IMG/VR virus record: IMGVR_UViG_3300049489_000776
Span: 1-55,910 of that record
Length of the DNA stretch: 55,910 nt
From: a virus
Taxonomy: Duplodnaviria > Caudoviricetes
Reading direction: 5' to 3' (one strand)
Below the pieces are notes generated by a model. The model was not told the DNA's origin. It searched no databases and saw only the letters and a program-made list of their open reading frames with translations. Below are positions 1-55,910 of the stretch, piece after piece. The position numbers and the translations under genes are program-made. Position 1 is the stretch's first letter; every line of letters begins with the position of its first letter.

Positions 1-675
1 GGTGGCGGTAGCGCCTTGGGCGGCGGTGGCGGCGGCGGCGGGGCTGGTCAAATTATTCAAGCCTCTTTTCCTATCGTTCCTGGCGAAACTTTAACAGCGG
101 TTATCGGCGCGGCGGGCGCAGCAGGGGCAGATGCCGTTTCCGCAGTTGCAGGCGGTGATGGTGGGAATGGTGGATTTAGTTCTTTAACATCCACTGCAGG
201 TTTTGTATTGACTGCTCTCGGAGGCCAAGGCGGTTTTCATGGAAACCATTCTTCAGGTTCGGGGGGAGCTGGAGGAAACGGCGGAGGGTACGCATTAAAG
301 GGTACTGGAGGCCCTGCCGGAGCTCCTGGAGTGTCTGGTACATATAGTGGCAACTCAGGTGCTGGAGGTGGCGGCGGTAATGGCGGAGCTAGTAATGCCT
401 CTGGTTCAGGTTCAAATAGTTTGGTGTACCCGGCTGGGGGTTTAAATAATACTGGTACTAATAATAATGGTGCTGGAGGTGGCGGAGGGGCAGGTCTCGG
501 AAGTGGCGGTAATGGCGGCGGCACAAGTACGCCGGGGTTAGTTGCGCAATCTGGAACATCCCCGGCTGCCAATACTGGTTCTGGAGGCGGTGGGGGTGCT
601 GGACACTCTACCGGTCCAGGTAATTCAGGCGCTGGCGGCATGGGCAGCTCTGGTTACATTTTGGTTGAGTTTTAA
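1..675 (+). CDS. C-terminal part of glycine-rich tail fibre/virion protein (5' part probably at 55373-55910)
   Basis: Frame open from base 1; Gly-rich with ending GSSGYILVEF, similar to the end of 54693-55352 (GAAGLIIITEY). Confidence 0.75.
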   Translation, partial: GGGSALGGGGGGGGAGQIIQASFPIVPGETLTAVIGAAGAAGADAVSAVAGGDGGNGGFSSLTSTAGFVLTALGGQGGFHGNHSSGSGGAGGNGGGYALKGTGGPAGAPGVSGTYSGNSGAGGGGGNGGASNASGSGSNSLVYPAGGLNNTGTNNNGAGGGGGAGLGSGGNGGGTSTPGLVAQSGTSPAANTGSGGGGGAGHSTGPGNSGAGGMGSSGYILVEF

Positions 676-1077
676 ATGCCAAAATTTGGAAAAAAATCCC
701 TAGAACGTCTCGAAGAGCTGCACCCTGATTTGCAGCTTTTAATGAACGAGTTAATTAAAGAAATGGATGTTACTATTTTGTGCGGTTATAGAGGTAAGGA
801 TGAACAAAACTCTGCTTTTATAAATGGAAAGTCTAGGTTGCAGTTTCCACGAAGTAAACACAATACCACACCTAGTCAGGCCGTGGATATAGCTCCAATT
901 AGTCCTAAGACGAAAGGAATTGATTGGAATGATATTGCACTATTCTTAGAGATGTGTTCTAAGGTTGAAAAATTAGCGGATACTTTAAATATTAAAATTA
1001 GATTGGGCAGAGACTTTAGTTTTAAGGATTATGTTCATTTTGAACTGTCTGATAAGCATAAAAAGGGTAAATTTTGA
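676..1077 (+). CDS. Endolysin, peptidase M15 family (L-Ala-D-Glu type)
   Basis: Motifs LHPDL, CGYR..EQ, SKH...AVD, DYVHFEL. Confidence 0.9.
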   Translation: MPKFGKKSLERLEELHPDLQLLMNELIKEMDVTILCGYRGKDEQNSAFINGKSRLQFPRSKHNTTPSQAVDIAPISPKTKGIDWNDIALFLEMCSKVEKLADTLNIKIRLGRDFSFKDYVHFELSDKHKKGKF

Positions 1078-1715
1078 GACATTATGTATATAGACACATA
1101 AGATTAGATAAAAACACTCCTTTTTATGTTGGAAAAGGCGGTTATAAAGCTCGTGCAAATGAATGTTCTCAACGAAATTATTATTGGACTAATATTTATA
1201 AGAAGTATGGTCGAAGGGTTGAGATTCTAAAATATTTTAACACAAACGAAGAGGCTTATGCTTTTGAGCAAAAGTTAATCACGTTATATAAAAAATTAGG
1301 ATACTGCGAAGCCAATTTCTCTGATGGTGGGGCTGGTAGGACTGGATTTAAACAGCCCGACTATATTAAAAAAATTATAAGCGAAAAAAACTCAGGAAGT
1401 AATAATGGAATGTGGCGGAAATGCGGTAATTTAAATCCTAGCTATGGAAGTGGGTTCAAAGTACGGTGTCTTAATAATCAGAAAGAATATATTAGTGCTG
1501 AAGCTGCTCAAAACGATTTAAAAATTACAAATGTTATAAAGGTCGCTACGGGATTTAGAGAACACAGCTATGGATATTATTTTGAGTTGGTGGATGATAG
1601 GTTGAGATTAGAGGCTAGAGAGCGTAGAAAGCAGAGATATTTGGCTAATAAAAGAAAAAAGAAAACGGTCTTAATAGAGTTACTAGAAATTTATAAGATA
1701 GAGGAACTTAAATAA
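1074..1715 (+). CDS. GIY-YIG-like homing endonuclease with NUMOD-type C-terminus
   Basis: YVYRH...FYVGKG, E..LI, N...GG.G, basic tail. Confidence 0.8.
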   Translation: MRHYVYRHIRLDKNTPFYVGKGGYKARANECSQRNYYWTNIYKKYGRRVEILKYFNTNEEAYAFEQKLITLYKKLGYCEANFSDGGAGRTGFKQPDYIKKIISEKNSGSNNGMWRKCGNLNPSYGSGFKVRCLNNQKEYISAEAAQNDLKITNVIKVATGFREHSYGYYFELVDDRLRLEARERRKQRYLANKRKKKTVLIELLEIYKIEELK

Positions 1716-1855
1716 TGGATAAGTCAAAAGTGGCTAAAGTCATGCGCGAGTTTAAGAAGAAAAAGCTTAAATCTAGCAGCGGGTCTAAGGTTAAGAGCAG
1801 GGCTCAAGCCGTTGCGATTGGGTTGTCAGAAGCTAAAAAAGGTAACAAGGAGTAA
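1715..1855 (+). CDS. Small basic protein, DUF6496-like (46 aa; absent from ORF track)
   Basis: Hand translation MDKSKVAKVMREFKKKKLKSSSGSKVKSRAQAVAIGLSEAKKGNKE; ATG overlaps upstream TAA. Confidence 0.8.
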   Translation: MDKSKVAKVMREFKKKKLKSSSGSKVKSRAQAVAIGLSEAKKGNKE

Positions 1856-1861
1856 CGGGAC

Positions 1862-2212
1862 GTGAGCGTTGCAAATGATAATATAATACCAGGCGACCCG
1901 GTTAGTCTGTCTTCCGACTGGACTAGCGAGCCCGTATATATTTATCAAATTGTAGCGCTTGCTATTCAATTGGTTTTTACTGGGAGCCCTGTCGGTAACT
2001 TTACCTTGCAGTGTTCGAACGATGAATACTCTTCAAATTTAGCCCCACAAAACTGGACCACACTAGACGGCAGTGCTCAATCAATTACAGAGGCAGGCAA
2101 TCATACTTGGAATATTCAAGATGCAGGTTATAGGTGGATTAGAGTAGTTTATACAAGAACTTCTGGAAGCGGGAATTTAACTGTAGCTCGTTATAACGGA
2201 AAAGGGGTCTAA
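1862..2212 (+). CDS. Virion structural protein, paralogue of 54343-54690
   Basis: Shared SPVG..NW.TLD..IRV.YT.TSG.G pattern; SD AAGGAG. Confidence 0.7.
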   Translation: MSVANDNIIPGDPVSLSSDWTSEPVYIYQIVALAIQLVFTGSPVGNFTLQCSNDEYSSNLAPQNWTTLDGSAQSITEAGNHTWNIQDAGYRWIRVVYTRTSGSGNLTVARYNGKGV

Positions 2213-2213
2213 T

Positions 2214-2435
2214 ATGGCTTCAACTTTTATTAATTTGCCTGCAGCGTCTACTTCAGCAGGAACTGTACAACTCTTTGATATACCTTTTGATACGATTACG
2301 GCTACTTATCCTTCTGCTACCGAAGAAGTTTACGCTTCAAGAGTTGGTGGAATTTCTGGAGCAGTGCAGCAAACGGTTACTGTAACTTATACTGATGCAA
2401 CGAAAGCTCTAATTCTTAACGTAGTGAGGACTTAG
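2214..2435 (+). CDS. Small virion/tail fibre-associated protein
   Basis: Translationally coupled between structural genes; Thr/Val rich. Confidence 0.6.
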   Translation: MASTFINLPAASTSAGTVQLFDIPFDTITATYPSATEEVYASRVGGISGAVQQTVTVTYTDATKALILNVVRT

Positions 2436-5287
2436 TGCCTTTTAAGTTTAACCCGATTCAGGGCTCTTTAGACTTAGTTAACGCCGCAAGTTTAGGTGAT
2501 GTTGTAGGGCCTGCAAGCGCAACCGACAATGCTATTGCACGTTTTGATACCACTACTGGAAAATTAATTCAAAATTCTGGAATTTTAATAGATGATTTAA
2601 ATAATGTTACCGGAATAAATGAGCTAAATACTGCAGCTAAGGTTGAAGTAGGAGACCCTGGACTGGAAACCGCCGGAATAGATATTGCCGGTACGGTGTA
2701 TGCAACTAAACTAAGAGTGAATGACATTGGAGGGACTCAGCCAGCTCAGCAAGTTATTCATAGACACTCTACAACACTTCCAGCAGCTTTAATTGGGGCG
2801 CGGGCCAATTCAGATACAAGTGCTCATGCTAATGTGGCAAATAATCAAGTACTTTTTAGAATAGTGCCTGCCGGGTATGCTGGTACAAATTATAAAGCCT
2901 TTGGCTATATAGACTTTTTGGCCTCGACTGGCACAATTAGTGACACGTCCGCACCAAGTCGTATGGAGTTTTACACAGTGCCTAATGGCTCTTTGGCTCC
3001 AACTCTTGCAATGACTATAGGCTCTAATCAGGTTGTGGCTTTTGCAAATTCTCCTACCGGAGTAAATCATTTAAGTTTAAGTAATATTGGCACAAACACG
3101 CACGCCCAAATAGACACTCACATTGCTGATACCTCTATTCATACTCCTTTTTCTATTACTTCTGCGATAAACGGGCAGACTTTAAGATATGATTCGGGAA
3201 TTTCAAAATGGATTAACAATTCTACAATTAAAAACACGGGAACAGTCGCTATAGACTCTACTGCGGCCATAACTAATCAACCATATTCATTTTTAATTGA
3301 CCATGCTGCGACTAACTTGGTAGTTAATCCTAGTTGGGAAGTTAACATTACGGACGGCTGGTCAGCCACCGGAACCAGTACAAACACTAGAGACACTACA
3401 GAAAAGTGGATTGGTACCGCCTCCCTTAAAATTGTATCCTCTGTTATAGATTCTGGAGTTGTTAGCAGTGCTATTTCAGTAACTCCGAACACTCAATATG
3501 TTTATTCATGTTACGTTAAAGGTGCAGTTGGCGGGGAGCGTTTTTACATTTCTATAGACCCCAACGTAAGTGCAACTGTGGACAGTAATAATCAGGGAGT
3601 TTTAGCTGCGCTTACTATTTTAGACTCAGTTAACACTGACTGGTCAAGGCTAACTTTAGCATGGACTTCTGGAGCTAGTGATACTAGTGTTCAGTTGTAT
3701 TTACGGTCTGACACTGCAACGGCTCAAACTGTCTATGTAGACGCTGTTCAATTTGAGGCGAAGATATTACCTACAGATGCAAATGAAGTTGTTATTGCGT
3801 CTTCTTATTTAGATGGCAGCATGGGCGTTGGTTACACGTGGAACGGGGTTGCCCACAACTCGACTAGCACTCGAACGGCGGGTGCTAAATTTTTGGCTCC
3901 ACTTTCTTCTACAGCTAATAGGGGAAATCTTGTAGTAAGAACTGATGGTACCATTGCTAGATTTTTGGCTGATGCAAAGGAAATCCAATCTGCCGACATT
4001 GGTATAGCTCGCGTAGAGCCCAATTTCCCTTTTACGTTTACTGGAAACATGAAGACTAATGTAAATTCGAGTGGTATCTTAGCAGGTATTATGAATATTC
4101 GTAATACGGCAAATGGTACAGCACTTCACGTTGACTCTGCTGCAACGACTGCAGAAGGGTTTATCATAAGTGCTGCAAGTATTACTTCAGGCAGTTGTAT
4201 GTCGGTTTTTGCACCGAGCGATTTGACGGCGATGGCCGCTGCGAATGGCCGTTTTTTTACATTTAGCGGGAAAGCACAGAACGCTGACATGTACTCTTGG
4301 TATGTGGATAGAATGACAATTGGCCAACTTGGTTTCGCCTATGATAAGAATATAAACGTCTTTGGTGGCGGCTCTATGACTACTACGGCTCGCGCTTTAG
4401 CTGGTACAGTCTCTGTTACGGCTGCAAACGTTACGGTTACTGGCACGGGCACTGCTTTTTTAACAGATTTTAAGCGTGGACAGGCTATTAGAATAAACAA
4501 TGGCGGAGCGACAACAATAATTCATACCATAGCCTCAATAGCAAGTAACACTTCTTTAACATTAACTGCAGCGTGGAGTGGGGTTACAAATGCAGCCAGA
4601 ACTTATGACAGTTTCACTGCTCAATACCGTCCACCAACTATTCATCTTGAGGGCAGTTATGCAAATCACGGAGCTTCTGGTTCAACTTCTGGCGATTTTA
4701 TGTATGGAATATATGCTTCTGGTGGAAACGGCCAGCTTCATGTGTTTAAATCTGCTGCTCGCGGAGTTGCGGTTACACCTACGGCAGACCATGTAGGGAA
4801 TGGTTTAGTTACAGCAAGACAAGTATCTACAACTGACGGTTTAATTTTTGGCACAACTACTGAAACGACAATGATTTCAGGATACACAGTTCCTGCTTAT
4901 GAATTAACTCCTGGCGGCTCATTTAGAATTTCTTTTATAGGCACGATGGTTATAGACAATTCGGTAAGAACTTTAACTTGGAGAGTTAAACTTGGTGGGA
5001 CTACAATATTAACAAGCACTGCGGTTCAGGCCGGAGCTGCTGGAACTATAATCTTCAGAGGAGTTATTGATATTTATGCTCTAACAAATACGACTCAAAG
5101 ATGTAGTCTAAGTATTGTTGGAAAGGACCAAGCGGCGGTTACACCTGGACTTACATATTCTGTAAATAATTATTCTGGAGTCGGTGCCGTAGATATGAGA
5201 CTAGACCAAGCGCTCACTGTTACCGCACAAGTAGATGCAATAGGGCAAGTTATAAATGTGACTGGCTACACAACTGAAATATTATAG
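2435..5287 (+). CDS. Large tail fibre / receptor-binding protein with carbohydrate-binding-like domain
   Basis: 950 aa Thr/Ala/Gly rich; GDVVGPASATDNAIARFD fibre motif; TNLVVNPSWE...YVDAVQFE CBM-like domain; VTGTGTAF spike motif. Confidence 0.85.
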   Translation: MPFKFNPIQGSLDLVNAASLGDVVGPASATDNAIARFDTTTGKLIQNSGILIDDLNNVTGINELNTAAKVEVGDPGLETAGIDIAGTVYATKLRVNDIGGTQPAQQVIHRHSTTLPAALIGARANSDTSAHANVANNQVLFRIVPAGYAGTNYKAFGYIDFLASTGTISDTSAPSRMEFYTVPNGSLAPTLAMTIGSNQVVAFANSPTGVNHLSLSNIGTNTHAQIDTHIADTSIHTPFSITSAINGQTLRYDSGISKWINNSTIKNTGTVAIDSTAAITNQPYSFLIDHAATNLVVNPSWEVNITDGWSATGTSTNTRDTTEKWIGTASLKIVSSVIDSGVVSSAISVTPNTQYVYSCYVKGAVGGERFYISIDPNVSATVDSNNQGVLAALTILDSVNTDWSRLTLAWTSGASDTSVQLYLRSDTATAQTVYVDAVQFEAKILPTDANEVVIASSYLDGSMGVGYTWNGVAHNSTSTRTAGAKFLAPLSSTANRGNLVVRTDGTIARFLADAKEIQSADIGIARVEPNFPFTFTGNMKTNVNSSGILAGIMNIRNTANGTALHVDSAATTAEGFIISAASITSGSCMSVFAPSDLTAMAAANGRFFTFSGKAQNADMYSWYVDRMTIGQLGFAYDKNINVFGGGSMTTTARALAGTVSVTAANVTVTGTGTAFLTDFKRGQAIRINNGGATTIIHTIASIASNTSLTLTAAWSGVTNAARTYDSFTAQYRPPTIHLEGSYANHGASGSTSGDFMYGIYASGGNGQLHVFKSAARGVAVTPTADHVGNGLVTARQVSTTDGLIFGTTTETTMISGYTVPAYELTPGGSFRISFIGTMVIDNSVRTLTWRVKLGGTTILTSTAVQAGAAGTIIFRGVIDIYALTNTTQRCSLSIVGKDQAAVTPGLTYSVNNYSGVGAVDMRLDQALTVTAQVDAIGQVINVTGYTTEIL

Positions 5288-5296
5288 GGAGTATTT

Positions 5297-5662
5297 ATGA
5301 ATTTAGATGAATTACAGGAAAGATTAGAAGGTAAGATAAGTGAGGGTCGAACTAATCCAATAGGCTATGGCGGCGGCGACTTAACTGGCATACCCTTAAT
5401 TGAGGCCGATGTTATGCGCTCTCCTTGTAGGGCACTTAGATGGGCCGCAGATAATTCTAATTATAGTTTTCAAACGTTTGTCGATTTGTCAGATGTAGAA
5501 GGTTGGCAGGGTATTCGGGTTTTCAATAAGGACGGCACGTTGCATCGAGAACTTAAAGTAAAAATGGGAGGCGGGGCTGATTCAGACCCCATGCGTACCA
5601 TCTATTTGAACAATAAGACTATTATCATGGAATTAGTAACAATGGTAGCGGAGGAATTATGA
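5297..5662 (+). CDS. Hypothetical protein (possible fibre chaperone)
   Basis: SD GGGAG; directly follows fibre gene. Confidence 0.55.
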   Translation: MNLDELQERLEGKISEGRTNPIGYGGGDLTGIPLIEADVMRSPCRALRWAADNSNYSFQTFVDLSDVEGWQGIRVFNKDGTLHRELKVKMGGGADSDPMRTIYLNNKTIIMELVTMVAEEL

Positions 5663-5943
5663 GTAAGTGCCCTTTGTGTTATAGCGAGCTTAAAGTTTTT
5701 GTATTATCTTTTGGTTCAATAATGAATTTATGCGAAACTTGTGATTTGGAGTTAACGTCTTCTGAGTTATTAGAATTAAAGGCAGCTACCTATGATTCTA
5801 TAATTAAGCACTTGCTGGATAGCTCTGATGAACGTAGAAGAGAGCAGATACGAACTAAAATAGCACTTAAAAATATTAAAAAATGGGCTAAAGAGAATTT
5901 AAGCGCGGCTCATGTTGCGGAGTTAGAAGAGTTTTATGGCTGA
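5659..5943 (+). CDS. Hypothetical Zn-ribbon protein
   Basis: CPLC...CETC; ATGA overlap, SD GGAGG. Confidence 0.6.
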   Translation: MSKCPLCYSELKVFVLSFGSIMNLCETCDLELTSSELLELKAATYDSIIKHLLDSSDERRREQIRTKIALKNIKKWAKENLSAAHVAELEEFYG

Positions 5944-6196
5944 TGATAAAAAAAGTACAACTTATAGAATTTTTGAAAAATTAGAGCAGACTGAATCTCA
6001 TTTAGCTGACATTAAAGTGACACTTGCAAAGCAGCACATGTCTCTAGCAGACCATATCCGTAGAACGGCGCTGCTAGAAGAAGAAATGAAACCCGTAGTT
6101 AAACACGTGGAGCAAGTAAGGGGAGCAGGTATGCTTCTTGGATTACTGGCACTGCTAGCTACTATTGCCTCAGTTTATTTAGTCTTTAAACCCTAA
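5936..6196 (+). CDS. Coiled-coil protein with C-terminal TM helix (holin/XhlA-like)
   Basis: Amphipathic N-part plus hydrophobic GMLLGLLALLATIASVYLV. Confidence 0.55.
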   Translation: MADDKKSTTYRIFEKLEQTESHLADIKVTLAKQHMSLADHIRRTALLEEEMKPVVKHVEQVRGAGMLLGLLALLATIASVYLVFKP

Positions 6197-6225
6197 CAAA
6201 CGAACTTATATATAGGAGTGCGTTT

Positions 6226-6423
6226 ATGAGCATATTAATTGAAGTTTTGAAGCAGATTTTGAAGGCCGTTTTGGTCTCTTTGGTAACTGAGAAGTTTATC
6301 AAGGAAGTTATCGTTTACGCACTTGAGAAGTTAGTAGCTAAAACTGACAATGAAGTTGATGATGAGCTTGTCTCTATGGTTAAGAAGGCGTTACAGCCCG
6401 CACAACCGGAGCAGCCTAAGTAG
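6226..6423 (+). CDS. Small amphipathic protein (holin-like)
   Basis: SD AGGAG; KTDNEVDD motif common in small phage membrane proteins. Confidence 0.55.
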   Translation: MSILIEVLKQILKAVLVSLVTEKFIKEVIVYALEKLVAKTDNEVDDELVSMVKKALQPAQPEQPK

Positions 6424-6448
6424 TTAGGTAATTTTAGGAAGGCCAAAA

Positions 6449-6916
6449 GTGAAACGGTCGTTTATTCTCCACGATTTAAAGCCATTTTCTATTAATGCCA
6501 CTTATTATGGTCAAGGGTTCGTAAAAACTGCTAAGGCTCGTGAGTGGGCTATGGAAGTTTTCCACAGATTAAGTACAGAAGAAAACGAACTAAAATTTAA
6601 AGAGTTAAGGGAAGCGTTTGACCCTAAATTGCACGGGTTTGCGGTGACTATGACTGCTTATTACCCAACTGCTCAATTTTATACTAAGCAGGGGATTATT
6701 TCTAATAAAGTTTTCGATTTGAGTAATACCGAAAAAGGTTTGCTGGATTTACTCTACTTACCTAAACACGCTCTTAGTCCTGCTCCCCTCGGTTGTCAGA
6801 ATCTTCAGCTTGATGATAAATTTGTAATAGACTTAATTTCACGAAAAAGACCAACAAAAGACGCATGCCCAAGAATAGAAGTAATACTGGAAGTAATACC
6901 GTTACATTTAGAGTAA
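6449..6916 (+). CDS. rusA: RusA-like Holliday junction resolvase
   Basis: PFSIN, DLSNTEKGLLD, DDKFV motifs. Confidence 0.7.
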   Translation: MKRSFILHDLKPFSINATYYGQGFVKTAKAREWAMEVFHRLSTEENELKFKELREAFDPKLHGFAVTMTAYYPTAQFYTKQGIISNKVFDLSNTEKGLLDLLYLPKHALSPAPLGCQNLQLDDKFVIDLISRKRPTKDACPRIEVILEVIPLHLE

Positions 6917-6930
6917 ATCTTAGAATTGCT

Positions 6931-7182
6931 TTACCCATGCTTTAGCCGCTTCTTAAACATTGCTTCGACTCCACCAAACGTGCCACTACAATCTGGACAC
7001 ATAAAGTGCCAAACACCGTCGTAGCGCTCAGGTATTTCAATGCCTATTTCTCGCTTATAATAATTTCCATAACTGTGCTCTCTATGCTCTTCAGGCACAA
7101 CTTTGTCTAGCAGGCAAGAAGAGCAGTGGGGACAATATATAGGGGCGTCTGCCTCTGTGGGCATTGGGTCTAGTTTTCCCAT
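6931..7182 (-). CDS. Zn-ribbon hypothetical protein
   Basis: CPHC...YDGV...CPDC. Confidence 0.65.
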   Translation of the reverse strand: MGKLDPMPTEADAPIYCPHCSSCLLDKVVPEEHREHSYGNYYKREIGIEIPERYDGVWHFMCPDCSGTFGGVEAMFKKRLKHG

Positions 7183-7511
7183 GGCGCGTCCATTAAAATT
7201 GCAACTAAACTTCCAGTTTCAGCGTTTTTAGCTAGTGCTATAGGCCCGTGCTTTTCTATAAGCTCAAGCCAAGATTTAACCGTGCCCTTAGTCTCAAGTG
7301 TGTCTATGACCTTAAAACGGGCTAAAGCTTTCTTAGTAAGTCTGTCAAGTAGGCGATTCATTCGGTTTGCTTCTTCTTGAGTCATTAACTCGCCGTCTCC
7401 AAGCACATGCACTTTAATCTTGTCATATAGCAGGCGATGTGCTTCTTTATAAGCCTCAATGTCTTCGTACTTTACAGGTAAGCCTGAGGCTCTGCAGATT
7501 TGTAATTTCAT
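7170..7511 (-). CDS. Hypothetical protein
   Basis: Coupled ORF with SD GGAGG. Confidence 0.6.
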   Translation of the reverse strand: MKLQICRASGLPVKYEDIEAYKEAHRLLYDKIKVHVLGDGELMTQEEANRMNRLLDRLTKKALARFKVIDTLETKGTVKSWLELIEKHGPIALAKNAETGSLVAILMDAPWEN

Positions 7512-7963
7512 AAAATGTCCTCCAAGGGTATGCGTATTTTGTTAAGTAGCTCTCTTTTAACCAAGAAGCCTCTAGTAATATGCGCTTGATTTCTAATATT
7601 TATAAGCCACGGGTCTGGGTATAACTCGTTCAACTTATCCACTAAAGAAGAGGTTTTATATACAAAAAATTCCATAGTTATAGGAAACCAATATACATAG
7701 TAATCTGTGCCCTTTTTTAGCGCTTGAAAGGCCCCACCAGGTTCTTCATTATAGCTAAATTTTTCAGCAAACAGATTCGGAGTCTTGGTTGGGTCGTAGG
7801 AATCTGTTTTTAATTCAATAGTCTTTCCATTCTTAAGTATCTTAAAGTCTGCAACGTAACCATCTAACTGTTCTACTTTATCTTTAAATAGTTCAAAGAA
7901 CTCATTTTCGGCTTTTTTACCAATCTTTAGACTTTTTTGGAAGTTGTGTACTTTCGCTGACAT
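7508..7963 (-). CDS. PD-(D/E)xK nuclease-like protein
   Basis: GK.AE, ADF...IELKTD, N.FAE motifs; start moved to MSAKV after SD GGAG. Confidence 0.65.
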   Translation of the reverse strand: MSAKVHNFQKSLKIGKKAENEFFELFKDKVEQLDGYVADFKILKNGKTIELKTDSYDPTKTPNLFAEKFSYNEEPGGAFQALKKGTDYYVYWFPITMEFFVYKTSSLVDKLNELYPDPWLINIRNQAHITRGFLVKRELLNKIRIPLEDIL

Positions 7964-8114
7964 TTTCTGGCTCCTTTTCAAGGGTTATTACATTGTACAT
8001 TTTTAAAATTCCTAAAGCTTTCTTAGCTACCTTATGACACTTACTATTAGTCATGAGGGGCAGCTCTTCGCGCATTATTCTGAAGAGTATATCTAGTGCT
8101 TTACTCTCAGTCAT
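7917..8114 (-). CDS. Hypothetical protein
   Basis: ATGA overlap with upstream gene. Confidence 0.5.
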   Translation of the reverse strand: MTESKALDILFRIMREELPLMTNSKCHKVAKKALGILKMYNVITLEKEPENVSESTQLPKKSKDW

Positions 8115-8416
8115 AGGATAGCCAATATATAGAATAAAATTGCGGTAAGTGCTTTAAAATTAGCAGCTCGCTCCGCCCGTTCCGTTTTTAAAATTAAATC
8201 AGACTGAGCAGATATAACTTGCTCTCTACTCTCGGCGGCTTCCGCTAGACCCTGAATCGTCTTCTGCTGTTCCTCCAGGTTGTGGGCTGCTTTCACTAGC
8301 AGTACTTTGCACTGTGTTACCTGACTTTCGCAGTCTGCGCTCCTCGATGTCGAGCCAAGCATTATAATCGTGCTTAAAATCATTGTAAGTATTGTCACTC
8401 TTACTTTTAAGTTCAT
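8111..8416 (-). CDS. Exported/membrane coiled-coil protein (spanin-like partner)
   Basis: Signal-like N-terminus, coiled coil, C-terminal TM; SD AGGAG inside upstream gene. Confidence 0.55.
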   Translation of the reverse strand: MNLKVRVTILTMILSTIIMLGSTSRSADCESQVTQCKVLLVKAAHNLEEQQKTIQGLAEAAESREQVISAQSDLILKTERAERAANFKALTAILFYILAIL

Positions 8417-8534
8417 TTGCGGTCTCCTGTTTTTGTTTTAGGTCTTTGGTTAGTTTTTCTAACTTTTTACGGTCAAAAAAACGAGTTATAAAATCTATTA
8501 TCATTTTTACTATTTGGGCTATTGCTGTGTTCAC
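8226..8534 (-). CDS. Membrane-anchored coiled-coil protein (i-spanin-like)
   Basis: Hydrophobic N-terminus then charged coiled coil; overlaps next gene by 191 bp. Confidence 0.5.
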   Translation of the reverse strand: MNTAIAQIVKMIIDFITRFFDRKKLEKLTKDLKQKQETANELKSKSDNTYNDFKHDYNAWLDIEERRLRKSGNTVQSTASESSPQPGGTAEDDSGSSGSRRE

Positions 8535-10738
8535 TTCGTCTCCCCATAAACCGTTGCTATTTGCGGTTCTGCTACAAGTGGTAGCGATATTTTATAAGTG
8601 TTCTCCATGCTTTCTTTTATAATGTAACATACTTTTGTAGAATCTGCAAGTTTGCAATGTACCACTACTTCATCATGAATTTGTAAAGCAATATAAGCGT
8701 CTATAGACTGCCTTTTAAACTCTCTCATGATTGCAATGCAAGCCCTGTTAACTATAGACGCGGCTAGGCTTTGAATCTTGAAGTTAATTGAGTTATTAAG
8801 CAGGTTTGAGTACTCTTTTCGGCACTCTTTCATGTAGTTATATTTCCCTGCATATTCGTGGTATTTTTTCCAGAGCCCTAAGGAATCGAGCAACCCGTCT
8901 CCATGTTTTTCGTATAACTCTTTGGCACGGGGCATGTGGCGAATACGACCAGTTTCACTTCGCACGTATCCTTGACTTTTTGCCTCTAACTTTGAATTAT
9001 CCATGAAATTTCTTAGTGCAGGGTAAGCAGATAGATAAGATTCTACTAAAGCATCTGCCGACTTCTGGTCAGTGTTAATTTCAAACTGCAGCTTGTAGCC
9101 AGTAAGGCCGTAAGGAATTCCTAGTGCGTAGGCCTTAGCATTTTGTCGAGCGGCCTTGTTCACCTTGCCCAGATAATTTTCAGCGGTTTTTAGGGGACTA
9201 ACTCCGGTCAACCCTTCAGTGTCAATTGCAATTGTACTATAGAAGTCTTTACCTTCCCTAAAAATAGACTTAAGACCTTCATCACCTGAACAGTGGCTAA
9301 ATACTTTAGGTTCCAAAGATTCATAATCTGCTCCAATTAGCACGGAGTCTGGTGCAGAGATGATTAAATCTCGTATCACATTATTGTACTTTAGTACTAC
9401 GTCTGAGGCCGCGCCAGTTTCTAACTTACGAGGCATTTGTTGCATGTCAGAGCCATACCTTCCTGAAACTGTTCGATGCTGCTGAAAGCTTGGATATAAT
9501 ACTCCACTTTCCTGCTCTTCTAAAAAACGGTCTATATACGTTCCTTTAATTTTCACCAACTTATTATAATCCTGAAGCAGAGGCACAAATTTAAAATGGT
9601 CTTTTACACTTTCAAGAAACGTATCATCAACTTGAGGCATTCCTGTGGGAGTTCGGCTTAAAGGCTCACACTTTAGAGTGTCGAAGAATATTTTCTTAAG
9701 GTGGTGCTTTGAGCTTAAATTAACTGCAGGCCTGCCACCATGAATTGCTAATTGCACGTCTTTAATTAGGTTAGCGTGAAGTTTTAAGTTATTTCTTAAA
9801 AACTGCTTAAGAGTACAGGCATCGGGCAGCGCATCTACATGCTTTGCTGCTAGACTAAATTTACCTGATTCAAGTCTTGGCAATCCTGCTCCTACTAACT
9901 CGCCCAAGGCTTGCACAAAAGGGCCAGTTGTGGTTACGGGATAATCTTTATTTAAAAACCATGTCTCAAATAGAGCAGTATGTGGAGCCAGTTCTTCTTG
10001 TATTTTATCTTCCAAGGCAATTAAATCAAAATCTAATTCAGTTTTGGTACGTTCCAAGAGGGGCATGTCAATAGGCACGCCTGCTAATTCCATAGGTATG
10101 GTCACTTCACGGTAAAGGGGCATAACTTCGTCATTTAGGAAAAAGTCTACAAGCCCCTGCTCTTCTAATTCGCCCATGTAATGTTGAAACACGCGCCAAG
10201 TTAGCACGCAATCTTTAATACAGTATTCGGCTAACAATTTAAGGTCGGCCTTAAAATACTGATGAACCGTGCCACCATTTTCTTTAATGGAAGCTTTCAT
10301 AGCAACTTGCTCGTCTGTAGAATCTTCTCCCCACAAGTTTGAAGCAATGTCTTTGAGACCAAAAGGGAAGTTTTCATCAGCGGTGTGCTTGGCCAGCATG
10401 GAGTCTGCATATAATTGGGGAACTAATTTAACGCCAAAATAATTTAGAGTGAATCGTAAGTCGAAGGATGCGTTGTGACATATAAGTTTGGTCTTATTGG
10501 AGAGCAGGGCCTCAAGCACTAATTGACAGTCGGATTTTGGAACCAGTTCAACCAACTGTTCACCATCCCAGGACAAGTGAGCAACGTACACAGATTCTGT
10601 ACCGTTTGAGAGGCCGAATCCTATAATCTGACCTTTTCTAGTATTTAGTGAAGTAGTCTCTATATCAAAGACTAATGTTTCCGAAGAGTATATTAGGTCT
10701 AGAGCCTGCTTCATGTCTAGAGATTTAGTTATTATCAC
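8531..10738 (-). CDS. polA: Family A DNA polymerase with 3'-5' exonuclease
   Basis: ExoI DIETT, ExoII HNASFD, ExoIII YCIKD; motif A ADYESLE, motif B RQNAKAYALGIPYG, motif C QIHDE. Confidence 0.96.
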   Translation of the reverse strand: MIITKSLDMKQALDLIYSSETLVFDIETTSLNTRKGQIIGFGLSNGTESVYVAHLSWDGEQLVELVPKSDCQLVLEALLSNKTKLICHNASFDLRFTLNYFGVKLVPQLYADSMLAKHTADENFPFGLKDIASNLWGEDSTDEQVAMKASIKENGGTVHQYFKADLKLLAEYCIKDCVLTWRVFQHYMGELEEQGLVDFFLNDEVMPLYREVTIPMELAGVPIDMPLLERTKTELDFDLIALEDKIQEELAPHTALFETWFLNKDYPVTTTGPFVQALGELVGAGLPRLESGKFSLAAKHVDALPDACTLKQFLRNNLKLHANLIKDVQLAIHGGRPAVNLSSKHHLKKIFFDTLKCEPLSRTPTGMPQVDDTFLESVKDHFKFVPLLQDYNKLVKIKGTYIDRFLEEQESGVLYPSFQQHRTVSGRYGSDMQQMPRKLETGAASDVVLKYNNVIRDLIISAPDSVLIGADYESLEPKVFSHCSGDEGLKSIFREGKDFYSTIAIDTEGLTGVSPLKTAENYLGKVNKAARQNAKAYALGIPYGLTGYKLQFEINTDQKSADALVESYLSAYPALRNFMDNSKLEAKSQGYVRSETGRIRHMPRAKELYEKHGDGLLDSLGLWKKYHEYAGKYNYMKECRKEYSNLLNNSINFKIQSLAASIVNRACIAIMREFKRQSIDAYIALQIHDEVVVHCKLADSTKVCYIIKESMENTYKISLPLVAEPQIATVYGETK

Positions 10739-10757
10739 ATAAACTCCGGGTTAAGTT

Positions 10758-10796
10758 AAAAAAAAGAGCGGGCACCAAAGGAGAAAGCACCCGCTC
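10758..10796 (-). terminator. Intrinsic terminator between SSB-like gene and polA
   Basis: GAGCGGGUGC-11 nt loop-GUGCCCGCUC followed by U8. Confidence 0.85.
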
Positions 10797-10811
10797 GCGA
10801 AGATTTATAAA

Positions 10812-11222
10812 CTAGTCTGCAATTCCTACGATGTAGGAATGGCTCATTTTGCCCTTCATCTTGCCTGCAGTGATTGGCTTCATTCCTAAGTACTGAATTT
10901 GTACGTAGGAACCAACTGCTACTTTAGCCATTTGAGAAGCTAAAGAGCCAGTGCTATTGAGCACGATTAAATTTCCAGACTCAGTGCGAACTTTATAATC
11001 TGACTTTGCGTCATCAAATGAGTTCGGAAGAGTTCCTTCGAAAATGCCTTCAGCGACTACGCCAGTAGTGCCTGCATCGGCTAATTCCTTTGGGCGGATA
11101 AAGGTGATACCACCTGCTTTACTGTCATCATTTTCCAGAGACTTACCATTCACAGACTTAAAAGTGCGTGTTCCTGCTGCTAAATCTGCTTGCTCTGCTA
11201 ATTGTTCGTTCTTTGCTCCCAT
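10812..11222 (-). CDS. Putative ssDNA-binding (OB-fold) protein
   Basis: EGIFEG...VGSYVQIQYLG pattern; next to polA; own promoter and terminator. Confidence 0.55.
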   Translation of the reverse strand: MGAKNEQLAEQADLAAGTRTFKSVNGKSLENDDSKAGGITFIRPKELADAGTTGVVAEGIFEGTLPNSFDDAKSDYKVRTESGNLIVLNSTGSLASQMAKVAVGSYVQIQYLGMKPITAGKMKGKMSHSYIVGIAD

Positions 11223-11268
11223 TTTTGCTCCTAGGGTTTAGCTATCCATAATTGGTAGCTATGTTTTA

Positions 11269-11297
11269 ACTCTACTCTAATTTTTGGTACTTGTCAA
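11269..11297 (-). promoter_or_regulatory. sigma70-type promoter of SSB-like gene
   Basis: TTGACA-17-TAGAGT. Confidence 0.75.
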
Positions 11298-11319
11298 GTC
11301 TTAAATCGCTTCTTAAAAA

Positions 11320-11418
11320 TGGATGGGGTAGCCTGGCTCTACTCAGGCAAATAGGTGAAGGTTACAACTTCATAGCCTACAGGTACGCTCCCTTGCGGTT
11401 TCTTTTCGCCATACCCCA
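11320..11418 (-). ncRNA. Non-canonical tRNA-like RNA with encoded CCA end (possible GUA anticodon loop)
   Basis: 7-bp stem UGGGGUA/UACCCCA + U + CCA; stacked GCCUG/CAGGC hairpin; UGAAG-UUGUAAC-CUUCA hairpin. Confidence 0.65.
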
Positions 11419-11440
11419 AAAACTAAAACAAATTTAAAAG

Positions 11441-11570
11441 TGAGCGGGTGGAGTTTACGCAATATCCACTATTGGGGCTTATTCTCCTGAAGCTGCGACG
11501 CAACAAAGGAATTATTATTCACCCTCGGTCCATTGTCTGGCAGTGCCTCTATCGTCTAGCACCTCCGCTC
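11441..11570 (-). ncRNA. Structured ~130-nt RNA of unknown class
   Basis: Closing stem GAGCGG/CCGCUC, hairpins GUGC..GCAC and GUGGA..UCCAC; 5' end matches predicted TSS. Confidence 0.55.
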
Positions 11571-11576
11571 TTAATT

Positions 11577-11605
11577 ACTATCTCACTTTATGGTTGACTT
11601 GTCAA
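11577..11605 (-). promoter_or_regulatory. sigma70-type promoter of the ncRNA pair
   Basis: TTGACA-17-GATAGT; shares AAGACTTGACAAGT with the 11297 promoter. Confidence 0.7.
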
Positions 11606-11621
11606 GTCTTGAGTTTACCCT

Positions 11622-12014
11622 TTATTTAATGTCTGAAATTTTAGCGCCTGGGGCCAAGGGAGCCCCAAAAGACTCATGCAACTCTTGAGATAGGGCTAAA
11701 GCACGCCACGCTACAGAGCTTATTTCGGTTAATATTGCCTGCTTACCGAATGGGGTTAAGGGACTATCGGCTCTATTGGCAGCGGCCAGTAGGTCTTCTA
11801 AGTCTATAAGGTGTCTTAAAATGCAATCGCTGTGGTCCATTGATTTCCCCCTAGCATGGTGCAATTCTTGCCCCGGATTGTGCTTGTCATTGCCTATTTT
11901 TGAGATTCTTGAGACCCCTGCAAGTGCAGCCGGAAAGTATTTAAGCACGCCCCTAAAAATTGGGCAATCTTTGCGCTCTTGGGAGTCTATAGGTAGACTA
12001 AATTTAGATTTCAT
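11622..12014 (-). CDS. dATP/dGTP diphosphohydrolase domain protein (DUF5664-like)
   Basis: YFPAALAGVSRISKIGNDKHNPG..LH..RGKS.DH.DCILRHL; start at MKSKF after AGGAGG. Confidence 0.8.
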   Translation of the reverse strand: MKSKFSLPIDSQERKDCPIFRGVLKYFPAALAGVSRISKIGNDKHNPGQELHHARGKSMDHSDCILRHLIDLEDLLAAANRADSPLTPFGKQAILTEISSVAWRALALSQELHESFGAPLAPGAKISDIK

Positions 12015-12801
12015 CAATTTCCTCCTGAATACGTTTTTCAACCGTTACTGAAGCAGGCCATAAACCAGTCTCGCAGCATTTTTTATAAATGTCAAGTGCT
12101 TTAGTTATTTCTGAGCGCCCCTTCATAATAGTTTCTTGGCTCATTTTGTAAACTTGACAGTCTAGTTCTTGCTTGGATATTGGAATCATGTAAAAGTCAA
12201 AGGGGCGACCATAGTGCAGCTCTGCCACCCAAGAATAAAGCGCGGCTGAAAGTCCATAGCCAAACTGGGTCATGGTCATTTTGAAACTATCTCGTTCAAC
12301 ACTAAAGCTAGATGTTTTTAAATCTAAGCCATAGCCCTCATTAATGTTAATCGCGTCAAAACGTACTTTAACCCCTACTCCATTTAACATTGCACAAATT
12401 GAGTATTCTTTCTCTGTATTTTCCATGAGGCGCACTGCTATTGGATTAGCTTCGTAGGCACGCTTGTAAGCAAGACACTTGGCCTTTTGGGGTTTAGAAA
12501 TTATAAGTTTACCGGGATTGTCTAACTTAAACGCTTCAAATTCTTTTCCTTGTTTTCGCAACCCATCAAAGAAAGCATAATCTTCATTTATAGTTTCCGG
12601 CTCAAGGATAAGACTATGCAAAAATGAGCCTTCGGTAAAGGCAGGGTTTTCTACTTCTACTTTTGGATTTATTCGCTCTTCTTGAAATGCAGCCGGGCTG
12701 TGAAGTAATTTTTTAAGAGAGCTGCTAGACAAATAACTCTTATCACCATGATAATCGCGGTTGTTGCACTTATTGAGACCAATTTGTAACTTGTAACTCA
12801 T
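12004..12801 (-). CDS. RecE/exonuclease VIII-like PD-(D/E)xK nuclease (DUF3799-like)
   Basis: DYH...LSSSSLK, GS.LH.LILEP, KVRFD...DLKTS, Y..SAALY; start set at MSYKL. Confidence 0.85.
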   Translation of the reverse strand: MSYKLQIGLNKCNNRDYHGDKSYLSSSSLKKLLHSPAAFQEERINPKVEVENPAFTEGSFLHSLILEPETINEDYAFFDGLRKQGKEFEAFKLDNPGKLIISKPQKAKCLAYKRAYEANPIAVRLMENTEKEYSICAMLNGVGVKVRFDAININEGYGLDLKTSSFSVERDSFKMTMTQFGYGLSAALYSWVAELHYGRPFDFYMIPISKQELDCQVYKMSQETIMKGRSEITKALDIYKKCCETGLWPASVTVEKRIQEEIDEI

Positions 12802-12802
12802 T

Positions 12803-13621
12803 TTAAAATTCCAATCTAGCAGCGGCACACGCTTCTTCAAAAGTAAAGTCATTATTACTTGTTAAATTATCATAAGCTATAGATACAAACTTGGCTCGCT
12901 TCTCTTCAGGTAACTCAACTTCCTCAAATCGGTTAAAGAGCCAGAAAAAGAAAGCGTTGCGGCCCATGCCTGTTCTGTTCATAACTTCTTGCGGGTCATG
13001 AATTGCAGTCAGCACGTTTACGGTTACGAATTGCTTTTTCTCATCCTTAGTGTATTCTCTTTTAGTGTATTCTGGCAGGTCTGGAAGGCGGGCCATAAGT
13101 AACTCATTTGGAATTCGCCCATTCATGTATATTAAGTCTTGAGTTTTTTCAGTGTCTGGTCTGAGCCTGCCCGGAAGGCGAGAGAGACGACTAGGATTCT
13201 TGCACATTGGGTCTGCTTCTGGCACGAGTAGGAGCAGGCGTTTAGCCACGTTCATGTACTCTTCATAAGTTTCTAATGGGGTCTCAAGACTAATAATAAA
13301 ATGGTATGAAGAACCTCCTGAGTACACGATACTGGATACTGGTATTCTAGAGCGAACATAGGCAATTTGTTGGTCTAGAGGCATTTTGTCTAGCTCAATT
13401 AAGAAATTTCTATAGCACACCACATTACAATCAGCGCGACGCGGAGCATATTGAGAGTGCCAGTCTTTGGTTGGGTTTAGGTCTTGTAGCGGGTGCAGTT
13501 CATTAATGCAGAAATATAGGTCCTCTGGGTATGGGGTGCTTTTAACCTTGTATCCATACGGAGATTCGGTGAAGCAGGTCGCGCTATCCGAAGCAAATAG
13601 TAAGTTTAAAAAACTTCTCAT
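12803..13621 (-). CDS. Stand-alone primase (AEP/RepB-like)
   Basis: IELD, VYSGGSSYH, DPMCKNPSRLSRLPG. Confidence 0.8.
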   Translation of the reverse strand: MRSFLNLLFASDSATCFTESPYGYKVKSTPYPEDLYFCINELHPLQDLNPTKDWHSQYAPRRADCNVVCYRNFLIELDKMPLDQQIAYVRSRIPVSSIVYSGGSSYHFIISLETPLETYEEYMNVAKRLLLLVPEADPMCKNPSRLSRLPGRLRPDTEKTQDLIYMNGRIPNELLMARLPDLPEYTKREYTKDEKKQFVTVNVLTAIHDPQEVMNRTGMGRNAFFFWLFNRFEEVELPEEKRAKFVSIAYDNLTSNNDFTFEEACAAARLEF

Positions 13622-14319
13622 AAAATGCGCTCCTGTTTCATTGCGTCAATAAGGGCAGCAACTTCATTCTCATTCATAGTAACCTGATTACCGTCAACTA
13701 TTACTTTGGCCTTCATGTGAGCAGGTCCGTGGACTTCAAGGTGCTTTACTTGGTCAATAAAAGATACTTTATAAATGTCTACAAGCATGCGCTCAGTTAA
13801 GGCTACAAACTTTTTCACTTTTTGCCTTTTTTGGTTTTGCGCACTACTAGTCCATTCTGCTCAGAAACTATTTCTATGGGCAGTTTTGAGTTGGCTAATT
13901 CCCGAAGTAAATAATTCTCTAAATGGTGCCCGGTTGCTGTTTCAAAAATATCTTCTTTTAAAAAGCTGTACCCTAAATCCCAGCCGTGGCCTTTTTTGGT
14001 AAAATGCTCTCTAATGCCTTTCATTACCTTCTTGGCTGCTTTCCTAAACTCTGGAATCGGTGCTTTGGCTTTCTTAAAAATTTCTAAAGGGATGATTATA
14101 GTGTCTTTAGAATTTTTTAACTTTCCCTTTAGTTTTGTTACTTTTTTTCTCACTTTTAGTTACTCCTTTTGAATGTAGCTCCATTGCTACTAGAACATTT
14201 ACTATAACATCTATTTCTACGTTTGACAAGTTTGAAACGGCGTTCAAAAAGTTTAAGGTTTCTACGTTTAACTCTAGGTCTACAGACTTCCATGATTTAG
14301 GTGCTTTAAGTTTACTCAT
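13618..14319 (-). CDS. Three small hypothetical genes (13618-13818, 13815-14153, 14107-14319)
   Basis: Overlapping start/stop codons with SD motifs. Confidence 0.55.
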
Positions 14320-15110
14320 TTTAACCCCATTAATCTTTTAAAAGCTACTTCAACTTGGAGCGGAGCCACGGCATTACCAAGGGACTTATTTCGGTCCACG
14401 AGGTTGGGTAGCCCATCAACCATTCGACCCACTGAGGGTTCAGTTTTCCAAAAGTCTGACCTGTAGGCTTCATCATATCCGTGCATGGAGTTTCCCCGGA
14501 ATTCGCTACTTGCTCCGCAAGATTGCCTGGAGGGACAGTTGTCCTGCCCGAACTTGCTCTCCAAGCTTTCCTGTACTCTAGAGCCTCCTTCGACCGGGCT
14601 CCTATTGACGTTGCGGTTGGAGTGAGCCAATAAGAACCAGCGCTCCCTTTTATGCGGGGCTCCAAGGCTTGCGGCGCTAAGACACGTCCAGCGACAGTCA
14701 TACCCGATTTTGGTAAATTCCCGTATAACTGTAGATAGTCCTCTAGTTCTAATGGCTGGCACGTTTTCGAGGAAGACGAATTTTGGGTTGACTTCTTTGG
14801 TAAGTCTGATAATTTCTGAGAATAAACCACTTCGCTTTCCTTCCAAGCCTGCTCCAAGACCTGCAGTGCTGATGTCCTGGCAGGGAAATCCGCCGTAGAT
14901 AATCTCGACCCCACTAGGTAACACGGAGCCAGTAAGCGATGTAACGTCGTCCCAGATTGGAGCTCTAGGCAATTGCCCATCTGCAATTCTTGACAGCAGC
15001 ACCGATTGTGCAAACTTGTCTTTTTCACAATAGGCAATTGGTCGCACCCAGTTTGAGAGTCCGAGTGTGATGCCTCCGATTCCAGAAAACAAATCCACCC
15101 CATGTAGCAT
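14316..15110 (-). CDS. C5 cytosine DNA methyltransferase, alpha subunit
   Basis: DLFSGIGG (I), GGFPCQD (IV), ENV (VI), PHKRER (VIII), LGNAV (X). Confidence 0.93.
   Translation of the reverse strand: MLHGVDLFSGIGGITLGLSNWVRPIAYCEKDKFAQSVLLSRIADGQLPRAPIWDDVTSLTGSVLPSGVEIIYGGFPCQDISTAGLGAGLEGKRSGLFSEIIRLTKEVNPKFVFLENVPAIRTRGLSTVIREFTKIGYDCRWTCLSAASLGAPHKRERWFLLAHSNRNVNRSPVEGGSRVQESLESKFGQDNCPSRQSCGASSEFRGNSMHGYDEAYRSDFWKTEPSVGRMVDGLPNLVDRNKSLGNAVAPLQVEVAFKRLMGLK
14345..15103 (-). CDS. Out-of-frame methyltransferase beta-subunit-like protein nested in the MTase gene
   Basis: 252-codon alternative frame with WLTPTA and LNPQWVEWLMGYPTSWT (motif IX-like); true start uncertain. Confidence 0.7.
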   Translation of the reverse strand: MGWICFLESEASHSDSQTGCDQLPIVKKTSLHNRCCCQELQMGNCLELQSGTTLHRLLAPCYLVGSRLSTADFPARTSALQVLEQAWKESEVVYSQKLSDLPKKSTQNSSSSKTCQPLELEDYLQLYGNLPKSGMTVAGRVLAPQALEPRIKGSAGSYWLTPTATSIGARSKEALEYRKAWRASSGRTTVPPGNLAEQVANSGETPCTDMMKPTGQTFGKLNPQWVEWLMGYPTSWTEISPLVMPWLRSKLK

Positions 15111-15121
15111 ATGTCCTTCCT

Positions 15122-15532
15122 TTAGTGATTAAACATTTCTGCGTCTAACTCAGTCTTAAGACTATCATAGAAGTTGCAAATTTGCAAGTTTGTGTTCATG
15201 TAGGTAATACCTTCCAAATGGACTCTCCCAAGAACTGCGTGGCCCATTTCATGAAAAATTAGGGCTCGCCTTTGACTGGGGCAGGCGTACTTCCAAGAGG
15301 CAGGATTGATTAAAATAGTTATAAAGCCCTCGGAGCCTTTTATAAACCGTCCGGCCTCATCTCCATATAATTCTGCAAATTCTACAGTAATGCGGTCTTG
15401 AGACGTTTGGGCCAAAGCATTAAACTCGGCTACGTAAGGAGCCAGTTCGGGGTTAATTTGACCTTTATCAGGCTGACCACATGCAGAGCTAAAAACGGCT
15501 AATACGCTAATTAATATTCTGACTATTAACAC
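15122..15532 (-). CDS. Lipoprotein Zn-metallopeptidase (HExxH)
   Basis: Lipobox-like FSSACG; LIFHEMGHAVLGRVH; Met-turn-like YMN. Confidence 0.75.
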   Translation of the reverse strand: MLIVRILISVLAVFSSACGQPDKGQINPELAPYVAEFNALAQTSQDRITVEFAELYGDEAGRFIKGSEGFITILINPASWKYACPSQRRALIFHEMGHAVLGRVHLEGITYMNTNLQICNFYDSLKTELDAEMFNH

Positions 15533-16580
15533 AAAATTCCTTATCTACCTTAATAACTCGAGGAGTCAAGTATCCCTTTACTTCCGAGTATTCAGATATG
15601 TCTAAGGTTAGCACAGTCTCTGTAGATTGCAAGACTATTCCTTTAACTGCAGTCTCAACGCTCGTATACGCTCCATTTTGAGAAAGTGTTACCAAAATAA
15701 GACACCAGTATATCATAAAATGCCCCAAAGTTTAGCGAGAGCGGCTAGGAGAATAAAAAATTCTGTTATTACAAATATTAAAATTAGGCTAACTAAAATG
15801 CGATAAAAGAGACCGTTACTCATTTGCATTCCAAACTATGTATCCACCGAAGCAAGAGGCAAGCCAGGTGAGGGCTTTTTTAATCTCCGCATCCGTGTTT
15901 GGTTTTGAGTTCCCGAAGGCCGTTCCAATGTCGTTTCTCCAAGCTTGAGTATCTAAATTGCGATAAAAAACTTGAGCTACAAAGTCCGGTAACTGCTTCA
16001 TTACTACGTGTCCGGTTTCTGGACGGGTTAATTTGTTCATTCTAATCCCCCTTAGTTTGAAATGTGTTTTCTCGTACAACTAGGCCACATGACGCACAGG
16101 TTAGCGGAGCCCTTTTGATGCGCTCAAAATCCTCACAACCTTCGGGTAACCAGCCTGTTTCATCTCTGCGTCTCCAAGTGTGCCTAATGCACGTAACTGG
16201 GTTATAATTTTCAGAGGCAATATTGGCTCCATAAAGTAGCATGGCTGAGCCTGCGAACAATAGCCATAATGCAAAAAATAACACGGAGCCTCCTAAAAAT
16301 CTTAAAACGTAAAACCATAAACTAACTTAATACTATCTTGTTTTATTACAAAAGTCAAGTCTTTAGTTGCTCTTAAGTTTAGCTCGTGTTTGGCCATAAG
16401 TACATATAAAGCAGGCGTGGCTACCGATGCAGGCTTTCCCACAGTCTTGGTAACTTGTTTTGAGGCCATTTTAACCTCAGACTTAAGAGCGGGACGCGAT
16501 TCGTAGAGTGCTTTGAGGGCAGTACTGCACTCGTACCCACCCAAGCACAGACTAAGAACTAAGATTTCGAGAGTGGCCAA
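15507..16580 (-). CDS. Cluster of small hypothetical genes (15507-15728, 15816-16079, 16042-16284, 16302-16580), several with TM/signal segments
   Basis: ORF track plus SD motifs; hydrophobic N-termini; starts uncertain. Confidence 0.5.
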
Positions 16581-16723
16581 GGGATAACTCCAATGATGAA
16601 GCCAATTGTGAACATTATTAGGATGCCTGAGACGCCTTGGGGCAAGTATGGGCCTAAAAATGCTCCAACGACGAAGGCTAAGGAACCTCTTACAATAAAT
16701 TGTATCACTTTAATTCTCCTTTG

Positions 16724-17329
16724 TTAATTAACTTTTTTAAACTGCAATCCAAAACCAGTGCTCTTAAAACGGTATGAGGTAGGCTCTAAACCAAAAATGT
16801 CTTTAGGGTAGACTTTCCATCCAGCTAGAAATTCTCGATTTTTAGTTCTTAAGTAGAAGCAAGAGTATAAACCTTGCCACGCAAAAAACCAGTGAGGTTC
16901 TTTGGAAAAGTACTTGCTTACCAGTTTGTGGGACTCTGGTTTATATAAGTCCATGTAATTTACAAAAGAACCGATAAAGCGAACTTTGGCCGGGTTAATT
17001 TTAAAGGACAAGATAGGCACGAACCTAAGATTAGAAACTGGGTTCCTTGAAGCGCTCCAGTATGTAATCTGCTTAAATAAAGAGCTAAACTGTTTATAAT
17101 TTCGATTTGCAATTCCATCTATTTGATTGTCCCAAAGCCACATTATGGGCCAAGTGAAGTGATATATAGGACCATCGTAGGGTTTTCCAAGATTTTCGTC
17201 TGTTTTTATATACGCTCTGCAGAGTGCTGCTATCGGTATAAAAATCCAGCCTAGGATTATAAGCACGGTAAATAGAAGGGTCATGCCTAGGATTAAGGTA
17301 ACTTGAGTTATTAGTTTTAGGTAATTCAT
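16724..17329 (-). CDS. Membrane protein of unknown function
   Basis: N-terminal TM helices, W..DN..DG, W...RNP..N motifs; start at MNYLK after GGAG. Confidence 0.65.
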   Translation of the reverse strand: MNYLKLITQVTLILGMTLLFTVLIILGWIFIPIAALCRAYIKTDENLGKPYDGPIYHFTWPIMWLWDNQIDGIANRNYKQFSSLFKQITYWSASRNPVSNLRFVPILSFKINPAKVRFIGSFVNYMDLYKPESHKLVSKYFSKEPHWFFAWQGLYSCFYLRTKNREFLAGWKVYPKDIFGLEPTSYRFKSTGFGLQFKKVN

Positions 17330-19554
17330 TTCATTTTCTCCAGTGCTTCGCATAAGTCGCAAGTCGATAAGTTTTCTAGTTCGTGACAGCAGTAACAATC
17401 GTGCTTCATCGCCTTGCGAGCAATCTCCAGTTTCTCTTTAAGCTGTGAATTTTCAGTTATAAACTTAACTAATGTAGCCTCACAGTTTTCGTAAGCAAAC
17501 TTAAATTTATCTCTATCTAACCTCAACGCCTCATTCTCAGCTTTGAGTTTTTCATATAGCATATCCCATTCGTCGTTATGTCTAACCATCGGGACTCGCT
17601 CCTCACGCGCCACAGGCTCATCATTCACATTATCCGTAGGAATAACAGGTGCAGTCTTCACGTTATTCGTAGGAATAATTGGCTCATTATGGACAACCTC
17701 ATGACATTTACACGACTCACCATCATCGCAGCCGATTGCCCCACATTGCTCACATTGGTAGACACCGTTACTCATTCTATCTTCTCCTCACCTGTGCGGT
17801 TAGTTTGCTGGCTCATAAATTAACTCTTCTATTTCTACAACCTGAATGTCTGGCGGCAGTGATGAGTCAGACGGCTCATCTAAACTAATTGGGGAAAGAA
17901 ATGGCATTTTTCTTTTAACTATTATTGGTATTTTCTTTTCTAATCTCTTCGGATATATGCAAACTAAATCATCTTGCGAACGATATGGACAAGCATATAA
18001 TTCCTTAGTGAATGTAAAACCAACGATGTAGCTTTGAAACTCACTATCAATTGGTAAGTAACATTTATTTTCTGAGTATTTTTTTAGGTCAACGTAAACA
18101 TCGGCATCTTTGAAAACTAAAAAATGCTGCCACTTGTGGTCGCTAATTATTGCATTGAAAACTTCACGTTCAATCTCTAAACCTTTAATTTTCACTCAAC
18201 CACCAACTTCTTTCTAATCTGCTCAATAGCGTGTCTGGCTCGCTTGCCTTTATCTATTTCTATAAGCGCAGTAACGTCTGAGTTTGCTGCAACATATTCA
18301 CCTGTGTCTGTTCGATACGCTATTAAGTAGTTTTTTTCTTTAGCGTAAAACTCAAGTTCCTCCACAGCCAAAAGCAATTCTGGTAACAAGAACTCGGCAC
18401 CTTTTTTAAACGCCTCACTATGAAAGCGCTCACTCGCCGCCTTCTCAATCCTCTGCTCAATCGCTTGTTTAAGGGAGGTCATGGCTACTGACCGACAAGT
18501 GAAGCTGGCTGATAACGCATTTCAAGTCTCAAAGAGCCGATGTTAAGGCTTTGCAAACCATATTTTTGCATAAGCTGTAAAGTCGCCTCTAGTTGTTCTG
18601 GCTTAATAGTGCTTTCGTATAGTCTGTGTTCAATTTCTGCTAATCGTTTTTCAAAATACAGCCTTGTTTGTTCGTCCATTTTACACCTCATATTGTTATT
18701 GTTTTCTGTATTCGCACACGCTATCTCGTCGCTCATATAGTCTCCTTTGTTTCTAAAAGTCTTATGGCTCCGCACTCTCTTTTATAGGAACAGGCACTTT
18801 TTCAATAACATCTGCAAACTCTCGCAATTCTTTGGCAGCTTTTTTTAATTTAGATAATAGGCTTTTATGGGTATAGAGGTGTTGATACATACCATGAATG
18901 TTTATTTCGTCGCCCTCTCTTGGTTCCTTGTTATCTGAATCATGGGTAGAATAATAGCCAAGCAGATTAGCCATTTCATTCTTTGTCATTTGAACTACAT
19001 AATGATTTTGACCTTTTGCCATAATTTTCATCTTATTTCTCCTTTGTTTCTAAAAGTTTTCTTGCCTCGTCTAAATTCTCACAAGCGCGGCAAACATAAA
19101 TACCTGTATGATAATGTGCCACACATTCTTTTTGTAACGCACCCTCAAGCACATCAATAACAGCCACACAATTTGATAAGGCTTGGCGGAGTTCTTCTAT
19201 AAATAATAAATGGTCTGGGCAATGGTCAACATCAAGCAAGAGCAACTTTTTATACTTATCGGTCACGTAAACCTACCTTGGTAACCCAGAAACATATCTG
19301 GGGCTTGTAAGTAAATCATAATCTATATGATGCCAAAAGTCAAGGCTAGAATCGTGTATTTTTACTGTTTGCGCTTTTAAGTCTATTTTCCAAGGTCGTC
19401 CAGTATATCCTAGATTCCAATAGTGAAGCGTTACATCCCAAATGCCTTTAGAGCTCGGCTCCACACTAAGCACCTCAATGCACACGTCTTTCTGGTACTC
19501 GTGCATATAGAATTCACCAATTTGCAATTTGTAATTTGTAATATTTTGGTTCAT
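17326..19554 (-). CDS. Run of small hypothetical genes (17326-17775, 17800-18195, 18192-18482, 18485-~18736, 18762-19031, 19033-19266, 19273-19554)
   Basis: Tightly packed, coupled ORFs with AAGGAG SD sites. Confidence 0.6.
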
Positions 19555-20243
19555 TTTTGGTTTCCTTCTTTAATTAACTTTAAAGCCTGCCTAATTACTA
19601 GCCCGCTAAAAATAGCAGCGCTTTGACTTGACCCAGTTAGGGTAACTCCGCCGCCGTCTTTATCTGTCCCATCTATTACTATGTCTACAAAGCGTCCATA
19701 ATTAGATTTTGAACTCTTAAGATTGCCTATCATGTATATTCTGGGGTCAGCGCATGCTGGGTATATAATGCACCCTTCTTTATTAAGGTCTAGGGACTTA
19801 TTACCGGCAGCGGCCACAATTACGATTTTCTTATCCAATATGGCTTTTATTAAACGGCGCTCTTCTGAAGTTCCGGTGTCTATCCCTGCAGAGCTAATGT
19901 TTATAAGTGCCGGTCTATTCTTTTCTAAGTAGCTTAATGCCCCAAGATACGCTTCATAATCAAATTCAGGTTTTCCGTTTTTGCTACTAAAAACCTTAAG
20001 TACTTTAATGCAGTAATCTCCAGACCCTGCATTTTGCATTATTAAACTTACTACATTAGAGCCATGTAGCAGTGGGGCAATGTCTGAAGTACTTCCAGAT
20101 TTAGTAAAGTCTAGCAGTCCAAACTTGCACAGCGGAGCGTTTACTTTAGCTTGATTAAGACCTGTGTCAATAACTGCAACTTCAATCGTGGCTTTTGCGG
20201 AAAAGCTAAAAACGGTTAAAAGTAAACTTATAAAGTATTTCAT
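19551..20243 (-). CDS. Secreted subtilisin-like serine peptidase (S8)
   Basis: Signal peptide; VAVIDTG, HGSNV, AAAGN, GSSQSA catalytic motifs. Confidence 0.88.
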   Translation of the reverse strand: MKYFISLLLTVFSFSAKATIEVAVIDTGLNQAKVNAPLCKFGLLDFTKSGSTSDIAPLLHGSNVVSLIMQNAGSGDYCIKVLKVFSSKNGKPEFDYEAYLGALSYLEKNRPALINISSAGIDTGTSEERRLIKAILDKKIVIVAAAGNKSLDLNKEGCIIYPACADPRIYMIGNLKSSKSNYGRFVDIVIDGTDKDGGGVTLTGSSQSAAIFSGLVIRQALKLIKEGNQK

Positions 20244-20723
20244 TTAGACATCCTAACACGATTTAACTTTTCTTGCAAGTCTTGCATTGCTTTATTTTCA
20301 AACAGAGAGTGCATGGCTCTAATCGCGTCTCCTTTAGATTCACAAATAGTTTCCCACCACACGGCTCCAGTGTTCGTGTCAGTAACTTTTAGGCCAAAGA
20401 GGCCGTCAGCCCCTTCTTCAATATCTATTACTATGTTACTATAACAGTGGCTCATCCTACGCTCCTTTAAATAATTTTTGAGTCCCGTTATCTGAAACAG
20501 TGGCATAGACCTTGCCCCACAACTTAGGATTACCCATGCGGACAGCGTATTCTAAAGCCGCGTCTTGGTTCATAAGTAAGCACGCTGCTAATTTTTGGAG
20601 AGCTTCTAAGGAATCCATAGACTCTTCTTTAATACAGTTCTCAAGATTTTTTAAAACTTTAAGGCGAGTTTCGGTTAAAGTTTCTTTCAACTGGTCTAAT
20701 TGTGATGGCTTAGTATGTTTCAT
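20240..20723 (-). CDS. Two small hypothetical genes (20240-~20455, 20457-~20723)
   Basis: ORF track; SD AAGGAG before MSHCY. Confidence 0.5.
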
Positions 20724-21129
20724 GTTTATTCCCATGTTTGCATTTTTTAGTGTGTTTGTGTTTTTTCTTTTTCTTCCCGTTGCTAGTATTAGTCTCCTGG
20801 TTTATATTGACATTATTGTTCGTAGTCATATCTTGGTCAATTTGCACGTTCGTGTTTGTGTTATTATTTGAGATATTATTAGTACTTGTAGCGGTACATG
20901 TTACAGGAGCACTTACAACCACAGTTACAGGTTGGCTTGAAACTTGAGCTGGAAAAGTAAAATTAGTCCCGTCTGGGCACGTTACTTGAGCAGTTCCATC
21001 TACGCTTTCCGTGACTGTACAATTTTGAACCACGACTTCCGGTTCTGGTTTTTTAGCAAAGTCAATATCAGCACAGCCCACAGTTCCTAGTATTGCTAAT
21101 AACGTTATCAATTTTATTAAACATTTCAT
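20710..21129 (-). CDS. Lipoprotein with Asn/Thr-rich and basic tail
   Basis: Lipobox-like GTVGC; VTCPDGT motif. Confidence 0.65.
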   Translation of the reverse strand: MKCLIKLITLLAILGTVGCADIDFAKKPEPEVVVQNCTVTESVDGTAQVTCPDGTNFTFPAQVSSQPVTVVVSAPVTCTATSTNNISNNNTNTNVQIDQDMTTNNNVNINQETNTSNGKKKKKHKHTKKCKHGNKHETY

Positions 21130-21335
21130 TTTAAATCTCCTTCTTTGGTTTCTAGTTTGGCGGTTTCTAGTTCTATAGCTCTGATTTGGGCGACCACGGA
21201 CGCTTTTAGGATGTAAGGACCCTTTTCAGCATCTGGGTACTTTACATAAAAGCCCGATTCTAGGCCTTTTGCGCGTCTTAAATCTTGCATGTTTAACTCT
21301 CGGTTTACTATTCTTGCAGGCATGTAGCGACTCAT
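21126..21335 (-). CDS. Hypothetical protein
   Basis: SD AAGGAG, ATGA overlap. Confidence 0.55.
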   Translation of the reverse strand: MSRYMPARIVNRELNMQDLRRAKGLESGFYVKYPDAEKGPYILKASVVAQIRAIELETAKLETKEGDLK

Positions 21336-22291
21336 TTTTTGGCTCCTTTGTTTGTTTTAGCTTCATATTGTTTTAAAGATTTTATAAAGCGGCCATAGGC
21401 ATTTATTTGAGCAGGGGTGTACTTTTCTTTTGTGCCTATTTTTCGAAAATTTTGTAGCCAGTATTTAAGAGTGCCTGTGTGACAACCTATTCTGAGGTGA
21501 CCTGCAAAGTAGCAGGCTAGATGCTTTTCAAATTGAAATTCTAGTTTTAGGCTACTTTTAATTTCTACTTTTTGCTCACTTTCCATTATATAGGCTCCGC
21601 TTAAATCGGCTCCGCTTAAATCGGCTCTGCTTAAATAGGCTCCGCTTAAATCGGCTTCGCTTAAATTGGCTCTGCTTAAATCGGCTTCGCTTAAATCGGC
21701 TCCGCTTAAATCGGCTCCGCTTAAATCGGCTCCGCTTAAATTGGCTCTGCTTAAATCGGCTCCGCTTAAATCGGCTCCGCTTAAATTGGCTTCGCCTAAA
21801 TTGGCTCTGCTTAAATAGGCTCCGCTTAAATCGGCTCCGCTTAAATTGGCTCTGCTTAAATAGGCTCTGCTTAAATCGGCTTCGCTTAAATCGGCTCCGC
21901 TTAAATCGGCTCCGCTTAAATCGGCTTCGCTTAAATCGGCTCCGCTTAAATCGGCTCCGCTTAAATTGGCTTCGCCTAAATTGGCTCTGCTTAAATTGGC
22001 TTCGCCTAAATTGGCTCTGCTTAAATAGGCTCCGCTTAAATCGGCTCCGCTTAAATTGGCTTCGCCTAAATTGGCTTCGCCTAAATTGGCTCTGCTTAAA
22101 TTGGCTCTGCTTAAATAGGCTCCGCTTAAATCGGCTTCGCTTAAATCGGCTCCGCTTAAATCGGCTCCGCTTAAATTGGCTTCGCCTAAATTGGCTCTGC
22201 TTAAATAGGCTCTGCTTAAATAGGCACGCACTCCAGTTTGTTCATTGTTTAACCAGAGTTGGTGTCGTTTTAAAACTTCTTGTAAGTTCAC
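21332..22291 (-). CDS. Pentapeptide repeat protein
   Basis: About 42 A(D/N/Y)L(S/G)(G/E/R) repeats; H.LWL N-cap; LRIGC...W C-terminal domain. Confidence 0.95.
   Translation of the reverse strand: MNLQEVLKRHQLWLNNEQTGVRAYLSRAYLSRANLGEANLSGADLSGADLSEADLSGAYLSRANLSRANLGEANLGEANLSGADLSGAYLSRANLGEANLSRANLGEANLSGADLSGADLSEADLSGADLSGADLSEADLSRAYLSRANLSGADLSGAYLSRANLGEANLSGADLSGADLSRANLSGADLSGADLSGADLSEADLSRANLSEADLSGAYLSRADLSGADLSGAYIMESEQKVEIKSSLKLEFQFEKHLACYFAGHLRIGCHTGTLKYWLQNFRKIGTKEKYTPAQINAYGRFIKSLKQYEAKTNKGAKK
21591..22225. repeat. 15-bp coding tandem repeat (~42 units)
   Basis: Units such as GCTTAAATCGGCTCC with a few single-base variants, no spacers. Confidence 0.95.
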
Positions 22292-22334
22292 TTTTGGTCT
22301 CCTTTATCATCTAACTTTCTTAAATCATATTAGC

Positions 22335-22361
22335 TTATCGGTTTCAAGTCAAGATACTTTA
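22335..22361 (-). promoter_or_regulatory. sigma28/FliA-type promoter
   Basis: TAAA-N15-ACCGATAA upstream of pentapeptide gene. Confidence 0.75.
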
Positions 22362-22417
22362 GCACTATTTAAAAAAAAATTAACGTTTCATTCATTTAGA
22401 ATCTTAAGTGCTTGATT

Positions 22418-23045
22418 TTATTCAGCTTTCTTGGGAACGGAGTTTCCCACTTTAGTGATATAACTAAACTCAGGATAGAGCTCAGCATCCAGGTCAATCA
22501 AGACTTGGGCATCTTGTAACGCGCCTGTAGCCAGCTTTTTAAACTCGCCTTCAGCAATTGCTCTTCGGTTCTTAATAGATGCTATGAATTGAGTTGCGGT
22601 TTGTATTCTTTGGGCTCTTTTATCTTGGCTCACTTTTGTTCTCCTTCATTAGTTTTTTCATTTTTTTCTAAAATTTGAATTTGGTCTAGTGCGTCTTGGG
22701 CAAATAGTCCTTCAGTACTTAAGCAGCCTCCGGGTCTAGTACTATTATTAGCCGTTCTTAGGATATTTAATAGGGCTAACTTTGCCACATAAAACTTGTC
22801 GTTAAAATTTGCGTTGTTACTTTTCATTTTTGGTCTCCTGTTTTTAGGACTAATTTGTATTCCGACTCTTCTTCAGACACTCTAAGATAGTTGGCCAACA
22901 TTAATTGATGAGCTTCTTCTATGGCCTCTTGTCTTAAATCATCTTCATCGTATAAGTGGTCTTTGTATCTTTCTAGTAGCATAAGGTACATCTTTACTGC
23001 TATTTCTAACCTCTTGTCTTGCTCTTTTTCAGTTTTCATGAACAT
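22418..23045 (-). CDS. Three small hypothetical genes (22418-22633, 22630-22827, 22824-23045)
   Basis: Coupled starts with strong SD (GGAGG/AGGAG). Confidence 0.6.
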
Positions 23046-24549
23046 TTTTACCTCCGTTAATTAGTTTATAATTTATGTCTGTTTTTTTATTATCAATTCC
23101 TAAATAATAAGTACTACCATCAATAATTTCTTGCTTAATTCCTTTGGTAGCTAGTAAGCGGCTAAAGTCCTCTTCTAAGAAAGAGGCATTTTGCCTTATC
23201 CCATATTTTCCCAGATACCCAGCTAGAGCCTCATGTACATCTATTTTTAGTAGCTTAGCTTTTGGGCTAAAGTCTAGGAACAAGTCTACAAAGCGCATCA
23301 TGATTTCAGATTCTTTAGCAGCGCAGACAGCTTTTATTTTATGCACCATGCTTTTGGGAACTCTTAGGTTTACGTTATTAGGGCAGTGGGCTATATAGGC
23401 CTCTTTACATTGTAATAAGAAAGCAGGCACTTCCTTCTCTAAGTTGTATTCAAAATCAGGGTCTCCAAATTCATCTTGAAAAGTTGCAACTTCACATAGA
23501 AGCAGTCTTGAGCGTTCTGAGTTGTCGTTGTAGTTAATTTTTGGAAAGAAATTTGATGCTACAAGTAATTTACTATAAACTTGGGCAGAAAATTCAGTTT
23601 GATTTTTTTTATTTATAAGCACAGTATCTCTCCCAAGAAGCGATTTAATCTTTTCAGATTTGAGGATGTAAGTATTCTTGCAATCCATATAAACGGCCAT
23701 TCGCTTTCCAAAGGCCTGGCCAAAGAAAAAAGTTTCATCATAAGTTCCCTTAGATATGCTTAAAACATAATCGCGACCTAAAAATGCGCTTAAGGCATTT
23801 ATGGCCGAAGATTTGCCGTCTGAGCCTTCTCCCTTCAGCCACAAAGCTTGTCTTCCGGTATTGCGAGGTTCAAAAATAGACCAGACGTAGGCTTTAAATA
23901 TTTCGGGGTAGTCCATACGAGATAGGAATGAGTCCCAGTTTGGAGTGTCTCCATGTTTTAGGATGGCTGGGTCTAGTACTCTAAAGGCTGGCTCAAGAGG
24001 GCTCCAAGAAATAGCAGCCGGAGGGGTATGTAGCAAGTTACTGGAGTCCATTATGAAGCAGTTGTATAAACTGTCAACAAAAGTCTTGTGGGTAAACTTG
24101 GTCTGATAAGTCGTTGCGTGTTGACCTTCTTCGAATTCCAATTTTACCGCTTTGTCAGCCTTAGGACTGGCAACGATTAGTGACCTAAACTTGTCCATTT
24201 CGCAATCTCCACATAGAGTAACTTGATTTAGCTCATTGGCTGCGTATAGCTTATCGGAACCCGCCTTAGCTTCCCTGAGAAGACCTAAAAACGGTTTTAG
24301 GACTTCGTAGGACTGCGTTACAAAAACCTGAGCATTGGCCTTTGGCTTCTTAAGTTGGGCCTTAGTAATACCCGTCTCTTTCATAGTCCCCATAATTTCG
24401 GTTGCTTTACTTTCAGGATTGCCTAATTTAATGAGCTTTTCAAGTATCGTAGCCGGAGCTACTGGAGATTGTCTAAAAGAGTTGTAGTAGCAGGCCTCAT
24501 CGGTCAGCCATTTGTACTGCTTTAAAAAATCGCTTAAACTTTGGGACAT
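23029..24549 (-). CDS. SF3 (D5-like) replicative helicase
   Basis: Walker A GEGSDGKS, Walker B AVYMD, motif C LVASN; start MSQSL after AAGGAGG. Confidence 0.85.
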   Translation of the reverse strand: MSQSLSDFLKQYKWLTDEACYYNSFRQSPVAPATILEKLIKLGNPESKATEIMGTMKETGITKAQLKKPKANAQVFVTQSYEVLKPFLGLLREAKAGSDKLYAANELNQVTLCGDCEMDKFRSLIVASPKADKAVKLEFEEGQHATTYQTKFTHKTFVDSLYNCFIMDSSNLLHTPPAAISWSPLEPAFRVLDPAILKHGDTPNWDSFLSRMDYPEIFKAYVWSIFEPRNTGRQALWLKGEGSDGKSSAINALSAFLGRDYVLSISKGTYDETFFFGQAFGKRMAVYMDCKNTYILKSEKIKSLLGRDTVLINKKNQTEFSAQVYSKLLVASNFFPKINYNDNSERSRLLLCEVATFQDEFGDPDFEYNLEKEVPAFLLQCKEAYIAHCPNNVNLRVPKSMVHKIKAVCAAKESEIMMRFVDLFLDFSPKAKLLKIDVHEALAGYLGKYGIRQNASFLEEDFSRLLATKGIKQEIIDGSTYYLGIDNKKTDINYKLINGGKNVHEN

Positions 24550-24592
24550 TTTTGGCCTCCTTTTGGTGGTTTTATAATAGCACGGTCCTTCA

Positions 24593-24620
24593 GCATCGGT
24601 CAAGTTTAAAATGACTTTTA
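24593..24620 (-). promoter_or_regulatory. sigma28-like promoter of helicase operon
   Basis: TAAA-N16-ACCGATGC. Confidence 0.55.
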
Positions 24621-24884
24621 AGGTCGAGTCAATAAAATCAACTATTTAAGCAACATAAAATCAAAGTCATATTCACTAGCAGCATATCTCACTCACAGTT
24701 ACTATATATATAAAAATACTTTCCCCTTAAAATAACACTACTACTGTAATAGTATTAAGGGGTTAACCTGTAATCAACTACTTAGGTCGTTTACTGCGTG
24801 AGAGATTACTCCCTAGTGAACTTAACTTTGTTTTTAAGTGACTTAAGTACTTGAAATCATTAGACCGAGGTTGAAAGTCATTTT
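24608..24884. other. Putative replication origin: AT-rich imperfect palindrome with IHF-like sites
   Basis: Four inverted pairs share a dyad at 24746; WATCAAN4TTR matches at 24636 and 24772. Confidence 0.65.
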
Positions 24885-24905
24885 TAGTCATTTTTCTCAT
24901 CTCCT

Positions 24906-25876
24906 TTATATTCGATTTGGCAAAATCAGTGTTTCTATATCTGCCTCAACTAAAAACTCATTAGTCAGGGTGGCTGCTACTTTTGCGTCAACGGGGACAA
25001 TCATGTACACCGACTTGCCCTTAAAACGCTCTACAAAGACTTCAGCTGCTTTCTTAGTAGCTACCCTAGGCTCCTGCCATAGGTCTTCGCAAAAAAGCAT
25101 GTACAGGTCATCCTGGACTGCCTGGAGCGTTCTGTGGTACAACTCTGCTCTTGGACTTATAAAAGTCAAATTATCAACACTGACCCTTGGTTTTATGCCT
25201 GGTGATTTTCTAAAAGGACCTCCCATAAAACTAATCCTGCCTTTCTGGTTCGCTGTTTGGTATCCACAAATGTATGTACTCTTCCTGACCGTCTTCAGCC
25301 GTGCTTAGGTCTGGCTCTTGAGTCGGCTCCACTACTGGACACTCTTGGGATGGCTTATTAAGAACGTACGTCCAAGTCATGTCTACGTTCTCTACCCAGC
25401 GTCCAGGAGGTCTTGGCAGCGCTGGCTCAGGTTCAGGCCGCTGACTATAAGTATCTATAATCTCATCTAGAGTTTTAGGCTGCCGTTGCCCGTTTTTAGG
25501 TCCTGTCATGGCACATTCTCCTTAGTTATTAAATTTATAAATTCCAAGTAAGCCTCAGAGCTGAGCTGCTTCACAACTTTGAAGACTCGGGCTGCTTCGT
25601 CTACCCTTCCTTCCCGCTTACCTCTTTGGTATCCTAAAAAGTAACTATAAACTCCTATTAACACAACTGATATAAATAGTGCCACGGCTAATCTCCTTTA
25701 AATTTCATTAATAAGTATTTTTTATTAAGTTCAATTAAAACTGCCTCGACCCAGCAAGCTGCTATTCCTACTCTACTGCCTTTGGCTCTCTCTATCTGCA
25801 TAGCAAGACTCCACACGTTCTCTAGGTCCAACTGCTTTATGTAAAACTCAATACTTGCGTTTCTACCTTTTTGCAT
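24906..25876 (-). CDS. Small hypothetical genes (24906-25226, 25231-25509, 25688-25876)
   Basis: ORF track; SD before 25509. Confidence 0.55.
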
Positions 25877-25877
25877 T

Positions 25878-26345
25878 TTAAGCCGCCTTTTGGTTTTTTA
25901 AAAGTTCAAGAGCTGCTGATTTTTTAGAATAAGTGCTTAAAGCATGTGCAGCATAATTATAATCCATTTCAATTCCATACTGGCGAGATAGTCTTATTGC
26001 GTTTTTCCAAGCCCTAAGCTCCATGCCTGCCCCAAGCGCATCAGATTTAATCATGCGCTCAACGCTGTTTCCAAAGTCCATGTAATGACCCATTTCGTGT
26101 AGTAATATAGTATTATAGTGAAGCTCGGTTCTTGGCACATCTGTAAAAAACATGTAACGAACTTCATAAGTAAGTGGATTATAATTAATTCCACAAGCGT
26201 CAGGGTGAAAGCCATGAGAGTATAAAGGAACTGTTATAATCTTTATCCTCCTAAACCTCCAAAGCAGTCTAATAACTGGTGCTGAGATGTGCTTTACCTC
26301 TTTAATATTATGAATAAAATAGTCCACTCTGACCTCCTTTTTCAA
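25878..26345 (-). CDS. HExxH metallopeptidase-like protein (ImmA/IrrE-like)
   Basis: LLHEMGH ... ELRAW..A; start uncertain. Confidence 0.65.
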   Translation of the reverse strand: MKKEVRVDYFIHNIKEVKHISAPVIRLLWRFRRIKIITVPLYSHGFHPDACGINYNPLTYEVRYMFFTDVPRTELHYNTILLHEMGHYMDFGNSVERMIKSDALGAGMELRAWKNAIRLSRQYGIEMDYNYAAHALSTYSKKSAALELLKNQKAA

Positions 26346-26358
26346 TTCTTATATTGCT

Positions 26359-26386
26359 CTATCGGTAAACTTATTAAAACACTTTA
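26359..26386 (-). promoter_or_regulatory. sigma28/FliA-type promoter
   Basis: TAAAGT..N16..ACCGATAG. Confidence 0.7.
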
Positions 26387-26429
26387 GCAAATATTTGCAG
26401 ATTCTACAAGATTTATTTTTGCCAAAAAA

Positions 26430-26662
26430 GTCTCAAATTTAGGATTTTCTAAAACCAATTTAAGTTTTCAAATCCAAAAATGGTTTTCGTTTTTGGTTTT
26501 CCAGAACCGATTTAAGTTTCCAAAAAGTGGCACGCTTGGCACGTATCAGATTGAGAAATCCTAAAGTGAGACATGGCACGAATCTTGCTTGCACATGCAA
26601 TTTCCATGCCAACTCAAAATGAGACATGGCCTAAAAATTGCAATAATGCAAAATCGGTGCCA
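26430..26662. promoter_or_regulatory. Left array of sigma54 (-24/-12) boxes and TGAGAC palindromes
   Basis: TGGCACGAATCTTGCT 26574(+), TGGCATGGAAATTGCA 26596(-), TGGCCTAAAAATTGCA 26627(+), TGGCACCGATTTTGCA 26647(-). Confidence 0.8.
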
Positions 26663-26708
26663 AAATTGCCACTCGTGACCTCTAGGTCTCGCTGGTTAGC
26701 ATACTTAA

Positions 26709-26736
26709 GTATCGGTCAAAGGCTTTAAAAACTTTA
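26709..26736 (-). promoter_or_regulatory. sigma28/FliA-type promoter firing into left sigma54 array
   Basis: TAAAGTTT..N16..ACCGATAC. Confidence 0.65.
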
Positions 26737-26993
26737 AGCCTAAATTAAAAATAATTAAAATAATTTTAAGCTCAAGGCCTGCTAACCACTAACCTTGCTT
26801 AAGGCTTGCCGTGCTTGGCTTGCCCGTTTGACCTGCTACTGAGTCCTTGCCCAAGTTTAGGTCTAAGTCTTAGGCCCGGTTTAAGGTCTAAGTCTTAAGA
26901 CCGTGCTTAACCTTGCCTCAATAGGTTAACCTTAAGGGTTAAGCCTTGAGACCGTGCTAAGCATGGCCTGATAAGTTAATCTAAAATCTGCTC
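26737..26993. repeat. Non-coding short-repeat region (CTTAAG/TAAGxC/GACCGTGCT)
   Basis: AGGTCTAAGTCTTA x2, AGACCGTGCT x2, many TTAA-centred hexamers. Confidence 0.6.
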
Positions 26994-27464
26994 CTAAGGC
27001 TTAACTCCAATTTTGTCTAAGTATCTTAAGCACGCTGCAAGTCGAGGCCCCACAATAGGTTTTGAGCCCAAGTTATACCTGCAAGGCCAAGTCTTAGGTT
27101 CGCGTGACTCGTAGCGCCGTCTAAAATCGGCCAAGATTAAGGCTCCTGAATTAAGGTTGTATTTATAATCGTGCTTTAATCTTAGCGCGTCAAGTTTCCA
27201 AGTCTTAGCGGTCTGCCTATTAACTTGAGCCAAGCCAGTATCATGAGTTTTTGTGTTATAGGCTTGCAAGTCAAGGCGTGACTCATGAGTTACTATTGCT
27301 AAGTACAGACCCGGACTAAGACCATGCCTTAAGGCCGCTGCTTTAATTTCGTGTTTTATAACTTGAATTGAAACGACTTTAGGCCTGCTTAAGGCCGTGC
27401 TTTGAGTTGAAATAGGTATAAGAGGACCTGCTATAAGCAAGGCCCCTAAGGTTTTAAGTTTCAA
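26994..27464 (-). CDS. Lytic transglycosylase (SLT domain) with signal peptide
   Basis: AI..HES, D.GLAQVN, YN...GA.IL, YN motifs. Confidence 0.85.
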   Translation of the reverse strand: MKLKTLGALLIAGPLIPISTQSTALSRPKVVSIQVIKHEIKAAALRHGLSPGLYLAIVTHESRLDLQAYNTKTHDTGLAQVNRQTAKTWKLDALRLKHDYKYNLNSGALILADFRRRYESREPKTWPCRYNLGSKPIVGPRLAACLRYLDKIGVKP

Positions 27465-27896
27465 TTAATGCCCCATAACTTGAGCCATTGCAGTCTTGGC
27501 GAATAAGTGTCCATTAAGTCGTGTATTATTAAGCGTTGTGTTTAAGTCAACCTGCTTATATAAGCAAAAATCTTTAAGGTCTGCACCTAGGTTTAAAGCC
27601 TTAGCATGACTAATATCAAAGGTCAACTTCAAAACTATAAGCCCGTTTTTGGCTCTAGGCCAACGCTGCTTATAACCTACAGGAGCATAACTTGGCGTCC
27701 CGCGAATATTGGTCTTATCAAAAACTACATTTTTTATTTGAGCCATGCAATGTTGTAGCGGACATGATTTTTTTTTAATTAAATTAAATTGTTTAGCGTC
27801 TGTTGAAACATATACCTCAAAAATAAAAGAGTCTAAATCTGCCCCAAAGCATGGGTTTTTTTTAATGAATCCGGTCATGTTTTTTATATAGTTCAT
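27465..27896 (-). CDS. Hypothetical early protein
   Basis: SD AAGGAG. Confidence 0.6.
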   Translation of the reverse strand: MNYIKNMTGFIKKNPCFGADLDSFIFEVYVSTDAKQFNLIKKKSCPLQHCMAQIKNVVFDKTNIRGTPSYAPVGYKQRWPRAKNGLIVLKLTFDISHAKALNLGADLKDFCLYKQVDLNTTLNNTRLNGHLFAKTAMAQVMGH

Positions 27897-27926
27897 TTTT
27901 AAGTCTCCTTATTAATTGTTTAAAAT

Positions 27927-28760
27927 TTAAGCCGATTTTAGGACTCTGCAAGATTGCACCACAAAGCCCGACGTGTCAGACTTGGCCTTGCCTTTTGCAG
28001 TGAGTCCTACAATAATTCCAGAGCCATTGTTACCGTCTAAAAATCTTAAGTCGTGCAAGTCGCCGTCAATAACTTTAATGCCGTGATAGACTTCAGGCCG
28101 TGACTTAAAAACCATTGCAACATTAAGACCTGCGTCAAGCGCTGCCTGCCATTGCACTGCATTGCATTCTGAGGCACTAAATGTTATGTTATAATTTTTA
28201 TAAGTTTGAGACTTAAGTCCATACTGTAAATTTTTTGTATAATCGTAAAACTGAACGTCTGGAAACATTTCAAAAATGTTTAGACCTTGCACGCGGTGCG
28301 CAATCCAATTAATGTCAGTCGTGCCGTTAAGTCTTATAACTAACTGTTTACCGCGCTTAACTTTAGCTCTAAGCTTAGACACTTCGGCCATTGCATGCTT
28401 AACAAAGTCCGAAGTAAACTGTATATAATATAAAGCTTTTCTAAGTCTAGCTCGAGCAACGGAATCAAAGCGTCCCCGCCCCGCTGTATTTAAGCAAGCT
28501 TGCATGCAGCCCGGACTTGCATTAGGGCATAATGAACCACGTCTATTTAAAGCACTATAACCCATTGACGCTGGACTCATGTATAAGATATAAGACTCAT
28601 ACTTAGTAAACCTATTGTTTTTGGCTAATTTAGCACTTGAGGCCGCTGCAGTAAATAATTTAATTTTACTTAAAGCCGTTTTTAGTTTCTCAACTTGAAC
28701 GGAGTCCAATGTTTTTGCATCCTTAAGTCCTTCTATTTGCTGGTCAAGTGATTTGAACAT
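27927..28760 (-). CDS. GP88-like Cys-cluster (radical-SAM-related) phage protein
   Basis: CPNASPGCMQACL, RLNGTTDI, FYDYTK, DGDLHDLRF, GL.AKG.A. Confidence 0.8.
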   Translation of the reverse strand: MFKSLDQQIEGLKDAKTLDSVQVEKLKTALSKIKLFTAAASSAKLAKNNRFTKYESYILYMSPASMGYSALNRRGSLCPNASPGCMQACLNTAGRGRFDSVARARLRKALYYIQFTSDFVKHAMAEVSKLRAKVKRGKQLVIRLNGTTDINWIAHRVQGLNIFEMFPDVQFYDYTKNLQYGLKSQTYKNYNITFSASECNAVQWQAALDAGLNVAMVFKSRPEVYHGIKVIDGDLHDLRFLDGNNGSGIIVGLTAKGKAKSDTSGFVVQSCRVLKSA

Positions 28761-28792
28761 TTTTAATCTCCTAGTTAAGTGTTTATAAGAAT

Positions 28793-28821
28793 ACTATAAC
28801 ATGCAAATAAAAATCGTGCAA
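28793..28821 (-). promoter_or_regulatory. sigma70-type promoter
   Basis: TTGCAC-17-TATAGT. Confidence 0.65.
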
Positions 28822-28840
28822 GTGTTTTTTAAAATAAACT

Positions 28841-28869
28841 TAAGACCGCCCCGTTTTGAGGCAGTCTTA
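28841..28869 (-). terminator. Stem-loop after DUF932-like gene
   Basis: TAAGAC.GCC...GGC.GTCTTA inverted repeat followed by a U-rich run on the - strand. Confidence 0.5.
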
Positions 28870-28879
28870 AAATGAGACG

Positions 28880-29707
28880 CTAGGCTGCCAATTGAATGGC
28901 TAAGTCGAATGCTGCTTGATTCATGTTCAGTTGAGACGTAACACTTGCTAAGCGCTTTGTTTTGGTCGTAACCTGTTTAACGTCTATAACTTGGCCTTGA
29001 GCGTCCACAATATTTTTATTATAAGTGTATACAATGCCGCCCCGGAGCAAGCTCTCTTGTATACGATTAAAAACTGTATAAGCATCTTGAGCAGTATCAG
29101 CATTGCGTATAACACGATTCGCAGACTCATAGTCAATTGCTACGATATTCTTAACATTGCTTAATCTTAGGTCAACTAAGCTTGTAACTAGTTCATTCAA
29201 AGCAGTTTCAGTATAGCTTTGGCCTGCAAGACGCTCAACTACACTGGTTAACTCCTGAATATTAGAGCCCATGTATTGGATGCCAGTCTCTAAATTGGTT
29301 ATAAGATTGCCTGAATGCACAACTCTGAACGATTTAAGCACGCTGCCTGCTATAATACCATTTAAGCACGCAATCCTAAGCACGCCATAAAATAGTCTAA
29401 GAGCTGCACTACCGTCGTGAGAATTTAAGAGACACAATTGAGGCCGACTTTGGTTAGCTTGACTTAGGCCTTGAATACTCTGAAAGTCTGGATGCTCAAG
29501 TCTAACTATATGTTTTTGATAACCTTGTCTTAACTCATCTCTAGTCTTGGCTATCTGAGTATTTACAGGAGTCCAGCCTTGAGACTTAAAGGTTTCAAGT
29601 ACCTTGGCCGTGCTGATAAAGCCGTAACTCGGCTTAACTAAACTTGATGCTTGAGTCTGCTCAATTGGGTTTAGAGTCTGAGTCGGGTTTAAGATTAATG
29701 CATTCAT
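28880..29707 (-). CDS. DUF932/DUF945-like protein
   Basis: Y.FI.T, KH.VRL, LLNSHDG, R.AC.NG.I, TVFNRIQE.L.RGG. Confidence 0.85.
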   Translation of the reverse strand: MNALILNPTQTLNPIEQTQASSLVKPSYGFISTAKVLETFKSQGWTPVNTQIAKTRDELRQGYQKHIVRLEHPDFQSIQGLSQANQSRPQLCLLNSHDGSAALRLFYGVLRIACLNGIIAGSVLKSFRVVHSGNLITNLETGIQYMGSNIQELTSVVERLAGQSYTETALNELVTSLVDLRLSNVKNIVAIDYESANRVIRNADTAQDAYTVFNRIQESLLRGGIVYTYNKNIVDAQGQVIDVKQVTTKTKRLASVTSQLNMNQAAFDLAIQLAA

Positions 29708-29740
29708 TTTATATACTCCTTGTTTATTGTTTATAGTATC

Positions 29741-29767
29741 TTATCGGTCAAATAAAAATTAACTTTA
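29741..29767 (-). promoter_or_regulatory. sigma28/FliA-type promoter
   Basis: TAAAGTT..N15..ACCGATAA. Confidence 0.75.
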
Positions 29768-30028
29768 GTCTATTTTAAAATATTTATCGGCGTCTCGAAT
29801 CGGCTCAGCGTCCTCACGCTCCGCAAGCCATTCCATGTATAGCTTATTCAAGTCCTGCTTATCATATAGCAAGTCGCCGTCCTTATCAGTGTAAAACTCT
29901 TGAGCGTGCACTTCACCACAGCATAGTAGTGGCGGGTCAAGCTGATTATCGTCACCACAATATGGGCAAGCTATGGTCTTATTTAAAGTGCTTAAAAATA
30001 ATTCATATAGTCTTTTATCGTGTTTCAC
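29765..30028 (-). CDS. Zn-binding hypothetical protein
   Basis: CPYC...CCGEVH; SD AAGGAG. Confidence 0.6.
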   Translation of the reverse strand: MKHDKRLYELFLSTLNKTIACPYCGDDNQLDPPLLCCGEVHAQEFYTDKDGDLLYDKQDLNKLYMEWLAEREDAEPIRDADKYFKID

Positions 30029-30159
30029 TATTTTGCTCCTTGTAATTGGTTAACTACTGTTTCAATTGTGCCGTTGTTAAGTCCGTTCAAGGCAACTGCT
30101 ACTTGCACCGCTATCAATATTGCAATAATACTAAACCCGGTTACTATAACTTGTTTCAT
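30028..30159 (-). CDS. 43-aa single-TM protein (absent from ORF track)
   Basis: MKQVIVTGFSIIAILIAVQVAVALNGLNNGTIETVVNQLQGAK; SD AAGGAG; upstream TTGACT-17-TAACTT. Confidence 0.65.
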   Translation of the reverse strand: MKQVIVTGFSIIAILIAVQVAVALNGLNNGTIETVVNQLQGAK

Positions 30160-30229
30160 TTTTAAGACTCCTTGTTAATTGTTTATAATCTTAAGTTACA
30201 CCTTAAATAAACATTAGTCAACTAATAAT

Positions 30230-30577
30230 TTAAGGCGTCTCATATTTAGACGTATCAAGTGTCGCGTGCTTATCAGTTTTTAAGTTGAGCCATACAGTAG
30301 CAACCACGAACAAGTTACCCTTAGGTCTGCATACTATGACTAAGTCTTTAGTAGAATCGTAGGCCGTTCTATAGACTAACTTAAGCACTTGGCCATTGTC
30401 ATATTCAAGTTCAATGCAGCGTGCGTTATTAGTGTTTAATGACCTTGGCAGGACAATATTGCCCAAGCGGTCTGAAGTTGAGGCATGATGCGCGTGATTG
30501 CTATAAGTTAGCATAACAGTGCCTATTGATGGGTTGAAATTTTTTGGAAAGCCTAAGGTTACGTGGTATAGACTCAT
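30230..30577 (-). CDS. Hypothetical early protein
   Basis: SD AAGGAG; YSNHA...TVWLN...DKHATLD pattern. Confidence 0.65.
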   Translation of the reverse strand: MSLYHVTLGFPKNFNPSIGTVMLTYSNHAHHASTSDRLGNIVLPRSLNTNNARCIELEYDNGQVLKLVYRTAYDSTKDLVIVCRPKGNLFVVATVWLNLKTDKHATLDTSKYETP

Positions 30578-30608
30578 TTTATTTACTCCTTGTTTACTGC
30601 TAATTAAC

Positions 30609-30635
30609 TTATCGTCTATTTATAAATTAACTTTA
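30609..30635 (-). promoter_or_regulatory. sigma28/FliA-type promoter
   Basis: TAAAGTT..N15..GACGATAA. Confidence 0.7.
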
Positions 30636-30707
30636 GACCTTAAATGAGAATTGGTCAATTTATTTTTCAAATTAATTTTGTCTATATATTAATAAGCTTG
30701 CTTAAAC

Positions 30708-30736
30708 TTGACAACCTGCAAAAAGTGTGCCATTAT
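30708..30736 (+). promoter_or_regulatory. sigma70-type promoter overlapped by an antisense sigma54 box
   Basis: TTGACA-17-CATTAT; TGGCACACTTTTTGCA on - strand at 30717-30732. Confidence 0.65.
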
Positions 30737-31397
30737 GAGACTAACACTCTAACCCAGCTATACAAGCTATAGGATACTACACATGCGCCGCAAGAATCAT
30801 GCCAAGTACTCACAAAAATCCACCCAAGCCACCAAAAAACTACACAAAAATCCCAAAATGAAACAAAAGCGCTTGCAAAGTCCTAAATTTGAGACTTCTC
30901 AGGATGCTTATCAAGTCAAACAAGGCAAACATGGCAAGCATCCTGCGCGGTCTGGGCTCTGTCCCTGCAAAAACGAGACCAGTCCTAAACTTGAGACTTT
31001 AAAGCCTGCCTGCAAAGTCAAGACCAGTCCTAAATTTGAGACAAAGCCACCTTGCAAGATTCGTGCCAAGCCTCAAACACAACACAATAAACTTGGCAAG
31101 CATCCTAGCAAGTCTAAGCCTTGGCATGATTCTTGCAAGGTCGGTCTTAAATCTAAACCTGGCACAGTTCTTGCAAAGGAGCCAAAACGGGACGCAACTT
31201 GGCATGATTCTCCGCGTACAAAAATTGTCACTTCCCAAGATGAGGCGTCTCAATTTGGAGCACAAAAATCACTGCCCAGCTCTGAGAATCGGTCCCCTGC
31301 CACGCCACAAGGCTCAAGGCTTCAATTGGCACGTGGGGTCAAGGCCTTGGGCAAGGGTCCTAAGAAGTCTAAGGATAGACTTGGCACGAATCTTGCA
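30717..31397. promoter_or_regulatory. Right array of sigma54 boxes and GTCCTAAA(T/C)TTGAGAC palindromes
   Basis: GG-N10-GC boxes at 30717(-), 30789(-), 30932(+), 31053(-), 31122(+), 31160(+), 31382(+); palindromes at 30880, 30982, 31027. Confidence 0.8.
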
Positions 31398-31469
31398 AGG
31401 CGGCCTTCTAAGGTTAAACCTGCTAAGCAGCCTAAGACAGCTAAGGTTAAGCAGGTCCTAAGCGCTGCC

Positions 31470-31997
31470 ATGTTAGCTGGCCACAAAAAATCTAGTGATA
31501 CGCAGCGGGCTGCTCACTTGATTAAGAAATCTAAAGCTACTCCAAAGTTAGGCTCAAAGGCATTTAAAGACTTGCAAGGGGAGTGGTACGCTAAACTTAA
31601 GCAAGCAGGATTCGAAGATTTAGAGTCACTAAAATCGGCAGACGGGTTAGACGGTCTATTAAGTACACGTGGAGCTCAACCGCAAGCTAAGTTTGCCGAT
31701 GCGGCGCTTAGTGGGCGTGACTTATACTATCGTAGATTGACCAACTTTATAACTCATAACCCTAATTGGAGCGCCTCAAAGCTATACAACCTTGTGGCCC
31801 TGCTATATATTGAGGGAGTCTCTTATCGTAAAATCCTGCCTCAGGTTTATAAGCAGCTTAAGATTAAGTCCAATGTCTGGCGCATTCATAAGATAGTTAA
31901 GTTACTAGAGCAGCGTGCCTTAACTTGGAATAGAAGCCACCACGAGGGAATTGACTTTGTCTCAGATTTAGAACTTAATAAGAAGCTTCTAAAGTAG
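31470..31997 (+). CDS. Basic DNA-binding-like protein, candidate transcription regulator (3' part of ORF 30783-31997; start uncertain)
   Basis: LQGEWYAKLKQAGFEDLE and HTH-like LY.EG.SYR.I...L....WRIHKIV. Confidence 0.55.
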   Translation: MLAGHKKSSDTQRAAHLIKKSKATPKLGSKAFKDLQGEWYAKLKQAGFEDLESLKSADGLDGLLSTRGAQPQAKFADAALSGRDLYYRRLTNFITHNPNWSASKLYNLVALLYIEGVSYRKILPQVYKQLKIKSNVWRIHKIVKLLEQRALTWNRSHHEGIDFVSDLELNKKLLK

Positions 31998-32017
31998 CTT
32001 GACAAAGTTGCCGATAA
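31990..32017 (+). promoter_or_regulatory. sigma28/FliA-type promoter (overlapping a TTGACA)
   Basis: TAAAGT..N16..GCCGATAA, consensus -10. Confidence 0.8.
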
Positions 32018-32061
32018 CATGATAAGCTTAGTTAAATAACCTTAACCAGGGGAGTGAGTCT

Positions 32062-33407
32062 ATGAAACAATTTAAGATAGGTGACAAAGTGAGAATTGAA
32101 CTTTGGAATGGAACCTATGAGGGTACAGTCACGCAAGTATTTGAGCGCTGCTTAAGTATTAATCACTATGACTCAGCAGGTCGCTCTATCACAGCAGATT
32201 TTAAAGTCGTGACAAAGTTACCAGACGTGACTGACATAGGGTATGCAACATGGCTTCAATAATTAATAGCAGTTTTTACTATGGCATTGTGTTTGGTCAA
32301 TTTTTGACTATTATAGTTGTCTACGGAGCTGCTGCTCTGTTTGATTACTTAGAGGCCAAGTTTAAGTGAGGCGTCTTATAATTTATAATGCTAAGAATGA
32401 TTCTATCTGGCAAGTTACAGGCCTGCAAGGTACTTACGTGACACTAAGTGCACCGGGTGAATATGAGGTTAGCTTAACTTTAGAGCAGTTCTGTAATTGT
32501 AAGTGGTTAATTATTTTAGGAGGACTAGATGATTGAGTTAAATCAGACCTACTGCATGCCAAGACATAAGACATACTGGCAGGTAATTAAAATAGACCAG
32601 TTTGTTTACTTAAAAGGAAAACATACAACCTTAGAATGCAGGCAAGGAACCTTAGAGTGGTTACTTGAGCGAGGCATTTTGAAACTGGTGGAGCGTGCTT
32701 GATACGTTATACTATAACCCACACTTAGATTTAATCTATTTAATAACACATTGCCAAAACGGGTATGTATCAATATTGACTGAGCAAGATAATGTAGATG
32801 AGATACCAGGAACTGCTGAAATAGGTCAGTTAGTAAAAATGAAAACTATTGATAGCTGCTTATTAAGAGGCGTGCTAATATTCATAGGAGATTTATAAGT
32901 GAACATTTTAAAAGCGCTAATACTAACCTTGGCCCCTGCTCTGCTTGGCCTATCAAGCACGTACCTAGAAATTTACCAGTATGACTTAAGTACGCTCTTA
33001 AGAATTATTGGCCTGCAATTATACTATGTAGAGTTTAGATGGTTAGCAATTAGTCTAGTTCTTAATATGTGGCTTCTTTGGAAACTTGATAAGCAAGCTA
33101 AAAACGGTGCGAAGCCGCAGGCTGAGCTAAAGGAATCCTAAAAGTGAAGCTATACTTTTATAAAACTGAGCACGACTGTTATCCTGAAGATTCTATAAAG
33201 CCTCAACTGGCTCTATGGTGGTTATACTTTAATGGCAGTTCTAAGAAGCAGCTTGAGAGACGAAACAAGTATAGACTAAAATCGGGCTTTGCTAAAGTCC
33301 TGGACGAAGGGTGCTACTTCACAGCCGAGTTATGGATTGGCCAATTTAAACTTGGCTTTAATTTAGAAGTGCGTCCATCAAAGTACGAACCTGGAGCGCG
33401 GCCTTAA
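32062..33407 (+). CDS. Cluster of small hypothetical genes (32062-32262, three short unlisted ORFs, 32695-32898, 32899-33141, 33144-33407)
   Basis: Coupled ORFs with SD motifs; first has SH3/KOW-like FKIGDKV. Confidence 0.55.
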
Positions 33408-33461
33408 GTCTAGTGCCTAGCACCCATAAACTGCCAAGTCTATAGCCAGCCTATCTAAATC

Positions 33462-33475
33462 CTAACAAAGCAACT
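33462..33475 (+). promoter_or_regulatory. Putative late promoter motif CTAAC-N5-AACY (also 6193, 37624, 39839, 42990, 48587, 54274)
   Basis: Seven co-oriented copies at gene boundaries of the late arm. Confidence 0.7.
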
Positions 33476-33514
33476 CTATTGTAATATAAAGCAATGTATT
33501 AAATAAGGGTTACT

Positions 33515-33859
33515 ATGTCAGAGCCACGTCCTCAAAAACGCATCTTCCCAGTGCAGTCACCAGAAGGTGTACCTGCAAAACAAGTCACAGACGTTTCTAT
33601 TATTCTTGCACCAACTGTAAACACGCTTACTTCAGACGCCCTATCAATAATTCAAACCGAAATAGCTCGCTATAAGCATAAATCAAACGCTGGCAAGTTA
33701 GACCAGGCCGACCATAGAATTATTCAAGGTTATCTAAAATCGCTAGCCGAACTAGACCGAGTGCAGCGCGGACGGGACGATGATATGGACTTAGCTAATG
33801 CAACCGATGAAGAGTTACTAAAAATGGTCGAATCTCTTAGAACAAAACAAAAACCCTAA
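33515..33859 (+). CDS. Possible terminase small subunit
   Basis: First late gene; helical, C-terminal DLANATDEEL motif. Confidence 0.45.
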   Translation: MSEPRPQKRIFPVQSPEGVPAKQVTDVSIILAPTVNTLTSDALSIIQTEIARYKHKSNAGKLDQADHRIIQGYLKSLAELDRVQRGRDDDMDLANATDEELLKMVESLRTKQKP

Positions 33860-33876
33860 AACCCAGGAGCAATATT

Positions 33877-34481
33877 GTGGATGATAAATTAACCTATGAG
33901 CAAATACAAATAACTTACCGAGACCTGTGCGCCGAATTAGGCCACTTGTCGCTAGTGCAAGAAAATACTACAAGCCGCTTACAAAGTATTAGGACGGCTA
34001 TTCAAGAGTTAGACAAGAAAGCTGCTGCGCTTAAAGAAGAGGAAGTTAAGCAGGCTTCCGCTGGACAAGCAGCAGATGCTAAAAACGCTGCGAAGCCGCA
34101 GGCTGAGCTGAAGTCAGTAGAAGTAACTGAAGAAGTTTCCAAATGAACGGACAAGACACTTCAGCAGCACACTCGGCGCTGCAATATATCATCTCTAAAG
34201 CCATGCTTGAAGGCAAGACTGGAAAAACTACTTTAGAAATTCCCATGACGGATATGTATAATGAATTTGAAGGGCCTCGCTTCACAAATGAGGCAACTGC
34301 TCTAGTTTTAAAACTCGAAATAGTAACTTCGTGGAACATGGGCTCACCAGAAGGTGACCTGGACATAGACGATGAAGGGGACATCGGCCTCGACGAATTT
34401 ATAACCGGCTCCGAAGATGAACTTGAAGATGATGAGTCTGAAGAAGACTCTGGAAAAGGAACTAAAAATGGACTCAATTAG
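33877..34481 (+). CDS. Two hypothetical genes (33877-34146 coiled coil; 34143-34481 acidic tail)
   Basis: SD AGGAG; ATGA coupling. Confidence 0.6.
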
Positions 34482-35025
34482 AAGTACTCCCAAAAACGTT
34501 TCAGTAAAGATACGTCCCGCTCTGGAAGCAGACGTTGCTTTTATTTTCTCCACCTGGCTCCGCTCTTACAGAGATTCAATCTTTGCTGCCAATATTAGCA
34601 CGACCGTGTTTTATGCAGAGCACCACAAAGTAGTAGAAAAGTTACTTAAGTCGTGCGAGGTTTACGTTGCATGCGCTGCAGATGATATATCAGAGTTATA
34701 CGGCTACATCTGTGCTCAAAAAATTGATGGTATTTTAGTGGTGCACTATGCTTACGTGAAGCACTCGTTCCGCAGACTAGGAATAGGTGCTCAGCTATTA
34801 GGAATGATTGATTATGACCCGACTAAGGCCTCAATTTACACACACTTGACTAAAACTGCACGCACTCTGGCAACTAAATATGGATTCATACATAGCCCGT
34901 ACATTGCCTTAACAGGAGAGTACCAAAAGGCAACTGCTACTCGCCTGCGCAAAGCTGATAAAGAAAACCTATACGGCGATGAGGCCAAGGAGCGTACCGA
35001 TGAATACTACGGAAAAATTAAGTAA
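34468..35025 (+). CDS. GNAT-family acetyltransferase
   Basis: IRPA...D, YAYVKHSFRRLGIGAQLL acetyl-CoA motif; start at MDSIR. Confidence 0.8.
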   Translation: MDSIRSTPKNVSVKIRPALEADVAFIFSTWLRSYRDSIFAANISTTVFYAEHHKVVEKLLKSCEVYVACAADDISELYGYICAQKIDGILVVHYAYVKHSFRRLGIGAQLLGMIDYDPTKASIYTHLTKTARTLATKYGFIHSPYIALTGEYQKATATRLRKADKENLYGDEAKERTDEYYGKIK

Positions 35026-35221
35026 GCCAGAGTTAGAGCTAGATGAAGTAGACGCCGCTCAAATGCTTGAGCAGCACCGCAAAATGAAGCAGACCCTAAA
35101 ACGGTTATCAAAAAATCAGTTAATTCAATTACTGCTAGAACAAGTTAACCAAACCATCGAGCAGCAGAATGTAAATCGCATTCTCCTTGAAGGTCAAAAG
35201 GAGTCTCAAAATGTTAAGTAA
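35000..35221 (+). CDS. Hypothetical coiled-coil protein
   Basis: SD AAGGAG before MNTTE. Confidence 0.55.
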   Translation: MNTTEKLSKPELELDEVDAAQMLEQHRKMKQTLKRLSKNQLIQLLLEQVNQTIEQQNVNRILLEGQKESQNVK

Positions 35222-35951
35222 ACTTACAGCCCTGCTTTTACTAGCAGCCCCAAGCTACGCTGCAGAGAGTAATCAAGGAGTTATTGCACTAACCTCTGAT
35301 AATACTGTCGTCTTCAGGGGCGTGGTTAATGGAAGTTCCGTAGCCACTGCTCAGGTAAAATTAGCCGAACAAATTAATAAGCGCGGTAAAAAGCCCTACC
35401 CTTTATATCTAGTACTAGACACTCCAGGCGGAGGAATCAGTGCAGGAGAAGATTTTATTCAATTTGCTAAACGGGTACGCAATCTGCAGACCATTACAAT
35501 TTTTGCAGCGTCTATGGGCAGCGCAATTGTTGAGGCGCTCCCAGGTAAGCGTTATGTAACCGAAAATGGAGTGCTAATGTTTCACCGCGCCAAAGGTTCC
35601 TTCGACGGCCAGTTTGAAGACGGCGAAGTTGAGAGTGAACTTGCTTTAATTAAAACCGTGGTTCGTTTCATGGAACAACGAAATGCAGACAGGCTTGGGC
35701 TGACTTTAGCAGATTATAAATCTAAAGTAATTAATGAACTGTGGGCACACTCTAAGGACGCAGTAGTTCAAGGCATGGTCGATGAAGTCGTGACTCTAGA
35801 CTGCTCCATGGAGCTAATCGAATCCCGCGTGCATGTTATAAACGAAGGCCTATTTGGTGGCACGGACTTAATGTTTAGCGGCTGCCCACTTATACGTTCG
35901 CCAATTCCTCAAGTTAAAATTGAACCAATAATAGAAGGGCTACCAGAATGA
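35211..35951 (+). CDS. ClpP-like (S14/S49) serine protease with signal peptide
   Basis: LDTPGG, AASMG, LMFH; N-terminal MLSKLTALLLLAAPSYA after AAGGAG. Confidence 0.82.
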   Translation: MLSKLTALLLLAAPSYAAESNQGVIALTSDNTVVFRGVVNGSSVATAQVKLAEQINKRGKKPYPLYLVLDTPGGGISAGEDFIQFAKRVRNLQTITIFAASMGSAIVEALPGKRYVTENGVLMFHRAKGSFDGQFEDGEVESELALIKTVVRFMEQRNADRLGLTLADYKSKVINELWAHSKDAVVQGMVDEVVTLDCSMELIESRVHVINEGLFGGTDLMFSGCPLIRSPIPQVKIEPIIEGLPE

Positions 35952-36193
35952 AAATCACAAGAATTAAATTTTACCAAGCAGTTTCAATTTACAACGGAAC
36001 TAAGTTTACTCTAATCACGCACCTTAACATGGAGAATCCAGAAGTGAGTGGGATTAGGGGTATTGAGATTCTTGATAATGTTGGAGTTAAGGTTCTTACC
36101 TCAGGAGATTCTACAATTATAACCCTGAACAATATCGCCTTCATGAGCGGGCCAGAGCCTAAGGACGCGCCTAAAGTACTTAAGAAGGTCTAA
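35948..36193 (+). CDS. Hypothetical protein
   Basis: ATGA coupled. Confidence 0.55.
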   Translation: MKITRIKFYQAVSIYNGTKFTLITHLNMENPEVSGIRGIEILDNVGVKVLTSGDSTIITLNNIAFMSGPEPKDAPKVLKKV

Positions 36194-36196
36194 TGC

Positions 36197-37627
36197 TTGA
36201 GTGCAATTTTAAAGGAACTAAAGAAGCGTGCACTTAAAAAAGAATTTAAAATCGAAGAGCACTGCTTTGATAAACAGATTGAATTCATTAGAGACCCTGC
36301 AAAGTTTAAGGACGCAGTATGCTCGCGTCGAGCGGGCAAAACTGAAGCTTGCGCTGCTGATTTATTCAACACCGCATTATTGCACCATAATGTTAACTGC
36401 CTATACATTACTTTAAGTCGCACCACGGCCAAGCGCATTATTTGGAAGTCTTTACTTAAGTTAAAGAAGGAATATGTAGAAGATGCTAAGATAGACGCTG
36501 TAGAGTTGTCTATCACATTTAAAAATGGTAGCACGATATACTGCAGCGGTGCTAAGGATGAAAGCGAGATTGAGAAGTTTAGAGGTATGGCTCTTAAAAA
36601 AGTTTACATAGATGAGTGCCAGTCTTTTAGACCCTACATTCAGCAATTAGTTGATGACATCATAATTCCCGCCCTCTATGACCACGATGGGTCGCTTATC
36701 TTAATTGGAACTCCTGGGCCAGTCAAGGCTGGCTACTTTTATGATGCGACTCATGGAGCTGGCTTCAGCCATCATAAGTGGACTATGCTTGATAACCCGT
36801 GGATTAAAATCAAGTCGGGTAAAGAACCTGCAGAGATTTTAAAACAGGAGAGGGAGCGCCGAGGTATCACTGAAACAGACCCAACTTATCTCCGAGAATC
36901 TCTAGGAAGGTGGGCTCAGGATTTAAACTCGCTGGTTTTTAGCTTTGACCCGAATAAGAATTTATATAACACACTCCCCAAAGGGCGTATGGAGTATATC
37001 TTTGGAATAGACATAGGATACAATGATGCAGACGCGATAGCCGTGCTTGGCTACTCCTATGAAGACAAATGCTGCTATTTAGTAGAGGAATTTTTGGCTC
37101 GCAAGCAAAATATTACCGAGTTGGTGACAGCCGTTAACAGATTACGCGACAAATACGCTCCAGTACGCATGGTAATGGACGCAGGCGCACTTGGAAAGAA
37201 GATTCAAGCCGAGATACAGCAGCGCCATGCTATACCACTTGAGGCCGCCGATAAGAATCGCAAGTTTGAATACATAGAATTATTAAACGATGACTTGAGG
37301 ACTGCTAAACTTAAGGCTCTGCCTAACTCTGCCTTCCAAGAGGACTCTCTTCTCACTGCTTGGGACAGGTCTACGCCTGGAAAACTCAAAATCTCAGACG
37401 TATACCACTCAGATATATGTGACGCGGTGCTTTACGCCTGGCGCGAGTGTAAACACTACTTGGCTGAGGCCGCTGTTCCTAAATTAGACAAGAATTCTGA
37501 AGCATACATGGTCGCTTTTGAGGAAAAATTGGCCACAGACTTACTTGAAAGTCAAAAACCAGACGAAGGTTATGGGTCAAAAGAGGACATGGCCTGGGTC
37601 TTTGGTGACACGGACGACGACTTCTAA
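36197..37627 (+). CDS. terL: Terminase large subunit
   Basis: Walker A SRRAGKT, Walker B YIDE, GTP motif, nuclease GIDIG, HSD.CDA.LY. Confidence 0.95.
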   Translation: MSAILKELKKRALKKEFKIEEHCFDKQIEFIRDPAKFKDAVCSRRAGKTEACAADLFNTALLHHNVNCLYITLSRTTAKRIIWKSLLKLKKEYVEDAKIDAVELSITFKNGSTIYCSGAKDESEIEKFRGMALKKVYIDECQSFRPYIQQLVDDIIIPALYDHDGSLILIGTPGPVKAGYFYDATHGAGFSHHKWTMLDNPWIKIKSGKEPAEILKQERERRGITETDPTYLRESLGRWAQDLNSLVFSFDPNKNLYNTLPKGRMEYIFGIDIGYNDADAIAVLGYSYEDKCCYLVEEFLARKQNITELVTAVNRLRDKYAPVRMVMDAGALGKKIQAEIQQRHAIPLEAADKNRKFEYIELLNDDLRTAKLKALPNSAFQEDSLLTAWDRSTPGKLKISDVYHSDICDAVLYAWRECKHYLAEAAVPKLDKNSEAYMVAFEEKLATDLLESQKPDEGYGSKEDMAWVFGDTDDDF

Positions 37628-37695
37628 CAAATTAACTCTTAGGAAGCCAGAGTTATAAGCAGTTACAGGTTAACTTTAAACCGGGAGAGCCATAA

Positions 37696-37938
37696 ATGTT
37701 CAAAAGTGTAGACGAACTTAAAGCCTTTATTACGTGGGCTAAGAATAATCATGTAAAGCGAGTCAAAGTCGGGGAGATTGAAGTTGAAGTCTCTGACATT
37801 GCATTCATACCGGAGTTTAACTCTCCTAATATAAGCCACACGCAAGCTAACCCAGAACTAATCGCTTCAATACCTGCTAATAAAGAGCAAGAAGCTATAA
37901 AAGAAGACGAAGACCTATTTTGGAGCGTCTCTAATTAA
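37696..37938 (+). CDS. Small hypothetical protein before portal
   Basis: SD GGGAG; ends EDEDLFWS. Confidence 0.65.
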   Translation: MFKSVDELKAFITWAKNNHVKRVKVGEIEVEVSDIAFIPEFNSPNISHTQANPELIASIPANKEQEAIKEDEDLFWSVSN

Positions 37939-37946
37939 GGATACGA

Positions 37947-39842
37947 ATGAGTAAAGCAAACTGGTACTGGTGGAAGTCGGAAGATGGGCGTGCTTATGAG
38001 TCTATTTTTCCATATATTAAGCATTTAAATAATGAACAGGGCTATAGACAGGCTGATAATTTTAAAAATATGCGCCTTTATGGTTCCCAAGAGCTCTATG
38101 GAATGCGTTCTTATGCTGGTTCTAGGGGTGAAAACAGTAATCCAGTCCAGAATAGAATCACTCTAAATATAGTTCAAAGCATGGTTGATACTGTAGTGTC
38201 TAAAATTTCTAAAAATAAACCTAAACCAACCTTTTTAACTGAGGGCGGCGATTGGAGTCAGCAGAGTAGAGCTAAAAAATTGACCCAATTTTTAGAAGGC
38301 CAGTTTCAATCCACCGAATTTTATGAAAAAGCAGCCCGTGCATTCTTGGACTCTTGCATTTTTGGAACCGGAGCTCTTAAAATCTTTACGCAAGATGGAA
38401 AGATTAAAGTAGAGCGCGTCTTCATTGATGAGATTATTTTAGACGACAAGGAGTCTCTATATGGAGAGCCCCGTCAAATGCACCAGCACAAAATGATTCA
38501 CAAGGACGTGCTTAAAGACATGTTTCCAAAGTTTAAAGAAGCTATTGAATTAGCAGGCAAGCCCCCAATACAGTCTTATGGCACACCAAATGACCAAAGC
38601 ACGGATATGGTTATGGTAGTTGAGTCGTGGCACTTGCAGTCTGGGCCAGATGCGGGAGACGGTAAACATGTTATCTCTATTGAAAATGAAGATTTATTTT
38701 CTGAAGAGTATACCAAGGACTATTTTCCATTTGTGTTCTGGAGATGGGGTATACGCCCACTTGGATTTTTTGGTCAAGGTTTAAGTGAGCAGTTGACGGG
38801 CCTACAACTTGAAATTAATAAAATTCTTAAGACTATTCAAATTTCTATGCATCTTGTGTCAGTGCCTAAAGTTTTTGTAGAGGCTAGTTCTAAGATTGTA
38901 AGCTCGCAACTGGATAATAAAATAGGCGCTATCATTAAGTATGCAGGCACGCCGCCGACTCCAGGTCAGCTAGGGGTAATACCTCCTGAGTTATTTGCAC
39001 ATCTAGACAGACTTTACTCTCGTGCATATGAAATTGCCGGGGTTAGTCAGTTATCAGCCACTGCTCAGAAGCCATCAGGCCTTAATTCGGGTAAAGCTCT
39101 TAGAGAGTACAACGATTTAGAAACTGAACGCTTCATGTCCGTTGCACAAAGATACGAAAAAGTGTTTCTAGACGCTGGTCGTATTATGATTAGTTTAGCC
39201 AAAGACTTAGATGCCGAGTTAGACACTCATTATGAAGTTAAAGTTAAGGGCAAAAAGTTTCTTAAGACAATAAAGTGGAAAGAAGTTGACATGGAGGAAG
39301 ACCAGTATGTTATGTCTCTCTTCCCAACGTCTGCGCTATCTAGCACGCCCGCAGGCCGCCTTCAAGATATACAAGAATTGATTCAAGCAGGATTCGTATC
39401 TCGTGAAGATGCTATGAAGTTATTAGACTTCCCAGATTTACAAGGTTTCTACAATTATGAAACCGCTCCTGGTGAAGACATAGACATGGTTATTGAGAAA
39501 ATTGTAGAAGACAGCGACTACATGACTCCAGAGCCTTATCAGAATTTAGAATACGGCATTCAGAAAATGCAGAAGGCTTATCTTCTCTTTAGGTCTCAGA
39601 ACCTGCCAGAATCTAAGCTCGAACTTATTAGACGTTGGATTGAAGACGCTAATGCTCTAATTGAACGAGCATCTGTAAATGAACAGCGAATCGCCATGGA
39701 GGCACAAGCACAAACGCAGGCTAGTGCAGCTAGTCAAGCAGCGCTTAATGCGCCGCAAGATGGAAGTCTTGAAGCTCCGCCTGAAAATCCTGATGAGGCA
39801 GTTATGAGTCCAGACGCCGCTGCAGGGTTACCAGTAGTCTAA
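37947..39842 (+). CDS. Portal protein
   Basis: 631 aa after terL; N.VQSMVDT, GTG, PF, GQGL, SGKAL patterns. Confidence 0.88.
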   Translation: MSKANWYWWKSEDGRAYESIFPYIKHLNNEQGYRQADNFKNMRLYGSQELYGMRSYAGSRGENSNPVQNRITLNIVQSMVDTVVSKISKNKPKPTFLTEGGDWSQQSRAKKLTQFLEGQFQSTEFYEKAARAFLDSCIFGTGALKIFTQDGKIKVERVFIDEIILDDKESLYGEPRQMHQHKMIHKDVLKDMFPKFKEAIELAGKPPIQSYGTPNDQSTDMVMVVESWHLQSGPDAGDGKHVISIENEDLFSEEYTKDYFPFVFWRWGIRPLGFFGQGLSEQLTGLQLEINKILKTIQISMHLVSVPKVFVEASSKIVSSQLDNKIGAIIKYAGTPPTPGQLGVIPPELFAHLDRLYSRAYEIAGVSQLSATAQKPSGLNSGKALREYNDLETERFMSVAQRYEKVFLDAGRIMISLAKDLDAELDTHYEVKVKGKKFLKTIKWKEVDMEEDQYVMSLFPTSALSSTPAGRLQDIQELIQAGFVSREDAMKLLDFPDLQGFYNYETAPGEDIDMVIEKIVEDSDYMTPEPYQNLEYGIQKMQKAYLLFRSQNLPESKLELIRRWIEDANALIERASVNEQRIAMEAQAQTQASAASQAALNAPQDGSLEAPPENPDEAVMSPDAAAGLPVV

Positions 39843-39927
39843 CAAAGTAACTAGAGTATTAGAGTGGCCCGCTCTAATACTTCATAAACTTGGGCGTGGA
39901 TAACCACAAGCGTAAAGGAAACTAAAA

Positions 39928-40845
39928 ATGTCAGATGAACAAGTAGTAGAGGCCGCACCAGTTGAAGAAACACAAGCTCCAGTTGAAGGGGCTCCAGAGA
40001 CTGAAAACTTAGAAGCCGCAACGGAGGCAACTCCAGAAGTAGCTCCAGAAGTTCCTCAAACTGAAGAAGATAAACGGTTTGCTGCTAAATTTGCAGCTTT
40101 GACAAGAAAAGAAAAAGCGATTAGAGAGTCTGAAAAAAGACTAAACTCTAGAATGAAAGAACTCGAGGCGAAGTTAGCTGCCCAAGTTCCAGAAGCTCCA
40201 AAGCCAGTTGAAGAACCTTTAGAGCGTAGACTACGAAAAAATCCTTTTGAAACTTTAAAGGGACAAGGCTTAGACTACGAAACGCTAACTAAAATTGCAC
40301 TCAATGATGGAAAATTGACTCCAGAATTGCAAATGCAAATAATGAGAGAAGAGATTGAGTCTAAATACTCATCTCAATTGGAAGAAGTGAATAAAAAATT
40401 AGCAGCTCGCGAACAACGAGAAGAGCAAGAGAAGCAGGCTGCTACTATTAATGGTTTTAAGGCACAGATTGCAAATCAAGTTAAAGCTGAAGCAGGCGAG
40501 TATGAGCTCGTAGCTGCTGAAGGAGAAGACGGGATTGAAGCAATTTATGCTGTGATAGATGGGCATTATCAGGAAACTGGTGAAGTGCTGGACATCAAAG
40601 AGGCAGTAGAGGCCGTCGAAGAAGAGCTTCTAGAGCAAGCGAAGAAGAGAATTGGTTTAGCGAAAATCAAGAAGCTTATGGGAGCTTCTGAAATCAAAAC
40701 CCAAGAAGTAAAGCCACAGTCTACCAAAAAGCCCGCACCTACACTGTCGAATAATGCCGCGCAAGTACAGTCAGGAACAGGACGTTTTTTAAGTGATGAT
40801 GAGTCAAAGTTGGAAGCTGCAAAGCTTATCAAGTTTAACGCATAG
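39928..40845 (+). CDS. Capsid scaffolding protein
   Basis: Acidic coiled coil between portal and capsid. Confidence 0.75.
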   Translation: MSDEQVVEAAPVEETQAPVEGAPETENLEAATEATPEVAPEVPQTEEDKRFAAKFAALTRKEKAIRESEKRLNSRMKELEAKLAAQVPEAPKPVEEPLERRLRKNPFETLKGQGLDYETLTKIALNDGKLTPELQMQIMREEIESKYSSQLEEVNKKLAAREQREEQEKQAATINGFKAQIANQVKAEAGEYELVAAEGEDGIEAIYAVIDGHYQETGEVLDIKEAVEAVEEELLEQAKKRIGLAKIKKLMGASEIKTQEVKPQSTKKPAPTLSNNAAQVQSGTGRFLSDDESKLEAAKLIKFNA

Positions 40846-40942
40846 AGTAATATCCCCGAACTGCTATACGAATAGAGCATGCCTATCTAGCACGGGTACA
40901 GGTGTGAATTTTTAACTTAACTTAACTTATAGGAGACACACA

Positions 40943-42157
40943 ATGTCTTTAGATTTAACAAGCTTCGCATCAGCTCTAAAGGTGCACTATACAAATGACC
41001 GTATTGAAAACATGGTTTACAAAAATAATCCATTCCTTGCAATGGTTTCAAAAATGGAAAGCTTTGGTGGTAAGAACTTGCCAATTCCAATCATCACTGG
41101 AAACCCACAAGGTCGCTCTTCTAGCTTTGCAACTGCTCAAGCTAATAAAACTAACTCAACTATTAAGGACTTCGTTTTGACTCGAAATCACGATTACGCT
41201 TTAGCGTCTATCGACAACGAAACTCTTGAAGCTTCTCAAGGTAACGCAAACGCGTTCATGGAAGCTGCTACTACTGAGATTGATGGCGCTTTAAACAGTG
41301 CTACTCGCTCTTTAGCAACTGCTCTTTATCGCAGCGGTTCAGGTTCAATCGGTCAAGCAAACGCTTCAGTCACTGGTACTTCACTTCAGTTAAAAGCTGC
41401 TGATGACGTTACTAACTATGAACCAGGAATGGAACTAGTATTCTCCACTGCAGATGGTGGCGGTTCTGTAAAATCTGGTAAAGTTACTGTCATAGCTGTA
41501 AACAGAGACTCTGGTCTTTTAACAGTTGACGCGCTTACTGCTATTGATGGTGGTACTGGTGTTGCTGCAAACGACTATATTTTTGTAGAAGGTGATTACG
41601 ACTCAAAAATTAAAGGTCTTCTTGCATGGCTTCCAAGCACTGCTCCAACTTCAAGTCCATTCTTTAGCGTTGACCGCTCTTCAGACGTTACTCGCCTTGG
41701 CGGTATCCGTTATGACGGTTCAGCAATTCCTATAGAAGAAGCTATCGTTGGTGCAATTCATAGAGCAGCTCGTGAAGGCGGAAGCCCTGACGTTTGTTTC
41801 ATGAACTATGCTAAGTGGGACGAACTCGCAAAAGCCCTTGGTACTAAAGTACAATACATCGAAGAAGCCGTTAAAACTGGCCAAGCGTATGTAAACTTCC
41901 GTGGTATTCAAGTTAACGGTCCTAAAGGTCCAGTTAAAATCGTACCTGACCAAAACTGCCCAACTGACCGCGCTTTCTTGCTTCAAATGGACACTTTTAA
42001 GCTTTACTCTTTGGGTAAATGTCCTCGCATCTTAGATACTGACGGGCTTAAAATGCTTCGTGAGTCTACTGCAGATGCGGTTGAAGTACGCGTAGGTTAT
42101 TATGCGCAATTAGGTTGTCGTGCTCCTGGCTTCAATGTTAACATACGGCTCGACTAA
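40943..42157 (+). CDS. Major capsid protein
   Basis: 404 aa, strong SD, strongly biased codons, ALK..Y start, D.NCP, followed by terminator. Confidence 0.88.
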   Translation: MSLDLTSFASALKVHYTNDRIENMVYKNNPFLAMVSKMESFGGKNLPIPIITGNPQGRSSSFATAQANKTNSTIKDFVLTRNHDYALASIDNETLEASQGNANAFMEAATTEIDGALNSATRSLATALYRSGSGSIGQANASVTGTSLQLKAADDVTNYEPGMELVFSTADGGGSVKSGKVTVIAVNRDSGLLTVDALTAIDGGTGVAANDYIFVEGDYDSKIKGLLAWLPSTAPTSSPFFSVDRSSDVTRLGGIRYDGSAIPIEEAIVGAIHRAAREGGSPDVCFMNYAKWDELAKALGTKVQYIEEAVKTGQAYVNFRGIQVNGPKGPVKIVPDQNCPTDRAFLLQMDTFKLYSLGKCPRILDTDGLKMLRESTADAVEVRVGYYAQLGCRAPGFNVNIRLD

Positions 42158-42188
42158 AATCCAATAATATCATATACTTAGAAACTTT

Positions 42189-42220
42189 AAGCCCTGGAGC
42201 AATCTGGGGCTTTTTATTTT
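42189..42220 (+). terminator. Intrinsic terminator after capsid gene
   Basis: AAGCCCTGGA-GCAA-TCTGGGGCTT + T run. Confidence 0.85.
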
Positions 42221-42228
42221 CCTATAAC

Positions 42229-42257
42229 TTGACATTAGGCTAATGATATGCTATTAT
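42229..42257 (+). promoter_or_regulatory. sigma70-type promoter of homing endonuclease
   Basis: TTGACA-17-TATTAT. Confidence 0.75.
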
Positions 42258-42288
42258 ATTCTTATAACTATAAACAAAGGAATAAAAT

Positions 42289-42993
42289 ATGTATATTGTA
42301 TATAAAGCCACACACAGTCCTACTGGAAAAATTTATGTAGGTCAAACTGGTCAACTACTTCAGCAGCGTATAGGCCAGCACTGGGGCACTCCATTAAGTA
42401 AGCAAAAACCGTTTCAAATATTTTTACACAATACTAAAATGGATGAATGGGTATGGGAAGTCTTACATACTGTAGCCACGAAAGAAGAGGCGAATAATTG
42501 TGAAATGTATTACATTAATACTTTAAAACTTTATGAGCATGGCCTTAACACTAAGGGAGGCTTAAAAGACCTAGCACATCGAGAAGCTGCATCAGCCCGT
42601 ATGAAAGCATATAGAGCAGAAAATCCAGAACCTTGGCACAAGGGACGAACCGGAGTTTATTCAGAAGAAACCCTTGAACTAATGCGGCAAGCTAAGCTTA
42701 AGAACCCGACTAGAAGAGTATTTTCGGATGAAGCTAAATTGGCATCTTGTCTCAGGGCTACTAATGCTAAGCGAATTATTGAAATACGAAGTCTGCTCTC
42801 TTTTAACTCTATATCAGAAGCTTCTAAGTATTTTGGAATAAGAAGAGAAAGCGTTAGGGATGTTGTCAATGGAAAGAGGACCCACACTAAGGGCTTGATT
42901 TTCTTAGAAGAGGGCGGGAAGAGGCACATGGAATTTGTAGAGCATGCAAGAGAGGTCTTGGCTTTTCAAGCCACCAAAAAGGCCAAATCCTAA
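42289..42993 (+). CDS. Free-standing GIY-YIG homing endonuclease with NUMOD/HTH tail
   Basis: IVYKAT...KIYVGQT...R..QH, E..YI, G.N; PWHKG; FNSISEAS. Confidence 0.88.
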   Translation: MYIVYKATHSPTGKIYVGQTGQLLQQRIGQHWGTPLSKQKPFQIFLHNTKMDEWVWEVLHTVATKEEANNCEMYYINTLKLYEHGLNTKGGLKDLAHREAASARMKAYRAENPEPWHKGRTGVYSEETLELMRQAKLKNPTRRVFSDEAKLASCLRATNAKRIIEIRSLLSFNSISEASKYFGIRRESVRDVVNGKRTHTKGLIFLEEGGKRHMEFVEHAREVLAFQATKKAKS

Positions 42994-43042
42994 CATAGTA
43001 ACTTAAGAGATATAGTCTTATATCGTGCCTTAAGGAGCCTTC

Positions 43043-43303
43043 ATGTTAATGAAAGATAAGAAGAAGCATTTAATTACTTCAGTTATTTCAAAGCTTAGTC
43101 CACCAATTCAAGAAAGTCCTCAAGAAGAGTCTGATGAACAGTCTGGCATGGACGCAGCGGCTGAAGAGGTCTTGGCTGCAGTTGAAGCTCGCGACCCACA
43201 ATCTTTAAAAGAAGCACTAAAATCAATGATACAAATGTGCATGGACGAATCTGAAGCAGAAGACGTGGCATATTCAGAATCTTCAAGCCACGAAATGGAG
43301 TAG
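43043..43303 (+). CDS. Small acidic hypothetical protein
   Basis: SD AAGGAG, after late motif. Confidence 0.6.
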   Translation: MLMKDKKKHLITSVISKLSPPIQESPQEESDEQSGMDAAAEEVLAAVEARDPQSLKEALKSMIQMCMDESEAEDVAYSESSSHEME

Positions 43304-43306
43304 TCC

Positions 43307-43993
43307 GTGACTATTACTTTAGCCCAGCTACGTACTCAGGCCAGACAACGCTCAGACATGGAATCTTCTCAATTCGTGTCTGATTCTGAACTTAATTCTT
43401 ATATAAATAATTCAGTTTCTGAACTTTATGATATACTTTCAGATGCCTACGGTTCTGAGTATTTTGTTACTTCAACCGCCGAGCTGCCCATAATTGCCGG
43501 CACTGGTAGCTATGCACTGCCCTCAGACTTTTATCAGCTAAAAGGGGTCGATATAAAATTACAAAATCAAGACTATATAAATATAAAGCGATTCAACTTT
43601 AATGAGCGCAACAAGTATTCTAATTTTAATATATGGGAAGTTTCAAGTCTTACCAACGTGCGCTACCGAATTGTGGGCAATAATTTAGTATTCAGCCCTA
43701 CACCAGACCAAGCGGCATATTATAGAATATGGTATACTCCGCTCCCAACCGTGCTATCAGCAGATGGAGACACTCTAAATGATTTTAACGCATACTCAGA
43801 ATATGTAATTGTAGATGCCGCAATTAAAATGCTTCAAAAGGAAGAGTCAGATGTTTCCGTACTCTTTGCACAGAAGCAGGCTCTTGAAAAGCGCATTCGC
43901 GAGAAGGCTCAATCCAGAGACGCAAACTCAAGTGAGACTATTACAGATGTTTATGCAGAAGCTGATGATTATTTTTTTAGACGGGGCGTTTAA
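43307..43993 (+). CDS. Head-tail adaptor (tail tubular A-like)
   Basis: TLAQLR..ARQRSD, EL..YIN, YALPSDF, P.P motifs; position. Confidence 0.75.
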   Translation: MTITLAQLRTQARQRSDMESSQFVSDSELNSYINNSVSELYDILSDAYGSEYFVTSTAELPIIAGTGSYALPSDFYQLKGVDIKLQNQDYINIKRFNFNERNKYSNFNIWEVSSLTNVRYRIVGNNLVFSPTPDQAAYYRIWYTPLPTVLSADGDTLNDFNAYSEYVIVDAAIKMLQKEESDVSVLFAQKQALEKRIREKAQSRDANSSETITDVYAEADDYFFRRGV

Positions 43994-44308
43994 TTGGCTA
44001 TTCGGGATTTAAAAGTTTTAGGTGCTGAAGGGGACGATTTAAATCGAATTCAGCAGTATATCTCAAACGCGCTACAGCCAATCTTAGGATGCCCACTTGT
44101 AGACGGTAACTTGGTTACTGGGGTAAATCTTAAAAATGGACTCACGGTTATAGAACACAAATTAGGAAGAAAATTAAGAGGATGGTTTATAGTAGACCAA
44201 AATGCGATTGCCTCTATTTATAGGGAGCCTGGCACAGAAAATTTAGGCTCTAAAACTCTAACTCTGCACTCTAGCGCGGCTTGCACCGTGTCTATTTGGT
44301 GCTTTTAG
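43994..44308 (+). CDS. Small virion protein
   Basis: I.H.LGR motif; in tail operon. Confidence 0.6.
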   Translation: MAIRDLKVLGAEGDDLNRIQQYISNALQPILGCPLVDGNLVTGVNLKNGLTVIEHKLGRKLRGWFIVDQNAIASIYREPGTENLGSKTLTLHSSAACTVSIWCF

Positions 44309-44314
44309 GAATTT

Positions 44315-44974
44315 ATGCCAACTGCAAATATGAATTTAACTTTGCCAACTCCTACAGTTACTCTGGGACCGGCTTACGCTACTCAGAATAATACTGCATT
44401 TGAAACTATTGACGCTCATGACCATACTTCTGGCAAAGGTCTTAAGGTACCTACTGCAGGACTAAACATAAACGCTCATTTAAATTTTAATACTAATTAT
44501 AAAGCCTATAATCTATACTCTGCACAACTTGTAAATCAAGCCGTGGCCTTAAGCGGGGCGGGTAATGCACTCTCCTTAAGTACGACTTCTGGTGATTTGT
44601 ATTACACAAATGGAGCGGGTAACTCAGTTCAGATTACCTCCGGCGGGGCAGTTATTGTAGCTCCTGGCACATTTACCGCATGGGAACCTGTCGCAGTTAA
44701 CACTAACTTGACCATAGGCCCTGCTGATACTTTTGTGATTTTAGAAGTTGACACGACTGCGGCACGAACCATAAATCTTCCACTAGCAGCAAATGTTGCA
44801 AACGGTCGTATTTATATTATTAAAGATATAACCGGAACGGCAAACACTAATCCGATTACGGTTCAAAGACAAGGTGCAGATACCTATGATGGCGCAACGT
44901 CTAAAATTATAGACTCTAATTACGGTTCTCAAATGGTCTTTGGAGACGGTTCTTCAAAGTGGTCTGAAATTTAA
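44315..44974 (+). CDS. Tail/fibre-associated protein
   Basis: NMNLTLP, IDAHDH, INLP...GR...IKD..G pattern. Confidence 0.7.
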   Translation: MPTANMNLTLPTPTVTLGPAYATQNNTAFETIDAHDHTSGKGLKVPTAGLNINAHLNFNTNYKAYNLYSAQLVNQAVALSGAGNALSLSTTSGDLYYTNGAGNSVQITSGGAVIVAPGTFTAWEPVAVNTNLTIGPADTFVILEVDTTAARTINLPLAANVANGRIYIIKDITGTANTNPITVQRQGADTYDGATSKIIDSNYGSQMVFGDGSSKWSEI

Positions 44975-44984
44975 GGGAGGCCTT

Positions 44985-47900
44985 GTGGCTTTAGCTAAGC
45001 AAATACTTGCCCTTCCAATTGACAAGGGGCTTGATACAAAATTAGACCCTAAGCAGGAAGAAATCGGCTACCTCCGAACTGCTCAAAATATAGTATACGA
45101 GACTGTTAAAATGCTTCGGAAGCGAAACGGATACATTCAGGTAGACGCTTACGATGAGGATAATGTAGTTATTGAAAATCCGATAAGAACTACGAAGCTT
45201 AAGAATGAGCTACTATTATTTACAGACACTAACTTGTACTCATACTCTGAAACGCGAGAGCGGTTTATTAATAAAGGGTCTATTTCAAGCGTGTCCCCTT
45301 CTGAACGAACAGTTATTAAAAATGCAAACAATCAGAGCCAAGTTGATGGGTTGACTCTTCAAGGTTTTAATATATTTACTTGGACAGATTCTAGTGGTGG
45401 AGTGCGATACTCCGTTCAAGATGTTGTTAATAATAGTTTTCTAGTTTCAAACGCACTAGTAGAGGCCGGTGCCGAGCGACCAGTTTTAGCCCATATCGAA
45501 GGGGACGTTTACATTATTTATGGCAATGGTGCTAATGTTAAGTATAAGTCGTTTTCGGTTTTACAACCAAGCACGCTAAGTACAGCGACTGTGGCCGCTT
45601 CTGATAGGCACTTGACACTTGGTCTTATTGATGCAGAGCAGGCGGGAAACTCTATCATTGTTGCATACAATTCTAATAATGGTGGCAATGATTTGACCGT
45701 GTTTTTTATTAATAGTGTGGGCGTGCCTTCATCTTTGTATGGGGTAACAGCGGCGGCAGCCACTCACGCGCTTGACGTCATGGTTGATGCGGCTTCTAGG
45801 GTTGTTCTTACATTTTCAAACGGAGCTAACTTAAGTTATATTATATTTCCAGTAACTTTAGCCGCGTCTCTTATTCCCAAGACATTAATAGAAACTATTG
45901 CAAATGTTACAACCTGCTGCGCTACCGAAACATCTACAGGTGTTTATACTGTTCATTATGAGGTTAGCGTTGCTGGCACAGGCATGAACTATATTAAAAC
46001 AGTTACTACGGACTCGGTGGCTACAGTGGGTACGCCCTCCGTATTCAAACGTAGTGTCGGTCTTGGAGCACGCTCCTTTGTTCGTAATGGAGTGCTTTAT
46101 ATTCCGACCGTGCTAGACTCAGAAATTCAATCTAGTTATTTTGTATTTAATTCTACAGGAAGCCTTGTTACCAAATTTGCAAATCAGACGGCGGGAGGCG
46201 TAGTTACTTATGGAGTGCTTCAGCCCGTCTTAGAGGCTATAGGTGATTCCTACATGGTTCCCCTAATTATTCACAATAGGGTTCAATCTGAAGGCAATTC
46301 GTTCTTTAGTACTGATGGCATTGCAGCGGGACTATTAAATTTTGAGCCTGAATTTAAATTTTCAAATGCACAGTTAGCCGAATGCTTGCACATTTGCTCA
46401 GGAGTACTTAAACTTTATGATGGGGCTTCTGTAACTGAGCACGGGTTTCACGTTTTTCCCGAAGAGTTGGAACAAGCCAGTCCTATTACGGTTTCAGTAG
46501 AAACGCTAACTGAGGGTGTGCTTGCGGTTAAAGATGTTCAGAAGTTGACTTACGTCGGCACGCCTGCGTCGGGTTCTATGACTCTAACTATAGGAGCCGA
46601 GACGACTGGTGCCATTCAATGGAATGATTCAAATGCAAATATTAAAGCCGCAATTGAGGCACTTACTGCAATAGTTACTGTAACTGTTACGGGCGATTTT
46701 AGTGCTGGACATACTATAACTTTTGATGACCCGATTCAAGATATTTCTCAAATTATTGTGGCCACTAATAGTATACTTACGGGCGGAGCGATTCCCGTTA
46801 CAGTAACGCCGTCCACAGTTACTCAAGGGGTTGCTGCAGTTAAGGAAGTTCAGAAACTAACTTTCTCAGCCGTGCCTACCGTTGGTAGCTTTAAACTAGA
46901 CATAGATACTGAAGTTACAACGGCCATAAACTTTTCACAAGCGGCAAATGACGTTAAATTAGCCATTGAAGCACTTGCGTCTATTACTACAGTAACTGTT
47001 ACGGGCGATTTTAGCACCGGGTTTACGATAACCTTTGATGCACCCGTAGAAGATATTGTAACTGCAATTGTACTTGAAAATTCTCTAGACTCTGCACTTA
47101 ATCCAGGCCTCATGACCGATGGCACCTATGGCTACGCTGCAGTTTACAGGTGGACTGATAACACTGGACGCGACCATAGAAGTACTCCAACTCTCATTCC
47201 GCTCTCGGTCGTGCTAAATGCAGGTACGGATACTCAAGCGACTAATATTAAAGTGCCTACTCTTAGGGTCACTGACAAAACTAATGTAGTTATAGAATTG
47301 TATAGGACTGAGGCTAATGGTGTAACTTATTATAAAACTACGGACGACTTGTCTCCAATATTTAATGACCCGACCGTGGACTCTATCACTATTACAGATA
47401 CGCGTGCTGATTCAGACCTAATTTCAAATCAAATTTTATACACTACAGGCGGCGTGCTAGAAAATATCCCAGCTCCCGCCTCTTTTCAAATTGCAACATA
47501 TACAAATGACAGGCTTGTAGTTGCTTCTGAAAAGTCAAATCGCATTTTTTTTAGCAAGCAGGTAACTGAAGGCAGTCCTGTAGAGTTTACGGATGCTATT
47601 TACAGAGACGTTGACCCAGTTGGTGGCTACGTGTCTACGCTGGCTCCGCTAAACGAAAAATTAATTATATTCACTAGAGATGCGTGCTTTTTTGTTTCTG
47701 GAGACGGACCTAATAATGCAGGGCTTCAAGATACTATGAACAAAGCCGAAGTTATAAGTTCCGACATTGGCTGTATTGCACCAGACTCGACCGTTTTAAC
47801 TCCGCTAGGCCTGCTCTTCAAATCGCGCAAAGGTATTTGGAAGTTAGGCCCAGGCCTAGGTCTTGAATATGTCGGAGCACGGGTCGAAGGTTACAATTCT

Positions 47901-48548
47901 GAAATAATAACTTCTGCTCAAGTTGTCGGAGAATTGAACCAAATTAGGTTTACTCTCGATACTGACTTGGCTCTGGTCTATAATTACCAATTAGACAAGT
48001 GGGCAACTTTTGACAATCATGGGGCACGGTCTGCAATCGTAATTGGAAACGATTATTATTACTTAAGAGAAGATGGTGTTTTATATAAAGAAGATAGAAG
48101 CACTTTTGCGGATGCAGGGTCTCCTATTAAAATGAAAATTGAAACTGGTTGGATGAGCTTTTCGGAGCTTCAGGGTATTCAGCGTGCTTATCACGCAATG
48201 ATACTCGCCACTTTTAAGTCGGCTCATAAAATTCGCGTCAAGGTAGCCTATGACTTTGAGGATGCTTATACGCAAGAAGTACTTATAGATACTTCTACGT
48301 TTGTGGATGCTCCTGTGTACGGGGAAGACGCTACTTATGGGGACTCAAGTCCCTATGGAGGCAGCGGAGCTCTTGAGCAAATGAGAGTAGATTTTAAGCG
48401 CCAAAAGTGTCAATCTGTAAAGTTATTAATTGAAGATGCTCAAAGTACAACTGGGGAAGGTTTATCGCTATCTGGCATTACACTACGTGTAGGAGGCAAA
48501 ACAGGAACGAACAAAATTGCCGCTGACCGTAAGTTTGGTACATCTTAG
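44985..48548 (+). CDS. Tail nozzle / tubular B-like (stabilisation) protein with duplicated inserted domain
   Basis: GLD.K, RKRNG start, IGCIAP, beta-rich; GTG after GGGAGG; two VK(D/E)VQKLT repeats. Confidence 0.78.
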   Translation: MALAKQILALPIDKGLDTKLDPKQEEIGYLRTAQNIVYETVKMLRKRNGYIQVDAYDEDNVVIENPIRTTKLKNELLLFTDTNLYSYSETRERFINKGSISSVSPSERTVIKNANNQSQVDGLTLQGFNIFTWTDSSGGVRYSVQDVVNNSFLVSNALVEAGAERPVLAHIEGDVYIIYGNGANVKYKSFSVLQPSTLSTATVAASDRHLTLGLIDAEQAGNSIIVAYNSNNGGNDLTVFFINSVGVPSSLYGVTAAAATHALDVMVDAASRVVLTFSNGANLSYIIFPVTLAASLIPKTLIETIANVTTCCATETSTGVYTVHYEVSVAGTGMNYIKTVTTDSVATVGTPSVFKRSVGLGARSFVRNGVLYIPTVLDSEIQSSYFVFNSTGSLVTKFANQTAGGVVTYGVLQPVLEAIGDSYMVPLIIHNRVQSEGNSFFSTDGIAAGLLNFEPEFKFSNAQLAECLHICSGVLKLYDGASVTEHGFHVFPEELEQASPITVSVETLTEGVLAVKDVQKLTYVGTPASGSMTLTIGAETTGAIQWNDSNANIKAAIEALTAIVTVTVTGDFSAGHTITFDDPIQDISQIIVATNSILTGGAIPVTVTPSTVTQGVAAVKEVQKLTFSAVPTVGSFKLDIDTEVTTAINFSQAANDVKLAIEALASITTVTVTGDFSTGFTITFDAPVEDIVTAIVLENSLDSALNPGLMTDGTYGYAAVYRWTDNTGRDHRSTPTLIPLSVVLNAGTDTQATNIKVPTLRVTDKTNVVIELYRTEANGVTYYKTTDDLSPIFNDPTVDSITITDTRADSDLISNQILYTTGGVLENIPAPASFQIATYTNDRLVVASEKSNRIFFSKQVTEGSPVEFTDAIYRDVDPVGGYVSTLAPLNEKLIIFTRDACFFVSGDGPNNAGLQDTMNKAEVISSDIGCIAPDSTVLTPLGLLFKSRKGIWKLGPGLGLEYVGARVEGYNSEIITSAQVVGELNQIRFTLDTDLALVYNYQLDKWATFDNHGARSAIVIGNDYYYLREDGVLYKEDRSTFADAGSPIKMKIETGWMSFSELQGIQRAYHAMILATFKSAHKIRVKVAYDFEDAYTQEVLIDTSTFVDAPVYGEDATYGDSSPYGGSGALEQMRVDFKRQKCQSVKLLIEDAQSTTGEGLSLSGITLRVGGKTGTNKIAADRKFGTS

Positions 48549-48612
48549 TATGCTCAAAGTACTTAACTCTTTATTGGAAGAAAGCGCTAACGTGCTAACT
48601 ATAGTAGATAAT

Positions 48613-48945
48613 ATGAAAAAACCACTATACCAGCAATATGTAGAGGAACGCGAGCAAGCTCATTTCATTGAGTGTGAGCATGGCTTTGCAATTTATAAAA
48701 TATACCCAGACCACGTTTACTTACAAGACATTTATGTTGAGCCCGAGTTTAGGCAGTCTGGCATCGGAGTTCGGCTTATGGATAGCATTATTTTAATTGC
48801 TAGAAAAATGGGCATGACCAAACTTGTAGGCTCAGTCGTTCCAAGTACACCTTTGGGAAATCAGACCTTGGGCATTTTGTTAAAACTAAACTTTAAATTA
48901 TTAAAATCAAGCGATGATATTATTTATCTTGTCAAGGAGATATAA
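48613..48945 (+). CDS. GNAT acetyltransferase in tail operon
   Basis: DIYVEPEFRQSGIG; start moved to MKKPL. Confidence 0.8.
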   Translation: MKKPLYQQYVEEREQAHFIECEHGFAIYKIYPDHVYLQDIYVEPEFRQSGIGVRLMDSIILIARKMGMTKLVGSVVPSTPLGNQTLGILLKLNFKLLKSSDDIIYLVKEI

Positions 48946-50274
48946 ATGGGAAAAGCTATTAAGAGCGTTACTGGTATTTTTAAAGCAAAGAGTGCAAAGT
49001 TGCAAGGACCTACTCGCAGTTTGTATGACATTTCTGAAGAGACTAAAGGGGCGCGTGCTAATTATGCAGGGTTAACAGACCAAACTAAGGCTACAAGTCA
49101 AGCAGGTGCAGCAAGTGCCGACGTGTTGAAGCAAATGGGTCAAGCGGCGCTTGGTCGCGGACCTTCTTTGGCCGAAGCCCAATTAAAATCTGCTCAAGAC
49201 CGAAATTTAGCTCAGCAATTAGCAGCTACTCAGTCTAGTCCTGCAGGGTCTTCAGCTCTTGGGCAACGTGCTATGTTACAAAACATGGGTAGAGCTGGTC
49301 AAGATATGGCCCAACAAGCGGTTCAGGCTCGCCTTGGAGAAAGAAACGATTTCATGAATCAGGCCGGTGCTGCGAATGCTGCTTATCAGGGCGCTATAGG
49401 GCAGCAATTAGATGCAGACTTGATGAATAAAAGAAGCATGCAAGGTTTTGATACTCAAAGAACAAACGTAATTAATCAGGAAAGAACTGCTAAAGCAGCT
49501 TCTCAAAATGCTTTAACTGGAGCACTTATAGGTGGAGGCGCTTCAATTTTAGGAGCGCAGTTGGGAAAAGCCGAAGGTGGTTATGTTCAAAAACCAAAAA
49601 ACTACGCTGATGGTGGATTTATTTCCTCTATGGAAAAGACTTTGGCTGGCCTAGGTTCTAAGATTAAAGATACTTCTGGAAAGCAATATGACATTAAAGA
49701 CCAAAAATTTCTAAAAACGAGTTCAAATTCTCATAAAGACGGTGGGTTTATTGACGCAATGGAGAAAAAGTTATCCGGTTGGGGCTCTAAGATTAAAGAC
49801 ACTTCTGGTAAGGGACATCAGCGCCCTATAGAAGAGCAAAAGTTCTTAAAAACTCCAGATAATTCTGGCTACAAAGTCCGGGACAAAGAAGAAAAGCATG
49901 CTGAAGGTGGGAATGTTGGGACATCTAAGGCAGTGGACAAAAAGGAAGATGAGAAAACTATTAAACAGAAAATTGGCAGCGGGCTTAAGGATGCGGCTAA
50001 AGGAATTGCAGCAGCTTATAATAATACTCCAGCTTATGTTCCACTCGAAAGAACTACTTTTGAATCTGGTGGAGACGTTGAGGGTCCAGGTACAGCTACT
50101 TCAGATTCAATTCCAGCATGGCTCTCTGATGGAGAATTTGTAATTAAGGCCTCTGAAGTTAAAAAACCTGGCATACTAGCGCACCTAGAAGCTATAAACT
50201 CTGGTAAAGTTACTAAAAAACATTTAAAATCTTTAGCAGAAGCGTTACAAGAACGAAATAAGAAGGGGAAATAA
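48946..50274 (+). CDS. Internal virion / DNA ejection-like protein
   Basis: Gln/Ala rich helical; repeated (A/K)(D/E)GG; GPGT.TSDSIPAWLSDGEFVI. Confidence 0.65.
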   Translation: MGKAIKSVTGIFKAKSAKLQGPTRSLYDISEETKGARANYAGLTDQTKATSQAGAASADVLKQMGQAALGRGPSLAEAQLKSAQDRNLAQQLAATQSSPAGSSALGQRAMLQNMGRAGQDMAQQAVQARLGERNDFMNQAGAANAAYQGAIGQQLDADLMNKRSMQGFDTQRTNVINQERTAKAASQNALTGALIGGGASILGAQLGKAEGGYVQKPKNYADGGFISSMEKTLAGLGSKIKDTSGKQYDIKDQKFLKTSSNSHKDGGFIDAMEKKLSGWGSKIKDTSGKGHQRPIEEQKFLKTPDNSGYKVRDKEEKHAEGGNVGTSKAVDKKEDEKTIKQKIGSGLKDAAKGIAAAYNNTPAYVPLERTTFESGGDVEGPGTATSDSIPAWLSDGEFVIKASEVKKPGILAHLEAINSGKVTKKHLKSLAEALQERNKKGK

Positions 50275-50275
50275 C

Positions 50276-51766
50276 ATGGCCGACTATCCAGGAATTGCTC
50301 CAGAAGACATGGGGCAAGGTGCTATTGATTTAGGCATTGACCAAGAACAACCTCAAATTGAAGACCCTCTTATAACTATGCAAAACGTAGGTGAAATCGC
50401 TCCTGACTTAAGGAATTTTACCCCTGAGACAGTGGATAGTTTAGTTAATCGTGCTCGCATTACTCCAGAGCAGGGTGCAGAACTTAAATCTCGTATTGCT
50501 CCTTCCTTGCCAGAAGTTGCTCCAAACGTTGCACGTCAACAAAGTCAACAAATGTTAGACACTGCTGAAGGTGCTGCGATGAAAGGCACTGGAATTAATC
50601 CTAGCTTCGCACTTCAAGGTAACGTGCCATCAAGTACCTCTGGCCTACCAAGTACGCTAAGGGCTCCGCAAAAATCTCCAGAACAAATGCAAGCAGAGGC
50701 AGACGCTCAAGCATTGGCCGCTCAAAGAGATGCTGCTGCACAGGCTGGAGCCCAAGAGATTGTGGCGGCTGAAAAAGTTAAGAAACAAATACAAGTTGAA
50801 AAGGATAAAGAGGCTAGAATATCTGCAGTTGATAATCAAGTTAAAGAAGATACCAAAGACTCTCCGTTTTGGCGAGGTCTTGGAGACGCCATTGCTATTA
50901 TGATGGGCGCATATAGTCAAGGTCTTACTGGAGGAAAAGAAAATCCAGGACTTAAGGCTATTGAAAATAGAATAGCTCACGAAGTTGAGAAAAGAAAATA
51001 TAATGCTGAGCAGGAAGCTGCTTTACGCAAGTTGGCCACAGATGCTTTTGATATGAAAATAAAACAGGCTAAAATGCTTACTGACAATGCAGTGGCTCAA
51101 GCGTCATTAGATAAAATGGCTGCTGAGACTCAGAAGTTCAGACAAGAAGCAGGGCAAGCTCAAAATGTAGTTACTATTGCACAGAAGAGAGAAATTTCTG
51201 AGGGCGAAGTTGGTAATTTGGCACTGCAGGGAAAAGAAGGTAAGGAATTGGCGGAAAAATATGTTCCACACCCATTTAGGTCTGGCGCTTATTTAAGGGC
51301 GACTTCGAGTCCAGAGTCAATCGGAAAATTGCGCTCTTATGCTGCTGACGTGGCTAATATTCCCCCACAAATTGACCAGATAATTGCATTTGCCAGAAGT
51401 CCAGAGTTTACAAAACTAAGTCCCGAGGATAGGGGCGTTATGAGAGGACAGTTAGTCTCCCTAATAGGTAAACTAAGACTTCCTTTTACTGGCCCAGGTC
51501 CGCTACTGGAAGCAGAGTATAAAAGACTTGAGTCTACTATAGGAAATCCTAATCAATGGTTAACCCTGAATGGTTGGGAAACTAAAAAACTTGACAATGT
51601 TAAGAGTATTATTAAATCCGATATTAAGAATAATTATAAATCTTATGGAAACGTTACTGTAACTGATGATTACCAGGACGCCGCTGATAAAGATGTTCAA
51701 GCTCTAATGAATAGAGGCTTAAATAGAGACCAGGCTGAAGAAGTTATATCAAGAAGACGTAAATAA
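50276..51766 (+). CDS. Internal virion / ejection-like protein
   Basis: Helical, position after nozzle. Confidence 0.6.
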   Translation: MADYPGIAPEDMGQGAIDLGIDQEQPQIEDPLITMQNVGEIAPDLRNFTPETVDSLVNRARITPEQGAELKSRIAPSLPEVAPNVARQQSQQMLDTAEGAAMKGTGINPSFALQGNVPSSTSGLPSTLRAPQKSPEQMQAEADAQALAAQRDAAAQAGAQEIVAAEKVKKQIQVEKDKEARISAVDNQVKEDTKDSPFWRGLGDAIAIMMGAYSQGLTGGKENPGLKAIENRIAHEVEKRKYNAEQEAALRKLATDAFDMKIKQAKMLTDNAVAQASLDKMAAETQKFRQEAGQAQNVVTIAQKREISEGEVGNLALQGKEGKELAEKYVPHPFRSGAYLRATSSPESIGKLRSYAADVANIPPQIDQIIAFARSPEFTKLSPEDRGVMRGQLVSLIGKLRLPFTGPGPLLEAEYKRLESTIGNPNQWLTLNGWETKKLDNVKSIIKSDIKNNYKSYGNVTVTDDYQDAADKDVQALMNRGLNRDQAEEVISRRRK

Positions 51767-51779
51767 TTAGGAGCAATTT

Positions 51780-54143
51780 GTGGGCAAAGAAGAGTTAGTA
51801 AAAAATTCAATTGCACGAGTCCAAAGTAAACAAGCTGAGCCAGAGACCACCGCTCCAATTGTAGAGCAACCAATTTTGGACAATTCAACACCTCCACCAG
51901 ATGCTTACACTCCAATGAGTGAGCAGGAGCTAGACCAAGTTGCTCACGATGTTAATACATATGGAGACAAGTGGACTGAAACTGCAGGTATTACTGCTCT
52001 TGGAGAGTTAACTGCAGGAGCCGTTCCAAGGTTGCTTCAAAATATAGGAGCCTACGAACCTGGTGAAATTGCAAAAATGCAAGAAAATAATCCATACGCG
52101 GAGCCGGTTGGTGAAGCAGTTGGCCTTGGTCTTGGTCTTCTAACCGGAGGCGAAGGTCTTGTAGCTAAAGGAATGCAGAAATCTGCAGTTGGTTTGGCCG
52201 AATCTGGAGGCAGAGTTGCTGAGCGTGTAGTTTCAGACTTGATTAAAAAATCTGCTAATAAAACTCTAAATAAAGAAATTATTAGAAAATCAGTTGAGCA
52301 CGCTGCTCGTGGAGCCGCCGAAGGCACTATATTAAACGTTGCAGATTTGGCAAATGAAGATGCAATTGGAAAGGCTGAATTTAACGCAGAAAATTTAATG
52401 GGGGCTGCAGGTACGGGTGCTTTATTCGGAGGTCTAACTTCTGCAGCGTTTCCAGTTATTGGTGCTGGAGGGCGTGCTATAGGTCGTGGAAGTAAAGAGA
52501 TATTTGACAAATCTTTATCAAAGATTACAGACCCTGTTAAGGACACTCTTAAACTATTTGGGTATGCTCCAAAGGACATTGCTGAAATAGCAACAAGCGA
52601 TGCAAAGAAAGAATTTAGAGAAGGGCTTATACCTTGGCTTTCTAGTAGACTTGATGCCAAGACGATAAAAAGTGATGAGGATATTTTAACTGCACTTACA
52701 GGGGTGAATCAAGAAGCTCGTAAAGGTGCTGATTCTATTCTTACTGAACTTGGACAGGATGTTGCAGGTCAACCAGGGCTTGTTCAAAAGGGCAAGGAAG
52801 TTTTTGAAACCGTTATCTCAAATGTTAATCGAACTTTAGAAGAAAAGTCTAAATACGGCTTTTCAGAAGAGGCTATAAATAAATTAGTAAAATTTAGAAA
52901 CTCTGTTCAAGCACGACTCGAAAGTGGTAAAGCGTTTGAACCTGCAGAGTACCGTTCCTTTAGACAAAGTTTAGATGAAATGTCTAAATGGGGAAAGAGT
53001 GGAGCAGAACACCCAGTAATGGTTCAAGTAGCTCGTGAAAATAGACAAGTCTTCTCTAACGCAATGCATGATTTGGCTGCTACTATTAATCCCGAAAAAG
53101 CTGATAAACTTAAAAAATATTTTGAGGACATGCATTACAGTATAGACATGATAGATAACTTAGGCAATAAGATAGGCAAATCAGATGACAAATTGCCGTT
53201 TAAACTTGGTGAAATCTTTAGAGCTTCAGGCATGGTGCATTTATTAGGCACGGCTGGTGGGATTTTAGCTGCAGGCGAGGCCGTTTTAAGCTCAGACTTA
53301 AAAAAGCGTCTTGTAATAATGCAGGCTATGCGTAAAGCAGGTCAAAAGACTGAGGCCATGACTAAGTCCTCAATTGAAAAGTTTTTAAGCAATTCTAAGT
53401 TGCCTCGAAAGATAGAAACAGCATCCGCTCTCATGGCGGCGCACATTGCACGGCCTGAAGGTTCTAAGTCTGCTCCAAAGAGTAGGCAAGAAGCGTATGA
53501 AAATACTGCTAAAAATTTGAACGAGCTGATGACTAATCCAGAAAAATTAATGGACAAAACGGCAAAAGCAACTGCTAGCATTAGTCGTGAGGCTCCAAAA
53601 ACAGCCTCAGTAGCAAGTCAACGAATAATTAATGCTACTCAATTTTTGGCTTCTAAACTTCCTAAATCTCCTTCACTAGCAGTGCTTCCTGGAGTAAAGC
53701 CTCGCCCATACACGCCCTCAAGTATGGAGCTTGCTAAATTTGAACGCTATATACAAATTGTAGAAATGCCTCTCAGCATTTTAAATGAACTCGAGCACGG
53801 AACACTTACAAAAGACCATGTTGAAGCTATGCAAGCGGTGTACCCAGAAATGTATAATTACTTTAGAAATAGTTTAATTAACAAACTACAATCTGTGGAT
53901 AACGTAGACATGCCATACTCTAAGAGAGTTCAGGCAGGGCTATTATTAGACATAGTTTCAGACTCTTCAATGCTGCCCCATAATATATCGGCCTTGCAGC
54001 AAAACTTCAAAGTTAATGAGCAACCTGAAGGCGGAGCTGCTCCGGTAGTCAGCCCTACTCAAACAGGTGCTGCTCAAATAGACAAAGCTGACCGCTCTGC
54101 TTCAGATACGCAAGCTTTTATGCAGCGCAGGTCCGAGGGTTAG
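51780..54143 (+). CDS. Large internal virion / ejection-like protein
   Basis: 787 aa with Gly/Ala hydrophobic segments typical of podovirus ejection proteins. Confidence 0.65.
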   Translation: MGKEELVKNSIARVQSKQAEPETTAPIVEQPILDNSTPPPDAYTPMSEQELDQVAHDVNTYGDKWTETAGITALGELTAGAVPRLLQNIGAYEPGEIAKMQENNPYAEPVGEAVGLGLGLLTGGEGLVAKGMQKSAVGLAESGGRVAERVVSDLIKKSANKTLNKEIIRKSVEHAARGAAEGTILNVADLANEDAIGKAEFNAENLMGAAGTGALFGGLTSAAFPVIGAGGRAIGRGSKEIFDKSLSKITDPVKDTLKLFGYAPKDIAEIATSDAKKEFREGLIPWLSSRLDAKTIKSDEDILTALTGVNQEARKGADSILTELGQDVAGQPGLVQKGKEVFETVISNVNRTLEEKSKYGFSEEAINKLVKFRNSVQARLESGKAFEPAEYRSFRQSLDEMSKWGKSGAEHPVMVQVARENRQVFSNAMHDLAATINPEKADKLKKYFEDMHYSIDMIDNLGNKIGKSDDKLPFKLGEIFRASGMVHLLGTAGGILAAGEAVLSSDLKKRLVIMQAMRKAGQKTEAMTKSSIEKFLSNSKLPRKIETASALMAAHIARPEGSKSAPKSRQEAYENTAKNLNELMTNPEKLMDKTAKATASISREAPKTASVASQRIINATQFLASKLPKSPSLAVLPGVKPRPYTPSSMELAKFERYIQIVEMPLSILNELEHGTLTKDHVEAMQAVYPEMYNYFRNSLINKLQSVDNVDMPYSKRVQAGLLLDIVSDSSMLPHNISALQQNFKVNEQPEGGAAPVVSPTQTGAAQIDKADRSASDTQAFMQRRSEG

Positions 54144-54342
54144 TCTGTAATCCACCAATAAAGTTTAAAAGCCCACTCTATAATTAGTGGGGTCAGTATT
54201 ACAAGTGCCATGATAGTCCAAAAGTCCATGCCTAAGTCTACCTTAAAGCGGCCTAGAAGTCAAGTCCTAATAACTAACAAAGTAACCATAATAGGTATCT
54301 AGAGAGCATATCCGCCCTCGAACCTTACAAGGGAGGCCAATC

Positions 54343-54690
54343 TTGGCACGTAAAAATACACACAATTATAAAATGCTCAATGCAGTAGATATTTCAACTA
54401 CTCAAACATCAGCACCTACTTCCGTTATAAACATGGACAAGGCAGGTATTTACTTCGAGTGGAGTGGTACAAGTCCTGTAGGCGTACTTACCGTCGAGGC
54501 TAGAAATAGTTCAGACGGCAACTGGTATACACTAGACTTTGGCTCGGCTATGAATATTTCTGGAAATACCGGTAGCCACCAGATTCGTATAACTGAATTA
54601 CTTTCTTATGAAATTAGAGTAAAGTACACAGCGACTTCTGGAACTGGTACTGCTACAGCTACTATAGTAATGAAGCAAGTTGGAGGATAG
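54343..54690 (+). CDS. Virion structural protein, paralogue of 1862-2212
   Basis: TTG after GGGAGG; shared motifs. Confidence 0.7.
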   Translation: MARKNTHNYKMLNAVDISTTQTSAPTSVINMDKAGIYFEWSGTSPVGVLTVEARNSSDGNWYTLDFGSAMNISGNTGSHQIRITELLSYEIRVKYTATSGTGTATATIVMKQVGG

Positions 54691-54692
54691 TC

Positions 54693-55352
54693 GTGGCTGT
54701 TTTCACATATCCGGCCACATTTATTTTACCTACTCAGCAAAAATTCATATCGGGTGTGAGTCAGACTTACACTACTCCTGAAGGTTGTAAGTATATTGTG
54801 GTTAAAATGGTCGGAGGGGGCGGAAGCGGCTCTGGTGGCGGCCTCAATGGGACTGCCGGAAGTGGAAGTGCTGGAAATGCAACTATATTTGGGTCACTAA
54901 CTGCTGGTGCCGGTGGTGGAGGCAGTGCAGGTGGTGGTCCAGTTGGTTCCGGTGGAACAAATACTTTTTCAGGTACAGGATTTGAAATTTCGGGTGGAGC
55001 CGGTGGCGGTGCTTCTGCATTCGGTACATCTACTAGATATGCGGGTGGAGTTGGAGGAAGTTCAATTTTCGGTGGTGGTGGTGGTGGAAACTATAATGCT
55101 GCTGGAAAAGCTGGAGCTGCAAACTCAGGTGCCGGTGGTGCCGGAGGTGGGAATGAAGCTTCCGGTACTGGAATCTCTGGATGCGGTGGCGGTGCTGGCG
55201 GTTATATAGAGGCGGTAATAAATTCTCCGAGCGCTACTTATACTTATACTGTGGGGGCGGCTCAAACGACCGTAGGCTCAGCAGGTACCTCCGGATATGC
55301 TGGTGGTAATGGTGCAGCGGGTTTAATTATTATTACGGAATATTACACTTAA
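54693..55352 (+). CDS. Glycine-rich tail fibre-like protein
   Basis: YTTP.G.KYI.V..VGGGG...YTVGA...G.III.EY. Confidence 0.75.
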   Translation: MAVFTYPATFILPTQQKFISGVSQTYTTPEGCKYIVVKMVGGGGSGSGGGLNGTAGSGSAGNATIFGSLTAGAGGGGSAGGGPVGSGGTNTFSGTGFEISGGAGGGASAFGTSTRYAGGVGGSSIFGGGGGGNYNAAGKAGAANSGAGGAGGGNEASGTGISGCGGGAGGYIEAVINSPSATYTYTVGAAQTTVGSAGTSGYAGGNGAAGLIIITEYYT

Positions 55353-55372
55353 TTACTTTGGAGTGATTTAAA

Positions 55373-55910
55373 ATGAGTTTTATTGGAAAAAATCCTAAAG
55401 TTAATTGGCTAAATTTAGAGCCTCAATCTGCTGACCCTGCGTCTCCAAATGAAGGGGACGTATTCAGGTCAGACGGTACTCCTAGGGCCGCCGGAATATG
55501 GACCTATCAAAGTGCGGCGTGGATTCAAGTTGGTGGTCAAACTAATTCATGGACTTATCGTTCGGTTACAACTACAGACACCGCCCTAACTTCAGACGCT
55601 ATTCTTTATTTAAGTGGAGCCTCGTTCACACAAGGCTTGTACACAGCAGTTGGAAATCAGGGAAAAATTTTAACACTTGTGCATGCAGGAACTTCTTGGA
55701 CTCAAGTTTACACTATAGACCCTAATGGAGCACAAACTATAAACGGAGTAGCTACTTTAAATTTAAACCGTAATGGTGAGTATGTAACTATTCAAAGTGA
55801 TAATTCTAATTGGAATATTATAGAACGCTCTAAGTTATCTGTTCAATTTTTAGCAAATTCTACTTTTACGGTTCCAAATGGAGCCAACAAAGCGGAGGCT
55901 CTCCTTATTG
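55373..55910 (+). CDS. N-terminal part of tail fibre-like protein running off the window end
   Basis: ATG after GGAG; open to end, finishing FTVPNGANKAEALLI, the usual lead-in to a Gly-rich domain. Confidence 0.75.
   Translation, partial: MSFIGKNPKVNWLNLEPQSADPASPNEGDVFRSDGTPRAAGIWTYQSAAWIQVGGQTNSWTYRSVTTTDTALTSDAILYLSGASFTQGLYTAVGNQGKILTLVHAGTSWTQVYTIDPNGAQTINGVATLNLNRNGEYVTIQSDNSNWNIIERSKLSVQFLANSTFTVPNGANKAEALLI

What the first reader, a model, noticed from the sequence alone, without database searches (positions are those of the whole stretch)
26430..31397. Two dense arrays of sigma54 (RpoN) boxes bracket the early cassette: candidate phage-borne sigma54/RNAP decoy or switch system
Seen: eleven correctly spaced TGGC-N7/8-(T)TGC boxes (GG-N10-GC), four in 26574-26662 and seven in 30717-31397. 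Degenerate copies lie at 26528, 26537, 31094, 31200 and 31327. I noticed no full match elsewhere. Boxes occur in both orientations. The left four form two face-to-face pairs only 6 and 4 bp apart, too close to be independent working promoters, and most have no gene behind them. Established: TGGCACG-N4-TTGCW is the sigma54 consensus, and sigma54 holoenzyme sits on it as a stable closed complex until an AAA+ enhancer-binding protein acts. No such activator is visible in this genome. Inference: the arrays may titrate host sigma54-RNAP, act as roadblocks insulating the early region, sense host developmental state, or anchor the first-injected DNA. I know of no described phage with this arrangement.
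Basis: partly seen in the sequence, partly recalled or inferred. Interest (0 to 1): 0.92.

Follow-up and report, generated by a model that had tools for sequence, protein, structure and literature searches.

The report
Phage arrays of sigma-54 sites
An uncultured 56-kb phage carries two tight clusters of near-perfect binding sites for the host's sigma-54 RNA polymerase at the two ends of its early gene block; similar clusters occur in some relatives and in unrelated phages, and whether they are gated promoters or a polymerase trap is untested.

Summary
The window is a whole 55,910-bp phage record. TGGC-N7-TTGC occurs 13 times, against 2.2 in shuffles. Ten copies lie in two clusters: 26574-26662 (four boxes, two face-to-face pairs) and 30718-31396 (six boxes, ordered - - - + + +). 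Spacing is strict and the consensus is the textbook sigma-54 -24/-12 element.

The phage encodes no recognisable sigma-54, activator ATPase or sigma-70-family factor. Box A overlaps a divergent sigma-70-type promoter pair. Boxes B-F lie inside the variable, probably coding 5' half of the first rightward gene, whose conserved C-terminal part is a helix-turn-helix domain.

Arrays occur in the three closest TerL relatives and in three of five loci of the helix-turn-helix family, with different numbers and orientations. More distant relatives have 0-3 boxes. Unrelated viral contigs also carry arrays, often between divergent genes.

Best reading (0.45): cis-acting docking sites for host sigma-54 polymerase, working as activator-gated bidirectional promoters that also compete with sigma-70 polymerase. 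A trans-acting sponge (0.25) is not excluded.

This scan has noted such arrays on other DNA (171 notes, at least 142 genomes). In print I found only single sigma-54 promoters in phage YuA.

The parts
26574..26588 (+). sigma-54 box 1 (TGGCACGAATCTTGC). It faces box 2.
   Evidence: sequence
26597..26611 (-). sigma-54 box 2 (TGGCATGGAAATTGC). It points leftward, toward the gene that starts at 26345.
26627..26641 (+). sigma-54 box 3 (TGGCCTAAAAATTGC). It faces box 4. It is part of a 53-bp direct repeat unit shared with box 1.
   Evidence: repeat family D3 of the left region
26648..26662 (-). sigma-54 box 4 (TGGCACCGATTTTGC). It points leftward.
26528..26543 (+). Two overlapping -24 half-sites (TGGCACG twice) without a -12 element.
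   Evidence: sequence
30718..30732 (-). sigma-54 box A (TGGCACACTTTTTGC). It is intergenic and points leftward; the first leftward gene starts at 30577. It lies across the spacer of the rightward sigma-70-type promoter.
30686..30736 (.). Divergent pair of sigma-70-type promoters. Rightward: TTGACA-17-CATTAT at 30708-30736, 10 of 12 matches, with TG. Leftward: TTGTCA-17-TAATAT at 30714-30686, 9 of 12 matches.
   Evidence: consensus scan only
30790..30804 (-). sigma-54 box B (TGGCATGATTCTTGC). It overlaps codons 3-8 of ORF 30783-31997 (peptide RKNHAK).
30932..30946 (+). Weak box (TGGCAAGCATCCTGC): GG-N10-GC spacing is kept, but the -12 element is CTGC.
31054..31068 (-). sigma-54 box C (TGGCACGAATCTTGC). 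It is identical to boxes 1 and F, and forms a 31-nt inverted copy of box F with flanks.
   Evidence: inverted repeat I1 of the right region
31122..31136 (+). sigma-54 box D (TGGCATGATTCTTGC), read in frame as WHDSC.
31160..31174 (+). sigma-54 box E (TGGCACAGTTCTTGC), read in another frame as GTVLA.
31382..31396 (+). sigma-54 box F (TGGCACGAATCTTGC), read as GTNLA. It lies 74 nt before the in-frame ATG at 31470, which opens the conserved domain.
30783..31997 (+). First rightward gene (404 aa). The N-terminal half (about 230 aa) is basic, low in complexity and variable, and it holds boxes B-F. The C-terminal part (about 150 aa) is conserved, helical and ends in a helix-turn-helix.
30880..31042 (+). 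Three copies of the pseudo-palindrome GTCCTAAAYTTGAGAC, at 30880-30895, 30982-30997 and 31027-31042, interleaved with the boxes.
26430..26445 (-). A copy of the same pseudo-palindrome beside the left array. Weaker copies lie at 26559-26572 (+) and 26613-26625 (+), each directly before boxes 1 and 3.
26710..26736 (-). sigma-28-type promoter (TAAAGT...CCGATA) reading leftward into the left array.
30610..30635 (-). sigma-28-type promoter 33 nt before the start of gene 30230-30577. It completes a three-sigma promoter stack on the leftward side of the hub.

Best explanation
The boxes are docking sites for the host's sigma-54 RNA polymerase.

They act in cis at the two borders of the early cassette, as activator-gated, bidirectional promoter hubs. 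Holoenzyme binds each box as a silent closed complex. It fires only when a host enhancer-binding ATPase is active, because the phage encodes none.

At the right hub, boxes A, B and C face the leftward cassette and boxes D, E and F face the rightward operon. Box A also lies across the spacer of the rightward sigma-70-type promoter and next to the -35 of the leftward one. A docked sigma-54 polymerase and a sigma-70 polymerase should therefore exclude each other there.

In the left array, two boxes face the replication module. The other two face a 330-nt gene-free stretch.

Shown here: the sequence, enrichment, strict spacing, orientation, overlap with other promoter-like sites, absence of a phage activator, and recurrence in other phages.

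Inferred: binding by sigma-54, firing, the identity of the activator, and competition with sigma-70.
For: 1. Match and enrichment. TGGC-N7-TTGC occurs 13 times against 2.18 in shuffles. Ten copies lie in two clusters. Spacings N6 and N8 are absent from the clusters.

2. The signal is in the DNA, not in a peptide. The same word occurs on both strands and in three reading frames of ORF 30783-31997: WHDSC, GTVLA/GTNLA and RKNHA.

3. A host factor fits best.
- Arrays occur in viral contigs of 32-57% G+C.
- In 147 distinct head-to-head pairs from 120 viral loci, the two positions my pattern left free after TGGCA are C/T in 99% and G/A in 96%, as in the sigma-54 consensus. In 111 pairs from bacterial genomes these positions are near uniform.
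- The array-bearing loci fall into 8 unlinked groups, which include contigs of 118-354 kb.

4. Promoter-like geometry.
- The right array is ordered - - - + + + at the divergence point.
- Box A lies 141 nt before the first leftward start codon, stacked with sigma-70-type and sigma-28-type promoters.
- In L006, L010 and L017, tandem boxes are co-oriented with the small ORFs downstream.
- Of 44 arrays with both flanks assigned, 26 lie between divergent ORFs.

5. Precedent. Development of phage YuA is stated to depend on host sigma-54, and a sigma-54-like promoter region (P015) was associated with a TSS mapped by ONT-cappable-seq (PMC5053324 and PMC10914365, passages).

6. A promiscuous activator lacking site specificity has been used to fire a whole sigma-54 regulon (PMC3844500, title and abstract start only).
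Against: - No activator ATPase in the phage, and no upstream activator site that I can name.
- The face-to-face pairs place each predicted start inside the partner's box.
- Boxes 1 and 3 have no gene behind them.
- Boxes D-F lie inside a stretch that scores as coding: 0.15 in the ORF frame, against 0.19 for the conserved C-terminal part and -0.2 to -0.35 for known non-coding DNA. Their transcripts would be 5'-truncated.
- No Shine-Dalgarno sequence precedes ATG 31470.
- Among relatives, number, spacing and orientation are not conserved. L025 has three - boxes pointing at the 3' end of the helix-turn-helix gene, and L067 has five + boxes.
- Tandem periods of 25-28 bp in relatives are shorter than the roughly 30-bp closed-complex footprint (footprint recalled).
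- The same phage places seven sigma-28-type promoters singly and canonically, so it does not need arrays to make a promoter.
- No expression data exist.
Confidence: 0.45

Rival explanations
1. Trans-acting sponge. The arrays never fire. Multiplied by phage genome replication, they soak up the small pool of host sigma-54 (alone or with core). This shuts the host's sigma-54 regulon while phage genes run on sigma-28-type and sigma-70-type promoters.
For: - The boxes are near consensus, with three identical perfect copies (26574, 31054, 31382), are dense, and occur in both orientations.
- Face-to-face pairs are useless as two working promoters.
- There is no activator in the phage.
- Every early or middle operon checked already has its own sigma-28-type promoter.
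- Number and orientation drift among relatives while the presence of an array is kept in the closest ones.
- sigma-54 holoenzyme binds promoters in an inactive state (PMC4591121, abstract start).
- The low copy number of sigma-54 per cell is recalled, not checked.
Against: - A sponge should work anywhere and in any orientation. Yet the right array is ordered - - - + + + at the divergence point, and 26 of 44 arrays in other phages lie between divergent ORFs.
- Tandem arrays elsewhere are co-oriented with the genes downstream.
- Five more distant relatives with whole or nearly whole records carry only 0-3 boxes, so the trait is dispensable.
- No benefit of silencing the regulon is shown.
Confidence: 0.25
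2. Roadblock or insulator. Stable closed complexes at both borders of the early cassette stop read-through in both directions, so the cassette, the replication module and the late operon stay separate transcription units. This includes the sigma-28-type transcript that starts at about 26700 and runs into the left array.
For: - The arrays sit at the borders of transcription units.
- Alternating orientation would block from both sides.
- A sigma-28-type promoter at 26710-26736 reads straight into the left array, which is followed by a weak terminator-like hairpin at 26543-26531.
Against: - The cassette already has a strong intrinsic terminator at 28871-28839.
- Nothing here shows that a sigma-54 closed complex stops an elongating polymerase.
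- The right array lies inside a gene that must itself be transcribed through.
Confidence: 0.12
3. Sites of a phage protein: for example the helix-turn-helix protein encoded at 30783-31997, or a small terminase using the arrays as a packaging site. On this reading the likeness to sigma-54 boxes is a coincidence.
For: - The conserved C-terminal domain has a helix-turn-helix like sigma region 4 and like the small terminase of phage G20C (Z 7.3, rmsd 1.8 A over 54 residues). The tool warns that this is within the range of common helical arrangements.
- Three of five loci encoding this family carry four or five boxes beside the gene.
- No small terminase is recognised next to TerL.
- In 34 of 59 array-bearing loci a TerL gene lies in the held DNA, usually a few kb away.
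Against: - A profile of the family (83 sequences) found nothing in three array-bearing viral records that are 95-100% complete (G001, G002, G005). It did find the family in G007 at E = 1.7e-32, so the search works.
- The free positions of viral pairs follow the asymmetric sigma-54 consensus.
- Arrays occur in unlinked groups, including very large phages.
- This phage has two arrays 4 kb apart, one of them 9.6 kb from TerL.
- Small-terminase specificities usually differ between phages (recalled).
Confidence: 0.08
4. By-product: a repetitive protein-coding sequence or chance.
For: Boxes B-F lie in an open frame with coding-like codon usage. That region is repetitive.
Against: - The left array and box A are not inside any long ORF.
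- The same word occurs on both strands and in three frames.
- Enrichment is far beyond all 300 shuffles.
- In the variable N-terminal halves of the homologues, the peptides that correspond to boxes are among the few conserved islands.
Confidence: 0.02

Closest known systems
Bacterial enhancer-dependent sigma-54 (RpoN) promoters (consensus and examples such as glnAp2 and pspA recalled)
   Same: The -24 GG and -12 GC elements, the exact 10-bp spacing and the TGGCAC-N5-TTGCW consensus are the same. The holoenzyme is known to bind in a transcriptionally inactive state (PMC4591121, abstract start).
   Different: Bacterial promoters are single. They sit upstream of a gene and have a cognate activator with binding sites about 100 bp upstream. 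Here there are 10 to 11 boxes in two clusters, in both orientations, some face to face at 6-8 bp and some inside an ORF. No activator is encoded.
Sigma-54-dependent transcription of Pseudomonas phage YuA
   Same: A phage that relies on host sigma-54 and has no polymerase of its own. One sigma-54-like promoter region (P015) was associated with a mapped TSS (PMC10914365 passage; PMC5053324 passage).
   Different: Only single promoters are described there, not arrays or face-to-face pairs. The original paper (PMC2238194) is not held, so I could not read it.
Intragenic sigma-54 binding sites of E. coli and Salmonella (PMC4591121, PMC3844500; search listing and abstract starts only)
   Same: Sigma-54 sites inside coding regions and in either orientation, many without an obvious gene to drive.
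   Different: As far as I recall, those are scattered single sites in a chromosome. They are not dense clusters at a phage control hub.
Tandem early promoters A1-A2-A3 of phage T7 (recalled)
   Same: Several strong host-polymerase promoters packed into a few hundred bp at the head of the early region. The co-oriented tandem arrays in L006, L010 and L017 look like this.
   Different: The T7 promoters are sigma-70 promoters that fire without an activator, and all point one way.
6S RNA, a decoy of sigma-70 holoenzyme (recalled)
   Same: A nucleic acid that mimics a promoter and sequesters one form of RNA polymerase. This is the concept behind the sponge reading.
   Different: 6S RNA is a host RNA that mimics an open promoter. 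Here the candidate decoy would be phage duplex DNA aimed at sigma-54. No titration is shown.
Small-terminase binding repeats (cosB R sites of lambda, pac boxes of SPP1; recalled)
   Same: Repeated short sites in both orientations, near the packaging genes.
   Different: Those motifs are phage-specific. This one equals the universal sigma-54 consensus, and it occurs in records that lack the neighbouring helix-turn-helix family.

Membership tests
sigma-54-dependent promoter | -24 GG and -12 GC elements 10 bp apart within TGGCAC-N5-TTGCW | tested here: met
   Ten strict and one loose match lie in the clusters. Other spacings are absent from the clusters. Counts are 13 against 2.18 in shuffles.
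sigma-54-dependent promoter | Lies upstream of, and is co-oriented with, a gene or operon at a workable distance | tested here: inconclusive
   Met for boxes A and B (leftward cassette) and loosely for boxes 2 and 4. Boxes D-F are co-oriented but lie inside ORF 30783-31997. Box C is antisense to that ORF. Boxes 1 and 3 have no gene behind them.
sigma-54-dependent promoter | A cognate AAA+ enhancer-binding activator | tested here: not met
   PF00158 gives no match in six frames of the complete phage record, while it rings in all 14 control genomes. A host activator is possible, but the host is unknown.
sigma-54-dependent promoter | Upstream activator sites, usually inverted repeats about 80-150 bp upstream | tested here: inconclusive
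   The pseudo-palindrome GTCCTAAAYTTGAGAC is interleaved with both arrays. It resembles the published FleQ box GTCaNTAAAtTGAC (PMC6120874 passage) but does not match it: the GTC and GAC half-sites are 10 nt apart here and 8 nt apart in the FleQ box.
sigma-54-dependent promoter | Binding by sigma-54 holoenzyme and activator-dependent initiation | not testable with these tools
   This needs EMSA or footprinting and 5'-end mapping. No RNA run is listed for this DNA.
Phage packaging site bound by small terminase | Repeats recognised by the phage's own small terminase, one site per genome, beside the terminase genes | tested here: inconclusive
   No small terminase is recognised. The neighbouring helix-turn-helix protein is only weakly terminase-like or sigma-4-like (Z up to 7.3). 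There are two arrays, 4.8 and 9.6 kb from TerL. The family is absent from three complete array-bearing records.
DNA decoy or sponge for a host factor | Sites in excess of the factor that lower its free pool, with a function independent of position and orientation | not testable with these tools
   Density and near-consensus quality fit this. The ordered orientation of the right array and the hub position argue for a dependence on position.

The most novel reading that the evidence does not exclude
The arrays are a DNA sponge for a sigma factor. As the phage genome replicates, hundreds of near-consensus sites strip the cell of its small pool of sigma-54 holoenzyme. This silences the host's sigma-54 regulon: stress, nitrogen and, in many bacteria, flagellar genes. 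Meanwhile the phage runs its own genes on sigma-28-type and sigma-70-type promoters. A bolder variant: the phage is wired into a flagellar sigma-54/sigma-28 cascade, and the GTC...GAC palindromes are sites of a FleQ-like host activator.
Probability: 0.25. Interest if true: 0.85.

Novelty: new variant of a known kind. Interest (0 to 1): 0.66.

Why it matters
Sigma-54 is the one bacterial sigma factor that binds promoters but stays silent until an ATPase acts on it. Phage use of it is described in print as rare.

Dense clusters of perfect sigma-54 sites recur in many uncultured phages that encode no activator. This implies one of two things. Either these phages tie part of their programme to a host signalling state, or they capture this form of polymerase for another end.

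Either answer would add a new way for phages to handle host transcription. It would also give:
- a sequence mark for host prediction, since the host must have rpoN;
- a ready-made part for synthetic biology, namely a tightly gated bidirectional promoter or a sigma-54 sponge.

This window is a good test case. It shows both designs, an ordered divergent array and face-to-face pairs. It also has canonical sigma-28-type and sigma-70-type promoters in the same 5 kb as internal controls.

Tried and rejected
DNA search of 26300-31600 against named phages found no match. TerL against named phages reached only 24% identity, so no cultured relative or host could be named.

Rfam at gathering scores gave 0 matches and ARAGORN found 0 tRNA genes in the window.

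The look-up of sequencing runs listed one DNA run (freshwater sediment metagenome, possibly the source) and no RNA holder. I did not use read laying, so there is no expression evidence either way.

Pfam and PHROGs gave nothing for ORF 30783-31997 or for its C-terminal part. The protein atlas gave only scores below 0.8. Foldseek against the PDB gave nothing at E <= 0.001.

The helix-turn-helix family was sought in viral contigs with alignment A1, which gave 1 locus. It was sought in metagenome contigs with A3, which gave 4 short loci. That is too few for a proper test of co-occurrence.

Absolute frequencies in viruses and bacteria therefore could not be compared. I compared only the make-up of the two samples. 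Many bacterial hits are palindromic repeat elements, for example in Leptospira, and are not sigma-54 arrays.

RNA folding of the left array gave -40.3 kcal/mol (z -4.4) on the - strand and -31.0 kcal/mol (z -3.0) on the + strand. The pairing is box 1 with box 4 and box 2 with box 3, which any + - + - array of one motif would give. In 147 viral pairs the arms agree at fewer free positions (1.78) than independent arms would (2.27). I therefore rejected a hairpin or structured-RNA reading.

A Bacteroidota-type promoter reading of TAAATTTG was rejected, because the phage's genes carry strong Shine-Dalgarno sequences (seen) and sigma-70-type -35/-10 sites.

The sigma-28-type motif is not clearly shared by relatives: 0-3 loose matches per locus in 13 loci.

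Literature searches found no paper on arrays of sigma-54 sites in phages. The library lacks most subscription journals, and supplements were closed. The claim is only that these searches found nothing.

Full report
WHAT THE WINDOW IS

The window is a complete IMG/VR virus record of 55,910 bp, with linear ends and a CheckV completeness of 100. It is a tailed phage. It has a P22/SU10-type portal, an SU10-type capsid protein and a large terminase at 36197-37627. It also has a family A DNA polymerase and a primase-helicase.

Genes from 30577 down to about 7170 are read leftward. Genes from 30783 onward are read rightward. No named phage is close. The DNA search found nothing, and TerL reached at best 24% identity. 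The only run that holds the DNA is a freshwater sediment metagenome. The host is unknown.

THE OBSERVATION

With the strict form TGGC-N7-TTGC the window has 13 matches.
- Four lie in 26574-26662, in the order + - + -.
- Six lie in 30718-31396, in the order - - - + + +.
- Three lie elsewhere, at 15852-, 20501+ and 23802+. This corrects 'no full match elsewhere'.

In 300 dinucleotide-preserving shuffles the count was 2.18 +/- 1.42 (maximum 7). The densest 700 bp held at most 2, against 6 observed.

Spacing is strict. N6 gives 0 matches, and N8 gives 5, none in a cluster. The consensus of the boxes, YTGGCAYGAWTCTTGCA, is the textbook sigma-54 -24/-12 element (consensus recalled). Three boxes are identical perfect copies (26574, 31054, 31382).

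THE SIGNAL IS IN THE DNA

Boxes B-F (30790-31396) lie inside ORF 30783-31997. The same word appears there on both strands and in three frames, giving RKNHA, WHDSC, GTVLA and GTNLA.

I searched 1.84 billion representative proteins with this ORF. It found 192 relatives at E <= 0.001, of which the best 150 rows were listed (149 besides the query itself). Almost all are 115-290 aa long and match only residues from about 185-265 up to about 400. Only three, P0002, P0004 and P0005, have a long N-terminal half.

In the alignment, the conserved islands of that variable half are the peptides that correspond to boxes. M-x-R-K-N-R/H-A-K at the start of 8 of 16 sequences matches the reverse box. G-T-N-L-A matches the forward box.

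The N-terminal half scores as coding in the ORF frame: 0.15, against 0.19 for the C-terminal part, 0.22 for TerL, and -0.2 to -0.35 for the non-coding stretch 26346-26993. A sigma-70-type promoter and an AGGA lie before ATG 30783. So boxes B-F are probably intragenic, in a basic, low-complexity linker that tolerates them. A stop-free frame scores better by construction, so this stays 'probable'.

SURROUNDINGS

Box A (30718-30732, -) lies across the spacer of a rightward sigma-70-type promoter, TTGACA-17-CATTAT (10 of 12 matches, with TG). It also lies next to the -35 of a leftward one.

I confirmed seven sites of the form TAAAGT-N14/15-CCGATA: 22336, 24594, 26360, 26710, 29742 and 30610 on the - strand, and 31990 on the + strand.
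- Six sit singly before a gene, in the right orientation.
- The seventh, at 26710, reads into the left array.
- The loose pattern gave 10 matches, against 3.1 +/- 1.5 in 100 mononucleotide shuffles.

This is a useful internal control. The phage builds ordinary promoters one per operon, so the sigma-54 clusters are a different kind of thing.

A 16-nt pseudo-palindrome, GTCCTAAAYTTGAGAC, is interleaved with both arrays. It resembles the published FleQ box but does not match it. A strong intrinsic terminator splits the cassette at 28871-28839.

WHO READS THE BOXES

The phage encodes no activator ATPase (PF00158), no sigma-54 DNA-binding domain (PF04552) and no sigma-70 region 2 or 4.

The neighbouring protein's conserved domain was modelled with AlphaFold2 (mean pLDDT 83). 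It is all-helical and ends in a helix-turn-helix. That motif resembles sigma region 4 and the G20C small terminase only weakly (Z up to 7.3).

Three of five loci that encode the family have four or five boxes next to the gene. However, a profile of 83 family members found nothing in three array-bearing viral records that are 95-100% complete. It did find the family in a fourth record at E = 1.7e-32.

I also scanned for head-to-head pairs.
- In 147 distinct viral pairs, the two positions after TGGCA that the pattern left free are C/T (99%) and G/A (96%), as in the sigma-54 consensus.
- In 111 pairs from bacterial genomes these positions are near uniform, and 15 of the pairs are perfect palindromes.
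- The arms of viral pairs are not complementary beyond the consensus (1.78 shared free positions, against 2.27 expected).

A universal host factor, sigma-54, is the simplest reader.

RELATIVES

Of 44 viral loci related by TerL, three have three or more boxes: L024, L025 and L029. The other 41 have 0 or 1. Twenty of the 44 hold less than 4.2 kb upstream of TerL.

These three are among the five closest by TerL (55-64% identity), and their portals are 64-67% identical to the window's. Their arrays lie in the same general place, between the early genes and the packaging operon. The designs differ: three - boxes at a 25-bp period, + + + - + - -, and + - +. L067 has five + boxes at a 26-bp period. 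L007 has nine boxes next to eight tandem 11-bp repeats.

Five more distant relatives were searched over their whole records, which are 82-100% complete. They have 1, 0, 0, 1 and 3 boxes, against 10 here. The trait is therefore kept in a sub-lineage, evolves quickly and is dispensable.

More widely, 59 loci have at least four boxes per 500 bp.
- They form 8 unlinked groups. One group holds 48 loci, and 34 loci have a TerL gene nearby.
- Of 44 arrays with both flanks assigned, 26 lie between divergent ORFs, 12 between co-oriented ORFs and 6 between convergent ones. Fifteen had a flank missing. The loci are not independent, and the ORF calls are crude.

MECHANISM

I favour cis-acting docking sites that work as activator-gated bidirectional promoters (0.45). 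At box A they would also compete with sigma-70 polymerase. The reasons:
- the ordered orientation at the divergence point;
- the promoter stack on the leftward side;
- the co-oriented tandem arrays in L006, L010 and L017;
- the hub position in other phages;
- the YuA precedent.

Against this reading stand the face-to-face pairs, two boxes with no gene behind them, the boxes inside an ORF, the unconserved orientation among relatives, and the missing activator.

A trans-acting sponge (0.25) and a roadblock (0.12) remain open. A phage-protein site (0.08) and a by-product (0.02) are unlikely. Nothing here shows binding or transcription.

NOVELTY

This scan has noted sigma-54 arrays in phages before, on other DNA: 171 notes in at least 142 genomes. 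My tests of recurrence are my own, and they agree with those notes.

In print, from passages read, I found that phage use of sigma-54 is 'rare' but known for YuA. I found nothing on arrays in five searches. I class this as a new variant of a known kind.

Noticed in passing
window 22336-22361(-), 24594-24618(-), 26360-26386(-), 26710-26736(-), 29742-29767(-), 30610-30635(-), 31990-32016(+): Seven sigma-28 (FliA)-type promoters, TAAAGT-N14/15-CCGATA. Six sit singly before a gene in the right orientation. The one at 26710 reads into the left sigma-54 array. Together with the sigma-54 boxes this hints at a host with a sigma-54/sigma-28 flagellar cascade. The relatives do not clearly share the motif.
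   Followed up: partly
window 26430-26445(-), 26559-26572(+), 30880-30895, 30982-30997, 31027-31042(+), 31247-31261(-); weaker copies at 28863-28888 and 30227-30252: A pseudo-palindrome, GTCCTAAAYTTGAGAC, interleaved with both arrays and also found just after two gene ends. TGAGAC occurs 33 times, against 18.3 +/- 4.3 in shuffles. It resembles the FleQ box quoted in PMC6120874 but does not match it. It could be the site of a dimeric regulator.
   Followed up: partly
window 31470-31994 (C-terminal part of ORF 30783-31997): A conserved domain of about 150 aa, with no Pfam or PHROG match and 192 relatives at E <= 0.001. It has the motifs WYxKLxxxGFxDLE and YYRRLTNFxTHNPxW. The model is all-helical with a C-terminal helix-turn-helix (pLDDT 83). 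It often sits next to sigma-54 boxes.
   Followed up: partly
window 26422-26524: Two direct repeats of 51-52 bp (73% alike) between the left array and the next leftward gene, followed by an A+T-rich stretch at about 26725-26775. This looks origin-like.
   Followed up: no
L007 9130-9215: Eight tandem copies of an 11-bp unit (GTTCTTACAAT), iteron-like, directly beside a nine-box sigma-54 array in a distant relative.
   Followed up: no
window 28839-28871 (-): A strong intrinsic terminator (14-bp stem, T run) splits the 'early cassette' into two units, between the DUF932 gene and the GP88-family gene.
   Followed up: no
L200, L202, L208, L215, L231, L241 and other Leptospira loci: A G+C-rich palindromic repeat element, present in many copies in saprophytic Leptospira genomes, matches the head-to-head pattern by chance of its ends. 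It is not a sigma-54 array.
   Followed up: partly
window 34417-35951: A GNAT acetyltransferase (34417-35025) and a ClpP-like head maturation protease (35187-35951) lie directly upstream of TerL. No small terminase was recognised.
   Followed up: no
window 21332-22291 (-): A 319-aa pentapeptide-repeat protein (Pfam E = 1.5e-78) with its own sigma-28-type promoter. Proteins of this kind can mimic DNA.
   Followed up: no
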